In this document: positions 1-64,000 of the stretch, piece by piece
Position numbering within the stretch: the stretch's first letter is position 1
How the letters are laid out: each line of letters opens with the position of its first letter
Source: Clostridia bacterium
Lineage (GTDB): Bacteria > Bacillota > Clostridia > JAAYHZ01
Assembly (NCBI GenBank): GCA_050950825.1
Contig: JBMNIH010000004.1
Location: 480,001-544,000, forward strand
DNA length: 64,000 nt
Reading direction: 5' to 3'
Notes under the pieces: generated by a model
Seen by the model: the letters and a program-made list of their open reading frames with translations, nothing else
Databases searched by the model: none
What the model was told of the DNA's origin: nothing
Position numbers and translations under genes: made by a program

Positions 1-1
1 A

Positions 2-310
2 TTATCCATTCAATGCGTATGCAAAGCGGGTAGGGGAGTTCTTGCTCGTTTCGGACGCAACAACGGACAATTCGAATTGACGGTTGCCAAATGCACCGTC
101 AAAGAACCGGACAAATCCGAAATTGAAAAAAGACGTTTGGAGTGCGGCATTCCTTTCTGGCCTCATGCCTTTGTTACCGTTGACGGCGACATCGATGCAC
201 TGATCCAAAATTGGACCAACGAGTATGCCGTGTTAGGTTACGGTGAAGAAATCTACGATATACTGGCGGATTTCTGTATGATTACCGGTGTGAAAGCCAT
301 TATGCTCTAA
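2..310 (+). CDS. L-fucose/L-arabinose isomerase family protein, C-terminal part (5' truncated by window)
   Basis: Frame is open from base 2 (LSIQCVCKAGRGVLARFGRNNGQFELTV...WPHAFV...NWTNEYAVLGYG...LADFCMITGV*), resembling the FucI-type C-terminal domain; followed by a terminator. Confidence 0.6.
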   Translation, partial: LSIQCVCKAGRGVLARFGRNNGQFELTVAKCTVKEPDKSEIEKRRLECGIPFWPHAFVTVDGDIDALIQNWTNEYAVLGYGEEIYDILADFCMITGVKAIML

Positions 311-354
311 ACCGAAGGATACATTTCGATTCATTTTCCAAAGTAGAATACAAG

Positions 355-388
355 AAAAAGCCGTTTTCACAAAAAAGCGGCTTTTTTA
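355..388 (+). terminator. Intrinsic terminator
   Basis: aaaaagccgtttt-cacaa-aaaagcggctttttt inverted repeat with T-tail. Confidence 0.75.
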
Positions 389-518
389 ATTTTTTAATAT
401 AATTCTGATAAAAAATGATTTAATAAAGAAAAAAGTTCATAAAATTTTACTAAAAGGCGGGATAAATCCATGGTAAACTATTCAAGTGTGCTTAAAAACT
501 TAGGAACATTTTCAATCT

Positions 519-538
519 TTCGACATTCACCGGTCGAA
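519..538. promoter_or_regulatory. Putative Spo0A boxes upstream of abrB
   Basis: TTCGACA at 519-525 is the perfect 0A box TGTCGAA on the minus strand; GGTCGAA at 532-538 has one mismatch. Spo0A control of abrB is established in Bacillus and Clostridium. Confidence 0.5.
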
Positions 539-618
539 GGATGAATTTCATAAAAAACTATGTTTTTACGAGTAAATTGATAAATTATTAAATTTGTATT
601 AAATTAACAAAGAATAAC

Positions 619-646
619 TTGCATTTTTTTTATTTTCGAGTATAAT
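619..646 (+). promoter_or_regulatory. Sigma-A type promoter for abrB
   Basis: TTGCAT-16 nt-TATAAT. Confidence 0.55.
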
Positions 647-792
647 AATCATTAACTGTTAACTTTAGAAAGAGTCAGACGTTTTATACCATATAGGATA
701 ATTGCTGCATAGTATGACTTCTATTTGTGGATAGACGGATACTGATTCGATATATAAATAAAAAATAATTTTAGAAGGGATGGATTGTTATC

Positions 793-1041
793 ATGAAAGC
801 AACCGGGATTGTTAGAAAAGTTGATGAGCTGGGTAGAGTCGTATTACCCATGGAGTTAAGAAAGACCTTTGACATTAAGATCAAAGACGCTATGGAAATT
901 TATGTAGATGATGAGGCTATTATTCTTAAGAAGTATGAGCCTGCCTGCATTTTCTGTGGCAATGCGCAAAACATCGTTAATTACTCCGGAAAAAACATAT
1001 GCAAAGAATGTGTTGCTAAATTGGCCGATTCCATTAAGTAA
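793..1041 (+). CDS. abrB: AbrB-family transition-state regulator
   Basis: MKATGIVRKVDELGRVVLPMELRK...IILKKYEPACIFCG...ICKEC is the canonical AbrB N-domain plus Cys-containing C-domain. Confidence 0.93.
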   Translation: MKATGIVRKVDELGRVVLPMELRKTFDIKIKDAMEIYVDDEAIILKKYEPACIFCGNAQNIVNYSGKNICKECVAKLADSIK

Positions 1042-1108
1042 ACATAATAAGTCAAGAATACATAAAGATAAAAAGGATGTCCTCATCGGACATCCTTTTA
1101 AAATGCTT

Positions 1109-1603
1109 TTATAACTGTTCTTCCAAAAGCCGCTGGCTTAGAGGATCCAGCGCCTTGTAGTTTTGTATCTCGTAACGGTTGTCATTGATATCGTTGACAA
1201 CGATATATCCGTTACCGTACGACTTAATATTCACATTCGGATCTTTCACATCGAAGGAGGTTGTTCCTTTATCGGTAACCACGGTCCAAGTGAATATGTG
1301 ATATTCTTCCTTGATACTGAGTATCCTCTTGATTTTAGGAATAACATAGTATCTGTCCAAGGCGGCGGCTAACGTTTGCTTGGACTCTTTGTTCAAATCC
1401 TTCATGTCGTCCAGAATAAACACTTCTTCTCCTTCATTGTCAATGAAGTTGATGTGTCTTGTTTTCCCCGTCAGCGGAAACAGTCTCCGAGGCTTTATAT
1501 TTTCAATTACCTTTCCTCCGGCACATTCCACTGTTACCGCGCCGTTTTTAACAGGTACGATATTCTTTACTTCAGTCGCTCTAATGTAATTTCCTAATGG
1601 CAT
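1109..1603 (-). CDS. DUF1854 domain protein
   Basis: PRRLFPLT, RYYVIPKIKRI, WTVVTDKG, DINDNRYEI...LDPLS motifs; GGAGG RBS; directly downstream of an ABC exporter, the usual DUF1854 context. Confidence 0.8.
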   Translation of the reverse strand: MPLGNYIRATEVKNIVPVKNGAVTVECAGGKVIENIKPRRLFPLTGKTRHINFIDNEGEEVFILDDMKDLNKESKQTLAAALDRYYVIPKIKRILSIKEEYHIFTWTVVTDKGTTSFDVKDPNVNIKSYGNGYIVVNDINDNRYEIQNYKALDPLSQRLLEEQL

Positions 1604-1619
1604 TTACATCCACCTCCCT

Positions 1620-3893
1620 TTATTGGTACCTAATAATATCGGAACCGAGATCGGTTTGCATTTGTACCAAGTCGTAATAACGACCTTTCTTCGACATCAA
1701 TTCTTCCTGTGTTCCGAATTCGACGATTTCGCCGTTTTCCAACACCAGAATCTTGTGAGCTTTTCTCAGTGTGGACAAACGATGCGCAATGATCAATGTG
1801 GTTCTGTTCTTGATCAAGCGATCGATGGCTTCCTGAATCAATTTTTCCGTTTCCGTATCCACCGCCGAAGTGGCTTCATCCAAAATCAATATCCTCGGAT
1901 TCTTGATGACCGCTCGGGCAATCGATACTCTTTGTTTTTCACCGCCGGATAAACCGGTTCCTCGTTCTCCTAATACCGTATCGTAGGCATCCGGGAACTT
2001 GATGATGAATTTGTGAGCATTGGCCACCTTCGCCGCATCAATGACCTCTTCGATGGTAGCGTCCGGTTTGCTGTATATAATGTTATTGGCGATGGTATCA
2101 CGGAAAAGCAAAGGCTCTTGCAGCACATAGCCAATGTTTTTTCTTAAAAAGTCGATATCGATGTCGGCGATATCGTGACCGTCGATTTTGATTCTGCCTT
2201 CCGTAGGCTCGTAAAATCTCAATATGAGATTAACCAATGTGGATTTACCGGAACCGGTAGATCCTACGATACCGATGGTTTCGCCCGGTTGAACCGTCAA
2301 CGAAATATTCTTAAGGATATTTTTCCCTTTTTCATAGGAAAAATTAACATTTTCAAATTCGATTTTTCCTTGCAGGTTTTCTATGTAATTACCTTTTCCT
2401 AAGTTCGGCTCCGGATCGGCATCTAAGATTTCGAATACCCGCTCGGCAGACGTGGAGGCTTGCTGCAGCTGGTCGTTGAAGTTCGCAAAGAACTGAACCG
2501 GTCCGTAGAACCTGCCTGCGTAGTTGATAAACGCAATCAAGCTACCGACGGATAAACGATCCGGCCGGGTGATAACCCAATAACCTCCCAGACCCCAAAT
2601 GAGTATGCTTCCGAGAACGACTAAAAACGTAATCAAAGGAGAGTAGATACTGGACTTAACCGCAGCGGTTAAATGCTCGTTTAATAGGTCTTCTCCTTGC
2701 TTCGTATATTTTTCGATAACTCGGTCCTCTCCGTTAAAGGCTTTGATAACGCGTATACCGGGTATGGAGTCTCCCAAGATGGCGTTCATTCGAGACATAC
2801 GCCGCCAAATCCTTCTGTACCGAGGTCTCATATGCTCCGCATAAATTTGGGAACCGAATATGACAATGGGAACCGGAATGATGGACAGCAGCGCCAACTG
2901 CCAATCCATATAAAACATGAATACCATGATCCCTATCAAGGTCAGCAACTGAATGATGACGCTTTGGGTCAAGGTGATCATAAAGGATTGCAAACGTTGC
3001 GTATCGTTACTGACACGAGACATAATGGAGCCCGTGCTCCTCTTGTCATAGTATTTCAAGGTCAGCTTCTGTACGCTTTCGAATGCCTTGGTTCTTAAGT
3101 TAAATATGATGGAGTTGGACAGCTTGCTCAGATAATATCCGCGAAAGCCGGAAAATATTCCGTCAAAAAGATAAATAAGAACGAGAGCCATAACGATTTT
3201 CCACAAATCATCCAAGCTCCTTGTGGCAATAACATCGTCAATCAATGTTTTTGTCAGCATGGGTGGAATCAAGGGAAGCGCCGTGACTATTATTGACAGG
3301 AATAATACGACAAAAGTCAGCTTTCTGTACGGCTTCACGTATTGCAGCAATCTTCTTACGACTTTTCGCTTGTCGATACACTTGGTACAGATGGCGTTTT
3401 TGCTTTCCAGTATTCGGCCGCATTTAGGGCATCGATACTTCTTTTCGATTTCATTATCGGTTTCAAAGCTTGCCAGTTCTTCCAATCGTCCTTGCTGCTC
3501 GTAAATGAGCTTAATAAAGTCATAAAAAAAGTCTTCCCTGGCGTTCGTAAAACGATTGACATCGATGGTTTCGTCGTTGTCCAGAACGACCTGGAAAATA
3601 CTATTTCCGTACATTTTTTCTATTGTCGCGTTTCTTATTTCGTTGAGATTGACCTTATAGACGGATCCATGGTGTTTTGGATCGAATGAAATCAGTCTTT
3701 TATTGGTAAGAACCAGACCCGCTTCCTCGAATAAACCGTCTAAAGTCATATCCGACATCACTTCGTTTAATATTTCTTCATCCGGTTCCAGTATTCCCGA
3801 TAAGCGAGATTTTAAATGGCTTGTAAATTCTTTCACGCTTAGATTTACATGTTGTGCTTCTGCATCATTTTCTCTCTTCATAATCCTCAACAT
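1620..3893 (-). CDS. ABC exporter (fused TMD-NBD) with N-terminal extension and CxxC..CxxC zinc ribbon
   Basis: Walker A GSTGSGKST, signature LSGGEKQR, Walker B ILILDEATS, H-loop AHRLST; hydrophobic TM segments; CPKC..CTKC before the TMD. Confidence 0.92.
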   Translation of the reverse strand: MLRIMKRENDAEAQHVNLSVKEFTSHLKSRLSGILEPDEEILNEVMSDMTLDGLFEEAGLVLTNKRLISFDPKHHGSVYKVNLNEIRNATIEKMYGNSIFQVVLDNDETIDVNRFTNAREDFFYDFIKLIYEQQGRLEELASFETDNEIEKKYRCPKCGRILESKNAICTKCIDKRKVVRRLLQYVKPYRKLTFVVLFLSIIVTALPLIPPMLTKTLIDDVIATRSLDDLWKIVMALVLIYLFDGIFSGFRGYYLSKLSNSIIFNLRTKAFESVQKLTLKYYDKRSTGSIMSRVSNDTQRLQSFMITLTQSVIIQLLTLIGIMVFMFYMDWQLALLSIIPVPIVIFGSQIYAEHMRPRYRRIWRRMSRMNAILGDSIPGIRVIKAFNGEDRVIEKYTKQGEDLLNEHLTAAVKSSIYSPLITFLVVLGSILIWGLGGYWVITRPDRLSVGSLIAFINYAGRFYGPVQFFANFNDQLQQASTSAERVFEILDADPEPNLGKGNYIENLQGKIEFENVNFSYEKGKNILKNISLTVQPGETIGIVGSTGSGKSTLVNLILRFYEPTEGRIKIDGHDIADIDIDFLRKNIGYVLQEPLLFRDTIANNIIYSKPDATIEEVIDAAKVANAHKFIIKFPDAYDTVLGERGTGLSGGEKQRVSIARAVIKNPRILILDEATSAVDTETEKLIQEAIDRLIKNRTTLIIAHRLSTLRKAHKILVLENGEIVEFGTQEELMSKKGRYYDLVQMQTDLGSDIIRYQ

Positions 3894-4040
3894 GCGAAGC
3901 TTCGCATGCTGATAAACCTCACATCCTTTCTCGGCAATTCGCTAAGGAAATTGCTTTTGGTAGCGGTATATAGTCGGGATGAAATTCCCGAATCCCCCTA
4001 ACAATGAAAACTTACCTCCATTTGAACATACTTCACTCGT

Positions 4041-4069
4041 ATTATATGGGTGATAAAATAATTAGTCAA
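4041..4069 (-). promoter_or_regulatory. Sigma-A promoter for the ABC/DUF1854 operon
   Basis: Minus strand TTGACT-17 nt-TATAAT. Confidence 0.65.
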
Positions 4070-4396
4070 TTTTGGGATACCGATTATACCCATATTTTCG
4101 ATAATAATCGTTTAAAAATGAAAGATTATCTCATGATTCTTTCAAATAAGTCCATATATCTTAAACTATCTCCGATATTCTGAAAACCGGTACTCGTAAC
4201 GTATTTTGGTAAGGAAAAAAGGTGCGAAAATCCTGATAATCACTGTGTTTTGACGCTTCGTTAATTATACGTTAAGTTTTTTAATCCTTGGTTAAATCGG
4301 TTCGTTTTAATATCCGTGTATCGGTTCGGTATCTTTACTATGGGATATGATATAATATGGATAATTGCAGTATTTAAAAGAAAGGTAAGACCGCCT

Positions 4397-5818
4397 ATGT
4401 TATCAAAGGATTCAAAAAAGATGGAAAATGATTCGCCTGTCATACAGGATGTTTACAAAGAAATCGATAAGTATCAAGAGCGGATGGTCGCCGATATCTC
4501 TCGCCTGGTTCGGTGCAAAAGCGTTGCGGAGACGCCGAAGCCCGGAATGCCTTTCGGAGAAGGCCCGTACAAAGCCCTGCAAATGGCCTTGGAGATAAGC
4601 CGTGAGCTGGGGTTAAAAACCGTTGACTTGGACGGTTATGTAGGTTATGCGGAATACGGAGAAGGAGAGGAGTACGTGGCCGTTCCCGTCCATTTGGACG
4701 TGGTACCGGAAGGAACGGGATGGTCCGTAGACCCCTACGAAGGTGTGATCAAGGACGGAAAGCTGTACGGTAGAGGCTCTTCCGATAATAAGGGGCCGTC
4801 CGTTGCCGCCATTTACGCTTTAAAGGTTTTGAAGGATTTAAATGTTCAAACAAAAAGAAGGGTGAGAGTCATTTTCGGTACCAACGAAGAATCCGGTATG
4901 GCTTGCTTGGATTATTACTTCCAAAAAGAACCTCTTCCGTTGTACGGATTCTCGCCGGATGCGGAATACCCTGCCTATAACAGGGAAAAGGGGATTATGA
5001 GCGTATTTTTAAAGAAGAAGACCGAGGAGCTTACGCGATTTACTCCTATTGTTTCCATCACCGCCGGCAGTGCGATTAACGTTGTACCGGAATCTTGTAC
5101 GGTAACGCTGAAAGAAACTTGGAACGATTCCTTGGAAATCTTAAAAGACATATCCGAAGGAAAACCGGGAAATGTGTATTTTATAAACGAAAAACCGGGA
5201 AAAGTGATTGCGGCGAGAGGTACGCCTGCACACGGCAGCAGACCGGAGGAAGGGTTAAATGCGGTGGCCGTTATGCTTCAATATCTTTTCGAGAAGCTTC
5301 CCTCTCTAAATGAGTGCGAATTTTTACAATATATTAAAGAAAATATCGGGTTTGAAACCGACGGAACGTCGTTAGGAATTGCCATGGAGGACGGCTTGTC
5401 CGGTAAACTGACCAATAACTTGGGCTTGTTTCGTATGACGGAAAAGGAAGCTTCGGCGGGCTTGAATATTCGTTATCCGGTAACCTGTAAAGGCGAGGAT
5501 GTACTGAAAGGTTTGAAGGCTTCCGCGAGAGTAAAGAATATTGACGTTGTGATGGAAAGCGATTCGCCGCCTCTTTATGTTCCGGAGGATCATCCCTTGA
5601 TTCAAAAACTTATGACGGCATACGAAACAGTAACGGGTGAAAAAGGCGAGCTGCGATCCATGGGCGGCGGTACCTATGCAAGAAAGCTTCAAAACAGAGG
5701 AATCGCTTTCGGAGGAACCGGGCATAACGTACACCAAGCGGACGAGCACATTGTCATTGAGGAGCTCATGAGGCATGCCCGTATTTGTACCCAAGCCATT
5801 TATGAACTGGTAATTTAG
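4397..5818 (+). CDS. pepV: M20 family dipeptidase (PepV/Sapep type)
   Basis: HLDVVP, GRGSSDNKGP, GTNEESG, SPDAEYP, GGGTYAR, HQADE motifs; start at 4397 or 4421 based on RBS. Confidence 0.85.
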   Translation: MLSKDSKKMENDSPVIQDVYKEIDKYQERMVADISRLVRCKSVAETPKPGMPFGEGPYKALQMALEISRELGLKTVDLDGYVGYAEYGEGEEYVAVPVHLDVVPEGTGWSVDPYEGVIKDGKLYGRGSSDNKGPSVAAIYALKVLKDLNVQTKRRVRVIFGTNEESGMACLDYYFQKEPLPLYGFSPDAEYPAYNREKGIMSVFLKKKTEELTRFTPIVSITAGSAINVVPESCTVTLKETWNDSLEILKDISEGKPGNVYFINEKPGKVIAARGTPAHGSRPEEGLNAVAVMLQYLFEKLPSLNECEFLQYIKENIGFETDGTSLGIAMEDGLSGKLTNNLGLFRMTEKEASAGLNIRYPVTCKGEDVLKGLKASARVKNIDVVMESDSPPLYVPEDHPLIQKLMTAYETVTGEKGELRSMGGGTYARKLQNRGIAFGGTGHNVHQADEHIVIEELMRHARICTQAIYELVI

Positions 5819-5831
5819 AAGGTGAAATGAT

Positions 5832-5870
5832 AAAAAGAAAAGTACGACCGACGGATCGTACTTTTCTTTT
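5832..5870. terminator. Bidirectional terminator between pepV and tRNA-Val
   Basis: aaaagaaaagtacga...tcgtacttttctttt inverted repeat. Confidence 0.75.
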
Positions 5871-5946
5871 GGTGGGGGATATCGGACTCGAACCGATGAC
5901 CTCTTGCGTGTCGAGCAAGCGCTCTAACCGGCTGGGCTAACCCCCC
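5870..5946 (-). tRNA. tRNA-Val (GAC)
   Basis: Reverse complement GGGGGGTTAGCCCAGCCGGTTAGAGCGCTTGCTCGACACGCAAGAGGTCATCGGTTCGAGTCCGATATCCCCCACCA folds as a cloverleaf; anticodon GAC, encoded CCA. Confidence 0.96.
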
Positions 5947-6034
5947 GCGCTCCTTTTGTATTTTAAACTGTAAGCTTTTAAAAGTCAACAGCTTTTTTCA
6001 ATCGAGACATATTTCCGAGGACGGAGGATAGCAA

Positions 6035-8227
6035 ATGCAAAGCGAAGTAAAGGAACGCTTAATATATGAATTAAGCAACGGAATCTGTCGATTCCCGGCG
6101 GCAGTGGATTTAAATATAACATTTATCGACAGTCATCAAGAGAAAAAGACCGGAAAGGTTTTGGACGTTATTACGGGGACGAAGGGTACATGGACCTTTC
6201 ACGTGGAGAATTTCCACGGGGACTTCGGACCGGAGACGCGGTTTATTCCTCTTGCAACCAATTACCATTTTGCCCACAAATGCCAAACGCAAAAGCCGAA
6301 AGGCCGAGATTATACGACGATACAAGCATGTACCGACGCTAAGCTTCAGATCGGTCCGGGATCTCGATACGGATTTACCTGTCCGTTTTACATTGAAGTG
6401 GAGGAAGGGGTTTTCAAAAAGGGCGACAGCTTCACGGTAACGGTCGGAGACCGAAGCTGCGGCTCGAAAGGATCGGAAACCTATTGGACCGTAACCGAGG
6501 GAACCGTGTATTTGTTTATTGAAAAGGAAGACCGCATCGAAACAAGCGATTATCCGCCGGTGAAAATATTCGGGAAACCTCATCCGGAGGTTCGTTACAT
6601 TCGAACGATTTTACCGACGGTAGCCGCTCCGAAGGAGGAATTTGACGTTACCGTCGGGGTGTATGATCGCAATTCCAATATCATCGAGGATTTCAGCGGT
6701 ACCGTTATTTTGGAAGGAACGGACGGCTTTCAAGGATTAAAGGATCGACTGTTTTTTACAAAAGCCGATAGAGGTACCGTCAAGATCAAGGGTATATCTT
6801 GCCGGGAGGAAGGGGTAAAAAGGATAACGGCAAGGCTTGAGGAAGGCCGGCAAGGTTATTTATCCAATCCGTTAAAGGTTATGAAAAATCCGCCTTATCG
6901 TATCTATTGGGGGGATTTGCACGCCCACGGCCGGGGCGATCGATCCATGTACATAATGTCTGCAAATACGGAAAAAATGAATCCTCGGAATCGCCATTAT
7001 CAAGCCCATGAGCAATGCGCCTTGGATTTTTGCGCCGTAGGTCCCATGTCTTTGCCGCGTATCAACGCTCAAGAAATATGGGACGAATATAAAGCCGCTT
7101 GCCGCGATTATGATAAGGAAAACCGTTATGTCCCTTTTTTATGTTATGAATCTCATCCGGAGCAAAGGGAAGGTGATCGGCAGATAATATTCAAAAGCTT
7201 GGACGAGCCGTTGCCTCCGCCATATGAAACGCCCTTGAAGGAAGTGGAGGGGTTATACGGAAAAAGGGATGACGTCATCATGGAAGTCCATATCGGAGGC
7301 AGTACCCCGAAATGGGACACTTATGACTGCTCAATGGATCGAATGGTGGAGGTGATCAGCGGTTTCGGAAACGCCGAATGGCTGATGCAAAAAGCGTTGG
7401 GCTTAGGAAAGAAGTTTTCCGTATGCGGCTGCACCGACTTGCACGCAGGATTGTTAGGAGGCCCTCGAGCCGTAGAGCCGGGTCGGGGAAGAAACGGTAA
7501 AATCCTTTACCAAAGAGACAGCGCCTACGGAAGCGGACCCTTAACGGCATCCCTATCATCGATATTATCGCGAGAACAAATATGGGCATCTTTCTTGGAA
7601 GGCAGAACCTATGCCGTAAGCGGAGCTCGCATTTATGTGGATTTTGCATGGAACGGGCGAAGGTTCGGCGAGACCGTTCCCGTAGAAAACGAAAACCGAT
7701 TCCGTTTATGCTGTCACGGTGCGGATATATTGGAAAGAATCGATATCATTTGCGGAGCTCGGGTTGTCCGCTCCTACAGACCGGAAAAGCTTGATTTTGA
7801 GACGGAAGACGTCATTTCCTCAAGTTCACTTTTCGGGGAGTGGATATATGTCCGGGTTCGACAAAAAGACGAGCACTACGCCATTACCACGCCTATACGG
7901 TTTGAGACCGGAATGGAAAAATGGAACGAAGGGGTTTGCCGTTTTGATCCCGATACAAAAGAGCAAGCGGCGAAATATTTACCCGACCTTATGGAATACT
8001 TGGAACACAACGAGGACATCAATAAATGGAAAGATATCAAGCCGTTGGCGACGGTAAAGCAGGAGAATTCCGTATGCGCACTGTTTACAGGAAAATATGA
8101 AAACACTCCGGTAACATTACGATGGTTTTACGAGTTTGAGATGCCTAAGTTTCGAATGGATTACGGCTTTTCGGACAACGGTGTCCGGGATGACGAATGT
8201 ATGAGAAGGTACGACATCGGCAAATAG
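6035..8227 (+). CDS. DUF3604-like PHP-fold metallohydrolase protein
   Basis: SNP...YWGDLHAH, EVISGFG, G-CTDLH, RTYAVSGARI, YVRVRQKD motifs typical of DUF3604/PHP-like proteins; GGAGG RBS. Confidence 0.7.
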   Translation: MQSEVKERLIYELSNGICRFPAAVDLNITFIDSHQEKKTGKVLDVITGTKGTWTFHVENFHGDFGPETRFIPLATNYHFAHKCQTQKPKGRDYTTIQACTDAKLQIGPGSRYGFTCPFYIEVEEGVFKKGDSFTVTVGDRSCGSKGSETYWTVTEGTVYLFIEKEDRIETSDYPPVKIFGKPHPEVRYIRTILPTVAAPKEEFDVTVGVYDRNSNIIEDFSGTVILEGTDGFQGLKDRLFFTKADRGTVKIKGISCREEGVKRITARLEEGRQGYLSNPLKVMKNPPYRIYWGDLHAHGRGDRSMYIMSANTEKMNPRNRHYQAHEQCALDFCAVGPMSLPRINAQEIWDEYKAACRDYDKENRYVPFLCYESHPEQREGDRQIIFKSLDEPLPPPYETPLKEVEGLYGKRDDVIMEVHIGGSTPKWDTYDCSMDRMVEVISGFGNAEWLMQKALGLGKKFSVCGCTDLHAGLLGGPRAVEPGRGRNGKILYQRDSAYGSGPLTASLSSILSREQIWASFLEGRTYAVSGARIYVDFAWNGRRFGETVPVENENRFRLCCHGADILERIDIICGARVVRSYRPEKLDFETEDVISSSSLFGEWIYVRVRQKDEHYAITTPIRFETGMEKWNEGVCRFDPDTKEQAAKYLPDLMEYLEHNEDINKWKDIKPLATVKQENSVCALFTGKYENTPVTLRWFYEFEMPKFRMDYGFSDNGVRDDECMRRYDIGK

Positions 8228-8283
8228 TACCAAAACAGACGGTAAAAAGGATGATAAAATAATCAAATAGGACAATTTTTACG

Positions 8284-8312
8284 TTGACAAAAGGAGGTAG
8301 TTTCATTATACT
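8284..8312 (+). promoter_or_regulatory. Sigma-A promoter for the metK leader
   Basis: TTGACA-17 nt-TATACT. Confidence 0.75.
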
Positions 8313-8380
8313 GTCCTATGGTCAGTAATTCGTCGAACATGTTGTTCGGCGGATTACTGTTAACATAGATCCATATCGAT

Positions 8381-8486
8381 ACTTATCAAGAGAGGTGGAG
8401 GGACATGGCCCTGTGAAGCCCGGCAACCGATATGCCATAAGCATATCAAGGTGCTAATTCCTGCAGGTTTATCCTGAAAGATGAGT
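8381..8486 (+). ncRNA. SAM-I (S-box) riboswitch
   Basis: CTTATCAAGAG-GGTGGAGGGAC-GGCCC-GTGAAGCCCGGCAACC...GGTGCTAATTCCTGCAG...CTGAAAGATGAG matches the S-box consensus; terminator at about 8499-8523; upstream of metK. Confidence 0.95.
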
Positions 8487-8807
8487 AGTCATTATAATCT
8501 CTTCCTTCAGGGAAGGGTTTTTTGTTTCTAGAGGGTTTTTTTCAAAGAACCCCTGCAAAACAAAAGCAAGTGCAGTTGAAATAACGGTTATAATATCTTC
8601 GCAGGAATCGAAGTTTTCTAAAAAAGTTAGTTTCACCTGATCTTGAATAAAGGGATATGGAAGGACGAATTCTACGCTGATTTTCGCCCGTACGCGGCTG
8701 CGTGTATTCTTTATGAAAAGCGTAAACAAAAGAACACGGTGACGTCGCACGCCGTTTTGTTATTACAATATGTGCCGCAAGCGACAGCGGCGGAATGGAG
8801 ATTTTTT

Positions 8808-9995
8808 ATGACCGTTAAATTTTTTACATCCGAATCCGTTACGGAAGGACATCCCGATAAAATTTGTGACCGAATATCCGATAGCGTACTGGACTCCATC
8901 TTGGAATGCGATCCTTTTGCCCGTGTTGCCTGCGAAACGGCGGTAACTACCGGAATGGTTCTGGTGATGGGAGAAATTACGACGAATTGTTATGTAGATA
9001 TACCGAAAATTGCTCGCAACGCCATTAAAGACATCGGATACGACAATGCCGAATACGGTTTTGATTACAAAACATGTGCCGTGTTGACGGCTATCGACGA
9101 GCAATCCGCGGATATTGCCATGGGCGTCGATAAATCCTATGAGAATAAGCTCGGAAAGCAGGACGAGCTTCAATACGGCGCAGGAGACCAGGGCATGATG
9201 TTCGGATACGCATGCAACGAAACCGCCGAATTGATGCCGATGCCCATCACTCTTGCCCATAACATTACTCGGGAGCTGGCACGTCTTCGAAAGGAAAGAA
9301 TTTTACCCTATCTTCGGCCGGACGGAAAAGCCCAAGTGACCGTGCAATACGATAACGGTGTCCCGGTTCGGATCGATGCCATCGTCATTTCCACGCAGCA
9401 CGACCCGGACGTAACGCAAAAGAGAATTCATGATGACTTAACGGAAAACATCGTCTTGAAGGTTTTGCCTGCCGGGCTTATCGATAAAGAAACGAAAATA
9501 TTCATAAATCCCACCGGACGTTTTGTCGTAGGAGGCCCCCAAGGAGATTCCGGCTTAACGGGCAGGAAGATCATCGTCGATACTTACGGCGGCATGGGAA
9601 GACACGGCGGCGGCGCTTTTTCCGGTAAAGACGCGACGAAAGTGGACCGGTCCGGAGCATATGCAGCCAGAAATGTGGCGAAAAACATCGTTGCGGCAAA
9701 ATTAGCGGATCGCTGCGAGGTGGAAATCGCTTACGCCATCGGTGTAGCGGAGCCGGTATCGGTTTTTGTGGAAACCTTCGGAACCGGAATCACGGATGAC
9801 GAAAAGATTGCTTGCGCCGTAAAACACTTGTTTGATTTAAGACCCACCGCTATTATTCATAACTATGACTTAAGAAAGCCTGTCTATTCCCGAGTATCCT
9901 GCTACGGCCATTTCGGAAGACCGGATTTGGATCTGACATGGGAAAAGACAAACAAAGTACAAGAATTAAAAGATTACTTTAAGATCCGCACCTAA
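8808..9995 (+). CDS. metK: S-adenosylmethionine synthetase
   Basis: [28 protein letters not shown]; true start ATG 8808 after GGAG. Confidence 0.97.
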
Positions 9996-10013
9996 TCGGA
10001 GCATATATTATTG

Positions 10014-10061
10014 AAAGAAGTCCTTCGGAATGCTTAACCGGCATTTCGAAGGACTTTCTTT
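10014..10061 (+). terminator. Intrinsic terminator after metK
   Basis: aagtccttcggaatgc...gcatttcgaaggactttcttt hairpin. Confidence 0.75.
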
Positions 10062-10148
10062 GTGGGTACCCTGTCTTTTATTTGCCGAGAAATGAAACTC
10101 TTGATAAACTATTAGGGAAAATGTTCATTAAAATGAACGTATGGGGCT

Positions 10149-10955
10149 GTGATAATGAAAAAGATCTTTTTCAATTCGTACATAAAAGTTTTCGTATCCT
10201 TTTTGCTTGTCCTTTTTTTATTGGAAGGATGCCTTTTCTTGCCGCCCGATTCGGACAATTCCGATAAAATTACCGTGGGGAAGGAAGTGCAAAGCATGGA
10301 AGCCGGTACCGTGCAAGAAAAAAAAGTATCCCTCGCAGAAGAATCCGTTATAACGGAGCAAAAAGAGCGGGAAATCACGGAAGAGCCGAAAGAGCAAACG
10401 AATACGGAAACAACGGTAACGGATACCGTAAAAGAAGGGACGGAAGAAGATCAACCCCAAGATTTGTTTTTTAATGAGCCGAAGGAGAGCATCGGCACCT
10501 TCCGCATCGAGATTTTCAAAGCGGAAAGACGCTTGGAGCTTTATGCCGATGACGATATAACCGGTCGTTTTCCCGTCGCTTTGGGTTTTAATCCGGTAGG
10601 ACACAAGGAAAAAGAAGGGGACGGAAAAACCCCGGAAGGCGAATACTATATCTGCTATATCAACCGAGACAGCCCTTACCATATTTTTTACGGCCTAAGC
10701 TATCCCAACATCGAAGACGCGAAAAGAGCATACGATAGCAATTTTATCACCGAAAGAGAATTCAAAAGTATTGAAAATGCTATAAATAGAAAAGAAATTC
10801 CCAATTGGTATACAATTTTAGGAGGCGAAGTGGGCATCCACGGGGGAGGTGCATCTCGAGACTGGACGCTAGGCTGCATAGCTTTATCCAACGGAGATAT
10901 CGATATTTTGGACCGATATATCGGCATCGGGACCAAGGTTTTCATCCGGCCTTGA
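10149..10955 (+). CDS. Membrane-anchored L,D-transpeptidase (YkuD family)
   Basis: N-terminal hydrophobic/lipobox-like segment (LEGC), acidic linker, EGDGKTPEG, GIHGG...WTLGCIAL catalytic His/Cys motif. Confidence 0.85.
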   Translation: MIMKKIFFNSYIKVFVSFLLVLFLLEGCLFLPPDSDNSDKITVGKEVQSMEAGTVQEKKVSLAEESVITEQKEREITEEPKEQTNTETTVTDTVKEGTEEDQPQDLFFNEPKESIGTFRIEIFKAERRLELYADDDITGRFPVALGFNPVGHKEKEGDGKTPEGEYYICYINRDSPYHIFYGLSYPNIEDAKRAYDSNFITEREFKSIENAINRKEIPNWYTILGGEVGIHGGGASRDWTLGCIALSNGDIDILDRYIGIGTKVFIRP

Positions 10956-11344
10956 ATCCGTACCGCCTACGGAAATTTCGTTGGATATTGCCTAATTTTC
11001 GTGAAATAGATCCTCAGAATGGAGAAAGTTCTTCTATTGAGGAAATCATGATTTTACTTTACACGGAACCCTAATTATGATAATATATTAACAGTGATTG
11101 ATATTGAAAAACAAATTTCGTATAATATATATACAGTTGCGTACCGGAGGTGTGTGTCATGACGACTTATATTTTAGGAAAATACATAAACAAAGCCACT
11201 GCCGCCACGACGCACATGGGTATTAATAAAAATAAAGAACTGCACGCAACTTGCAAAGTTGTGTTTTTTTTATTGTTAAATACAAATTTTTATCTATTTT
11301 CGCTATAATTTATTTATTTTTTATGTTATTGAAAGGTTTTGGGT

Positions 11345-11698
11345 ATGACACTGAAAGAAATTGCCGAAATTTTAGAGGGAGAAATACTGTGCACGGGAGA
11401 TAACGAAGATTTGGAGATCACATCGGCTTGCGGCAGCGATCTTATGAGCGACGTAATGGCATTTGTTAAAAACAGCGCCATGCTGCTGACAGGCTTGCTT
11501 AACATGCAAGTGATCCGAACGGCTGAAATGATGGATATGCGCCTGATCGTTTTTGTTCGAGGGAAGAAGCCGGACCCCTGCGTGGTGGAAATGGCAAAGC
11601 AAAAGGGAATCGCTCTCGTTTGTACAAAACATTCCATGTTTGTCGCATGCGGACTCTTGTACTCCCACGGATTGACCGAAGGAGGTAATCATCCTTGA
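11345..11698 (+). CDS. DRTGG domain protein (hydrogenase-associated)
   Basis: SACGSDLMSDV...LLTGL...VIRTAEM...VRGK; first gene of the clostridial hydrogenase regulatory cluster. Confidence 0.85.
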   Translation: MTLKEIAEILEGEILCTGDNEDLEITSACGSDLMSDVMAFVKNSAMLLTGLLNMQVIRTAEMMDMRLIVFVRGKKPDPCVVEMAKQKGIALVCTKHSMFVACGLLYSHGLTEGGNHP

Positions 11699-12126
11699 GT
11701 AAGGGAGTTATAACGTTAAGCTATGAAATTAATGCCAATGATTTTCAAGCCGCCGGGGAAGCTTCCTCCACGGTAAAGAAAAAGCTGAAGCTTTTAGGTA
11801 TTCCTCCCGAAGCCATACGGCGTGCTTCCATTGCCATGTACGAAGCGGAAATGAATGTGGTTATTCACGGCAATGGCGGTGTTATGAACGTAGAAATCGA
11901 TAAATCGAAAATTAAAATGGTTTTTCGCGACCAAGGTCCCGGGATCCCGGACGTAGGTCTTGCCATGCAGGAAGGATATTCCACCGCTCCGGATCGAATT
12001 CGTGAAATGGGGTTTGGAGCCGGAATGGGGTTACCGAATATTAAACGCAATGCGGATAAATTAGACATAGAAACCGTCATAGGAAAAGGAACAACGTTGA
12101 CGATTGAGGTAAATATCAATGATTAA
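11695..12126 (+). CDS. Anti-sigma factor / Ser-Thr kinase (RsbT-like HATPase)
   Basis: YEAEMNVVIH, DQGPGI, GYST, GAGMGLPN, GTT. Confidence 0.88.
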   Translation: MSKGVITLSYEINANDFQAAGEASSTVKKKLKLLGIPPEAIRRASIAMYEAEMNVVIHGNGGVMNVEIDKSKIKMVFRDQGPGIPDVGLAMQEGYSTAPDRIREMGFGAGMGLPNIKRNADKLDIETVIGKGTTLTIEVNIND

Positions 12127-13408
12127 ATATTTTCACTCGGTAACGCTGGACGATAAAAGGTGCAGGGGATGTACAAACTGCATCAAGCACTGCCCTACCG
12201 AAGCTATACGAGTCCGAAAATCCAAAGCGACCATCATTAATGAGCGTTGCATCGACTGCGGTGTATGCATACGAGTTTGTCCCTATCATGCGAAAAAAGC
12301 GGTAGCGGATAGACCGGAAGACATCGAAAAATACCGTTACAAAATCGCTTTACCGGCCCCTTCTTTATACGGTCAATATGACTTCAGTCGGAAAAAAATC
12401 TTGGCAGGTCTTCTGAAACTCGGATTTGATGCCATTTACGAAGTGGCGAAGGGTGCCGAATTGGTAACCTATACTACCAATATGCTTTTAGATAAACCCG
12501 GAAACCGTTATCCTTTAATTTCCTCCGCTTGCCCTGCCGTTGTAAAACTTATTCAAGTTCGTTTTCCCGATCTAATCGATCATATCATAAAAATTGAATC
12601 TCCCATGGAAGTCAGCGCGGCGATGGCTGCGGAAGAAGCCATGAAAAAAACCGGCCTTCCGCGAAGTGATATCGGTATTTTTTTTATATCTCCTTGTGCC
12701 GCAAAAGTAACGAACGTAAAGGCGCCCTACGAGAAGTCTTCTTCCGCCGTAAACGGAGTCATTGCCATTTCCGAAATCTACAAAAATTTATTGGAGGCCT
12801 GCAACCGAGTCGATGATGCGGATTTGGACTTGGACTTGGATTTAGCCGGTTTTCAGGGAGTGGTTTGGGCCGATTCGGGAGGAGAGGCTGCCGGTATTAA
12901 AAAGCATAAGAAGCTGGCGGTAGACGGAATCCATAACGTGATCGATATATTCGAAAAAATTGAAAACGGCGAATTGCGAGATATTGAATTTATTGAAGCA
13001 TTGGCTTGCACCGGAGGATGCTTGGGAGGTCCTTTAACGGTGGAGAATCCCTTTGTGGCAAAAACCATTTTGCGGAGCAAAGAGGATGTATTCGTAAGAA
13101 AATCCGAGGTTTACATACCCGAGGAAGAGCTGAACAAGTATGTATGGACGAATGATATCCAATACAAGCCCATATTGAAATTGAACGACGACCTCGGAAC
13201 GGCTTTGGAAATGCTGGAGAAGCTGGAGGAAATCACGGAGAGCTTGCCGGGGCTGGATTGCGGAGCATGCGGTGCCCCGGGATGTCGAGCTTTGGCAGAA
13301 GATATTGTAAGAGGTATATCGGTCAAGTCCGATTGTATCGTGGAGCTAAAGGATAAAGTGAAGAAACTGGAGCAAGAAATTATGCACTTGAAAGGACAGT
13401 CAACATGA
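12119..13408 (+). CDS. Putative sensory [FeFe]-hydrogenase-like Fe-S protein (group D/HydS type)
   Basis: Two N-terminal CxxCxxCxxxCP motifs; degenerate H-cluster motifs ISSACPA, SPCAAKVTN, EALACTGGCLGG; C-terminal PGLDCGACGAPGC Fe-S domain. Confidence 0.85.
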   Translation: MIKYFHSVTLDDKRCRGCTNCIKHCPTEAIRVRKSKATIINERCIDCGVCIRVCPYHAKKAVADRPEDIEKYRYKIALPAPSLYGQYDFSRKKILAGLLKLGFDAIYEVAKGAELVTYTTNMLLDKPGNRYPLISSACPAVVKLIQVRFPDLIDHIIKIESPMEVSAAMAAEEAMKKTGLPRSDIGIFFISPCAAKVTNVKAPYEKSSSAVNGVIAISEIYKNLLEACNRVDDADLDLDLDLAGFQGVVWADSGGEAAGIKKHKKLAVDGIHNVIDIFEKIENGELRDIEFIEALACTGGCLGGPLTVENPFVAKTILRSKEDVFVRKSEVYIPEEELNKYVWTNDIQYKPILKLNDDLGTALEMLEKLEEITESLPGLDCGACGAPGCRALAEDIVRGISVKSDCIVELKDKVKKLEQEIMHLKGQST

Positions 13409-13737
13409 AAGTAAAGGATTTTATTGAAAAAAGTCGATTTACGAATCTGACGGGTACTTCAGGATTGGATAGAGAAATTCGAGACGTTTATGTCGGGGAT
13501 TTGTTAAGCAGAGTGATGAGCAGTGCAACGGCAGGTTCCGCGTGGATTACCATCCATACCCACATGAACATTTTGGCGGTTGCGGCATTGAACGATCTTC
13601 CTCTGATCATTATTCCCGAGGGGATTAACGTACCTGACCCGGTTGTAGAAAAAGCCGTTGAAGAAAATATTGCAATCGCTTCCGCCGACTGCACCGCCTA
13701 TGAAGTATGCCGTACATGCATAAATATCCTGGGCTGA
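13405..13737 (+). CDS. DRTGG domain protein
   Basis: YVGDLLSRVM...WITIHTHMNILAVA. Confidence 0.82.
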   Translation: MKVKDFIEKSRFTNLTGTSGLDREIRDVYVGDLLSRVMSSATAGSAWITIHTHMNILAVAALNDLPLIIIPEGINVPDPVVEKAVEENIAIASADCTAYEVCRTCINILG

Positions 13738-13741
13738 CGGT

Positions 13742-14449
13742 ATGAAAGTAGCGGTAGATCTCCACATTCACACGGCGCTGTCCCCTTGCGCGGATAAGGA
13801 CATGACCCCCAACAACATTGTGAATATGGCATGCTTGAAAGGCTTGGACGCCATCGCAATTACCGATCACAACAGTTGTATGAATGTTCGTGCCGTTATG
13901 AGCTGCGGAGAGGAAAAAGATTTGCTGGTCATTCCCGGAATGGAGGTGGAGACAAGAGAAGAGGTCCATGTGATCTGCTTGTTTGAAACACCGGAGGACG
14001 CCGAATGGCTGCAAGAAATCTTGAATTTTTACCGTTTAAAAATACCCTTGAATGAAGAAATATTCGGAAACCAATGGATCCTCAATCGCTATGATGAAAT
14101 TACCGCTTCTTTTTCGGAATTATTATCGGTCTCGGTGGATTTGGATTTGGATACAGTATGCAAATTGGTGAAAGAAAAAAACGGAGTTTTCATACCGGCT
14201 CATGTGGATCGTCCGGCAAACGGCTTGATATCCGTTTTAGGTGCCATACCGAAAACTCCGGATATCCGTGTTATCGAGCTTTCGAAAAGCTGTGATCAGG
14301 AGGACTTTTTAAAGCGGAATCCGTACTGCCGAAAATACAAAAGGTATACGGCTTCCGATGCCCACTACCTGTGGGACATATTGGAAAGGGAATGCTTTAT
14401 GGAGGTTGACGAGCGATCGGTTCCGGCGATATTGGAGTATCTGCGCTAA
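13742..14449 (+). CDS. PHP domain phosphoesterase
   Basis: DLHIHT, ITDHN, PAHVDR, SDAH. Confidence 0.88.
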   Translation: MKVAVDLHIHTALSPCADKDMTPNNIVNMACLKGLDAIAITDHNSCMNVRAVMSCGEEKDLLVIPGMEVETREEVHVICLFETPEDAEWLQEILNFYRLKIPLNEEIFGNQWILNRYDEITASFSELLSVSVDLDLDTVCKLVKEKNGVFIPAHVDRPANGLISVLGAIPKTPDIRVIELSKSCDQEDFLKRNPYCRKYKRYTASDAHYLWDILERECFMEVDERSVPAILEYLR

Positions 14450-14532
14450 GATGCTTGAAAATAGCTTTTTTTGAAAGGTTAAAAATATCAAAAACACAGG
14501 CAAAGACGACAAGTTTAAAAATGAAATATTTA

Positions 14533-14561
14533 TTGCTTTTATAGCGATTACATGGTATAAT
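14533..14561 (+). promoter_or_regulatory. Sigma-A promoter of the hydrogenase structural operon
   Basis: TTGCTT-17 nt-TATAAT with extended TG. Confidence 0.65.
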
Positions 14562-14573
14562 AACTTGTCATCA

Positions 14574-14591
14574 TTGTTAAATGGTTAACAA
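14574..14591. promoter_or_regulatory. Rex operator 1
   Basis: TTGTTAAATGGTTAACAA is a perfect match to the clostridial Rex consensus TTGTTAANNNNTTAACAA, just downstream of the -10. Confidence 0.88.
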
Positions 14592-14663
14592 TGAGCGATC
14601 GTCGGGAATACAATATAATAACATGCTTCTTAGTTAAAACGGATAGCTTTATTGGGTAGCCAT

Positions 14664-14681
14664 TTGTTAAATCATTAGCAA
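14664..14681. promoter_or_regulatory. Rex operator 2
   Basis: TTGTTAAATCATTAGCAA, one mismatch to consensus. Confidence 0.78.
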
Positions 14682-14744
14682 TGCTGCCTACTTATTTTGT
14701 AGGCTGACATATGTTTAACATGCAAGAATTTTTGGAGGTAACAT

Positions 14745-15239
14745 ATGAGTAAATGTGGTTGCACTTGCTCTGATGCAAAAGAAAAACAGCTGCAGGAGAT
14801 AATCGAGAAGTATAAGAATACGGAAGGTGCATTGATTCCGGTTCTTCACGAAGCTCAAGAGGTCTACGGGTATTTACCCCTTTCCGTTCAATCCAAAATT
14901 GCAGAAGGCTTGAACGTTCCATTGGCTGAGGTATATGGCGTTGTCACATTTTACACTCAGTTTTCTTTATACCCAAAGGGTGCATACAAAATACAAGTTT
15001 GTCTTGGAACGGCTTGTTATGTTAAAGGGGCTGCACTTGTTTTAAACGAACTTCAAAAGGAATTGGGTATTGAAGTAGGGAAATGCACCGAAGACGGTAA
15101 GTTCTCATTGGATGCATGTCGTTGCATCGGTGCCTGCGGGCTGGCTCCGGTCATCATGATCAACGATGATGTTTACGGACGATTAAAGCCGGAGGACGTT
15201 AAAGGTATTATTCAAAAGTATAAGGATATGACGGAATAA
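14745..15239 (+). CDS. [FeFe]-hydrogenase NuoE-like 2Fe-2S subunit (HydC/HndA)
   Basis: VTFYTQF, VCLGTACYVKG, CIGACGLAPV. Confidence 0.92.
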   Translation: MSKCGCTCSDAKEKQLQEIIEKYKNTEGALIPVLHEAQEVYGYLPLSVQSKIAEGLNVPLAEVYGVVTFYTQFSLYPKGAYKIQVCLGTACYVKGAALVLNELQKELGIEVGKCTEDGKFSLDACRCIGACGLAPVIMINDDVYGRLKPEDVKGIIQKYKDMTE

Positions 15240-15244
15240 TCTCT

Positions 15245-15826
15245 ATGCAAGAGTTGTCTTTGCACATATTGGACTTGGTACGCAATTCCATTGCTGCAGG
15301 CGCGACAAAGGTCATCATATCGATTTATCAAAAAGGAAACTTTTTATACATATCGATATCGGACAACGGAAAAGGCATGGATAAGGACACGTTGAGAAGC
15401 GTGGAAAGCCCGTTTATGACATCAAGAAATACCCGAAAGGTGGGCTTGGGAATTCCGCTGTTTAAAGCGGCGGCTGAGCAATCCGGCGGAACATTTGAAA
15501 TTGAATCCGCAGAAAACGTGGGAACAAGGGTTACCGGGAGCTTTGGGATTGACAGTATTGACAGACAGCCGTTAGGCGAATTGGATGAGACCGTAACGGC
15601 ACTCATCATATCCGACCCGGATATCAACTACGAATTGAGACTTGAAAGTACCAAGGACGCATATCGGATGGATACGAAAGAAGTGAAGGATGTACTTGGC
15701 GAGGTCCATATAACCGAGCCTGAGGTTATGGAATGGATAAGGGAACATATAAAAGAGGGAATTCGCACTGTTTTTGGAGGTGTATTAAATGAAGTCAATT
15801 CAGGAATTGGAAGAAATCAGGAATAG
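15245..15826 (+). CDS. HATPase_c domain protein (histidine-kinase-like ATPase) within the hydrogenase operon
   Basis: NSIAAGA, DNGKGM, PFMTS, VGLGIP, GT motifs; no HisKA region. Confidence 0.82.
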   Translation: MQELSLHILDLVRNSIAAGATKVIISIYQKGNFLYISISDNGKGMDKDTLRSVESPFMTSRNTRKVGLGIPLFKAAAEQSGGTFEIESAENVGTRVTGSFGIDSIDRQPLGELDETVTALIISDPDINYELRLESTKDAYRMDTKEVKDVLGEVHITEPEVMEWIREHIKEGIRTVFGGVLNEVNSGIGRNQE

Positions 15827-16175
15827 AATGCGCGATCAAATGGCGACACGAGAAAAAAGCGGCGGATATCGCATCGTTGTGGGTATGGCAACATGCGGAA
15901 TCGCTGCAGGTGCTCGTCCGGTCATGAGAGCTTTAATAGAAGAATTGCAAAAAAGAAATCGAAACGATGTACCGGTTACGATGACCGGATGCATCGGCGT
16001 ATGCAGACTGGAGCCTATTGTTGAAGTCATTGCAGCCGACGGATCAAAAACCACTTATGTCAAGATGGACGAAAATAAAGCAAGGCGAGTTGTAGCCGAG
16101 CACATAATAAACGGAAACGTATGCGTGGACTTAACCATCGGCGCAGCTGAAAAGCAAGCGAAATCGAAAGAATAA
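15789..16175 (+). CDS. Thioredoxin-like 2Fe-2S ferredoxin subunit (HydD/HndB)
   Basis: VGMATCGIAAGA, GCIGVCRLEP. Confidence 0.9.
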   Translation: MKSIQELEEIRNRMRDQMATREKSGGYRIVVGMATCGIAAGARPVMRALIEELQKRNRNDVPVTMTGCIGVCRLEPIVEVIAADGSKTTYVKMDENKARRVVAEHIINGNVCVDLTIGAAEKQAKSKE

Positions 16176-16205
16176 GGCACCGTGCAAAGAAATGGAGGGG
16201 TTATA

Positions 16206-17999
16206 ATGCATTTTTACAGGGCTCACGTGTTATGTTGTGCAGGTACAGGTTGCACATCATCGAAATCATTGGATATCATAAGTAATTTTGAAAAATATAT
16301 TAAAGAGAATCAATTGGAAAACGAAGTAAAGGTTATTAAAACCGGTTGCTTCGGCTTGTGCGCGGAAGGACCGATCGTCGTAGTATATCCGGAAGGTACC
16401 ATGTATGTTCGTGTGTCCCCGGCGGACGTGAAAGAAATCGTTGAAGAACATCTGGTAAAGGGTAGAGCGGTTCAAAGACTTTTGGCCGGTCACGACAAAA
16501 CGGCGGAAGTCAGTCAGTCGTTAGATAATATTGAATTTTTCACCCGTCAAAAGAGAATCGCTTTGAGAAACTGCGGTGTGATCAACCCGGAATGTATCGA
16601 CGAATATATTGCTCGAGACGGATATTCCGCATTGGCGAAGGTTTTGACCCAAATGACCCCGCAACAAGTCATTGATGAAGTTACCGCTTCGAACTTAAGG
16701 GGAAGAGGCGGTGCGGGATTCCCAACAGGTAGGAAATGGCAATTTGCTGCGAACTCTAAAGGAGACATTAAATACGTATGCTGTAATGCCGACGAAGGGG
16801 ACCCGGGCGCATTCATGGACAGAAGCATCTTGGAAGGAGACCCCCATTCCGTTATTGAAGCGATGACCATCGCCGGATATGCAATCGGTGCCAACCACGG
16901 TTTTATCTATATTCGTGCCGAATACCCCATCGCCGTTCAGCGTTTGAATATAGCCATCCAACAGGCCAACGAATACGGCCTTTTGGGAGAAAATATATTG
17001 GGAACCGGTTTTTCCTTTGACCTCCAAATCCGTTTGGGAGCCGGTGCTTTCGTTTGCGGTGAAGAAACCGCGTTGATGACCTCCATTGAAGGTAAAAGAG
17101 GCGAGCCTCGAGTAAGACCTCCTTTCCCGGCGGTGAAGGGATTGTTTGGAAAGCCTACGGTTTTGAATAACGTAGAAACCTATGCCAATATTCCGGTTAT
17201 CATATTAAAAGGAGCCGAATGGTTTAACACCATCGGAACCGAAAGAAGCAAGGGTACCAAGGTGTTTGCCGTCGGCGGCAATATCGTGAATACCGGTCTT
17301 GTTGAAATTGCTATGGGAACCACCTTACGCGAAATCGTTTATGATATCGGCGGCGGTATTCCCAACGGTAAAAAGTTTAAAGCGGCGCAAACCGGAGGAC
17401 CTTCCGGCGGATGCATTCCTGCCGAGCATCTGGATACGCCCATCGAATACGATACGCTGACCAAATTAGGTTCCATGATGGGATCCGGCGGATTGATCGT
17501 ATTGGACGAAGATAACTGTATGGTTGACATAGCAAAATTCTTCTTGGAATTTACCGTAGACGAATCTTGCGGAAAATGTCCTCCTTGCCGAATCGGAACC
17601 AAGCGGATGTTAGAGCTTTTGGAAAAGATTACGTCCGGTGACGGAGAAGACGGCGATATCGAAAAGCTGGAAGAGCTTGCGAAAAGCATTTCCAAATCCG
17701 CATTGTGCGGCTTAGGACAAACGGCGCCGAACCCCGTATTGAGCACTTTAAGATATTTTAGACATGAATATGAGGCCCATGTTTACGATAAGAAGTGTCC
17801 GGCAGGAGTTTGTAAGGCAATGCTGCATTACCACATTATAGCGGATAAATGTATAGGCTGCGGTTTGTGCGCAAGAAAATGCCCGACGAGTGCAATTTCC
17901 GGCGATAAAAAGCAACCTCACGTTATCGACCAATCGAAATGTATCAAATGCGGTGTATGTATGGAAAGCTGTAAGTTTGCTGCTATTTATAGAGGGTAA
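16206..17999 (+). CDS. [FeFe]-hydrogenase NuoF-like NADH/FMN subunit (HydB/HndC)
   Basis: LRGRGGAGFPTG, NADEGDPGAFMDR, GAGAFVCGEETAL, ESCGKCPPCR, C-terminal 2x[4Fe-4S]; start 16206 after GGAGG. Confidence 0.95.
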   Translation: MHFYRAHVLCCAGTGCTSSKSLDIISNFEKYIKENQLENEVKVIKTGCFGLCAEGPIVVVYPEGTMYVRVSPADVKEIVEEHLVKGRAVQRLLAGHDKTAEVSQSLDNIEFFTRQKRIALRNCGVINPECIDEYIARDGYSALAKVLTQMTPQQVIDEVTASNLRGRGGAGFPTGRKWQFAANSKGDIKYVCCNADEGDPGAFMDRSILEGDPHSVIEAMTIAGYAIGANHGFIYIRAEYPIAVQRLNIAIQQANEYGLLGENILGTGFSFDLQIRLGAGAFVCGEETALMTSIEGKRGEPRVRPPFPAVKGLFGKPTVLNNVETYANIPVIILKGAEWFNTIGTERSKGTKVFAVGGNIVNTGLVEIAMGTTLREIVYDIGGGIPNGKKFKAAQTGGPSGGCIPAEHLDTPIEYDTLTKLGSMMGSGGLIVLDEDNCMVDIAKFFLEFTVDESCGKCPPCRIGTKRMLELLEKITSGDGEDGDIEKLEELAKSISKSALCGLGQTAPNPVLSTLRYFRHEYEAHVYDKKCPAGVCKAMLHYHIIADKCIGCGLCARKCPTSAISGDKKQPHVIDQSKCIKCGVCMESCKFAAIYRG

Positions 18000-18017
18000 G
18001 AAGGAGAGGTTAAGAAT

Positions 18018-19775
18018 ATGAACATGGTGAATGTTACGATAGATGGAATCAAGGTTCAGGTCCCCGAGAATTCAACCGTTTTAGAAGCAGCCAGAATTGC
18101 AAAGGTTGACATTCCTACTCTTTGTTACTTAAAGGATATCAACGAAATCGGTGCATGCAGAATGTGCGTTGTAGACGTAGGAGCAAGAAGCTTGCAAGCT
18201 GCATGCGTATACCCGGTATCCGAAGGCCTGAATGTGAAGACCAATACAAAGGAAATCCGTGATGCCAGAAGAATCACGTTGGAATTGATTCTTTCGAGCC
18301 ACGATAGAAACTGTCTGCAGTGCGTTCGTAACAAAAGCTGCGAATTGCAGAGCTTGGCAGATAATTTGAATATACGCGAAATTCGGTATATGGGTACGGA
18401 AGAGAAGAAAAAGCCCTTGGATGATTTCTCCGCCTCCATAGTCCGTGATCCGAATAAATGTATCTTGTGCAGACGCTGTGTATCCATGTGTAAGAACGTG
18501 CAGACCGTTGCCGTCATTGATACGATGGAACGCGGATATAAAACCATTGTTTCTCCGGCTTTTGAAAAGTCCTTGAGCGAAGTGGCTTGCGTAAACTGCG
18601 GACAATGCATCAACGTATGCCCGGTAGGAGCTTTAAGTGAAAAAGGCGAAGTGGCGAAGGTATGGGAAGCTTTGGCCAACCCGGATCTCCATGTAATCGT
18701 TCAAACGGCTCCTGCGGTCAGAGCGGCCATCGGAGAAGAATTCGGATTGCCGATCGGCACAAGAGCGACGAAAAATATGGTGGCTTCTTTGAAGAAGCTT
18801 GGATTTGACAAGGTATTTGATACCAATACCGCTGCCGATTTGACCATTATGGAAGAAGGAACGGAATTGATTCACCGAATCCAAGAAGGCGGAAAGCTGC
18901 CGTTGATTACATCCTGCAGCCCCGGTTGGATCAAATTCTGCGAACATAATTTCCCGGAATTGCTTGACAACTTGTCTACCTGCAAATCTCCTCACCAAAT
19001 GTTCGGAGCCATTTTGAAGTCCTATTACGCGGATAAAATGGGTATAGATCCTTCCAAGATCTTCGTGGTATCGGTAATGCCTTGTACCGCTAAGAAGTTT
19101 GAAAGTGAACGCCCGGAAATGAATGTCAACGGACTCAAGGACGTGGATGCCGTTATCACCACAAGAGAATTGGCTACAATGATAAAAGAAGCCGGAATCA
19201 ACTTCAACGAAGTATCCGACGAGCACTTTGATGATCCGATGGGCGACGCGACCGGTGCCGGCGTTATTTTCGGTGCGACCGGCGGTGTTATGGAAGCGGC
19301 TATTCGTACCGCCTACAGGCTTTTGGAGGGTGAAGAGCTGGAAGACGTAAACATCTGTGAAGCCAGAGGCTTGGACGGCATTAAGGAATTTACCGTAAAA
19401 CTGCCGAATACCGGCATCGAGTTAAAGGCGGCCGTTGCACACGGATTAGGCAATGCTCGCAAGCTAATGGAAAAAGTTCGATCCGGTGAAGCGGACTATC
19501 ACTTCATCGAAGTGATGGCATGCCCCGGCGGTTGCGTAAACGGCGGAGGACAGCCCATTCAACCGGCAAGCGTAAGAAACTGCATTGATTTAAGAGCCGA
19601 AAGAGCCAAAGCTATCTACGAAGAAGACGAAGCTTCCGTATTGAGAAGATCTCATGAAAATCCGACCATACAGAAGCTGTATGCGGAATTTTTGGGTCAG
19701 CCTTGCGGGGAAAAATCCCATCACTTGCTGCATACCCATTACGTCAAACGGGATTTATATCCTACGGAAGATTAA
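18018..19775 (+). CDS. hydA: [FeFe]-hydrogenase catalytic subunit (group A3, HydA/HndD)
   Basis: H-cluster motifs TSCSPGW, MPCTAKKFE, EVMACPGGCVNGGG; N-terminal 2Fe-2S, His-ligated 4Fe-4S and 2x4Fe-4S; C-terminal HHLLHT. Confidence 0.95.
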   Translation: MNMVNVTIDGIKVQVPENSTVLEAARIAKVDIPTLCYLKDINEIGACRMCVVDVGARSLQAACVYPVSEGLNVKTNTKEIRDARRITLELILSSHDRNCLQCVRNKSCELQSLADNLNIREIRYMGTEEKKKPLDDFSASIVRDPNKCILCRRCVSMCKNVQTVAVIDTMERGYKTIVSPAFEKSLSEVACVNCGQCINVCPVGALSEKGEVAKVWEALANPDLHVIVQTAPAVRAAIGEEFGLPIGTRATKNMVASLKKLGFDKVFDTNTAADLTIMEEGTELIHRIQEGGKLPLITSCSPGWIKFCEHNFPELLDNLSTCKSPHQMFGAILKSYYADKMGIDPSKIFVVSVMPCTAKKFESERPEMNVNGLKDVDAVITTRELATMIKEAGINFNEVSDEHFDDPMGDATGAGVIFGATGGVMEAAIRTAYRLLEGEELEDVNICEARGLDGIKEFTVKLPNTGIELKAAVAHGLGNARKLMEKVRSGEADYHFIEVMACPGGCVNGGGQPIQPASVRNCIDLRAERAKAIYEEDEASVLRRSHENPTIQKLYAEFLGQPCGEKSHHLLHTHYVKRDLYPTED

Positions 19776-19884
19776 AATCGCAAAAAACGCAATCAACAAA
19801 GCAATTGTTTAAACATACCAACCACAAAGAAAGGGTTATTTCCTAAAAAGGAATAACCTTTTCTTTTTAATTTTTTTATAGGGT

Positions 19885-21000
19885 TTAACGGCGGAACAGG
19901 GAGGCAAGCCGGCGGAGGCGCGGCAAGCATTGATCGAAAAAGGATCGGTAGGAACTGCAGTAGATGTTCAATCCGGGTTTTCCTTCCGTGAAAGGTTCTC
20001 TGTAGCGTTTGCATCCGCCTCGGCATACGGGATAAAAAGGACATGCCCGGCAAGCCGGATCCACATGAAAGGATTCTTTGATAAAAGCTTGGGCTTGAGG
20101 GGATTGAAAAAGCTCATCGATGGAAAGGTCTTTAATGTTTCCCATGCAACAGCGGTCGATGCAGTAAAAGTCGCAGGGATATACGTTCCCGTTTCCTTCC
20201 ACCACGAACTGGCAAGCACAAATTCCGGACATGCCGCAGGATTCGGGAGGTTGACCCATGAGCATTTGAACCAAATTGTCAAAATAGCGAATGCTGACAT
20301 ATTGATTTTCCGTTGCCGATTTGTAGTACAGATCGAAAAGCTGTATAAGGAATTTTTCGTAAAGCTCGGGAGTCAGCGAATAAGGATTTTGTCCTTGGAC
20401 TTGCTCCAAAGGATCCAAACAGGGTATGAACTGCAGATATCGAAAGCCGTTCTTTTTGAAAAAGTTAAAGACCTTTTGGATATGCTGTGCAACCGCCTTA
20501 TTCACTACCGTCAATATGTTATACTCCGCCCCGTGTTTGTCCAAAATTTCGATGCCTCTCATAACACGGTTAAAGCTACCCGATTGGCGTCCGTCTTTTC
20601 GATTTAAATCGTGAATTTCTTTCGGTCCGTCTAAGGAAACCCCGATAAGGAACCGGTGCTCTGCCAAAAAAGACGCCCAATTCTCATCGATTAAGGTCCC
20701 GTTGGTTTGTATAACATATTGAACCGTTATATTTCTATCGTTGTATTTTTCCACCGTTTTAATAAGGGTTTCGTAAAATTCTAAACCCGCTAAAAAAGGT
20801 TCTCCCCCTTGAAAGGCGAACAAAACGGAATCCGCACCGGATGCCAAGGCTTTTGAAACCGTGCTTTCCATAATATCTTCGGACATAATGCCGAAATTTC
20901 CGGCTTCCCGTATGGAGGTGAGATCATGGTAAAAGCAGTAGCTGCACCTTAGGTTGCAGTGCCCGGACGCCGGTTTAATCAACAAGCTTAAATTCTTCAT
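19885..21000 (-). CDS. Anaerobic sulfatase-maturating radical SAM/SPASM enzyme (anSME/AslB family)
   Basis: KPASGHCNLRCSYCFY, FQGGEP, QTNG, SPASM cysteines (C..C..YPCDF...CRACPFYPVCRGGC...YC). Confidence 0.92.
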   Translation of the reverse strand: MKNLSLLIKPASGHCNLRCSYCFYHDLTSIREAGNFGIMSEDIMESTVSKALASGADSVLFAFQGGEPFLAGLEFYETLIKTVEKYNDRNITVQYVIQTNGTLIDENWASFLAEHRFLIGVSLDGPKEIHDLNRKDGRQSGSFNRVMRGIEILDKHGAEYNILTVVNKAVAQHIQKVFNFFKKNGFRYLQFIPCLDPLEQVQGQNPYSLTPELYEKFLIQLFDLYYKSATENQYVSIRYFDNLVQMLMGQPPESCGMSGICACQFVVEGNGNVYPCDFYCIDRCCMGNIKDLSIDELFQSPQAQAFIKESFHVDPACRACPFYPVCRGGCKRYREPFTEGKPGLNIYCSSYRSFFDQCLPRLRRLASLFRR

Positions 21001-21056
21001 ACCTTTTCAACCTTTCTTTTACCCATGGTTTTCACGGCGAATATCCGTTCTTATGC

Positions 21057-21266
21057 AAAAACAATGAGTCGGAGGGGGGTCCGACTCATTTACTATAGAG
21101 GCAGTCGTATTCGGTTAAGGAGGATAGCTAACGAAACGGCAAAATAAGACGGGTCATCTTCTAAGGGGAAAATATTTAAAGGCTTAAGATATTAAGGACA
21201 TGACCGTTTCGCCTCAGTTACAATATTCGACTTTGTAACACCCGATAATACTCACCTCTACAACCT
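21057..21266 (-). ncRNA. Candidate structured non-coding RNA / cis-regulatory leader (family not recognised)
   Basis: Minus-strand TTGACT(21300-21295)-16 nt-TATAAT(21278-21273), nested complementary segments and an 11-bp terminator hairpin with U-tail; no ORF of 60 aa or more in the track. Confidence 0.6.
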
Positions 21267-21542
21267 GAATTTATTATATCCTAACTGTAAAAAAAGTCAA
21301 CGTGAAATTCATGTATAGCTCTATAGATTTACGCCGGAAAGCATGATAAAATCATCGATAATCCGGAAGAAAGGCGGGAAAGCCAAGGATTTTCATTTGG
21401 GAAATCGGAGAATATTGTGAAAAGCAAGGAAAAGGGTATGCATGTCAGGGTTTATGTGTTATAATTTAAATAATATAATATAAACTATAATAATTTTAAT
21501 ATTAAATCAAAGCGGAATAAATTTTTGGACAAGGTGGAGTAT

Positions 21543-22940
21543 ATGACCGAAAGAACAGAAATAAAACAACTATTTAAGAATTACCAAGAATGGAACGGTA
21601 GAGTATTTCATGTTACGGGATGGGTTCGAACCATCCGAAGCTCCAGTGCAATCGGATTTATCGAATTAAACGACGGATCGTATTTTCGCAACGTACAAGT
21701 TGTATTTGAAAATGATAAAATAGAAAATTTCAAGGAAGTAGAGAAGCTGAATGTGGGAGCTTCCATTCGGGTAACCGGTGTTTTGGAAGTTACCGTCAAT
21801 ATGAAGCAGCCTTTTGAATTAAAAGCAAGAGAAATCATTATCGAAGGCGAAAGCTCACCCGCTTATCCTCTGCAGAAAAAAAGACATTCCTTTGAATATT
21901 TAAGAACCATTGCGCACCTTCGACCTCGAACCAATACTTTCTCGGCGGTATTTCGCGTGCGCTCGATCATGTCTCACGCAATTCATACTTTCTTCCAAGA
22001 TCGAGGCTTTGTTTATGTGCACACTCCCATCATTACCGGCAGCGATTGCGAAGGAGCCGGTGAAATGTTCCGAGTGACAACCTTGGACCCTGAAAATCCG
22101 CCCAGAGACAAGGAAGGGAAGGTGGATTTTTCAAAAGACTTTTTCGGAACGCTTACCGGATTGACCGTCAGCGGGCAATTGAACGTAGAGGCCTTTTGCA
22201 TGGCCTTCGGAAAAGTCTATACCTTCGGTCCCACTTTCCGTGCGGAAAACTCCAATACGGCAAGACACGCATCGGAATTCTGGATGATCGAACCGGAAAT
22301 GGCCTTCGCCGAGCTTGAAGACGACATGAATTTAGGGGAGGAAATGCTGAAGTACATTATCCGTTATGTTCTGGACCATGCTCCCGAAGAAATGGAATTC
22401 TTCAACAGCTTCATCGATAAAGGCTTGTTTGAGCGGTTGGATAATGTGTTGGAATCGAAATTTGACCGCATTACCTATACGGATGCCATACAAATTTTAA
22501 AGGATTCGAAGAAGGAATTTGAAAATCCGGTTTTCTGGGGCTGTGACCTGCAAACGGAACATGAACGCTTCCTTGCGGAAGAATACTGCAAAAAGCCGGT
22601 TTTCGTTACGAACTATCCGAAAGAAATCAAAGCTTTCTATATGAGGCTGAACGACGACGGAAAAACCGTTGCCGCCATGGACTTGTTGGTTCCCGGTGTC
22701 GGCGAAATTATCGGCGGAAGCCAAAGAGAAGAACGCTTGGAGGTATTGGAAGGAACCATAAAGCGCCTTGGAATGAATATCGAAGATTATTGGTGGTATA
22801 ACGATTTAAGAAGATACGGTACCGTTAAGCATTGTGGATTCGGGTTAGGTTTTGAAAGAGCCATGATGTATATGACAGGTATGACCAATATTCGTGACGT
22901 GATACCTTACCCGAGAACACCCAAATCGGCAGACTTTTAA
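21543..22940 (+). CDS. asnS: Asparagine--tRNA ligase
   Basis: [53 protein letters not shown]. Confidence 0.97.
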
Positions 22941-22984
22941 TGGTTATTATACAAGCAAAAAAATTTAAAAATGGAGGTAGCAAC

Positions 22985-23359
22985 ATGAACGAATTAGTGA
23001 ACACGAAAGCAATGGATACCGTGAAGATTGCGGATGAAGTGGTAGCGACCATTGCCGGTATTACTGCGTTGGAAGTGGAAAATATTACATTGAACGCAGG
23101 CGGCGGATTATTAAGCAAAAAAACATCTGCGAAAGGTGTGAAGGTGGAGTCAAAAGAAGACGGTCTGCATCTGTATATGAATGCAACGGTAAAATACGGT
23201 TGCAAAATTCATATCGTCGCACAAACGCTGCAACAAAGAGTTCGTAAAGCCGTTGAAGATATGACGGGATTAAACGTCGTATCCGTTAATGTCAATGTTA
23301 CCAATATCATTGAAGAAGAATTACCTGCAGAAACCCACAAGGAAAACAATGATGAATAG
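22985..23359 (+). CDS. Asp23/Gls24 family protein
   Basis: VKIADEVVATIAG...KGVKV...VKYG...Q..V...VEDMTGL.V..VNVNV. Confidence 0.9.
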   Translation: MNELVNTKAMDTVKIADEVVATIAGITALEVENITLNAGGGLLSKKTSAKGVKVESKEDGLHLYMNATVKYGCKIHIVAQTLQQRVRKAVEDMTGLNVVSVNVNVTNIIEEELPAETHKENNDE

Positions 23360-23548
23360 GTTAAACGTACCATTCTCCTCCCTCCTTATCGGAGGGGTTT
23401 TTTATTCGTATTTCATTGTTTCGCCGATGCTGTGCTATAATAAAACGGATAAAGCTTTCGGAATGAACCGAAAGATAAACGAAACGGGCAAAAGCGTCAT
23501 ATGAAGGAGGCTTTCGCTCTTTATAATAATAAACGGAGGTACCGATTC

Positions 23549-25009
23549 ATGTCCGATCAAAGACCGAACGTTGTATTGATTATGGCCGACCAACTACGAG
23601 CCGACTGTTTAGGTTGTTACGGAAACAAGGCCGTTGAAACGGAATACATCGACTATTTGGCATCGGAGGGCACCTTGTTTGAAAACGCCTACAGCCCCAG
23701 CCCTTCCTGTATTCCTGCAAGAACCTGTTTGATGACCGGAATGACTCCTTGGAACACCGGTATCTTGGGTATGGGGGAAGGCCAAGGAAGAGTGACCACG
23801 GGTTTTGCCCATACGCTCCCGGGCGAGCTTTCGAATGCCGGTTATCATACGCAAGGTGTAGGAAAGATGCATTTTTCCCCCCAACGATCTCTAAACGGAT
23901 TCCATCATACGGTTCTCGACGAATCCTTACGTAAAGAAGACAAGAATTTTAAATCGGATTATCATGAATGGTTCGAAAAAAACAGAACCGGAGATTACGG
24001 TCCCGTTGACCACGGGATTTCTTTCAATTCTTGGATGGCAAGGCCCTTCCAAGCACCGGAATTTCTTCATCCTACCAATTGGACCGTAAACCAAGCCATT
24101 TCCTTTTTGGAACGTAGAGATCCTTCCAAGCCCTTCTTTTTGAAAGTTTCCTTCGCACGTCCCCACTCTCCTTATGATCCTCCCTTATGGTATTACGAAA
24201 AGTACAAAAGCAAAGATTTGCCCTTGCCGTATATAGGGGATTGGGCTCATATCCACGACGATGAAAGATTTGCGAAAAATCCGGATGCATGGCACGGACG
24301 GCTTCCCATAGAAAAGGTGATGGAGGCCCGTGCCGGGTACTACGGATCCATTCATCATATCGATCACCAAATCGGTAGATTGATGCAGTTTATGTCTCGG
24401 TACATGAAAAGCGAAATGAACAATACCATGTTCATCTTTACTTCCGACCACGGTGACATGTTAGGGGATCACCACATGTGGAGAAAAACATACGCTTACG
24501 AAGGCTCCGCCCGCATCCCTCTCATTGTGAAGCTGCCTTCGAGCATGAAAATAAAACAGGCGGAAATATGCGATAAACCGGTCACCTTATACGACATCAT
24601 GCCTACCGTTTTGGACCTTGTCGGAGCTCCCATTCCTTCTACGGTAAACGGGGCGAGTCTTTTGCCTTTGACACAAGGCAAGGATGCTCCTTGGAGAGAC
24701 GTGGTTCACGGCGAGCACAGCGCCTGCTATTCAAAAGAAGAAGAAATGCAATTTGTTACCGACGGGAAATTCAAATACATATGGTTCCCGAGAACGGGTA
24801 GAGAGCAGTTCTTCCGATTGACGGAGGACCGTTCCGAAAGCAAGGACTTGATTCATGACCCGAGCTATTCCGACGTTATATGTCGCTACAGGAGCCGGCT
24901 GATTGAAATATTGAGAGAAAGAAACATAGGGCTCACCGACGAGAACGGTCTTACCGTTCAGTCGAAGCCTATCGTTTCACCGGAATATGCAAAAAGGGTT
25001 AAAACATAA
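23549..25009 (+). CDS. Cys-type (formylglycine) sulfatase, no signal peptide
   Basis: PNVVLIMADQ, C-I-P-A-R (CxPxR), GKMH, PHSPY, TSDHG...H...K. Confidence 0.92.
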   Translation: MSDQRPNVVLIMADQLRADCLGCYGNKAVETEYIDYLASEGTLFENAYSPSPSCIPARTCLMTGMTPWNTGILGMGEGQGRVTTGFAHTLPGELSNAGYHTQGVGKMHFSPQRSLNGFHHTVLDESLRKEDKNFKSDYHEWFEKNRTGDYGPVDHGISFNSWMARPFQAPEFLHPTNWTVNQAISFLERRDPSKPFFLKVSFARPHSPYDPPLWYYEKYKSKDLPLPYIGDWAHIHDDERFAKNPDAWHGRLPIEKVMEARAGYYGSIHHIDHQIGRLMQFMSRYMKSEMNNTMFIFTSDHGDMLGDHHMWRKTYAYEGSARIPLIVKLPSSMKIKQAEICDKPVTLYDIMPTVLDLVGAPIPSTVNGASLLPLTQGKDAPWRDVVHGEHSACYSKEEEMQFVTDGKFKYIWFPRTGREQFFRLTEDRSESKDLIHDPSYSDVICRYRSRLIEILRERNIGLTDENGLTVQSKPIVSPEYAKRVKT

Positions 25010-25037
25010 CTTGATAAATATAAAGGGAGAAGTAAAA

Positions 25038-28000
25038 ATGCACGGCGGTAATTATTTTAACGAAAACAAAAAGTCAATCATTCGCTCCAACATCGAAAAG
25101 TATGCTTGGGCAAAAGAACTGGCGGCACAAACGACGGAAAAAGCGGACAGAATGCTGAAATTCGGGAAAAGGTTTTGGTGGACTCTACCCACTCCCCAAG
25201 AGCTTCCGAGAAGCTCCAACCCTTGCCAAACGAATTACGGCTGTCCCGTATGCGGAGAAGAGATTCTTTTAAAATACGGAGCTACCGGTTGGATTCATTT
25301 GATCGAGGACAACCCGTGGAAAACCCAATGCCCGAACTGTAAAAGCATCTTTCCCGCTAACGACTTTAAAAGTTATTATGAAAGCGGTCTGGACGAGCGG
25401 GGAATTTTCCGAAAAGAATTGGCGGACAAATCTTTCTTAGTCAATACGCTTTATCCCGACAAAGGCGAAGACTATTTTGTCGACGACGGGACCGGATATA
25501 CGGATGCCAACGGAATCTTTTGGTCCTTTATACCTCAATATATCCACTATGCCATCTGGTTGGACGTCCACAACATCGGCGGAACCGATAACGGATTCAT
25601 AACCAACGGGCTGAAGCATTTGAGCGAGGCTTGGATCTATACCGGGGATTTAAAATACGCCTTGTACGTATTGATGATTCTGTACAAGGTATCCATGGTA
25701 TATCCGGATATGGACTTAAATCTTTACATGAGACTTCCCGGGCGGCCCTATCGAAACAGCGACGGATTTTCGCTGCAAGGTAAAGTCGTCGGCAGCATTT
25801 GGGAAACCTTCTCCGCACGTATTTTCTGTTATGCCGCCGATGCGGTGCTGCCGGTGCTGAGAGAATATCCCCAAGAAGTTACAAGCTTTTTTAAGGACGT
25901 TTATCCCACGGATCCCGAAACCATTGAAAAATCCATATTAGACGGAATTGTACGTCAAGTGTACAAGGAAATTAAAAACGCTCGTATCGCAGGCAATGAA
26001 GGAATGCACCAATCCGCTTTGGCAATGGCCGCCGTATGTATGGGCCTTTGCGACGAATCGAGAGAATGGCTCGATTTTCTGTTCAAACCCGGAAAACGGA
26101 TTTTGGAACAGGATCCGATTATGGGCTTAAAAGGTTACTTTACCGGATGCAACGTTTTCGGTGTTTTGGAAAACAAGGTGAACGGCGACGGGTTAGGCGA
26201 CGAATGCTCTCTTATGTACAACCGCTTATGGATGGTGGAATTCGCTCGTTTAGCGGATATCTTGTCCGCTTACCCGGGTATAGCGGGATCGAAGTACGAT
26301 TTGAAAACCCATCCCGTCATGAAAAAAATGTATAAAAGCTACGTTCCTTTCGTAATCGACAACGATTATATACCGAAAACCGGAGATACGGGAAAAACGG
26401 GCAACCCGATGAAGGTATTCGACGGAGACAACCTGCAAAAGTTTTTATGGGACGGCTACCGGGTGACGAAGGATAAAGGCATTTTGGATCTTTTTAATAT
26501 ATCTTATCCTATGGCGAAAGAAGGCACATTCGGCTTTATTGACATTGAAAACCCGGAAGAAGCCGCAAGAATATTGCAAGAAGCCAAAGATCCGAAATCT
26601 CCCATGCACGAAAGGTCCCATAACATGACCGATTACGGAAACGCTCTGCTAAGGCAAAGGGTAAGACACGGATGCAATGTTCATATGTACTACGGCCGTA
26701 CCATGGGACACGGGCATTTGGATAAAATGAATTTCGAGATTATCGCCTACGGTATGAATTTTTCTCCCGACCACGGCTACCCGGAATATGCGGAAAACAT
26801 ACCTAGTCGATACGAATGGACCTCCAATACCGTAAGCCATAACACGGTCATGGTAGACCGAGCCGGGCAACTCAACACCAAGTATGCGGGAATCCCCTTA
26901 GGATACGAGGACGGAAAAAACATCAAATTTATCGATGCGGAAGACGTGAAGGCTTACGAGCAAGTGTCCATGTATCGGCGAACCCTGTGCCTTGTGGATA
27001 TTACCCCCGATAAGGCCTATATCGTGGATTTTTTCCGCGTGGCGGGAGGATCACGGCATGAAATCTCCTTCCACGGCGGAGAAGGAGAGGTTAAGATAAA
27101 GGGAGTCAGACTCATCGATCAACCTTCCGGAACCTTAAAAGGAGAAGACGTGCCTTACGGAGAAGTGAAAGGCTTCCAAAAAGGAGGAGGAAGAAAACGA
27201 GGGGACGGCTATTCCTTCTTGTATGATGTTCGAAAATCCGAAGTGCCCACCGATTATGTGGAGCTGACCTATGAACTGAAGGACACTTGGGGAATGCTTA
27301 CGGATAAGAACGCTAAGCCTTATTTAAAGGTCTACATGCCCGGAAGAAAGCATCGAACGGTGATAGCCAAAGGAAAGCCTCCTACAAACAAAATCGGAAA
27401 CCCGAAATTTTTGTACTATTACTTAGGAGAAAGAAAAGGAAACGATCTGAAAAGCCGATTTGTATCCGTTTACGAGCCCTTCTTAAATGAAGGCTTCATT
27501 CGGTCGGCGGAATTGTCGCCCGTCAATAACGAAAAAGAATCCTTTGAAAGAGGCTGTGTGAAGATAACCCTTTTGGACGGGTCCGTGGATTATGTAATTC
27601 ATTCCGTTGACGATGTGGAAATGAACATCAATAACATCGTAACCTTCCAAGGCCGCTTTGGCTTTTTGAGGGTGAAGGACGGAAAAGTGAAGAAAGCCTT
27701 TATGTGGAGAGGAAGCCGTTTGGCATATAACGGCAATACTTTACTTGAGATGAACAAGCCTTTCATAACGGGAACGGTGAAGGATTTTCAAAAGGAAATC
27801 AGCGACGAGCATTGGGTCGATTTGGTATTGGAGAAGCCCATCGACTCTTTGGAGGATGTTATAGGACGGTACGTTTATATCGACGGAAACGATGTGGGCA
27901 ATGCCGTATACGAGATCTTAGGCGTGGAAAAAACCCGTGAACCGAATACCTATCGATTCAACACCGCAGCCTCACCGGTGCGAGGATACGTTGACGATTG

Positions 28001-28088
28001 CGATCCTTCGAAAGGCTATATATATCGCTTCGGCGAAGGAGCAAAAGCGGAAATACCCCTGTATTGTGAAAGGGATTTTGAAGAATAG
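25038..28088 (+). CDS. Large heparinase II/III-like (polysaccharide lyase-like) protein with N-terminal zinc ribbon
   Basis: GHGHLD...PDHGYP...NTVSHNTVMVD...YRRTL...YIVDFFRVAGG of the Hepar_II_III C-terminal domain; GNEGMH and E-x-S-x-x-Y-N in the alpha domain; CPVC/CPNC near the N-terminus. Confidence 0.75.
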   Translation: MHGGNYFNENKKSIIRSNIEKYAWAKELAAQTTEKADRMLKFGKRFWWTLPTPQELPRSSNPCQTNYGCPVCGEEILLKYGATGWIHLIEDNPWKTQCPNCKSIFPANDFKSYYESGLDERGIFRKELADKSFLVNTLYPDKGEDYFVDDGTGYTDANGIFWSFIPQYIHYAIWLDVHNIGGTDNGFITNGLKHLSEAWIYTGDLKYALYVLMILYKVSMVYPDMDLNLYMRLPGRPYRNSDGFSLQGKVVGSIWETFSARIFCYAADAVLPVLREYPQEVTSFFKDVYPTDPETIEKSILDGIVRQVYKEIKNARIAGNEGMHQSALAMAAVCMGLCDESREWLDFLFKPGKRILEQDPIMGLKGYFTGCNVFGVLENKVNGDGLGDECSLMYNRLWMVEFARLADILSAYPGIAGSKYDLKTHPVMKKMYKSYVPFVIDNDYIPKTGDTGKTGNPMKVFDGDNLQKFLWDGYRVTKDKGILDLFNISYPMAKEGTFGFIDIENPEEAARILQEAKDPKSPMHERSHNMTDYGNALLRQRVRHGCNVHMYYGRTMGHGHLDKMNFEIIAYGMNFSPDHGYPEYAENIPSRYEWTSNTVSHNTVMVDRAGQLNTKYAGIPLGYEDGKNIKFIDAEDVKAYEQVSMYRRTLCLVDITPDKAYIVDFFRVAGGSRHEISFHGGEGEVKIKGVRLIDQPSGTLKGEDVPYGEVKGFQKGGGRKRGDGYSFLYDVRKSEVPTDYVELTYELKDTWGMLTDKNAKPYLKVYMPGRKHRTVIAKGKPPTNKIGNPKFLYYYLGERKGNDLKSRFVSVYEPFLNEGFIRSAELSPVNNEKESFERGCVKITLLDGSVDYVIHSVDDVEMNINNIVTFQGRFGFLRVKDGKVKKAFMWRGSRLAYNGNTLLEMNKPFITGTVKDFQKEISDEHWVDLVLEKPIDSLEDVIGRYVYIDGNDVGNAVYEILGVEKTREPNTYRFNTAASPVRGYVDDCDPSKGYIYRFGEGAKAEIPLYCERDFEE

Positions 28089-28144
28089 ATTTTGAATTTA
28101 AAACGACGCTTGGTTTTTTATATTCTCAAGCGTCGTTTTTTCAT

Positions 28145-28627
28145 TTATACGAATTTTTTTTGGTAATAGAACCAATGAAGGTCATACATATAGGCTTCTC
28201 CAAGCCGTTTGTAGGATAAGGATTCATACAATCCGATGGCTTTGGGATTGGTTTTGCTGACCAAAAGATGAATGCCGTCAAACCCCCGTGTCGAAAGATC
28301 TTTTTCGATATAAAGTAAAAGCCTTTTGGCAAGCCCCTGTCCTTGGTATTCCCGGCGCACTCCTACACGGGACAATGCACAAGGACGATTGAGATTTCCG
28401 TATAGCGTATTCAGTTCGCTGTAATCTTCTTCATAATTGGCGGCGGCAACGGCCGTCAATTTTCCGTCGACATACAATCCGTACAAAGCGTTGTTTAGGA
28501 TGTCTTCCGTTACGTGCTCATCCGCCGGATACTCTTCGCTCCATGTACATCCCGGACTTCCGATCAAGGATCGGTAAATGGATAAAGCGATGTCTTTTTC
28601 TTCGATTGTTACCTTCCTTATTTCCAT
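28145..28627 (-). CDS. GNAT family N-acetyltransferase
   Basis: RVGVRREYQGQGLA, N..AIGLYESL.Y. Confidence 0.88.
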   Translation of the reverse strand: MEIRKVTIEEKDIALSIYRSLIGSPGCTWSEEYPADEHVTEDILNNALYGLYVDGKLTAVAAANYEEDYSELNTLYGNLNRPCALSRVGVRREYQGQGLAKRLLLYIEKDLSTRGFDGIHLLVSKTNPKAIGLYESLSYKRLGEAYMYDLHWFYYQKKFV

Positions 28628-28642
28628 ACACGCTCTCCTTCG

Positions 28643-29062
28643 TTAATGACGACGTCCCGTTTCATGGCACCAAAGGGCAATCTCTTTTATAAGGTCCAAG
28701 GGCAGCGGTTTTGTGTAGGGAAGCCGTATCGCTCCTTTGCTTGTTTTATACTCCGAAAGCCGCTCTTTAAAATGAAGGATCGCCTCGTCTCCGGGATAGA
28801 TGCCGATATGGTTTTTAAAAGCCGCGAAATGAATGATATTTCGTTTTTTCTTGTACGTAGGCATACGCCAAGAAATAATTTCATCTGCATCCGGCAGCAC
28901 TTCCTTAATGGCACTTCGCACTTGGTATAAAAAGGGCCGAATCTCTTCCGGCTGCTCTTGGATGTATTCATCCACGGTCACCGGTCCTTGGCCGCAAAAA
29001 TGATTTTGGTTTTCTTTAAGAAGCTTTCTCCCGCATTTCGGACATGTCCACATATAAACCAC
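28643..29062 (-). CDS. DUF1801/YdhG-like protein with N-terminal CxxC..HxC zinc finger
   Basis: WTCPKCGR...NHFC, then TVDEYI...ISWRMPTY...HFAAFKNHIGIYPG...TSKGAIRLP..KPLP. Confidence 0.8.
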   Translation of the reverse strand: MVYMWTCPKCGRKLLKENQNHFCGQGPVTVDEYIQEQPEEIRPFLYQVRSAIKEVLPDADEIISWRMPTYKKKRNIIHFAAFKNHIGIYPGDEAILHFKERLSEYKTSKGAIRLPYTKPLPLDLIKEIALWCHETGRRH

Positions 29063-29065
29063 CTG

Positions 29066-29350
29066 CTACCTTTCTTTTACGGTTACACGGACGATATCGC
29101 CCGGATTTTTGCCGATTTTGCCGCGTATATCCTTCCTTATACCGATGATATGACAAACGGTGCCGTCGGGGTTTTTCAGCCCCATATTGACGATGCTGCC
29201 GTCGTAAGGCTCTCCGTCAAAGGTCGCATGAACCTTTATGCGACCTTTTCCGAATTCCTTTTTGATGTCATAAGGAAACTCCACATAAGCTCCGTCCATA
29301 TCCGGAACCTTTTTTATAACCGCACCAAATCCATAGATTTTCGGATTCAT
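29066..29350 (-). CDS. DUF1905 domain protein
   Basis: GAYVEFP...[16 protein letters not shown]...GIRKDIR..IGK.PGD.V.V; start ATG 29350 after GGAG. Confidence 0.82.
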
Positions 29351-29574
29351 GCCGTTCTCCGTATAACGCATTTCATTCCTTACGTTTCTTTTTAATTCAT
29401 CATACCACAATTTTTCACGGACTTGCACCGTTTCTTTTTACGAAAACGATGGAAAACAAAAGAAATGGAAATATTCTACATCCTATGCGGTTGACTTATT
29501 CCGAATAACGGTTATACAATATATGTAATAAAAAAGAAAAAGAAGCCGTTAATAGTATACGAGGGGGACTTTTT

Positions 29575-32500
29575 GTGAGTATACATAATGAAATATATAA
29601 AGTCGGTATCGATATAGGATCGACTACCGTGAAAATTGTAGTTTTAAATCGTGAAAATAAACTCGTTTATTCTCAATACGAAAGACACTACTCCGATATC
29701 AAAGCCAAGCTTCGCGAGATTATCAAAAATACATGCAAGTTTTTTTGGAATGCATACGGAACGTTCATGATCACGGGTTCCGCAGGAATCGGCATATCGA
29801 AGATGCTGGGCATTTCCTTTACCCAAGAAGTGATCGCTTCCATGAAAGCCGTCAAAGCTTTTCATCCGAATACGGACGTAGCCATCGAGCTAGGGGGAGA
29901 AGACGCCAAAATCTCCTATTTCACCAACGGAACGGAACAAAGAATGAACGGAACCTGTGCCGGAGGGACCGGTTCCTTTATCGACCAAATGGCTACCCTT
30001 CTGAAAACGGATGCAAAAGGGTTAAACGAGCTTGCCAAAAGCGCAAAAGTCATCTATCCTATTGCCGCTCGCTGCGGCGTATTTGCCAAAACCGACGTGC
30101 AGCCTCTTTTGAATGAAGGAGTACCGAAAGAAGATATCGCCGCATCCGTGCTGCAGGCGGTCGTCATTCAAACCGTAAGCGGTCTGGCATGCGGCCGTCC
30201 CATTAGAGGAAACGTGGCTTTTTTGGGAGGACCTCTTGATTTTCTTCCGGAGCTTCGAAAAAGGTTTATTGAAACCTTGAACTTAAGGGACGATCAAGTC
30301 ATTATCCCCGAAAACTCTCGCCTTTTCATTGCCAAAGGAGCCGCCTTGGCGTCGGAGGGAGTAGAACCCATATCCTTTAATACCCTACTTGCCCGTTTGA
30401 ATGAACCGAAAAAGGTAAAAGAAGAAACCGCAAGGCTGGAGCCTCTATTCGTATCGGAGGAAGATTATGAAAAATTCAAGGAAAGGCATTCGAGAAGCAA
30501 AGTAGCAAGGAAGGATATTTCCTGCGCTTACGGAGACTGCTTTTTGGGTATTGACGCAGGATCCACCACCACGAAGCTGGCCTTGACCGATATAGATGGA
30601 AATCTTCTTTATACTTGGTACGGAAGCAACGAAGGAAGTCCTCTTATGTCTACCGTGAACGCTTTGAAGGATCTGTACAAAGCCTTGCCTTCCGGAGCCA
30701 AGATTGCAAATTCGGTTGTGACCGGATACGGGGAAGGATTGATTAAAGCCGCATTGAAAGCGGATATCGGTGAAATTGAAACCATCGCTCATGCCAAAGC
30801 GGCGGAATTCTTTTGTCCCGGAGTCGATTTCATATTGGATATCGGCGGTCAGGATATGAAGTGCATGAAATTAAAAAACGGTGTTATAGACAGCATTATG
30901 CTCAACGAGGCATGCTCTTCCGGCTGCGGGTCCTTTATCGATACTTTCGCTTCTTCCTTAGGCTTAAGTATAGAGGAATTTTCGAAGGAAGCCTTGTTTG
31001 CAAAAAGACCGGTGGACTTAGGTTCAAGATGCACGGTTTTTATGAATTCCAGGGTCAAGCAAGCCCAAAAGGAGGGAGCGACCGTCGGTGAGATTTCCGC
31101 AGGTTTATCCTATTCCGTAATCAAAAACGCTCTGTTTAAAGTTATAAAAGTGAAGGATCCGAAGGAATTAGGAGAAAAAATCGTGGTTCAAGGAGGAACC
31201 TTTTACAACGATGCGGTTTTACGAAGCTTTGAAATTTTATCCGGTCGAGAAGTGATACGACCGGAGATTTCCGGGATTATGGGCGCTTTCGGAGCGGCGC
31301 TGATTGCCGCGGAAAGATACGTACCGGGATACCAAACGAAGCTGCTTACGGCCGAAGAGCTGGGAAATTATACGTTCGAAAGCCGTGCCGAAAGATGCAA
31401 GGGCTGCGGAAACCGCTGTCTGCTTACCGTCAATCGCTTTTCCGACGGAACGAGATTCGTATCCGGAAACCGCTGTGAAAAAGGATCGGGAAGAACCGAG
31501 AAGAGTCCGGAGCTGCCGAATTTGTACAAGCTCAAATACCAAAGGCTGTTCCGCTATACCCCTTTGAAGGAATCGGAAGCCAAAAGAGGTACGGTAGGAA
31601 TTCCGCGCGTGCTGAACATGTATGAGGATTATCCCTTTTGGTTTACCTTGTTTACGGAATTAGGTTTTAGCGTAAAGCTTTCCGGTACGTCCTCCGATGC
31701 TCTGTATGAAAAGGGTATTGAAACGATGCCTTCGGAATCGGTATGTTATCCGGCCAAATTGGTTCACGGTCACATACAGGATCTGGTAGACAAAGGCGTC
31801 AAGCTCATATTCTACCCGTCCCTTGCCCATGAAAATTTGAAAACGGAGTACTCGGACAATACGTATAACTGCCCTATTGTGACTTCTTATCCGGAGGTCA
31901 TTAAGAACAACGTGGATGCTCTCCGAAAACAAGGCATTATGTTTTTAAATCCTTTTCTTCCTCTTGACGATGAAAAAAGGATGATAAAAAGAATTTTTGA
32001 CGAGTTGCAAATGTTTGACGTGGATAAAAAAGAAGTAAAAGACGCCGTAGAAAAGGCTTACCGTGAGCTTGATGCTTTTCGAAGGGATATGCAACGGGAA
32101 GGAGAAAACGCGCTGCGTATAATACGACAGAAGGGTATGAAGGGGATTGTTTTGGCGGGAAGACCCTATCATACGGATCCGCAAATTAATCACGGCATTC
32201 CGGAGATGATCAATTCTCTCGGTATGGCGGTCTTGACGGAAGACTCCGTATCTCATTTGGGGCGACTCGAAGCTCCCTTACGAGTAGTGAACCAATGGGC
32301 ATATCATGCTCGATTGTATATGGCCGCAAAATACGTAGCGACACAAAAGGATTTGGAACTGGTTCAGTTAAACTCTTTCGGATGCGGCCTCGATGCCGTT
32401 ACAACGGATCAAGTCCAAGAAATTTTAAACGGGCATTCGAAGATTTATACCTTATTAAAAATCGACGAAGGAAACAATTTAGGTGCCGCCCGCATAAGAC

Positions 32501-33855
32501 TTCGCTCCTTGAAAGCCATCATGGAAGAAAGGGAGAGAAACCGATACGTTAACAAGAAGGAAACCGAGCCCTTTAAAAAAATTCCTTTTACAAAGGAAAT
32601 GAAAAAGACACATACCATTATTGCGCCGGAGCTATCCCCGATCCACTTTAGGTTTGTGGAAGAGGCCTTCCGGCTATCCGGATACCAAACGGCGGTTCTT
32701 CCCATACAAAATACTCGGGCCGTGGATATCGGTTTGAAATACGTTAACAACGACGCATGCTATCCTTCCATTATCGTGACGGGACAAATTATTGAAGCGC
32801 TACAATCGGGAAAGTACGACCCGGACAATACCTCCGTTATTATCACCCAAACGGGAGGAGGCTGTCGGGCCACCAACTATATTGCATTTATACGTAAAGC
32901 TTTACGCGATGCCGGTTTTAAAAATGTTCCCGTTATTTCCTTAAATGCAGGCGGTTTGGAGAAGAATCCGGGCTTTAAGATTACACCGAATTTGATCCAT
33001 CGGAGTCTGTACGGCCTTTTATACGGAGATTTGCTCATGAGCGTTTTGTACCGAACGAGGCCTTATGAAAAAATAAAGGGGTCGGCTAATGAATTGTATC
33101 GAAAGTGGTCGGATCGGTGCATCGATTCTCTTAAGAACGCTCGGAAAGAGGTTTTTGAGGAGAATATACGGGGAATTGTGAACGAGTTTGATTCCTTGGA
33201 GATAACCGATGAAATCAAGCCGAAGGTGGGGCTGGTAGGAGAAATATTGGTCAAGTATCATCCCCTTGCCAACAACAACGTGGTCAATGTAGTTGAGGAA
33301 GAAGGGGGAGAAGCGGTTACACCGAGCTTGACAGACTTCTTACTGTACTGTGCTTACAATAAAAATTTTCAGTATACATACGGCTCGGGAAGCAAGCTTG
33401 CTCAAATACTGGGAAATGCAGCTATCAAAATCGTTGAGCTTTACCGTCGAACCTATAAACAGGCGTTAGCCGGAAGCAAACGCTTTTATCCTCAAAAAAC
33501 CATACAGGAAATTGCCCAAGGCGCGTCAAAAATCATGTCCTTGGGAAATCAAACCGGGGAAGGATGGCTTTTAACGGGTGAGATGGTCAAGTTGATTGAA
33601 AGCGGTATTAAAAACATTATATGCATGCAGCCTTTTGCATGCTTACCCAATCATGTAGTCGGAAAGGGTATGATAAAAGAATTAAAACGATTGTATCCCG
33701 ATTCGAATATTGTAGCCGTGGACTATGATCCCGGAGCAAGCGAGGTCAACCAATTGAACCGCATCAAATTGATGATCTCTACGGCCTTTGAAAACATACG
33801 AGGAAAAGTTGAAACAACAACGTCCTTGAAGCAAGCGAATGCCGGAACAGGGTAA
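29575..33855 (+). CDS. CoA-substrate-specific enzyme activase / 2-hydroxyacyl-CoA dehydratase-related fusion (2x BcrAD/BadFG ATPase + DUF2229-like)
   Basis: Two ASKHA modules ([52 protein letters not shown]), [21 protein letters not shown]. Confidence 0.88.
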
Positions 33856-33884
33856 AGAACGAAATCCTTATATTCAAAAAAACA

Positions 33885-33911
33885 AAAACCACTTCGTTTG
33901 AAGTGGTTTTT
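33885..33911. terminator. Bidirectional terminator
   Basis: aaaaccacttc-gttt-gaagtggttttt. Confidence 0.75.
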
Positions 33912-33918
33912 ATGCGGG

Positions 33919-33994
33919 TGGCAGGGGAGAAGGGACTCGAACCCCCAGCCCACGGTTTTGGAGACCGCTACTCTGCCAATTGAGCTACTCCCCT
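33919..33994 (-). tRNA. tRNA-Trp (CCA)
   Basis: Reverse complement AGGGGAGTAGCTCAATTGGCAGAGTAGCGGTCTCCAAAACCGTGGGCTGGGGGTTCGAGTCCCTTCTCCCCTGCCA; anticodon CCA. Confidence 0.96.
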
Positions 33995-34252
33995 TCGGCT
34001 GTGCCGTTGTTGATTATACAATACAAAAGAAGATTATGTCAAGCGATTTTTTGCAAGTTTGCGAGGGGACTTTTGTGACTTTTGTGATTAACGACATTTT
34101 TCCTGATGCGTTTTATTATTGACATAAGATAACAAAGAAGGGATATATATTTTTGGGCGAAAAAACAGAAAATAAGGTACGAAGTTTTATGATATGATAT
34201 AATCAAAGCTCGTTAAGAAGCAAAAACGAATATACATATACTTGATGACGAG

Positions 34253-35005
34253 GTGGTTAAGATGGATAATAGTAAACCGAACGACAGCTTAAGGAATGTA
34301 AAAATTACACGCAACTATATTCCCTATGCGGAAGGGTCCGTTTTAATAGAAATGGGGAATACAAAAGTCATATGCACCGCTACCGTGGAGGATCGAATTC
34401 CGCCTTTTAAAAAAGATACCGGAGAAGGCTGGGTTACAGCGGAATACAGCATGATTCCGAGAGCCACACAGACAAGAAAGCCCCGAGATATATCCAAATT
34501 AAAGCTGGACGGTAGAAGCGGAGAGATTCAAAGACTCATTGGAAGAGCTTTACGATCGGTTGTAGACGTAACGAAGTTGGGAGAACGATTAATCACCATC
34601 GATTGTGATGTCATCCAAGCGGACGGAGGAACAAGAACGGCTTCCATAACCGGAGGCTTTATCGCTATGTTTGACGCATGCAAGCTCTTAAAAGACCAAG
34701 GGCTCATTGAGGAGATCCCCGTAAAGGATTTTTTGGCTGCCGTAAGCGTAGGAATCGTAGCCGGGGAGCCGGTGCTGGATTTGTGTTTTGAACTGGACTC
34801 CAATGCGGACGTGGATTTAAACGTTGTGATGACCGGGTCCGGTAAGCTGGTGGAAGTTCAAGGAACGGCGGAAAAAGTTCCTTTCGATCGTCAACAGTTG
34901 AACGAGCTGTTGGATTTAGCCGAAAAAGGAATTCGAGAGCTTTTGGACATTCAAAAAGAATGCCTGGGCGAAGATGCAACATTGGTTGGTGCGGTATCCG
35001 TCTGA
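34253..35005 (+). CDS. rph: Ribonuclease PH
   Basis: [43 protein letters not shown]. Confidence 0.96.
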
Positions 35006-35607
35006 TGAAAAAAGTAATTGTTGCTACGAAGAACAAAGGTAAGCTGAGAGAGATCAAAAGGATTTTAGAAGATTTTGAATTTGACGTTATTTCCATGGAA
35101 GAAGCCGGTATCGAGGATACGATCGAGGAAACCGGACACACTTTTGATGAGAATGCCTTCATTAAAGCCATGCATATACACAAAAAGACCGGAAAAACGG
35201 TTATTGCCGACGACTCCGGTTTGGAGGTGGAGGCGTTAAGCGGCGCACCCGGCATATATTCCGCCCGTTATGCCGGAGAAGATGCCAATGACAAGAAAAA
35301 CAATCAAAAGCTATTGGAAGAACTAAAGGATATTCCGAAAGAAAAAAGAGACGCTCGATTCGTATGCGCCATCGCCGTCGTGATGGAAGACGGACAGTCC
35401 TTTATTGTACGGGGTACGGTTGAAGGATTTATCGGATTTGAACCGAAAGGAGAAAACGGCTTCGGTTATGACCCGTTGTTTGTTTTGCCGCAATACGAAA
35501 AAACGATGGCCCAGTTGACTTCGGAGGAGAAAAACAAAATCAGCCACCGCGGAAAAGCGTTATTGAAAATGGTAGATGAGCTGAAAAAACGTGTATCCGC
35601 CGTATAA
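35005..35607 (+). CDS. rdgB: XTP/dITP diphosphatase (Ham1 family)
   Basis: ATKNKGK, ADDSGL, PGIYSARY, GFGYDP, KISHRG; TGATG overlap with rph. Confidence 0.95.
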   Translation: MKKVIVATKNKGKLREIKRILEDFEFDVISMEEAGIEDTIEETGHTFDENAFIKAMHIHKKTGKTVIADDSGLEVEALSGAPGIYSARYAGEDANDKKNNQKLLEELKDIPKEKRDARFVCAIAVVMEDGQSFIVRGTVEGFIGFEPKGENGFGYDPLFVLPQYEKTMAQLTSEEKNKISHRGKALLKMVDELKKRVSAV

Positions 35608-35692
35608 GAAGAACGGAAAGATAAAAATCTTTTTGTTGACATTGATTTATGAAGTTTAGTATAATATCCATTGCCGGTTTGCGAGGTGTAAC

Positions 35693-36205
35693 ATGAAATT
35701 TGACATAACCGATATTAAAAAAGAATCGGGAGCCGTTATGGAAATTCGATACCAAGGCCCCCTTGTTCAAGATGATTTGTATGACATGATCTCCGTGAAG
35801 GACGATGTCTTGATAGAAGGTACCTTGACCAATCAAGGAGAGGAAATATTCCTTTCCGGAGTGTTGAAATTAACATACACAGGACAATGCGCCAGATGTT
35901 TAAAACCGGTAACAAGAACCATGACCTTACAGTTAAATGAAAGATTTTCTTCTCGAGATACCGATGATGACGATGTGTATCCCTATGAAGGAAATTTTGT
36001 GGATTTGACAAAGACCGTAAATGATAATATAATTGTCGCGTTGCCTGTAAGATTGTTGTGTTCCGAGCAGTGCAAGGGTCTTTGCCCGGTATGCGGGAAA
36101 AACCTCAACCAAGGTTCTTGCCAATGCAGACCGGAACAAGAAGATAAGAAACAAGAAAAAACCGAGAACCCCTTCGGTATATTAAAAGATTACTTTAGCC
36201 ATTAA
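35693..36205 (+). CDS. yceD: YceD/DUF177 23S rRNA accumulation protein
   Basis: CARCL, LCSEQCKGLCPVCG.NLN...C.C; precedes rpmF. Confidence 0.9.
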   Translation: MKFDITDIKKESGAVMEIRYQGPLVQDDLYDMISVKDDVLIEGTLTNQGEEIFLSGVLKLTYTGQCARCLKPVTRTMTLQLNERFSSRDTDDDDVYPYEGNFVDLTKTVNDNIIVALPVRLLCSEQCKGLCPVCGKNLNQGSCQCRPEQEDKKQEKTENPFGILKDYFSH

Positions 36206-36292
36206 TTTGTAATGATAGGGTTACAAGTTGAAATATGACTTTTTTAATGTGAAAGGAGTTGAATGACCGTTATTCAAGGAACGGTGTAACAT

Positions 36293-36478
36293 ATGGCATT
36301 ACCAAAAAGAAAGGTCTCCAAACAAAGAAGGAATAAAAGAAGAACGCATTGGAAGCTTACTGCACCGAACTTGGTGGAATGCCCGCAATGCCACGAGTTG
36401 AAGCTGTCCCACAAGGTATGTAGCAACTGCGGATTCTACAAAGGAAAGCAAGTTATTGCGGTAGAGGGGCAAGAATAA
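36293..36478 (+). CDS. rpmF: 50S ribosomal protein L32 (Zn-binding form)
   Basis: [17 protein letters not shown]...CPQC...[10 protein letters not shown]. Confidence 0.97.
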
Positions 36479-36544
36479 GGATTAGAACATAAGGGCGGCA
36501 GCAGTAACTGCTGCTTTTTTCTTTATGGTCGAAAAAGTCGGAAT

Positions 36545-37879
36545 ATGGTCAAAAAACGCGGATTGATTTGTAAAGTTGAAGAAGGCTCCATTGCAGAACA
36601 AGCGGGAATCGAAAAAGGCGATGTTTTACTGTCCGTTAACGGACAAGACATCACGGATATTTTTGATTACCGTTTTTTCACTGCCGATGAAAACATATTG
36701 GTGGCCATCCGAAAACCCAATGGAGAAACATGGGAAATCGATATTGAAAAAGACCCTTACGAAGATTTAGGTATCGAATTCGATCCGCCCCTCATCGACC
36801 AAGAAAAATCCTGCAGAAACAAGTGTATTTTTTGCTTTATCGACCAACTGCCTCCCGCCATGCGGGATACGCTGTATTTTAAAGACGATGACGCCCGACT
36901 ATCCTTTTTAACCGGAAACTATGTGACGCTGACCAATTGCAATAATGATGATCTTGAGCGCATTATTAAGTACAAGCTTTCTCCCGTAAATATATCGGTT
37001 CACGCTACCGATCCCGAAGTAAGGCGAAAAATGATGAACAATCGCTTCGCCGGCAAAATTATGGAACAAATAGCCTTGTTGACGAAGAATAACATCACGG
37101 TAAATTGCCAATTGGTCGTATGTAAAGGCATTAATGACGGAAAAATATTAGAGAAGTCGATTCAAGACCTGGCGGAATATTACCCCGACGTAAACAGCAT
37201 TTCCGTTGTACCGGTCGGATTGACGGCGCATCGGGAAAAATTGTTCCCTTTAGAACCTTTTAAAAAAGAAGAAGCGTTGGAAATCATTCATACCGTGGAA
37301 AAGTTTCAGGAGCGATATTTAAAAGAAAAAGGTTCAAGAATCGTTTTTATCGCCGACGAGTTTTATGTTTTGGCGGAGAAAGATTATCCCGATTACGATG
37401 CATACGAATCCTTTCCGCAATTGGAAAACGGGGTAGGTCTTTTGGCATCCTTTGAAAAAGAATTCAACGATGCTTTCGAGGAAACGCAACCGCTGAAAAA
37501 AGCCCTATACGGCGGAAAACGGGAAACGATTTCGATTGCAACGGGAAAAGCCGCCGAAAACTATATACGAAGGCTTTGCCAAAAAGTAACCGCCGTATAC
37601 CCCGTCAATATCCAAGTGTTTGGTATTGAGAACCGATTTTTCGGAACCTCCGTTACCGTTGCCGGCTTGTTGACCGGCCAAGACATAGCGGCACAGCTTA
37701 TAGGCAAGGATTTGGGAAGCCGCTTGCTATTGCCGGAAACCGTGTTTCGTGCGGGGGAGAGAACCTTTTTGGACGATATGACTTTAGAAGACTTGGAAAA
37801 AGCTTTAAAGGTAAAGGTCGTGGCAGTGAGGAATAACGGGGAAGAATTTTTGAAAAACCTTTTAGGAGTTGAGATATGA
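36545..37879 (+). CDS. PDZ + radical-SAM-like DUF512 protein
   Basis: N-terminal PDZ, CRNKCIFCFIDQLP, KDDDARLSF, QLENGVG, VTVAGLLTG; conserved position before der. Confidence 0.88.
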   Translation: MVKKRGLICKVEEGSIAEQAGIEKGDVLLSVNGQDITDIFDYRFFTADENILVAIRKPNGETWEIDIEKDPYEDLGIEFDPPLIDQEKSCRNKCIFCFIDQLPPAMRDTLYFKDDDARLSFLTGNYVTLTNCNNDDLERIIKYKLSPVNISVHATDPEVRRKMMNNRFAGKIMEQIALLTKNNITVNCQLVVCKGINDGKILEKSIQDLAEYYPDVNSISVVPVGLTAHREKLFPLEPFKKEEALEIIHTVEKFQERYLKEKGSRIVFIADEFYVLAEKDYPDYDAYESFPQLENGVGLLASFEKEFNDAFEETQPLKKALYGGKRETISIATGKAAENYIRRLCQKVTAVYPVNIQVFGIENRFFGTSVTVAGLLTGQDIAAQLIGKDLGSRLLLPETVFRAGERTFLDDMTLEDLEKALKVKVVAVRNNGEEFLKNLLGVEI

Positions 37880-39201
37880 CAAAGCCCATTGTAGCAATCG
37901 TAGGCAGACCGAATGTTGGAAAATCAACATTATTTAACTACTTGGCGGGAAAGAGAATATCCATTGTGGAAGATACACCCGGCATTACCCGTGACCGCGT
38001 GTATGCAAACAGCGAATGGTTAGGGAAAGAGTTTGTCCTAATCGATACCGGAGGTATCGAGCCGGAACCGAGCGACGACATTACGGCTGCGATTAAAACC
38101 CAAGCGGAGATTGCCATAGAGTCCGCCGATGTCATCCTGTTTTTAACCGATGCCAAAAGCGGTTTGTTGGAAGCCGACAAGGAAATTGCCCAAATGCTGC
38201 GTATGTCTAAAAAGCCGGTTGTTACGGTGGTCAATAAAGTGGATACGCCCGGAAGCCCCCCTTTACACGTTTATGACTTTTACGAACTGGGGTTGGGAGA
38301 GGTGTATACCATTTCGTCCATCCACGGAATGGGCATCGGCGATGTTTTAGATGAGGTCATCTCCTACTTCCCGGATGAAACCCATGAAGGCGAAGAAACC
38401 GACGCCATCAAAGTGGCGGTAATCGGAAAGCCCAATTCCGGAAAATCGTCTTTGATTAATAAAATTCTCGGCTACGAACGGGTGCTGGTCTCCGATGTTC
38501 CCGGTACGACGAGGGATGCCATTGACTCGGAAGTAGAGTTCAACGGCAAGAAGTATATTTTTATCGACACCGCCGGTATACGAAGAAAGAGCAAGATCAG
38601 CGACAATATCGAAAGGTACTCGGTACTTCGGTCTTTTCGCGCCATTGAGCGTGCCGATGTTTGCATCCTGATGGTGGACGGTTCCGAAGGAATTACGGAC
38701 CAAGACGCAAAAATTGCGGGATACGCCCATGATGAAGGAAAATCCATTATTGTTGCCATCAATAAATGGGATATGGTAGAAAAAGACACCAAAACCGTGA
38801 ATGAGTTTTACGAAAATACCTTCCGGGTGCTGTCCTTTATGACCTATGCTCCCATGGTAACCATATCCGCGCTTACGGGGCTTCGAGTCAACCGGTTGTT
38901 TCCTTTAATCGACGAAATTTATGAACAAGCATCTTTAGAGGTTCCCACCGGTATGTTGAACGACATCTTGTCCGAAGCCGTAGCGATGGTACAGCCGCCT
39001 TCGCATAAAGGGAAGCGTTTAAAAATATACTATATTACCCAAGTAGGGGTAAGACCTCCGAAGTTCGTTTTGTTTGTGAACGATCTTCAATTAATGCATT
39101 ATTCCTATGAACGATATATTGCCAATAAGCTGAGAGAGGCTTTTGAATTCAAAGGAACTTCCATAAAATTTATTATCCGAGAAAGAAACGAAAAAGTGTG
39201 A
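37876..39201 (+). CDS. der: Ribosome biogenesis GTPase Der/EngA
   Basis: Two G domains (GRPNVGKST, GKPNSGKSS; DTGG, DTAG) plus KH-like C-terminus. Confidence 0.97.
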   Translation: MTKPIVAIVGRPNVGKSTLFNYLAGKRISIVEDTPGITRDRVYANSEWLGKEFVLIDTGGIEPEPSDDITAAIKTQAEIAIESADVILFLTDAKSGLLEADKEIAQMLRMSKKPVVTVVNKVDTPGSPPLHVYDFYELGLGEVYTISSIHGMGIGDVLDEVISYFPDETHEGEETDAIKVAVIGKPNSGKSSLINKILGYERVLVSDVPGTTRDAIDSEVEFNGKKYIFIDTAGIRRKSKISDNIERYSVLRSFRAIERADVCILMVDGSEGITDQDAKIAGYAHDEGKSIIVAINKWDMVEKDTKTVNEFYENTFRVLSFMTYAPMVTISALTGLRVNRLFPLIDEIYEQASLEVPTGMLNDILSEAVAMVQPPSHKGKRLKIYYITQVGVRPPKFVLFVNDLQLMHYSYERYIANKLREAFEFKGTSIKFIIRERNEKV

Positions 39202-39217
39202 TTGAGGGGGGTCGGAT

Positions 39218-39817
39218 ATGGTCATTCCATATATCATCGCCGCATTGGTCGGATACTTGTTAGGCGGCATCAACAGCGCAATTATTGTGGGAAAGCTTTC
39301 CGGAGTGGATGTACGCGAGCACGGAAGTAAAAATGCAGGATTGACTAATGCCGTTCGCGTTTTGGGAAAGAAAAAAGCGCTGTTCGTATTGTTAGGGGAT
39401 GTTCTCAAGGGCGTGCTGGCATGTGTTTTCGGTATTGTATTGGCACCCGATACGCCTTCGGTCATGCTTTTGGCAGGCCTTATGTGCGTTATCGGGCACA
39501 ACTGGCCTGTATACTTTGGTTTTAAGGGAGGAAAAGGTGCCTTAACCTCCGTCACCGTATTGTTTTTTGCCGATTATCGAATCGCGTTGATTTTAATCGG
39601 TGTGTTTATTCTCCTTGTCGCTTTGACCCGGTACGTGTCTTTAGGATCCATGACCGGTGCCGTTTTGTTGCCCGTATTCGGTATTGTATTCCGTAAGGGA
39701 TTGGATTTTTTCATCTTCTCCATGATTCTTGCCGTCATGCTGGTTTGGCGACATCGAGGTAACATACAAAGGCTAATCAAAGGGGAAGAATCCAAGCTGG
39801 ACTTAAAAAAGAAATAG
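39218..39817 (+). CDS. plsY: Glycerol-3-phosphate acyltransferase PlsY
   Basis: GSKNAGLTN, D.LKG, GHNWP, FKGGKG, H..NI.RL..G.E. Confidence 0.95.
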   Translation: MVIPYIIAALVGYLLGGINSAIIVGKLSGVDVREHGSKNAGLTNAVRVLGKKKALFVLLGDVLKGVLACVFGIVLAPDTPSVMLLAGLMCVIGHNWPVYFGFKGGKGALTSVTVLFFADYRIALILIGVFILLVALTRYVSLGSMTGAVLLPVFGIVFRKGLDFFIFSMILAVMLVWRHRGNIQRLIKGEESKLDLKKK

Positions 39818-39997
39818 CAATAAGGTTTTCACTCCCTCTTGGTAATCGAATCTCGTCCTTACAGATCTTCGGTTATGAAGATCCTTTTTCATCCGTATAT
39901 ATTTTAAAAGGAATATTAAATATTTACAAAAATAGCCGAACATGCTATCATAGTAATGGTGTATATTGTAAAAAAAGTAGGGTTGTCAAGGTGATTT

Positions 39998-41558
39998 ATG
40001 AAAAATATTCCTTTTAAAAAAGCCGTTCTGATCGTTCTTGTTTTATGTACATTCATATTCTTTCCATCTGTAATACGGAAGAGAATAACCGTAAATTCGT
40101 GTCTTATGAATCCGTCACCCCTCCTACGGAACAGTTGGATTTGACGGACGTCAGAATACTCATGCCGATGTACTTAATCAACCGGTCGGATCTTTTCACA
40201 ATCGAAGAAATAAGCAATGCTACAAAATTATTATCTTCAAAAACCGAAAAAGCTTTAAATTGCACGGTTACATTTGAACTTACCGAGACCGGCAAATATC
40301 TCTCTCAAATGGAGAATGCGGCCGCTGCAGGGATTTCTTACGATATTGTCTTCCTGATACCAAGCTCATCGAATGAAAACGAAGGTGCCTTTCAATTTGA
40401 TAAGGACATTTTTTTGTACCGGCCCTGGGTGGAAAAAGGATTGATTAAAGATATTACGGAGGATGTAAAAAAATATTTCCCTAAGGGTATCGTCTATACG
40501 GAGCTGATCGATAATGCCAAAGATCCGAACGGCAGGATCTATGCGATTCCCAAAGTCACGAAGGTCTTTGCAGCTTACGGGGTGCTTTGTACCCAAGAAG
40601 TATTGGAAAAATACGGTCGAGAAGAAATAAACGGCTACGCCGACTTCATCAATTTGATCGAATCGAATCTTGACAGAGAAGACCGGCTTTACGTCAAATT
40701 AAATTTTGGCCAATTCTTAAATATATACCTCCAAGATACGAAAAGAGTACCGGTAAGCGGCAGCATTATATACGACCGCAACAACGGAACGGTCAGTTAT
40801 TTGGAAGATACGGAAGTTCCTGAAACGGTTTTCACAAAATACAAGCAATACTGTGATATGGGGATAATCGACTATAAAAACAGCATTTTGCAAGGCTACG
40901 AAGACATCTACGTCCATGAATACATGGACTTCAAATCGTCTACGGGATATTTGTATATCCCGCACTTTGCCGATACCGTAAAAGACCGCTCGCTGTTACT
41001 CATCGGCGGTATAAACAACGACTTGTATTACTATACTTCAAGCTCGGCAATGGCCATATTTACAACATCGCGGCAAACCGAAAGAGCTCTTATGCTTTTG
41101 GAATTGCTGAATTCGGGGAATCGGGAATTTTCGGATATCCTTCGGTTCGGTGTCGAGGATAGGCATTATAAGGTTACGGAGGACAAAAAATCGATTTAAT
41201 CGGTTCTCTCGATATAAAGCAGCTTTTTTGGGGCGATCCGTTGCTGAATTATGATTCGGAAGCTATTGCTCCGTTTGCATTTGAAGAAAACGCGGATGAT
41301 TGGACGGTTTGCATGCTGAATGAGGTAAACAAAAAAACCGGCTACAAAGAAGCGAGGAAAGCCATCTTTACGATGTACCGTTATATGCCCGATGAAATTA
41401 AAGCGTTAGCGGAGAAAAGGGCGCTTCCTTATGGAACGGAAATTTTGGAATATTTCCAACGGGACGACGGGATCAATGAAATTTTGAATAAGCTGCAAGA
41501 GAATCGTGATGAACGCTTGTTCAATTGGGTGAAAGATTATCTGACGCCTAATTCTTAA
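39998..41558 (+). pseudogene. Frameshifted extracellular solute-binding lipoprotein (copy 1)
   Basis: Signal peptide MKNIPFKKAVLIVLVLCTFIFFPS joins C-NTEE after adding 1 nt at about 40069; second -1 shift in the A6 run 41185-41190 (EDKK|IDLIG...FWGDPLLNY); GRIYAIP and ERAL..L..L...FGVED.HY motifs of family-1 sugar SBPs. Confidence 0.65.
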
Positions 41559-41608
41559 ACCGGAAATTTAAATCCGACGGTATGCCAATCGGAAAGGAAG
41601 ATCCGAAT

Positions 41609-43082
41609 ATGAATCAAAAATCAAGGTTGTATCAACGCCGTAAAATCCTCTTTTTTCTCCCGTTTTTTCTTATCCTATCGTTAATATCCTGCGATGTTCC
41701 GGAACGCATCCGTAAGGTAAGCAGCGGGTTTACGTACGGGACGGGTCAAAACCCGGACAGCGAATTGAAATTTGTGAACGTGAAAATCCTTTTACCTGCC
41801 AATGACATCTATCTTTTTTACTCCGACGGTATACAAGAAGCGGCGAATTTGCTATCGTCAAAAACGAAACAAGCATTGAATTGCTCGGTCACTATGGAAC
41901 TCATAGATGCGACCGGATACGAGAAGTATTTGGAAACGGCGGCCGCGTCGGGAATTCCTTACGACATCGTCATTCTAAAGCCGGGAGGAACGAATGAAAA
42001 TCCAAGAGCATACGATTTTCACGAAGAAGAATTTTGGTACACCGATTGGGTGAACAAAGGATTAATCAAAGACATAACCGAGGAAATAGCAACATACTTT
42101 CCGAAAGGGCTGGAATATATCGAAAGGCTCCCGAACGCCAAAAGCTTTGACGATCGGATCTATGCCGTTCCGAAGCTATACAAAGTCTTTCGCGTATACG
42201 GAGCCATTTGCACCCCGGAAGTTATCAAAAACTACGGAAACAATAAGGTTCATACGTATGAGGATTTCATTCGCCTTATCGATGCAAATTTGGAAGCCGG
42301 GGTGAATCTAAATGTTAACTTTGCCTTCTACCAATTGCTGGATATCTATCTTCAAGATGTATCCATGATAAGGCTAATCGCCGATACCGTATACGATATG
42401 ACCGACGGGTCCATCCGAAAAACAGCCGGATGACGATATTTACGTAACCGACTACAGGACTATTAAATACACCGAATTCGGGAACAACCAAGGCCCCTAT
42501 TTTGCAAAAACCGATGCCGATGATTCCTTTCTAATGATCGGCGGGGGAGTAAATGACGTATTTTATTGGACTTCCGATTCGGCAGTGGCTATTTTTATCA
42601 CATCTCCTCAAACGGAAAGAGCCTTGAGACTTTTGGATTTCGTCAATTCGGGAGATGAAGATATAACGGATATCCTTCAATTCGGTGTAAAAGACAAGCA
42701 CTATAAAAAATCACAAGATAAAAAAATCGAATTGCTTGAAGTCGGCACGGTTTTTTGGGGTGAAAGCCTGTTGAATTACGAATCCGAGGCAAGCGTGTTT
42801 TCCTTTGAGGAAAACGCGGATGAATGGAAAGAATGCCTTTTGAACACGAAGGTGAAAGAGATCGTACCGGGTATGCCGAATCAAAAGCTATTCCGGCTGT
42901 TCGGATACTTACCCGAAGAAATGAAACAAGCGGTTCGAGAAAGAACGAGTCTTACCAATACAATAACTTTATTGGAATATATCGAAAAAGAGAACGGGGT
43001 AAATGCATTGCTTACAAAAATGCGGTCCGAGCAAAAAGAGCAATTGCTTGATGCCATTTACCGCATTTTAAAAGGGCATTAA
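41609..43082 (+). pseudogene. Solute-binding lipoprotein paralogue (copy 2) with internal frameshifting deletion
   Basis: Lipobox LISC; colinear with copy 1 (LLSSKT..ALNC.VT, AAA.GI.YDIV, KGLIKDITE, RIYA.PK), but about 28 codons present in copy 1 are absent at about 42415, with a frame change. Confidence 0.7.
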
Positions 43083-43128
43083 AAAATCGGTCGCTATCGG
43101 CCGATTTTTCATTGGAAATTGAATTTTC

Positions 43129-44322
43129 TTATCGCATGAAGCTCTCCGCTAAAAAGACGCCTTTTTCGTAGAAAATACCTGTTTTCGCTGCGTTTTCTTC
43201 CGTGAAAGGCAATGTGCCGTTACCGCAGTCTCCTTTTTTGTAAACGGTAAAGGGGACTGCGTCCCGTGTATGGGTTCTTACCGACAGGGGAGTAGGATGG
43301 TCCGCGAGAGCCATGATTTTAAAATCGTCGTATTGCTCCAGTTCGGCGAGAACCGGCCCTACGATTTTTTCGTCGATCAGCTCGATAGACCGAACCTTGT
43401 TCATGACTTCGTTTCGATGTCCGCACTCATCCGGAGCTTCGATATGGACGAAGACAAAATCATATCCGTTTCTCAATCCTTCAATGCAAGCTTTTGCTTT
43501 TCCGCTGTAATCGGTATTGAAATTTCCAGTAGCGCCTTTGACTTTAAGAACATCCATCCCTGCACAGACTCCGATACCCTGCACCAAGTCCACCGCTGCA
43601 ATTACGGCACCCTTCATTCCGTATTTGGATTCAAAGGAGGGCAATACGGTTTTTTTACCGGCTCCCCAGAACCAAACGGAATTGGCGGGATTCAAGCCCT
43701 TTTCCATACGGGCAAGATTCACGGGATGCTTCTTTAAAACGTCATGGCTTTCCTTCATAATCTTCAATGCCACGGGATCCGAAGGCAAATAATTCGTAAT
43801 TTTCTTTCCCGTAATATCATGAGGCGGCGTAAGCTGCATATTTGTCGGCCCGTTGCCCCAAACAAAAAGATGACGGTAGCTGATGCCCGGATAAAAACGC
43901 ATGTCCGATAAATTCAATTCTTCGTTCAAAGCTTTGATCAAGAAGGCGGCTTCTTCGGAGCTGATTTCATCCGCACAATAGTCGACCAGCGTCTTGTCTT
44001 CATAGATAGGTTCGTCCGATAAGGTGATAAGATTGCATCTGGCGGCGATATCCGTATCTTTTAAGGGAACCCCCATGCTGGCCGCTTCGATGGGAGATCG
44101 GCCGGTAAAATACTTTTCGGGATCGTACCCTAATACGCTTAAATTGGCTACGGCGCTGCCCGGAGCCAGACTGTCCGGAACGTTTTTTACCATTCCCCCC
44201 GTACCCTTTTGAAACATCTTATCCATATGGGGTGTTCTTGCATATTCGAGAGGAGTTTTATCGCAAAGAGCCGGGATGGGGTAATCCGCCATCCCGTCTA
44301 ACAATATAATTACATGTTTCAT
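43129..44322 (-). CDS. apgM: Cofactor-independent phosphoglycerate mutase, archaeal-type (ApgM family)
   Basis: DGMAD, TPLEYARTP, PGSAVANL, GRSPIEA, GISYRHL, HIEAPDECGH, ADHPTP...H...VP. Confidence 0.88.
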   Translation of the reverse strand: MKHVIILLDGMADYPIPALCDKTPLEYARTPHMDKMFQKGTGGMVKNVPDSLAPGSAVANLSVLGYDPEKYFTGRSPIEAASMGVPLKDTDIAARCNLITLSDEPIYEDKTLVDYCADEISSEEAAFLIKALNEELNLSDMRFYPGISYRHLFVWGNGPTNMQLTPPHDITGKKITNYLPSDPVALKIMKESHDVLKKHPVNLARMEKGLNPANSVWFWGAGKKTVLPSFESKYGMKGAVIAAVDLVQGIGVCAGMDVLKVKGATGNFNTDYSGKAKACIEGLRNGYDFVFVHIEAPDECGHRNEVMNKVRSIELIDEKIVGPVLAELEQYDDFKIMALADHPTPLSVRTHTRDAVPFTVYKKGDCGNGTLPFTEENAAKTGIFYEKGVFLAESFMR

Positions 44323-45197
44323 TAAGCGAGCTCCACCAACCTCTTCAAGTTGTTAAAACCGATTTCAATGGCACTGATGGTTTCTTCCATTCCTTCGAAT
44401 TCGATGGATAATGTTTTGTTGTATCCGTTCTTCTTCATGATACGGATGCATTGGAGGAGAGGAACATTACCGTGGCCGATGATCGCTCCTCTTAAGAAAT
44501 TACCGCCTCGGGACGTAAACCAGCCGGTGCCCGGATTCGGTTCCAAACCGGATTTCACATGGAAGTCCTTAGCATGGACATGGAATGCATAGGGCATTAA
44601 GCGTCCGATGGCATCGCAAGGATTTTCGTCTACGCACAAGAAGTTGCCGATATCCACTAACACACCGAAGTTCACGTGATTGACGCCGCAAATGAGTTTT
44701 TCCACGCGTTCGCTGTCTTGGCAGAAGAATCCGTGGTTTTCAACCATAGTCTTGATACCTTTTTCGGCGGCATATTCCGTTACGGCACGGCATCCTGCAA
44801 TCAAGCGAGGCAGTGCATCGTTGAAGCTTTTCGCCTGCTGCGGATAGTCGCTTTTGAATCCGGAAGTCGCATCGTGACGCATTCCGGGGCTGCCTAACAA
44901 TTCGGCGATATCCACTTCGCCTTTGACTCTTTCGATTTCCGCTTGCAAGTCACCGCCGGATCCGTTGATGAAGTCCGCTCCGATGGTGTAATTTCCAACT
45001 TCGATACCTACTTCTTCGCACTTTTCTTTGATTTTCGGTGCAAACGTTTTCAACGTTTCGCCTTCCGGTAATACAATGGTGGAAAATTCAATGACGTCAA
45101 AACCGATTTCCTTTGCTTTTACAATAGCGTCCAATGTGGTCATCTTTCCGGCACGAATCGGCCTGGAAAAGCTGTAGGAACTAACGCCAATTTTCAT
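44322..45197 (-). CDS. Sugar phosphate isomerase/epimerase (IolE/xylose-isomerase-like TIM barrel)
   Basis: VENHG, DIGNF, HVHAKD, SIEFEG metal ligands; TAATG overlap with apgM. Confidence 0.88.
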   Translation of the reverse strand: MKIGVSSYSFSRPIRAGKMTTLDAIVKAKEIGFDVIEFSTIVLPEGETLKTFAPKIKEKCEEVGIEVGNYTIGADFINGSGGDLQAEIERVKGEVDIAELLGSPGMRHDATSGFKSDYPQQAKSFNDALPRLIAGCRAVTEYAAEKGIKTMVENHGFFCQDSERVEKLICGVNHVNFGVLVDIGNFLCVDENPCDAIGRLMPYAFHVHAKDFHVKSGLEPNPGTGWFTSRGGNFLRGAIIGHGNVPLLQCIRIMKKNGYNKTLSIEFEGMEETISAIEIGFNNLKRLVELA

Positions 45198-45209
45198 GTT
45201 CTTTACCTC

Positions 45210-46259
45210 CTAAAAACATATTTCTCTGCCTGTTTCGGCTGATTTGTAACCTGCTTCAATAATCTTTGTCACCATTAAGCCGTCTTCTCCCGGACTTTTG
45301 CAGGGGATCCCTAAGGTGACGCATTCGACAAAATGCTTGATTTCTCTTCGGAAACCTTCACGGAAATCGAATTGCGCTTTTTTTGCCGGAAGGATGTCCA
45401 CCATCCGTCCGGACATGGTTGTATAGAGTTCCACATCGGGTTCGATTTTCGCTCCGGCTTTATCGCCGAAAAGCTCGATTCGGCCCGAAGGCGACTTAAT
45501 GTTTAAGCAAAAGCTGGTATCAAGATAAAAGACGGCTCCGTTGTCATACTTGATGTATAGGGTGGCCATGTCCTCTACATTAAATATATCCGCTTTTCTT
45601 GTGCTTGAGATTTCTCCCGCATCCTTGAGATCGGGTTTTCCTAGCTTGTACGATACGGAACCGCTGACCGTTAAGGGTTTGGGATTCCCCATTAAATAGC
45701 GGCACAGGTCGATGCAGTGTACCCCAAGATCAATCAAAGGTCCTCCTCCGGACTTGGCCTTGTTTCCAAACCATCCTCCGGGGAAACCGTATCTTCTTAA
45801 GTAGGATGCCTTAACGTAATAAATATCGCCGAACAACCCTTGATTTTTTAAATCCATAATAAGGTCCGCATCGTCACCGAATCTTCTTACAAAGCCGATC
45901 ATTAAAACCTTGCCGGATTCTTTGGACGCATCCAGTATTTGCCGGGCTTGCTCCGATGTAATGGCCATGGGTTTTTCAAGCAAAACATGTTTTCCGGCTT
46001 TTAATGCGTTAATGGCAATTTCCGCATGCGCATCGTGACTTGTGCAGATGCTGACGACATCGACATCCGACTTTTCTAACAAGTCCCTGTGGTCCGTGTA
46101 TTGCTCGGGAATAGCGTATTTTTTACAAACATCATCCAATTTTTCCGAATCAATATCGCATCCGGATACAATATCAACATTTTTTAACTGCCGGTACCCG
46201 TCGATATGCATATGACTGATTCCGCCGGTACCGATAATACCCACTCTTAATTTTTCCAT
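45210..46259 (-). CDS. Gfo/Idh/MocA family NAD-dependent oxidoreductase
   Basis: GIIGTGGI, HVLLEKPMA, GGGPLIDLGVH.ID. Confidence 0.92.
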   Translation of the reverse strand: MEKLRVGIIGTGGISHMHIDGYRQLKNVDIVSGCDIDSEKLDDVCKKYAIPEQYTDHRDLLEKSDVDVVSICTSHDAHAEIAINALKAGKHVLLEKPMAITSEQARQILDASKESGKVLMIGFVRRFGDDADLIMDLKNQGLFGDIYYVKASYLRRYGFPGGWFGNKAKSGGGPLIDLGVHCIDLCRYLMGNPKPLTVSGSVSYKLGKPDLKDAGEISSTRKADIFNVEDMATLYIKYDNGAVFYLDTSFCLNIKSPSGRIELFGDKAGAKIEPDVELYTTMSGRMVDILPAKKAQFDFREGFRREIKHFVECVTLGIPCKSPGEDGLMVTKIIEAGYKSAETGREICF

Positions 46260-46297
46260 GACGAATTCCTCAACATTCAACAATCTTTCCGAAAGAC

Positions 46298-47149
46298 TCA
46301 GCGTCCGATCAGTTCCTTCAAGAATTGAACGGCTTTGCGAATATCTTTCTCCGGATCCGGGCCCACTTCTCTTTCAATGGTTAAGAATCCCTTGTATCCG
46401 GTTGATGCCAATGCTTTCAGATATTCCGGGAAATTCACGTCGCCTTCGCCTAAAGGAACTTCCTTAAATGCGGGAGGCATGTCTTTCGGTCTGGGAGCCA
46501 AACCGTATATGATTTCTCGGTCGGTTTTGTTCAGCATAATTCCGTCTTTTGCGTGGGTATGAACGATATAGTCTCCTAAAACCGTAGCGGCATCCTTCGC
46601 CGGCTCTCCGATTACCATCACGAGGTTGGCCGGATCGAAATTGACGCGTACACCGCGGCTATTCAAGCTGTCTAAGAATTTTTTAAGCAACGTTGAAGAT
46701 TCCGGGCCGGTTTCCACGGCGAAATAGGCGCCGATTTGGTCACCGTATTCTCCCAGCTGCTCGCATGCTTCCTGCATGGTTTTCCAACGGTCGCTTGTAT
46801 CGTCGTCGGGAACGGCGCCGATATGGGTAGTTACCACGTCGGTTTCCAAATCCTTCGCAAGGTCCATTACCTTTTTCGAATCTTCGATTCTTTTCGGATT
46901 CAAGGACGGATCGCAAAAGCCGGGATGTCCGAAATCGCCTACCAATGCGGAAACAACCAAGCCGTGAGATTTGATCATATCCAGCAATTCTTTTCTTTTT
47001 GCCGGGGTCAAATTGTCGGGATGCATTTCTCCGCGAGACGCATAAATCTGAATGCCTTCCGCGCCGACTTCGGCGGCTTTTTTAATGCCTTCCGGAATGC
47101 TTAATCTAAAAGAATTTACGATAACACCAATTTTAAAATCCATTGTCAA
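46298..47149 (-). CDS. Sugar phosphate isomerase/epimerase (TIM barrel)
   Basis: TTHIG, AVETGPE, NFDPANL, HTHAKD, TIERE. Confidence 0.88.
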   Translation of the reverse strand: MTMDFKIGVIVNSFRLSIPEGIKKAAEVGAEGIQIYASRGEMHPDNLTPAKRKELLDMIKSHGLVVSALVGDFGHPGFCDPSLNPKRIEDSKKVMDLAKDLETDVVTTHIGAVPDDDTSDRWKTMQEACEQLGEYGDQIGAYFAVETGPESSTLLKKFLDSLNSRGVRVNFDPANLVMVIGEPAKDAATVLGDYIVHTHAKDGIMLNKTDREIIYGLAPRPKDMPPAFKEVPLGEGDVNFPEYLKALASTGYKGFLTIEREVGPDPEKDIRKAVQFLKELIGR

Positions 47150-47284
47150 GACTCCCTTCGTATTTGTAAATTATTATACCACAGGAAACCTTGCCTGCAA
47201 GCGAATAAGCATATGGAAATAGCACTTAACATTTAAATATTATTGATATATAATGAAAAAGATCTTAGAACGGAGGTCGAAAAC

Positions 47285-48325
47285 ATGGATAAAAAGGTTA
47301 GAATCGGTTTGATAGGTGTTGGAAATATCGCTCAAAATGCTCACATTCCTGCCTATTTGAAGCAAAAGGATGTAGAGTTGGTGGCATGCTACGATATTAA
47401 AGCGGAAAGAGCAAAGGAAGTGGCGGCAAAATACGGCATGACGGCGGAAGATTCTCTGGAAGCTTTGGTAGCTCGGGACGATTTGGATGCGGTCAGTGTT
47501 TGCACATGGAACAATGGACATGCTCAAGCAACCATTGCGGCATTAAAAGCCGGCAAACACGTATTATGCGAAAAGCCCATGGCAATGAATCCTGCGGAAT
47601 GCGAAGCCATGATCGCCGCCCAAAAAGAAAGCGGCAAATTGCTCATGATGGGTTTTGTATATCGTTTTTCCGCTTCGGCGAAAGCTATTAAGGCCATGAC
47701 GGACGAAGGAAGATTCGGAAACATTTATCATGCACGTGCGGGAATTTTAAGAAGAAGAGGAACTCCCTTAGGATGGTTTACCGATCTGTCGAAATCCGGA
47801 GGCGGTCCCGTTATCGATATCGGTGTTCATGTTATCGATTTGACCTGGTATCTCATGGGCAAGCCGAAGCCTGTCAGTGTTTGCGCCCAAGTGCATAACC
47901 GAATCGGTGATTACAAAACAAAGGGCGTTAGCCGCTGGGAAGCTTTGGATAAGGATAATTTGGTATTTGAAACGGAAGACTCCGCTGCAGGTATCGTAAA
48001 ATTCGAAAACGACGTATCGATGATTTTTGAAGTCAGCTGGGCGATTAACGGCCAAGAAGAAGGAGTTACGGCAAAAATTTACGGAGATAAAGCCGGAGCA
48101 AGCTACAACCCGTGTAAAATCTACGGTGAAGAAGCCGGATATCTTTCCGATAACGACATTAATGCAGGCAGAGAGGATAACTTCTATAACGAAATTCGAC
48201 ACTTTATTGACTGCATAAAAGGAGACGCCCAATGCATCGCCACGGGAGAAGACGGCTTGGTCGTTCAAAAAATCTTAAACGGCATTTACCAATCTTCCGC
48301 CGAAAAGAGAGAAATCATTCTGTAA
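47285..48325 (+). CDS. Gfo/Idh/MocA family oxidoreductase (divergent paralogue)
   Basis: GLIGVGNIA, HVLCEKPMA, GGGPVIDIGVH.ID; start 47285 after GGAGG. Confidence 0.92.
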   Translation: MDKKVRIGLIGVGNIAQNAHIPAYLKQKDVELVACYDIKAERAKEVAAKYGMTAEDSLEALVARDDLDAVSVCTWNNGHAQATIAALKAGKHVLCEKPMAMNPAECEAMIAAQKESGKLLMMGFVYRFSASAKAIKAMTDEGRFGNIYHARAGILRRRGTPLGWFTDLSKSGGGPVIDIGVHVIDLTWYLMGKPKPVSVCAQVHNRIGDYKTKGVSRWEALDKDNLVFETEDSAAGIVKFENDVSMIFEVSWAINGQEEGVTAKIYGDKAGASYNPCKIYGEEAGYLSDNDINAGREDNFYNEIRHFIDCIKGDAQCIATGEDGLVVQKILNGIYQSSAEKREIIL

Positions 48326-48424
48326 TTGTAATTTGAAAATTTGAACGATTGAAAAATATTGCAATAGAAATAGCCTGCTCACGCAGGCTATTTGACTTAT
48401 AAAATGAATTTTTATCTTAATATA

Positions 48425-48676
48425 TTAACCTCTTAGCAAGCTTTCTCTTGCTACTCGGTTCCAAGCAGGTACTTGTGTTTCCACTCTTTTGTAAGAGCGA
48501 ACGACCAGTTTTTCCGATGCTTCCGTATATGCCTTAACGGCAGCCGTTATAACCGCTAATAATTCATCTTCCGACCCTTGGGGAGAAATCTCCTCAATTT
48601 CATAGGATACTTTTTTAATGCCGTCGTCTATAATGCTTTCGTCTTTTTTTCCGAATAATTTATCAAAAAAACCCAA
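48425..48676 (-). CDS. Small protein resembling the cytoplasmic part of OadG/decarboxylase gamma-delta subunits
   Basis: DELLAVITAAVKAY...LVVRSYKR...AWNRVARE; TTG start after GGAGG. Confidence 0.6.
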   Translation of the reverse strand: MGFFDKLFGKKDESIIDDGIKKVSYEIEEISPQGSEDELLAVITAAVKAYTEASEKLVVRSYKRVETQVPAWNRVARESLLRG

Positions 48677-48848
48677 CGTTTATTACCTCCTGCATTTCGA
48701 TACCAATGAAGAATGTTCTTCCAAATTGGCTTCTAAGTAAATTTATCACAACGACCGTGAATAGTCAATAACACAAAAAATCAAAGTTACTAGAATTTAC
48801 AACGGTATAAACATAAAAAAATGAGCAAACTATGAGCGGAGGTGAAAT

Positions 48849-49841
48849 ATGTTGAAAAAAACTTTCAAAACCGCGATTATAGGAGTAATCATAGCCGCGT
48901 TGGCATTAGCATTCATAGGATGCGATATTGAAAATCCTAATACTCCCGGAACGACAACAACCCCCGGAGTTACTACAACCCCTAGAATAACCGGAACGAC
49001 GAACAATACGACGGGAACCCCGGCGATAACCGGTACAACGACAAATAATACGACGACAGGAACCGGAACTCCTACGACTACCGGTACAAAAGGTAGAGCC
49101 GGCAACATGCCCGGGATGAGAAACGGCGCGAGAAACGGAGCTGACATAGGCGGGAGACTATTCGGCTCCGCTCCCGATTTATACCCCGGCGGTAATTTAT
49201 TTGATAACGGTTTAAACGGCAATAACGGGTATCCTTACGGAAATCCAACCGGACATTTCGTTAACGGTTATCCTAACGGAACCCATGGAAGCGACGGATA
49301 CAGCGAATATGCTTTCGGTTTCAACGGATATTGGAATGACGGAGATTTTCATGCTACCGATGGAGGGTATGTAGAAGATAACGTAAGAAAATACGGAAGT
49401 GCCGTCAGAAGGGGAAGAGCCAACGCACCCGGATCTCTCGGTTTTTTCGGAAATACGCCTAACCGAAATTTCGACCCGAATACCGTTATGAACAGGATTC
49501 AAGAAAACAATCGGCTTTGTAAGATTGCCGATGACATTAAAAGGGATGTCAAGGGAATGAAAGAGGTTCGGGATGCGGAAGTGTGCGTAACGGACGACAG
49601 CGTGTTTATCGGAATCAAACCGGGAATGTATGCCGGCAATCTCAATAATTTGAAAAACATCATTCAAGAAAAAGCGAAGAGCAAGTTCCCCCAAGCCGAA
49701 TACGTTCATATTACCGACGATAACTTGAATATGCAAACGATTCGACGCTCTTATGCGAAAATGAAAAACAGCAACATAGACGCAACCCGGCTCAACGAAA
49801 TGCTGCAAGTCGTAAGAGACGAAGCGTTATTGGAAAGATAG
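48849..49841 (+). CDS. YhcN/YlaJ-family sporulation lipoprotein with Thr/Gly/Asn-rich N-terminal region
   Basis: Lipobox FIGC; C-terminal IADDIKRDV...V.DA.V.V....V.IG...I....K...P....V.IT.D pattern of YhcN/YlaJ. Confidence 0.65.
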   Translation: MLKKTFKTAIIGVIIAALALAFIGCDIENPNTPGTTTTPGVTTTPRITGTTNNTTGTPAITGTTTNNTTTGTGTPTTTGTKGRAGNMPGMRNGARNGADIGGRLFGSAPDLYPGGNLFDNGLNGNNGYPYGNPTGHFVNGYPNGTHGSDGYSEYAFGFNGYWNDGDFHATDGGYVEDNVRKYGSAVRRGRANAPGSLGFFGNTPNRNFDPNTVMNRIQENNRLCKIADDIKRDVKGMKEVRDAEVCVTDDSVFIGIKPGMYAGNLNNLKNIIQEKAKSKFPQAEYVHITDDNLNMQTIRRSYAKMKNSNIDATRLNEMLQVVRDEALLER

Positions 49842-49946
49842 CGAAGCATTTGTCCATGTATTTTCCTGAGGGCATTATGCCTGCGGAATTTTTTTTAGCC
49901 GTAAAAAAGCACCCGTCTTTTCGAGAGGTGCTTTTACGAACCGTCT

Positions 49947-50982
49947 TTAAAGAACGATTTCGTTCCTTTCGTCGGTGTTTCTTATAAAATCAAAAACCCG
50001 GCTCTGCTTTATACTCTTCAACCGATCCTTGTAGCTTTCTTCAAAGTTTCGTGAAAAACCTTCCTTCGAGTAAGTACCTGTATCGGCAAACATGGACGTA
50101 TATTGGCCGGGCTTCATATTGTCCGGTGCATTCGCATGCTTGCAGGCTTTTTAAGAGCGAAAATTGTTTTTTCTTTATTCTGCAATTTTCCGTATTCTTT
50201 GGCGATTTCCGTCCAAATCCGAAAGGGGTCCGCATGCTCGTATCCGTAATTTTCGTCATCCAAAAACAGAAGATACATTTTTTCTAACGTTTCGTATGCA
50301 AAGATCCGTTGTTCCGTCGTATAGTCTTTTGACATCATCATCCAATTAACGGAATGATTAATTAATACGATATAGTTAAAAATATTCTCTTGGGCAAACT
50401 TCCGCAATTCTTCACCTTCCAATACGTATTCTAATGTTGCGTTTTGTGTGCACCGGCAATTCGGTAATTTTTTGGCGTATTCGATTGTCTTCTCTTTATT
50501 ATTCTTGCGTGAATACGCATAAACAAGAGTTTCAATCGTTTTGTAGCGCTGCTCGTCATCGGTGCTTCTTTCCAAGATTCGAAGCACGATGTCAATGCAC
50601 TCGTCAAGATTTTCTTCTTTACCGTGTTTTTCGAATAGCAAAGCGTGGCAAAGTGCCGACATCAGGTCCAAGTTATAGGGAAATTCTTTTAACGCATCCC
50701 TCATTAACGCGATATTTCCTTCGATGCTGTTCTTTTTATATCGCTCCATATACGCATCTATCTTTTTTCTTTGCTCCATTTGGTCACAGCCTAAAAGCTC
50801 GTCAACGGTTTTTCCGTAATAGATGCTGTAGCCGGCAGCAAAGCGATATCGGGGTTCCTTTCGCCTCGTTCCCACTTTGATACGGCTTGTACGGATATAT
50901 TCAAATGATTTGCCAAATCCTCTTGGGTATTTCCTTTCTCCTTACGAAACTTACGCAAATTCTCGGCGATCTTGATATCCGT
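49947..50982 (-). pseudogene. XRE-family HTH regulator with helical C-terminal domain, disrupted
   Basis: DIKIAENLRKFRKEKGNTQEDLANHLNISVQAVSKWERG in a frame lacking ATG (ACG at 50982); -1 shifts at about 50823 and in the T5 run 50148-50152; reading resumes to TAA at 49947. Confidence 0.78.
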
Positions 50983-51220
50983 TTTTCACCGCTCGCTTAA
51001 AAACAGTAACAAGCGCTTGTTCTATAAATATTCTAACAAATACATTTGCTTTTCCAAGAACCTTACAGGTCATATCTTGTAGAAAAAATCAACCGTCGGG
51101 TTAATAAAAAAACTGCACGGCAGGCCGACCTGTCATGCAGTTTGCGATATGATTGATACGTTTGACGGGAGTCAGGAAAAATCAGTGGTTTTTTGGGAAA
51201 CCGTGTAAAGGAGAAAACAT

Positions 51221-51493
51221 CTATTTATCAAATACTGCGTTGATTACAATGGAACCGATAAAACCAAAGGCAATCACTTGGCCGCTGACCTCCAATGCGC
51301 TTTGGCATAAGAAAAGAAGATCGGGGTTGGGTGTTGATTTGGCAAACACGGCAATGCCGGCTATGGAAGGCACTGCAAGGAGTAAAAATAGACTTATGGC
51401 AACTTTTAAAATTGATTTTGAGACTTTACCCATGTTCATGAAGGACGTTTTAACCTCCATGACCGCTTTTTTTATATTCTCTTTATTCATCAT
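51221..51493 (-). CDS. Small two-TM hypothetical membrane protein
   Basis: GAGGGG RBS before ATG 51493; two hydrophobic segments; downstream terminator at about 51106-51143. Confidence 0.55.
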   Translation of the reverse strand: MMNKENIKKAVMEVKTSFMNMGKVSKSILKVAISLFLLLAVPSIAGIAVFAKSTPNPDLLFLCQSALEVSGQVIAFGFIGSIVINAVFDK

Positions 51494-51807
51494 TTCAACC
51501 CCTCTCATTACATTAAAATAAAAGTAAAATAACATGTTTCCATGATACCGGCGGAATTTCCGAATTTCAATGCAAAATGTTTGGTACTGCTGCCATTTCG
51601 TACCCGGCGAAATCCCGTAAGCAGGGGGGAGGACCCCTTGAAAAAGCAAAAAAAGCTTAAATTAATACATGTATGCAATTATACATGAAAGACTTGTACT
51701 CAAAATTATTAAATTGTATAATATACCTGCCGTAAAGTATGAAATTTTTATTTCATGATACAGTATAATTAAATTCGGTTGATTATTTTATATGGGGGTA
51801 CTTATAA

Positions 51808-53067
51808 ATGAACAAACAATACAATCCGTACGAAGACATGCTCGAAGTACTGGATGAAGCTGCGAAATTGTTAGGATACGATGAACACGACTATATTACC
51901 GTTAAATATCCTGAAAGAGAATTGAAAGTGTCAATTCCCGTGAAAATGGATGACGGCACCATACAAGTATTCGAAGGTTATCGAGTACAGCATTCGGGTT
52001 TAAGAGGACCTTACAAAGGCGGTATCCGTTACCATGAACACGTTGATATGGATGAAACAAAAGCTTTGGCGGCTTGGATGACATTAAAATGCGCTGTGGC
52101 CAATGTTCCTTACGGCGGAGCGAAGGGTGCCGTAAGAGTGGATCCGTCGAAATTATCTCGTGGTGAATTGGAAAGATTGACCCGTGCATATACGGCTGCC
52201 ATCATGCCGATATTAGGACCGGAAATTGATATTCCCGCACCGGACGTAAACACCAACGCGGAAATCATGGGCTGGATCATGGACACCTACAGCAAATCGA
52301 AGGGTTACTCGGTACCGGGCGTTGTAACCGGAAAGCCCGTTGAATTAGGCGGATCCTTAGGAAGAGCAGCCGCTACCGGCCGCGGCGTTATGTATACCGC
52401 CCGCAATCTTATGAATGTTTTAGGCATGAAGCCGGAAGAAACAAAAGTAGCGGTCCAAGGTATGGGTAATGTGGGTGCGACATCCGCTTTATTAATGCAT
52501 CAATTAGGATGCAAGGTTGTCGCCGTAAGTGACGTTTCCGGCGGTATCATTTGCGAAGACGGATTGGATATTCCCGCAATCGTTGAGTTTATTAACCATA
52601 AAAGACGCTTGCTGAAGGATTATAAAAACGATAAGGTTCGTTTCATATCCAATGAAGAGGTCTTAACGGCCGATGTGGATATGTTGATTCCTGCGGCATT
52701 ACAGAACCAAATAACGGAACCCATTGCAAGAAAATTAAAGGCAAAGGTGATCGTAGAAGGTGCAAACGGTCCCACCACGGCGGATGCGGACAAGATCCTC
52801 AACGAAAGAGGAATCATTGCGGCTCCGGATATTTTGGCGAATGCCGGCGGCGTTATCGTTTCCTACTTTGAATGGGTACAAAACATTCAAAATCTCTACT
52901 GGGACGAAGATGAAGTTAACAGAAACTTGGAAAGAATCATGAACCGTGCTTTCGAAGAAGTGTATGCATTAAGCCAAGAAAAGAAGGTTTCCTTAAGACT
53001 GGCTGCAAACATGATTGCACTGAAGAGAATCGTAGCCGTACAAAAAATCAGAGGAATCTTTCCCTAA
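51808..53067 (+). CDS. gdhA: Glutamate dehydrogenase (Glu/Leu/Phe/Val family)
   Basis: GPYKGGIRY, GGAKG, DIPAPDV, VTGKP, ATGRGV, EGANGP, NAGGVIVSYFEW. Confidence 0.95.
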   Translation: MNKQYNPYEDMLEVLDEAAKLLGYDEHDYITVKYPERELKVSIPVKMDDGTIQVFEGYRVQHSGLRGPYKGGIRYHEHVDMDETKALAAWMTLKCAVANVPYGGAKGAVRVDPSKLSRGELERLTRAYTAAIMPILGPEIDIPAPDVNTNAEIMGWIMDTYSKSKGYSVPGVVTGKPVELGGSLGRAAATGRGVMYTARNLMNVLGMKPEETKVAVQGMGNVGATSALLMHQLGCKVVAVSDVSGGIICEDGLDIPAIVEFINHKRRLLKDYKNDKVRFISNEEVLTADVDMLIPAALQNQITEPIARKLKAKVIVEGANGPTTADADKILNERGIIAAPDILANAGGVIVSYFEWVQNIQNLYWDEDEVNRNLERIMNRAFEEVYALSQEKKVSLRLAANMIALKRIVAVQKIRGIFP

Positions 53068-53205
53068 TTCGGCTCAACCGGTTCGAAAAAATAACAATTA
53101 AGCAATTATTCGAAACAAAAGAGGTGTGGAATGCACCTCTTTTTTTACACCAAATTCCTGTTTATGCTATAATGGAGAAAAGCATTTTACGGGAGCGACA
53201 AAGAT

Positions 53206-53850
53206 ATGGACCAAGTAAAGAGAGTCATTGTGTCAATGTTAGGTAATGTGCCGGAGCTTTCTCCTTTGGTCGACGGCACTGTTTTATGTGCACAAATGAT
53301 CATCGATTGTTATAACAAAGGAAAAAAGGTTTTGTTATGCGGTAACGGCGGCAGCAGCGCCGACTGCGATCACATTGTCGGCGAATTAATGAAGGGCTTT
53401 ATGAAAAAAAGACCTTTGACAAAAGAGCAGGAGGATTTGTTAAAGGATCGATTCAAGGACCAATGGGAGAATGTCAAAGGGAAGCTGCAGCAAGGTCTTC
53501 CGGCGATTTCATTATGCGTCCACCACGGCCTTATAACCGCCTTTTGCAACGACGTGGATCCGGATTTGGTTTACGCCCAACAGGTTTTAGGATACGGAAA
53601 TGAGGAGGATGTTTTAATCGCCTTAAGCACCTCCGGAAATTCCGTAAACGTAGTCAACGCCGTGAAAACCGCAAAAGCGTTCGGATTAAAGGTTATCGGG
53701 TTTACGGGACGATCCGGAGGCATGCTAAAAGAGCTTTGCGATTTGTGCCTTTGTGCGCCTGCCGACGATACGTATCGAGTACAGGAATATCATCTGTCGA
53801 TCTACCACGCCGTGTGTGCGGCCGTAGAAGCGTACTTTTTTGAAAAATAA
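53206..53850 (+). CDS. GmhA-like SIS domain phosphosugar isomerase
   Basis: CGNGGS.AD..H...EL, ND, STSGNS.N, FTG..GG, QEYH...H..C. Confidence 0.85.
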   Translation: MDQVKRVIVSMLGNVPELSPLVDGTVLCAQMIIDCYNKGKKVLLCGNGGSSADCDHIVGELMKGFMKKRPLTKEQEDLLKDRFKDQWENVKGKLQQGLPAISLCVHHGLITAFCNDVDPDLVYAQQVLGYGNEEDVLIALSTSGNSVNVVNAVKTAKAFGLKVIGFTGRSGGMLKELCDLCLCAPADDTYRVQEYHLSIYHAVCAAVEAYFFEK

Positions 53851-53869
53851 ATCGAAAGAGGTGTAATCA

Positions 53870-54823
53870 TTGAAAATAGATTTTGGCAAGATTAAAACCT
53901 ATTCCATAAAGGATAGAAAGAACTTGGTGACATACGATAACTTAAAAGATCCGGAAAAGTATATTCCCGACCCGTGGGAGAACCCCGATTTTGATCTTTT
54001 AATCGATAAAATCACGGAAGCAAGAAAGAAAAAACGCCCCGTTATCATGTTCATGGGTGCCCATGTCATTAAAAACGGTTTGTCCAAATACATCATATCT
54101 TTGGTGAATAAAGGCTATGTAACCCATTTGGCCGGAAACGGCGCTACAAGCATCCACGATTTTGAATTGGCCTTGATCGGAGGGACGTCGGAGGATGTGC
54201 CTACCGCCATTAAGGACGGCTCTTTCGGTATGTGGGAGGAAACCGGAAGGATGATGAACGAAGCCATACAACAAGGAGCGAAAAAAGGCTTAGGCTACGG
54301 GCAAAGCCTGTACCGTTACGTTCAAGAAAACGAGGAGCGCTTCTTGTATAAAGACATTTGCGTGTTTTACCAAGCACAAAAAGCGGGCATCCCGGTAACG
54401 TATCACGTTACTATCGGCACGGATATTATTCATCAGCACCCCATTGCGGATTTCGGAGCCATCGGTAAAGCCACCGGAGAGGACTTCAAGCTCTTCTGCG
54501 AATCCGTAGCCGATCTGGACAACGGCGTTTTCTTAAACTTCGGTTCCGCCGTAACCGGCGCGGAAGTCTTTTTAAAAGCCTTATCCATATCCCGAAATTT
54601 AGGATATCCTACCTATCGGATTACAACGGCCAATTTCGACTTGATCGACTTGGGAGATTATCGAAGCCGAGTCGGATATGACAATCCCCATTATTATTAT
54701 CGACCTCTAAAAAATATTGTTACAAGACCGGTTAGCGACGGCGGCACGGGATGGCATTTTTGCGTGGATCATAATATTTCCATTCCGAAAATGTATCATG
54801 CTTTAACCGCAAGAGAAAAATAA
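53870..54823 (+). CDS. Uncharacterised protein with deoxyhypusine-synthase-like NAD-binding region
   Basis: PVIMFMGAHVIKNGL..YIISLV.KGYVTHLAGNGA.SIHDFE parallels the DHS N-terminal fold; GTDIIH and NFGSAVT.AEVFLKA conserved-looking blocks; no SWGK catalytic Lys motif. Confidence 0.6.
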   Translation: MKIDFGKIKTYSIKDRKNLVTYDNLKDPEKYIPDPWENPDFDLLIDKITEARKKKRPVIMFMGAHVIKNGLSKYIISLVNKGYVTHLAGNGATSIHDFELALIGGTSEDVPTAIKDGSFGMWEETGRMMNEAIQQGAKKGLGYGQSLYRYVQENEERFLYKDICVFYQAQKAGIPVTYHVTIGTDIIHQHPIADFGAIGKATGEDFKLFCESVADLDNGVFLNFGSAVTGAEVFLKALSISRNLGYPTYRITTANFDLIDLGDYRSRVGYDNPHYYYRPLKNIVTRPVSDGGTGWHFCVDHNISIPKMYHALTAREK

Positions 54824-54879
54824 AGGGTACAGGAGCGTTTGTATAAACGAAAGATTATCGAATTTTCCGGAGAAGAGCT

Positions 54880-55833
54880 ATGAAACTTTTATCACTGATC
54901 ATACCTGCATACAACGAAGAAGACAATGTAGAGCACTGTTACGAGGTACTGTCGGAATTAATGAACAAAAATTCCATCCGGCATGAGTTTGTATTTATCG
55001 ACGATGGTTCCGCGGATTCCACGTGGAATATCATACAAAGAATGGCGGAAGAAAAGGACAATGTGACGGCGCTGAAATTCAGCAAAAATTTCGGCAAAGA
55101 GAGTGCCATCTATGCCGGCTTAAAAAATTGCACCGGAGACTGCTGCATTGTAATGGACTGCGACCTGCAGCATCCCCCGGAGACCGCCGTTGAAATGTAT
55201 CGCATATGGGAGACCGGAGAATACCAAGTCGTAGAGGGGAGAAAAGAGAGCAGGGGAAAGGAAAGCTTTTTGTACAAAATCTTTGCCAATGCATTTTACT
55301 CCTTGCTGAAATCCTCCGCAGGAATCGATTTGCACGGCATGTCCGACTTTAAGCTGTTGGACAGGCAGGTAATTGACGTATTAACGGAAATGCCCGAAAA
55401 GCAAACCTTTTTCAGGGCCATGCCGGGTTGGACAGGCTTTAATACGACATCCGTATATTACAAGGTGGCTCCGCGATACAAAGGAATCTCCAAATGGTCG
55501 AAGAGGAAACTATTCAAATTCGCCCTTAACAACATCTCCAATTTCTCATCCATGCCCATGCAAATTGTCACCGTTTTCGGGGTCATATTCTTTATCTTTG
55601 CCGTTATATTAGGAGCGCAGACATTAATTCGAAAATTGATGGGTAGATCGGCGGAAGGCTTTTCTACGGTCATTCTCCTGTTATTAATGATCGGAAGCAT
55701 TATCATGTTCAGTTTGGGGATCATCGGATTCTACATCGCCAAGATTTACGAAGAAGTCAAGAACAGACCGAAATACATCATTTCCCGGCGTGTTGACAAG
55801 AAGAAGTCGGAAGGGAGCGTCGACGGAAAATGA
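54880..55833 (+). CDS. GT2 undecaprenyl-phosphate glycosyltransferase (GtrB/CsbB/YkoT type)
   Basis: IIPAYNEE, IDDGSADST, NFGKESA, MDCDLQHPP, SDFKLLDR, two C-terminal TMs, RPKY. Confidence 0.92.
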   Translation: MKLLSLIIPAYNEEDNVEHCYEVLSELMNKNSIRHEFVFIDDGSADSTWNIIQRMAEEKDNVTALKFSKNFGKESAIYAGLKNCTGDCCIVMDCDLQHPPETAVEMYRIWETGEYQVVEGRKESRGKESFLYKIFANAFYSLLKSSAGIDLHGMSDFKLLDRQVIDVLTEMPEKQTFFRAMPGWTGFNTTSVYYKVAPRYKGISKWSKRKLFKFALNNISNFSSMPMQIVTVFGVIFFIFAVILGAQTLIRKLMGRSAEGFSTVILLLLMIGSIIMFSLGIIGFYIAKIYEEVKNRPKYIISRRVDKKKSEGSVDGK

Positions 55834-58553
55834 AAAAACAAGGGTTCAAGGATTTGTTTGTCACCACGTTGAAAAACAATTATCACTATTTCGGCGCATT
55901 TTTCTTACCGATTTTGCTGTTCGGCATTGCCTATGCGTGGTTCGGTATTTATCCCTTCGGGGGAAGGTCGGTTTTGGTTTTGGATATGTACGGCCAATAC
56001 ATGGACTACTTCCAAAACTTTCGAAGCACCATATTAGGCGATAAAAGCTTCTTGTATTCTTGGGGCAGAAATTTAGGGGGAGAGATGATGGGGCTTACCG
56101 CCTATTACGTATCAAGCCCGTTTTCCCTCATTACCGTACTGTTTCCGGCAAAAAACATTTTGGAAGCGGTTTTGTTAATGGAGTTTCTTAAAATGGGTTC
56201 CATGGGGCTTACCATGTCCTACTACTTGAGAAAATCCAAGAATGCAAGCAAGTTTGCATCCCTTCTTTTTTCATTGCTTTATGCCATGTCCGCGTATCCC
56301 GTGGTCCAAATGATGAACATCATGTGGATGGACAGCTTGATATTATTGCCGTTGATTACGTTAGGCGTAGAAAGAATTGTTCGAGAAGACAAGTATAAGC
56401 TGTATTTAATGTGTCTTCCGGTGTTATGCATCGCCAATTTCTATACGGCGTACATGACGGGGCTGTTTTCCTTCTTCTATTTCTTCTACTACTACGTTTA
56501 CGTTTACGGTTTTAAAGACTTTAAGCGCTTCGTTAAAAAGACGTTCCTTTACGGTGTTTGCTCGGTGATCGGCATCGGCTGCAGCATGTTCTTAATCATT
56601 CCCACTTACTACGGCATGAAAATGGGAAAGCTGGATTTTAATAAAACGGACCTTACCTTTAAATCCACCTTCGATTTGTTTGATTTGTTTGCCGCCATGA
56701 TGCCCGGTGCTTACGACACCGTCCGAAACGAAGGAATGCCCTTTATTTACGGCGGGATGATTCTTTGGATTATGCTTCCTGCGTACTTTTTAAACAAGAA
56801 GATAAGCACAAGGCATCGAGCGCTGTCCATGGCTATGCTGTGGTTTATAACCTTGAGCATGGCCATCAATACCTTGGATATCGCTTGGCACATATTCAAA
56901 ATGACCAATTGGCTTCCTTATCGGTACTCGTTCTTGTTTACGTTTTTTGTAGTGGTTTTATGCTGCGAAGCGTTTATAAATCTGAAAGCGATAACGAAAG
57001 AAAACTTGCTGAAGTTTTACGGAGTATCGGTGCTTATAATCCTTTTGGTCCAAAAATTCGGCTATGACTTTATTACCGCAGAGGAAAACGTTTGGCTTGC
57101 TTTGGTTTGCATTTCCTTCGTTACGCTATTGGTTTATGTATTCAAAACCGGAAAGCAGCGCCAATTGACGGCTCTTGCTTTGCTTATGTTCATATCGACG
57201 GAATTGACCGTGAATGCCTGCGAGCTGATATACGACTTGCACATGGACGTAGTTTATAGCACCCGGGCAAGCTATGTGGATTTCTTTAAAGAAACAAAGC
57301 CGGTTGTGGATGCGGTTCAAGAATACGACACCGGTTTCTACAGAATGGGCACCACCTTCCGACGGACGACAAACGACCCCTTGTCTTTGGGATACAAGGG
57401 TTTGGCTCATTCCAGCTCTACTTTGAACTTAAAGATTTTGGATTTTATTAAGGTGATGGGAATCAGTATGAGAGGCCATTGGGCGAGATACTATGGGACT
57501 ACCATTCTCAGCGATTCTTTATTGGGATTCAAGTACGTGCTTTCGAAAAATTACATGCCTTTTCCTTACTACAAAAAATTGGATTTAATCGAAAGCCCCA
57601 TCACGATTTATGAAAATCCCTACGCACTGCCTATAGCATTCGGCGCCCACGAGCGGGTAGACAAAGTGTATTTATACGGAGACGACCCGCTTCGCCAGCA
57701 GAACAAGCTTTTAAGCGGCATCATCGGAGATTATATGTACGTGGAGTATTTTAAAAAGGTGGAGCCGGTGGAAAAGCTTACGGAAAACTTGTCTACCCAA
57801 ACCCTGCAATCCGGCCATGTTTACTACAAAAAGCTGGATAAGAACCGAAAGGCTACGGTGGAATTCTTGCTAAAGGGCGTGAAAGGATACAACCTGTATG
57901 CCTTTTTCCCCACGAATTATGAAAGAGAAGTGGATTTGAAGTTAAACGGAGAAGAATTCGGTGAATACTTTAGCAACGACTACTACGCGATATTGAATTT
58001 AGGTGCGTTCCCCGACGGCGAAACGGTGTCTTTGGAAATGACCCTAAAAGATGAAGAATTGTATTACAAAAGCGCGAACTTTTATTACTTGGATATGGAA
58101 GCGTTTGAAGAAGCCGTCGAAGAGCTGAAAAAGAACGGACTTCAAATTACGTACCACAGCGAAACGGAAATCAAGGGTTATGTGAATCTGGACGAGGATA
58201 AATCCTTTTTGTTCACCACCATTCCTTACGAAGAAGGCTGGCATGTAAAGGTAGACGGCAAGGAAACGGAAACGGTGGAATTGGCGGACGCTCTATTAGG
58301 CATACCCATAACCCCGGGAGAGCATACCGTCGAAATGAAATTTATACCCTCGGGATTCGTTTTAGGCAGCGGCATATCCGGCGTTTGCTTCGTGTTACTG
58401 GTTCTTTTGGCGGTATATAAGCCGAAAAAAAGAAAGAAACCGGAGCCTGCCGAAGAAGTGAAAGAGATTTCCCAAACGGAAAACCAAGAGAATGAAAGAA
58501 CGACGGATTCTTCCGAAGAAAACGGGAGGGAAATAAGGGAGGAAACTTCTTAA
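55830..58553 (+). CDS. YfhO family GT-C polytopic membrane glycosyltransferase
   Basis: GIYPFG...LD.Y.QY, YSW...LGG, YY.SSPF, many TMs, RYSF, FYR, YENPYALP, TTIPYEEGW..KVDG, G.H.VEMKF.P.G. Confidence 0.9.
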   Translation: MKKQGFKDLFVTTLKNNYHYFGAFFLPILLFGIAYAWFGIYPFGGRSVLVLDMYGQYMDYFQNFRSTILGDKSFLYSWGRNLGGEMMGLTAYYVSSPFSLITVLFPAKNILEAVLLMEFLKMGSMGLTMSYYLRKSKNASKFASLLFSLLYAMSAYPVVQMMNIMWMDSLILLPLITLGVERIVREDKYKLYLMCLPVLCIANFYTAYMTGLFSFFYFFYYYVYVYGFKDFKRFVKKTFLYGVCSVIGIGCSMFLIIPTYYGMKMGKLDFNKTDLTFKSTFDLFDLFAAMMPGAYDTVRNEGMPFIYGGMILWIMLPAYFLNKKISTRHRALSMAMLWFITLSMAINTLDIAWHIFKMTNWLPYRYSFLFTFFVVVLCCEAFINLKAITKENLLKFYGVSVLIILLVQKFGYDFITAEENVWLALVCISFVTLLVYVFKTGKQRQLTALALLMFISTELTVNACELIYDLHMDVVYSTRASYVDFFKETKPVVDAVQEYDTGFYRMGTTFRRTTNDPLSLGYKGLAHSSSTLNLKILDFIKVMGISMRGHWARYYGTTILSDSLLGFKYVLSKNYMPFPYYKKLDLIESPITIYENPYALPIAFGAHERVDKVYLYGDDPLRQQNKLLSGIIGDYMYVEYFKKVEPVEKLTENLSTQTLQSGHVYYKKLDKNRKATVEFLLKGVKGYNLYAFFPTNYEREVDLKLNGEEFGEYFSNDYYAILNLGAFPDGETVSLEMTLKDEELYYKSANFYYLDMEAFEEAVEELKKNGLQITYHSETEIKGYVNLDEDKSFLFTTIPYEEGWHVKVDGKETETVELADALLGIPITPGEHTVEMKFIPSGFVLGSGISGVCFVLLVLLAVYKPKKRKKPEPAEEVKEISQTENQENERTTDSSEENGREIREETS

Positions 58554-58563
58554 AAACCCTTCA

Positions 58564-58600
58564 TTGACGGAAATCTTTCAGTATGTTATAATTTTCACAT
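58564..58600 (+). promoter_or_regulatory. rex promoter with overlapping Rex-like operator
   Basis: TTGACG-17 nt-TATAAT; ATGTTATAATTTTCACAT (58583-58600) is a degenerate Rex palindrome over the -10. Confidence 0.5.
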
Positions 58601-58640
58601 ACTAGTGCTTAATTTTGGTTAAGTGGATGGGAGTTTAAAA

Positions 58641-59282
58641 ATGAGTAATGATAACAAGAAAATTTCGCTGGCGGTTGTAAGACGACTGCCCAGATACTAC
58701 CGATATTTGTATGATTTGCTGCAAAGCGGCGTTACCCGAATATCTTCGAGAGAATTAAGCGAAAAAATGGGAGTTACGGCTTCCCAAATTCGACAAGACT
58801 TAAATTGCTTCGGAGGCTTCGGCCAGCAGGGCTACGGCTACAACGTGCAAAATCTGTTTAACGAAATCAGCAAGATTTTAGGAACGGACCATCGTTTTAA
58901 TGTAATTATTATCGGATTGGGAAATATGGGCCACGCTTTGGCGAATTACGAAAACTTCAAAAAAAGAGGCTTCGATATTATCGGAATCTTCGATATAAAG
59001 CCGGAGTTGATCGGGACGACGGTGAACAATATCAAAGTCATGCATATGGACGAGTTGGACGAGTTTGTCAAAAACAACCGAGTGGATATCGGCATTCTTT
59101 CCGTGCCCTATGGACAAACGCCGGCTATCGCCGATCGATTGGGACGGTTAGGAGTGAAAGGTTTGTGGAACTTTTCACCGATGGATTTGAAGCTTCCCTA
59201 TGACATCGAAATCGAAAACGTGCACTTAAGCGACAGTCTTATGGTTTTAGGATATAAAATCGATAGCAAAATGAAAAAATAA
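58641..59282 (+). CDS. rex: Redox-sensing transcriptional repressor Rex
   Basis: RRLPRYYR, ISS.EL, QIRQDLNCFG.FG.QGYGY, IGLGNMG.AL, WNF.P. Confidence 0.96.
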   Translation: MSNDNKKISLAVVRRLPRYYRYLYDLLQSGVTRISSRELSEKMGVTASQIRQDLNCFGGFGQQGYGYNVQNLFNEISKILGTDHRFNVIIIGLGNMGHALANYENFKKRGFDIIGIFDIKPELIGTTVNNIKVMHMDELDEFVKNNRVDIGILSVPYGQTPAIADRLGRLGVKGLWNFSPMDLKLPYDIEIENVHLSDSLMVLGYKIDSKMKK

Positions 59283-59476
59283 GATTGAAACCCGGTTTCT
59301 TTGCTGTTATAATCAATATGTTTTAATTAGCTTGATTTTGTGCAATAATCTTTGCGTAACAATCTTTTTTAAACATTTACTGCGTTTATCGGTTAATTGT
59401 TAAATTAATCTACATAATTTAGCAATTGATTTTTTAAGAATATTTCAGAGCAAATTAACCTTACAGGAGGATTATA

Positions 59477-61552
59477 ATGAAAAACTACTCCATAAAGAAC
59501 CTTAGGAACGTTTGTCTTATGGGCCACGGAGGCTCCGGCAAGACGACTTTAGTAGAAGCGATGTTGTTCAATTCGGGCGCTATCCCCAGAATGGGAAAGG
59601 TCACCAGCGGAAATACGGCAATGGATTTCGACCCGGAAGAAATCAAAAGACACTTTTCTATAAACACATCCATCGCTCCGGTTGAATGGAAGGACGTTAA
59701 AATTAATTTTATCGATACACCGGGATACTTTGATTTTGTAGGTGAGGTCGTACAAGGCATAAGAGCCGCCGAAAGTGCAATCGTTGTACTTCCCGCTAAG
59801 AACGGTGTTGAAGTCGGAACCGAAAAAGCCATGCATTTGGTGAACGAGTCGGGCATCAGCAAAATGTTCTTTATCAGCAAAATGGACGAAGAAAATGCGG
59901 ATTTTGATAAAACCTACCAAGAGCTGAAGGACATGTTCGGAGTCGGTGTCGTAGCGCTTCAATTGCCTATCATAGAAAACGGCACTTTTACAGGTATCGT
60001 AGACATACTGGCTAACAAAGCCTATACCTTCGACAAGGGCAAGGCCGTTGAAAGACCTGTTCCTTCCAATATGGAAAGCAGCATCGAAGAAATTCGCGAA
60101 GGCATTATGGAAGCCATCGCCGAAACCGACGAAGAATTGATGGAAAAATACTTCGAAGGTGAACCCTTCACTCATGAAGAAATCAACAAAGGGTTGGCAG
60201 CCGGAATTTCCGCCGGTGAAATAAGCCCGGTATTCTGCGGTTCGGCGGATAAAAACATGGGTATAGACTTGCTTGCCAATGCCATTGTAAACTTGCTTCC
60301 TTCTCCGGATGTAAAGAAGTCCATAACGGCTGCGACGCCGGAAGGCGAAGCCATAGAAGTGGAGGTTTCCGAAAACGAAAAATTCTCCGCATTGATTTTC
60401 AAGACCATTGCGGACCCCTTTGTCGGTAAAATTTCCATGTTCAAAGTATTCAGCGGTGTCATCACTGCCGACACGCCCCTTTACAATTCAACAACGGGCA
60501 AAAGCGAAAAGATAACCCAATTGTTTTTCCCCATGGGAAAACAGCAAATCAACACAAGCAAGATCATTGCCGGTGATATCGGTGCTTTGACAAAGCTGCA
60601 AGCCAACACCAACGATACCCTGTGCACGGCAGCGAAAAAAGTGGTTCATGAAAAAATTAAGTTCCCCGAACCGGTATTGACCTTGGCGGTAGAACCCCTT
60701 GCGAAGGGTGACGAAGAAAAGATCAGCAGCGGTCTACAAAGACTGTTGGACGAAGATCCTACCTTCAAGATCGAAGTCAACCAAGAAACACGCCAAACCT
60801 TGATCAAAGGTATCGGTGATCAACACTTGGACGTTATCACCAGCAAATTGAAGGCGAAATTCGGTGTCGACGTAAAATTAACCGATCCGAAGGTTCCTTA
60901 CCGTGAAACCATCCGGAAAAAAGCCGAACGTGTGGAAGGAAAGCATAAGAAGCAATCCGGCGGACACGGACAATACGGTCACGTATTTATTACCTTCGAA
61001 CCTTGCGAAAGCGAAGATTTGATATTTGAAGAGCAAGTATTCGGCGGCGCCGTACCGAGAAACTACTTCCCTGCAGTAGAAAAAGGGTTGAGAGAAAGTA
61101 TAACGAAGGGTGTATTGGCCGGATATCCGATGGTAAACTTAAAGGCGATCTTGTTAGATGGTTCTTACCATCCGGTTGACTCCTCCGAAATCGCTTTCAA
61201 AATCGCCGCCAGCTTGGCATATAAGAAAGGGATTCCCTTGGCAAGTCCCGTACTCCTTGAGCCCGTTTACAAAGCCGAAATCATTATTCCCGATGCCAAC
61301 TTAGGAGACGTTATCGGGGATATGAACAAGAGAAGAGGAAGAATTCTCGGAATGGAACCGATGCACGGCGGATTACAAAAAGTAACGGCGGAAGTTCCTT
61401 TGGCGGAAATGTTCAAGTATGCAACGGATTTAAGATCCATGACCCAAGGAAGAGGAAACTACTCCATGGAATTCATACGCTACGAAGAAGTTCCTGCCAA
61501 TATTGCAGAAAAAATTATTGCCGAAGCCAATAAAGAAAAGGATGAAGAATAA
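59477..61552 (+). CDS. Elongation factor G paralogue (EF-G2-like), outside the str operon
   Basis: Full five-domain EF-G (GHGGSGKT, EDPT, HKKQSGGHGQY, GSYHPVDSS, LRSMTQGRG) with DTPGY and SKMD variants. Confidence 0.9.
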   Translation: MKNYSIKNLRNVCLMGHGGSGKTTLVEAMLFNSGAIPRMGKVTSGNTAMDFDPEEIKRHFSINTSIAPVEWKDVKINFIDTPGYFDFVGEVVQGIRAAESAIVVLPAKNGVEVGTEKAMHLVNESGISKMFFISKMDEENADFDKTYQELKDMFGVGVVALQLPIIENGTFTGIVDILANKAYTFDKGKAVERPVPSNMESSIEEIREGIMEAIAETDEELMEKYFEGEPFTHEEINKGLAAGISAGEISPVFCGSADKNMGIDLLANAIVNLLPSPDVKKSITAATPEGEAIEVEVSENEKFSALIFKTIADPFVGKISMFKVFSGVITADTPLYNSTTGKSEKITQLFFPMGKQQINTSKIIAGDIGALTKLQANTNDTLCTAAKKVVHEKIKFPEPVLTLAVEPLAKGDEEKISSGLQRLLDEDPTFKIEVNQETRQTLIKGIGDQHLDVITSKLKAKFGVDVKLTDPKVPYRETIRKKAERVEGKHKKQSGGHGQYGHVFITFEPCESEDLIFEEQVFGGAVPRNYFPAVEKGLRESITKGVLAGYPMVNLKAILLDGSYHPVDSSEIAFKIAASLAYKKGIPLASPVLLEPVYKAEIIIPDANLGDVIGDMNKRRGRILGMEPMHGGLQKVTAEVPLAEMFKYATDLRSMTQGRGNYSMEFIRYEEVPANIAEKIIAEANKEKDEE

Positions 61553-61630
61553 TAACGAAATAAGGATAAAAGCACGGGATAAGTTCTCGTGCTTTTTTTG
61601 TCATCATTAAAAAACAAGGAGGGAAATACG

Positions 61631-62629
61631 ATGACGTACATACCGGCAAAAGAAAGATACGATACGATGCGGTACAATTATTGCGGAAAAAGCGGTTTGA
61701 AGCTTCCTGCCGTATCCTTGGGTTTATGGCACAATTTCGGCGGTGTCACATTGTATGAGAACAGCCGGAGCATGATTCGAAAGGCTTTTGATTTGGGGAT
61801 TACCCATTTTGATATCGCCAATAACTACGGCCCCCCTCCGGGGTCTGCGGAAGAAAATTTCGGCAGAATATTAAAATCGGATTTTCACGGATACCGAGAC
61901 GAAATGATCATCTCGACCAAAGCCGGCTATTACATGTGGCCGGGGCCTTACGGGGAATGGGGATCGAAAAAAAGCATTATCGCTAGCCTCGATCAAAGCC
62001 TAAAAAGACTGGGATTGGATTACGTGGACATCTTTTATCACCACAGGCCCGACCCGAATACGCCTTTGGAAGAAACCATGGGAGCTTTGGATTTGATTGT
62101 GCGGCAGGGTAAGGCCTTGTATGCGGGCATTTCCAACTACGATCCGGAGCAAACATTAAAGGCTTCCCGAATATTAAAGGACTTAAAGACCCCTTGCCTT
62201 ATTCACCAGGTCCGGTATTCCATGCTGGATCGGAAGCCGGAACGGGGGTTATTGGATGTATTGGGGCAAGAGGGAATCGGCTGTATCGCCTTTTCGCCTT
62301 TAGCCAAAGGCATCCTTACGGATCGATACATAAATGGAATTCCTTCCGATTCGAGAGCGGCAAAAGGAGGACCTTTCTTAAAGCCGGAAGACATTACTCC
62401 TCAAGTGATGAATAAGGTGATAAAGCTCCATGCTTTGGCGGAAAAAAGAGGACAAAGCTTGGCGCAAATGGCTCTTTCATGGCTTTTAAAGGACAAGCGT
62501 GTAACATCGGTATTGATCGGTGCAAGCAAGCCGGAGCAAATTGAAGATTGCGTGTGCTCCCTTAAAAATCTTGATTTTTCCAAAGAGGAATTGAATGACA
62601 TCGAAAGCATTTTAAGCGATACGAAGTAA
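61631..62629 (+). CDS. Aldo/keto reductase (L-glyceraldehyde 3-phosphate reductase, YghZ/MgrA type)
   Basis: SLGLWHNFG, THFDIANNYGPPPGSAE, STKAGY.MW.GPYG, DIFYHHRPD, FSPLA.G.LT. Confidence 0.92.
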   Translation: MTYIPAKERYDTMRYNYCGKSGLKLPAVSLGLWHNFGGVTLYENSRSMIRKAFDLGITHFDIANNYGPPPGSAEENFGRILKSDFHGYRDEMIISTKAGYYMWPGPYGEWGSKKSIIASLDQSLKRLGLDYVDIFYHHRPDPNTPLEETMGALDLIVRQGKALYAGISNYDPEQTLKASRILKDLKTPCLIHQVRYSMLDRKPERGLLDVLGQEGIGCIAFSPLAKGILTDRYINGIPSDSRAAKGGPFLKPEDITPQVMNKVIKLHALAEKRGQSLAQMALSWLLKDKRVTSVLIGASKPEQIEDCVCSLKNLDFSKEELNDIESILSDTK

Positions 62630-62709
62630 TAAATATACAGGAAGAAAAGAAACAATTATGATACGCGACACGTCTAATTATATATAGATAAATTTGGAGG
62701 AACGAAATA

Positions 62710-63684
62710 ATGAAAAGAAAATTACTGATATTTGTTATTGGGATTCTTTTGGTTTCTCTGCTGGCAGGTTGTGCGGCAAAAAAATCCGATAAAACCGCCG
62801 AAGGATATATGCCTGCGATGACGACCGTCGCTACTACAACGGCGGGTTGGAGCAAGGAATACGGTTTGAGCGAAACAAATGATTACGATTCGTTAGGGGA
62901 TTTGAGCGAAAATACCGCTCTTCGAAATCGTAAAGTCATACTGAATGCACGCCTGTCCTTGGAGGTGGAAGAATTTGACGGTGCATACACCATAATCAAA
63001 ACCATGATTGCTCCTTACGGATACGTACAAGAAACTTCCATCAGTAAAGATAAATATTATCCTGAAGGCTCACAGGACTACATCTATATCACCCGAGGCG
63101 TTATCGTTATTCGGGTAGACGCCGATAAATTCGAACAAACGCTGGAGAACATCGCCGGGATCGGAGTCGTATTGGACGAAAAGAGGGGATCGGATGATAT
63201 TACCTATGCATACACCGACACCGAAGCCCGAATTCGATTGCTGGAGGACGAGCAAAGGCGGTTAGAAGAGTATTTAAAGGACAAAACGAAGGATGCGGAT
63301 TTCATTTTTAAAGTCCAGTCCCGATTGACGGAGGTCCTGTACCAAATCGAAAGCCTAAAGGGCAACATACAAAGATGGGACGATCTTATCGAATTGTCCA
63401 CTATCACCATAGAAATGAGGGAAAAGGTTCCCGGTCAAAAACCCGTAAAAGAATATACGTTTTGGGATAAGCTCGAAAAATCCTTCAGGCAAGCTCTTCA
63501 AGTTTGTGAAGGTATCGTTATATTTATCATTTCCGCAATTCCGGTAATTTTGATTATCGGAGGCTTGGCGTTATTGGTTGTATTTGCCATAAGATTCTTG
63601 CTGCGAGTGCCGGTTCGAAAAAAAGACAAGAACGAAGAAAAGTCCCGACCGAAACAGACAGACAATCCTCATAACGAGTCGTAA
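62710..63684 (+). CDS. DUF4349 domain lipoprotein
   Basis: Lipobox LAGC; RKVI..A.L..EV, IRV.A..FE, DIT..Y.D.EAR, coiled coil, STITI, C-terminal TM. Confidence 0.85.
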   Translation: MKRKLLIFVIGILLVSLLAGCAAKKSDKTAEGYMPAMTTVATTTAGWSKEYGLSETNDYDSLGDLSENTALRNRKVILNARLSLEVEEFDGAYTIIKTMIAPYGYVQETSISKDKYYPEGSQDYIYITRGVIVIRVDADKFEQTLENIAGIGVVLDEKRGSDDITYAYTDTEARIRLLEDEQRRLEEYLKDKTKDADFIFKVQSRLTEVLYQIESLKGNIQRWDDLIELSTITIEMREKVPGQKPVKEYTFWDKLEKSFRQALQVCEGIVIFIISAIPVILIIGGLALLVVFAIRFLLRVPVRKKDKNEEKSRPKQTDNPHNES

Positions 63685-63832
63685 AAAATGCGGTTTTTCA
63701 TAGAGTCCGGAGGAGCATTCCTTCGGACTTTGTTTATATAGACTTGTTGCTTTTTATGACGAATGTTCCGTAAAATAGAAACGTAGAATTTTAATATTGC
63801 AATATTTTTTCGGGTATATTATAATATATAAT

Positions 63833-63849
63833 AGTCAAAGATAGTCAAA
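63833..63849 (+). promoter_or_regulatory. CtsR operator
   Basis: AGTCAAAGATAGTCAAA matches the RGTCAAANANRGTCAAA heptad direct repeat, just downstream of TATAAT. Confidence 0.88.
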
Positions 63850-63883
63850 ATCAGTATTGGTATATTGAGTGAGGTGAGGAAAT

Positions 63884-64000
63884 ATGGCTATATTAAGTGA
63901 CTTAATAGAAAATTTCATAAAAGAATTAATCAATGAAACGGAAGGAAATGTTGAAATAAAAAGGAATGAATTAGCGAGCAAGTTTAATTGCGTTCCTTCA
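63884..64000 (+). CDS. ctsR: Class III heat-shock repressor CtsR (3' truncated by window)
   Basis: MAILSDLIENFIKELINETEGNVEIKRNELASKFNCVPS; GAGGTGAGG RBS and upstream CtsR box. Confidence 0.92.
   Translation, partial: MAILSDLIENFIKELINETEGNVEIKRNELASKFNCVPS

Follow-up and report, generated by a model that had tools for sequence, protein, structure and literature searches.

A conserved structured RNA of about 210 nucleotides upstream of the anaerobic sulfatase maturase gene in a small group of Clostridia

What does the non-coding DNA between asnS and the anaerobic sulfatase maturase gene (anSME) encode, and does it serve the gene that follows it, other transcripts, or both? An initial annotation of the 64,000-nt stretch of Clostridia DNA considered here (the window) proposed that the minus strand of this region gives rise to a structured RNA of about 210 nt, either a small RNA with multiple targets or a riboswitch or attenuator that gates read-through into anSME. 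As will be seen below, the RNA is strongly conserved, transcribed and structured, and it serves anSME as a 5' leader at the least. Its possible roles beyond that of a leader are weighed one against the other in the following, and it should be noted that conservation was judged from three genomes only, namely the genome of the window (G000) and two relatives (G001 and G002), which hold three distinct sequences of the RNA in all.

The positions of all features are collected in Table 1. In the window, anSME is convergent with [FeFe]-hydrogenase genes, and divergent from it, on the plus strand, lie asnS, an Asp23-family gene, an arylsulfatase gene and a heparinase II/III-like gene. The arylsulfatase gene overlaps the start of the 1033-aa heparinase II/III-like gene, and the pair (23501-28088, plus strand) suggests a small glycosaminoglycan-desulfation unit that anSME would serve. 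Genome-wide, six matches to the Sulfatase domain and one to anSME were found. Among the neighbours, no regulator gene adjoins the RNA. Elsewhere in the window, an ordinary SAM-I riboswitch (8380-8487, plus strand, 89.6 bits) is located directly upstream of metK (8643-9995), the gene for S-adenosylmethionine synthetase.

Table 1 Features of the RNA locus and of related genes. Positions are those of the window, except for the 6S RNA genes, which are given by contig of the same genome.
Feature	Position	Strand	Remark
-35 box TTGACT	21295..21300	-	invariant in 3/3 copies
-10 box TATAAT	21273..21278	-	spacer 16 nt; invariant in 3/3 copies
RNA of ~210 nt, predicted	21057..21266	-	start 21266/21265 inferred from the -10 box; end, U tract after the terminator
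P1, 5' strand UUGUAGAGGU	21254..21263	-	pairs with 21093-21102
P1a UCGG	21242..21245	-	pairs with CCGA at 21111-21114; helix 2, invariant
P2 hairpin GUUACAA-loop-UUGUAAC	21217..21239	-	helix 3
P3 domain	21131..21212	-	closed by GCGAAACGGU/GCCGUUUCGU; two small inner hairpins; helices 4-6
60-nt run	21147..21206	-	identical in the 3 known copies (alignment)
UCCUUAA, first YCCUUAR motif	21192..21198	-	predicted unpaired 0.46-0.54
CCCUUAG, second YCCUUAR motif	21161..21167	-	within UUUUCCCCUUAG; predicted unpaired 0.75-0.85
Junction strand AUCCUCCUUAA	21115..21125	-	similar to the 3' tail of 16S; includes the third YCCUUAR; predicted unpaired 0.71-0.91
P1, 3' strand GCCUCUAUAG	21093..21102	-	fold and consensus structure
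Terminator hairpin, intrinsic	21063..21090	-	11 pairs; CCCCCC loop (21074-21079); then GUUUUUG
anSME, anaerobic sulfatase maturase (radical SAM/SPASM)	19885..21000	-	NF010321, 501.5 bits (cut-off 441); TIGR03942, 397 bits
Arylsulfatase	23501-25009	+	NF010322, 599 bits
6S RNA gene (L034)	C10:11930-12132		
6S RNA gene (L035)	C3:228492-228687		

The promoter that had been assigned to sigma-A, TTGACT-16-TATAAT, is present where it had been placed (21300-21273, minus strand). It is near-consensus, with 11 of 12 positions matching, and is the best of seven promoter-like sites in a scan of 20500-22000. The 11-bp terminator with the CCCCCC loop is also present, with strands that read AATGAGTCGGA-CCCCCC-TCCGACTCATT, followed by GTTTTTG (21090-21063, minus strand). 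The 27-nt core of this hairpin, loop included, is invariant in all three copies, while the U tail is weaker in the G002 copy. The start codon of anSME (position 21000) lies 56-62 nt past the terminator, in line with the distance of about 55 nt originally given; the corresponding spacer measures about 58 nt in a contig of the G001 type and 127 nt in G002. In none of the three genomes does this spacer contain a promoter-like site (at least 9 of 12 matches), and the RNA promoter is probably the only source of anSME transcription. A promoter within the 3' part of the RNA (TTAACC-N15-17-TATAGT/TATAAA/TACAAT) was flagged in G002 only, with 9 of 12 matches, and was rejected as a conserved element because neither the spacing nor the -10 box is kept.

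Two side observations concern the terminator and the spacer. In one metatranscriptome run (X18, contig depth 125), G replaces T at window position 21080 of the plus strand, which alters the A-U pair that closes the terminator loop and extends the run of C residues to seven; this change is a natural variant in which the C-rich loop is retained. In the 127-nt spacer of G002 (L003, ~1372-1499, minus strand), CCCCUUA..AAGAUG partially echoes the invariant core segment CCCCUUAGAAGAUG, and a similar echo, UAUUAAAG..AAGAUGA, is found in the G001 spacer. These echoes could be the remnant of a duplication or pure chance.

As for structure, the 221-nt stretch has a folding energy of -57.7 kcal/mol (z = -3.37), a value that was attained by none of 200 shuffled sequences. 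The RNA forms a closed multi-branch domain and a separate terminator hairpin. Most of the helices described in the initial annotation are part of the computed fold. These are the long closing stem (P1, UUGUAGAGGU/GCCUCUAUAG), which is stable, comprises 10-13 pairs and continues by AGU/ACU and then UCGG/CCGA, the GUUACAA/UUGUAAC hairpin and the GCGAAACGGU/GCCGUUUCGU arm, for which an alternative ACGGUCAU/AUGACCCGU pairing is possible. A junction strand of 16-17 nt carries AUCCUCCUUAA. The GUUAG/UUAAC hairpin with AUCCUCCU in its loop, on the other hand, had to be abandoned, as it appears neither in the minimum-free-energy fold nor in the consensus fold, and as the alignment shows its 5' arm to be altered without compensation in both G001 and G002.

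Homologues of the RNA were searched for by several methods. BLAST recovered it in G001 (85% identity) and G002 (81%), i.e., together with G000, in three of the 61 relatives searched. These are all three genomes of the same order; in each of them the element is kept as a whole, from the -35 box through the terminator, with its stems maintained, and the order asnS-RNA-anSME is the same. As for the question of whether the context of homologues is fixed or varies, the RNA thus always lies between these two genes. No copy beyond the three was found by BLAST in 399 scored Clostridia genomes, where the remaining matches span at most 39 nt with E of at least 0.004 per genome. A covariance model built from the three copies scores these at 240-257 bits and reaches at most 21 bits in 148 other Clostridia genomes; the weak matches are plain terminator hairpins and were rejected. 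A search of genome contigs based on the anSME protein gave 99 pattern matches, none of which was confirmed. Scans with exact patterns yielded one metagenome contig, with an RNA identical to that of G001, and two records of metagenome-assembled genomes labelled uncultured Clostridia, with no additional sequence diversity.

The extent of conservation is best appreciated in relation to the divergence of these genomes. The anSME proteins of the two relatives are 73% and 64% identical to that of G000 by pairwise alignment (74% and 65% by genome search), and only 23-34% of the four-fold degenerate sites of anSME are identical among the three genomes, from which it follows that neutral sites are saturated. 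Nonetheless, 171 of 224 columns of the RNA alignment are invariant (76%). The longest invariant run, of 60 nt, can be compared with runs of 17 nt both in 6S RNA of the same genomes (three sequences, 148 of 221 columns invariant) and in the SAM riboswitch, for which the yardstick is the G002 orthologue of the 8380-8487 element (two sequences, 90 of 138 columns invariant).

Standard pairs make up 98.2% of the pair cells in the consensus structure, vs 33-44% when the partners are slid. Helix 1 (P1) has 12 pairs, of which six are unvarying and four vary on one side, and 91.7% of its cells are paired. Two-sided changes occur in P2 only, where four pairs differ in one lineage in an alignment that was fitted to the model, and which for both reasons amount essentially to one event. 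P3, the inner hairpins and the terminator are unvarying except for one A-U to G-U change each in the closing stem of P3 and in the outermost pair of the terminator. Since there are three distinct sequences only, support for the pairing consists of the one P2 event and of one-sided changes, and this narrow distribution blocks covariation statistics. As judged from the alignment, structure is maintained where sequence varies, and most of the RNA is constrained in sequence beyond pairing. Covariation is seen neither in the inner stems of P3 nor in the terminator stem, which stay the same in these copies, and the constraint exceeds the requirements of structure.

To consider transcription, we used Logan contigs from four metatranscriptome runs of four studies. 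These runs were chosen because they contain the stretch, and this should be considered when referring to the finding that contigs cover the RNA in all four. In three runs, the 5'-side ends of the contigs (21255, 21251 and 21256) lie 9-15 nt inside the predicted start at 21266/21265, so that the transcript sought for the predicted RNA is seen to end near this start; one of these ends abuts what we take to be an Illumina adapter sequence. In the fourth run, the contig ends at 21196. The interval 21262-21474 is without cover in every run, and in three of the four the contigs of asnS start at 21494/21495; the cover is therefore RNA-shaped and does not reflect DNA carry-over. This asnS contig start precedes, by about 50 nt, the ATG placed at 21543, with an alternative TTG at 21525 (21494-21545 of the window, plus strand); as Rfam detects no T-box in the asnS leader, asnS seems to be without the leader that is usual in Firmicutes.

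All four contigs cross the terminator into anSME, reaching 20499, 20532, 20740 and 20495. The mean depths of the contigs that bear the element are 90, 110, 534 and 125, and those of contigs located deeper in anSME are 2.5-7.3; in run X17, for example, a contig at 20740-21256 (depth 534) abuts one at 20525-20757 (depth 7.3). Contig depth is a whole-contig mean, and contigs carry neither strand nor a 3' end or RNA level. We infer the terminator to be the place of the depth drop, and the transcribed strand from the promoter. The high-depth contig, or the one that continues it, comes to an end at 20495-20532 in all four runs, and 20410-20480 is uncovered; cover of anSME is interrupted at 20341-20494, and contigs of lower depth resume further into the gene. 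No terminator or other feature was noticed in the sequence of the region 20341-20532, and the stop near 20495-20532 may be an effect of assembly.

We tentatively favor, with a probability of about 0.45, the reading that this is a stable, terminated, C/U-rich RNA with a function of its own, which also serves as the sole leader and promoter for anSME. It is ranked first because the terminator is independent and invariant, because P1 is long and because the constraint on the RNA is greater than that on 6S RNA and on the SAM riboswitch. In such a scheme, the strong promoter of the housekeeping type would drive the RNA of about 210 nt, and the long closing stem together with the independent terminator would make it a compact, stable molecule. 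Most transcripts would stop at the terminator and accumulate, whereas a minority would read through, and no other origin of anSME mRNA is visible. The invariant P3, the junction strand AUCCUCCUUAA and the C6 loop, with three exposed YCCUUAR motifs, would form the working surface of the terminated RNA, and this surface would most likely bind a partner in trans, be it a protein or G-rich segments of other RNAs that resemble Shine-Dalgarno sequences.

The tracts that would form such a surface are as first described, i.e., four C/U-rich tracts that are invariant in all three copies; three are predicted to be mostly unpaired (0.71-1.0), and the first is predicted to be unpaired with a probability of about 0.5. 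For UUUUCCCCUU, AUCCUCCUU and the C6 loop of the terminator, the predicted unpaired probability is 0.72-1.0. The YCCUUAR motif occurs three times in 210 nt, vs 0.04 occurrences expected from the genome, although the motif was defined after being seen. With the 16S 3' end of the organism, the RNA has only CCUCCUU in common. The five 16S rRNA gene copies of this genome (contigs C1, C2, C4, C7 and C10) have identical 3' ends (...GGAUCACCUCCUUUCUAAGGAG), and near each of them there is a 195-codon open frame whose start region is the same in every case, probably a spurious frame that falls within the rRNA operon.

Against the preferred reading, no target in trans stands out by blastn-short or by duplex energies. 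Among the best 60 of 1713 blastn-short matches, none is a complementarity to rRNA, and the best non-self complementarities in the genome (18/19 and 16/17) fall within coding sequence and are no better than expected by chance. When four segments were run through duplexfold against 2382 crudely placed gene starts, no outlier emerged (best z about -4.7), in what was a crude comparison of duplex energies alone. The ribosome-binding sites of sulfatase genes, asnS and anSME took unremarkable ranks by duplex energy, and sulfatase genes were not enriched. Duplexfold of the whole core returned meaningless duplexes with long loops and was set aside. Further points that count against a stable RNA with its own function are that a location 56-127 nt upstream of a co-oriented, promoterless gene is the classic position of a cis leader, that whole-contig depths cannot place the drop in level or the strand, and that there are but three distinct sequences and runs selected for containing the stretch. 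Of the role of a multi-target small RNA, as initially proposed, a real conserved RNA with exposed tracts is thus borne out; its exclusiveness is not, as anSME is without a promoter of its own, contigs read through into it and no target is outstanding.

Possible as well, but on balance doubtful, is that the RNA acts purely in cis, as an aptamer or protein site that controls termination or mRNA stability before anSME, with the short RNA being a by-product of attenuation. The arrangement itself speaks for this, since promoter, domain and terminator precede the start codon by 56-62 nt with no other promoter-like site in any of the three genomes, contigs run on into the gene, the junction strands are highly conserved and the linkage to anSME is kept throughout. 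The sulfatase and heparinase II/III-like genes, 2.5 kb away, would also fit. The folds are not in its favor. When either strand of the terminator was blocked in constrained folding, the other found no partner and the upstream domain was unchanged, in all three copies. No antiterminator that competes with the terminator was found in any copy by this approach, which argues against an RNA-only switch of the usual kind. The structured domain folds alike before the terminator is made and closes 3-5 nt ahead of it, and its closing stem is long and stable. In folds of the full 5' UTR, the ribosome-binding site of anSME pairs with nearby spacer or coding sequence only and never with the C/U tracts of the leader, i.e., no masking in cis is predicted.

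Distribution and conservation point in the same direction as these folds. The anSME gene is common (63 of 399 genomes at E <= 1e-40), but nhmmer and the covariance model found the element at none of the 27 best other Clostridia anSME loci (one match of 12.9 bits), and a terminator-like hairpin of any kind occurs in the 450 nt upstream of only three of these. In the terminator of the RNA, stem and loop alike are invariant and do not covary, and, as noted above, no regulator gene adjoins the RNA. What stands of the proposed riboswitch or attenuator is thus a conserved leader domain from which contigs continue into anSME, while the antiterminator and a presence at other anSME loci are both missing. 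The initial idea that such a leader might sense sulfur or sulfated substrates is speculative.

It is unlikely that the element is a constitutive insulator or dosage device, in which a strong promoter and a leaky terminator fix a low level of anSME and the 5' domain only stabilizes the mRNA, with neither sensing nor a role in trans. A terminator without competitor and the existence of read-through are what such a device would show. However, a hairpin that only stabilizes would need far less than an invariant run of 60 nt and 76% of columns unchanged at saturated divergence, and the exposed repeated motifs are themselves invariant. Quite unlikely, in our opinion, is a combined scheme in which the domain is the sensor of a riboswitch-like class for a sulfatase-linked signal, such as sulfate, a sulfated sugar or a radical-SAM by-product. 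It would act without an antiterminator, by polymerase pausing, RNA stability or recruitment of a factor, and the released leader would tune other mRNAs via its anti-Shine-Dalgarno-like motifs.

Known systems offer several points of reference for the preferred reading of a stable RNA that doubles as a leader. RsaE/RoxS and hairpins 7, 13 and 14 of RNAIII exemplify the C-rich regulatory small RNAs of Firmicutes. Like these, the present RNA has its own promoter and intrinsic terminator and exposes C/U-rich tracts, one in the terminator loop, that are complementary to Shine-Dalgarno-like sequences. It has, however, no sequence or Rfam relationship to RsaE/RoxS, is about twice the size of RsaE and carries YCCUUAR and CCUCCUU rather than UCCC as its motif. 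It also differs from C-rich small RNAs in doubling as a gene leader and in that its target search gave no outlier. SreA and SreB of Listeria and the attenuator RNA rnTrpL are leader-derived RNAs that act in trans and respond to a known signal. Here, too, a terminated leader would accumulate and might affect other transcripts, with read-through supplying the gene downstream, although their leaders are a known riboswitch or attenuator and the present RNA is a candidate only. With leaders of terminator-type riboswitches, such as SAM-I before metK, it shares the succession of promoter, multi-branch domain closed by P1, intrinsic terminator and gene. Unlike in these, there is no alternative between terminator and antiterminator, the stems are invariant rather than covarying, and the element is limited to one order and absent from other anSME genes. 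By analogy, the RNA would work most like the C-rich Firmicute small RNAs and the leader-derived trans-acting RNAs, and it is a member of neither class. The raiA motif RNA (PMC10861870) is reported to be a structured Firmicute ncRNA of ~200 nt that was first taken for a cis element of its neighbouring gene and had no function assigned at first. The present RNA resembles it in size, in being structured and in lying beside a gene, but raiA is widespread across phyla and included in Rfam, while our RNA has no Rfam match and occurs in three genomes only.

That the RNA is a divergent member of a known family (6S, T-box, RsaE, raiA, etc.) missed by the Rfam models is very unlikely. It does recall 6S RNA in that it is highly abundant, has paired ends and measures about 200 nt, and its C-rich tracts recall RsaE. 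At the gathering score, however, Rfam 15 has no match at the RNA locus in a search of the whole window, the 6S, T-box, SAM, lysine and RsaE models included. With E raised to 10, the searches gave two trivial matches on 20900-21600 and two on the two homologous loci, none of them common to the copies. The Rfam search proposed at the outset, 6S included, thus leaves novelty standing, and the early judgement by eye that the T-box, SAM-I and lysine consensus do not apply is borne out. The fold is branched, unlike the 6S rod with its central bubble, and RF00013 does not match; a T-box leader is not indicated either, for lack of both an Rfam match and an antiterminator. Moreover, two canonical 6S RNA genes (67.6 and 64.4 bits) lie elsewhere in the genome, so that the RNA is not the 6S RNA of the cell; the first of these (C10) is 78% identical in G001 and 76% in G002. 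A literature search found no publication that joins anSME with a riboswitch or small RNA, and in two discovery papers (PMC11109978 and PMC8632094) neither sulfatase nor radical SAM appears in the main text.

Finally, a small peptide encoded by the conserved block, e.g., MSLIS after a GAGG ribosome-binding site, is hardly credible and was rejected, as a GAGG-N10-AUG mini-frame does lie inside the invariant block but invariance there extends to every codon position as well as to the non-coding bases on either side, a second mini-frame (AUGACC...) is frameshifted among the copies by 1-2-nt indels and the longest frame has at most 13 codons.

The RNA family described here is uncatalogued and belongs to a small group of Clostridia from anaerobic digesters. 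If the preferred reading of a stable RNA with its own function is true, a poorly known Clostridia lineage of anaerobic digesters would possess an RNA family that no catalogue holds, and an essential enzyme-maturation gene would be without a promoter of its own and depend on read-through from an RNA gene. The 60-nt run that is invariant at saturated divergence suggests that almost every base is read by some partner.
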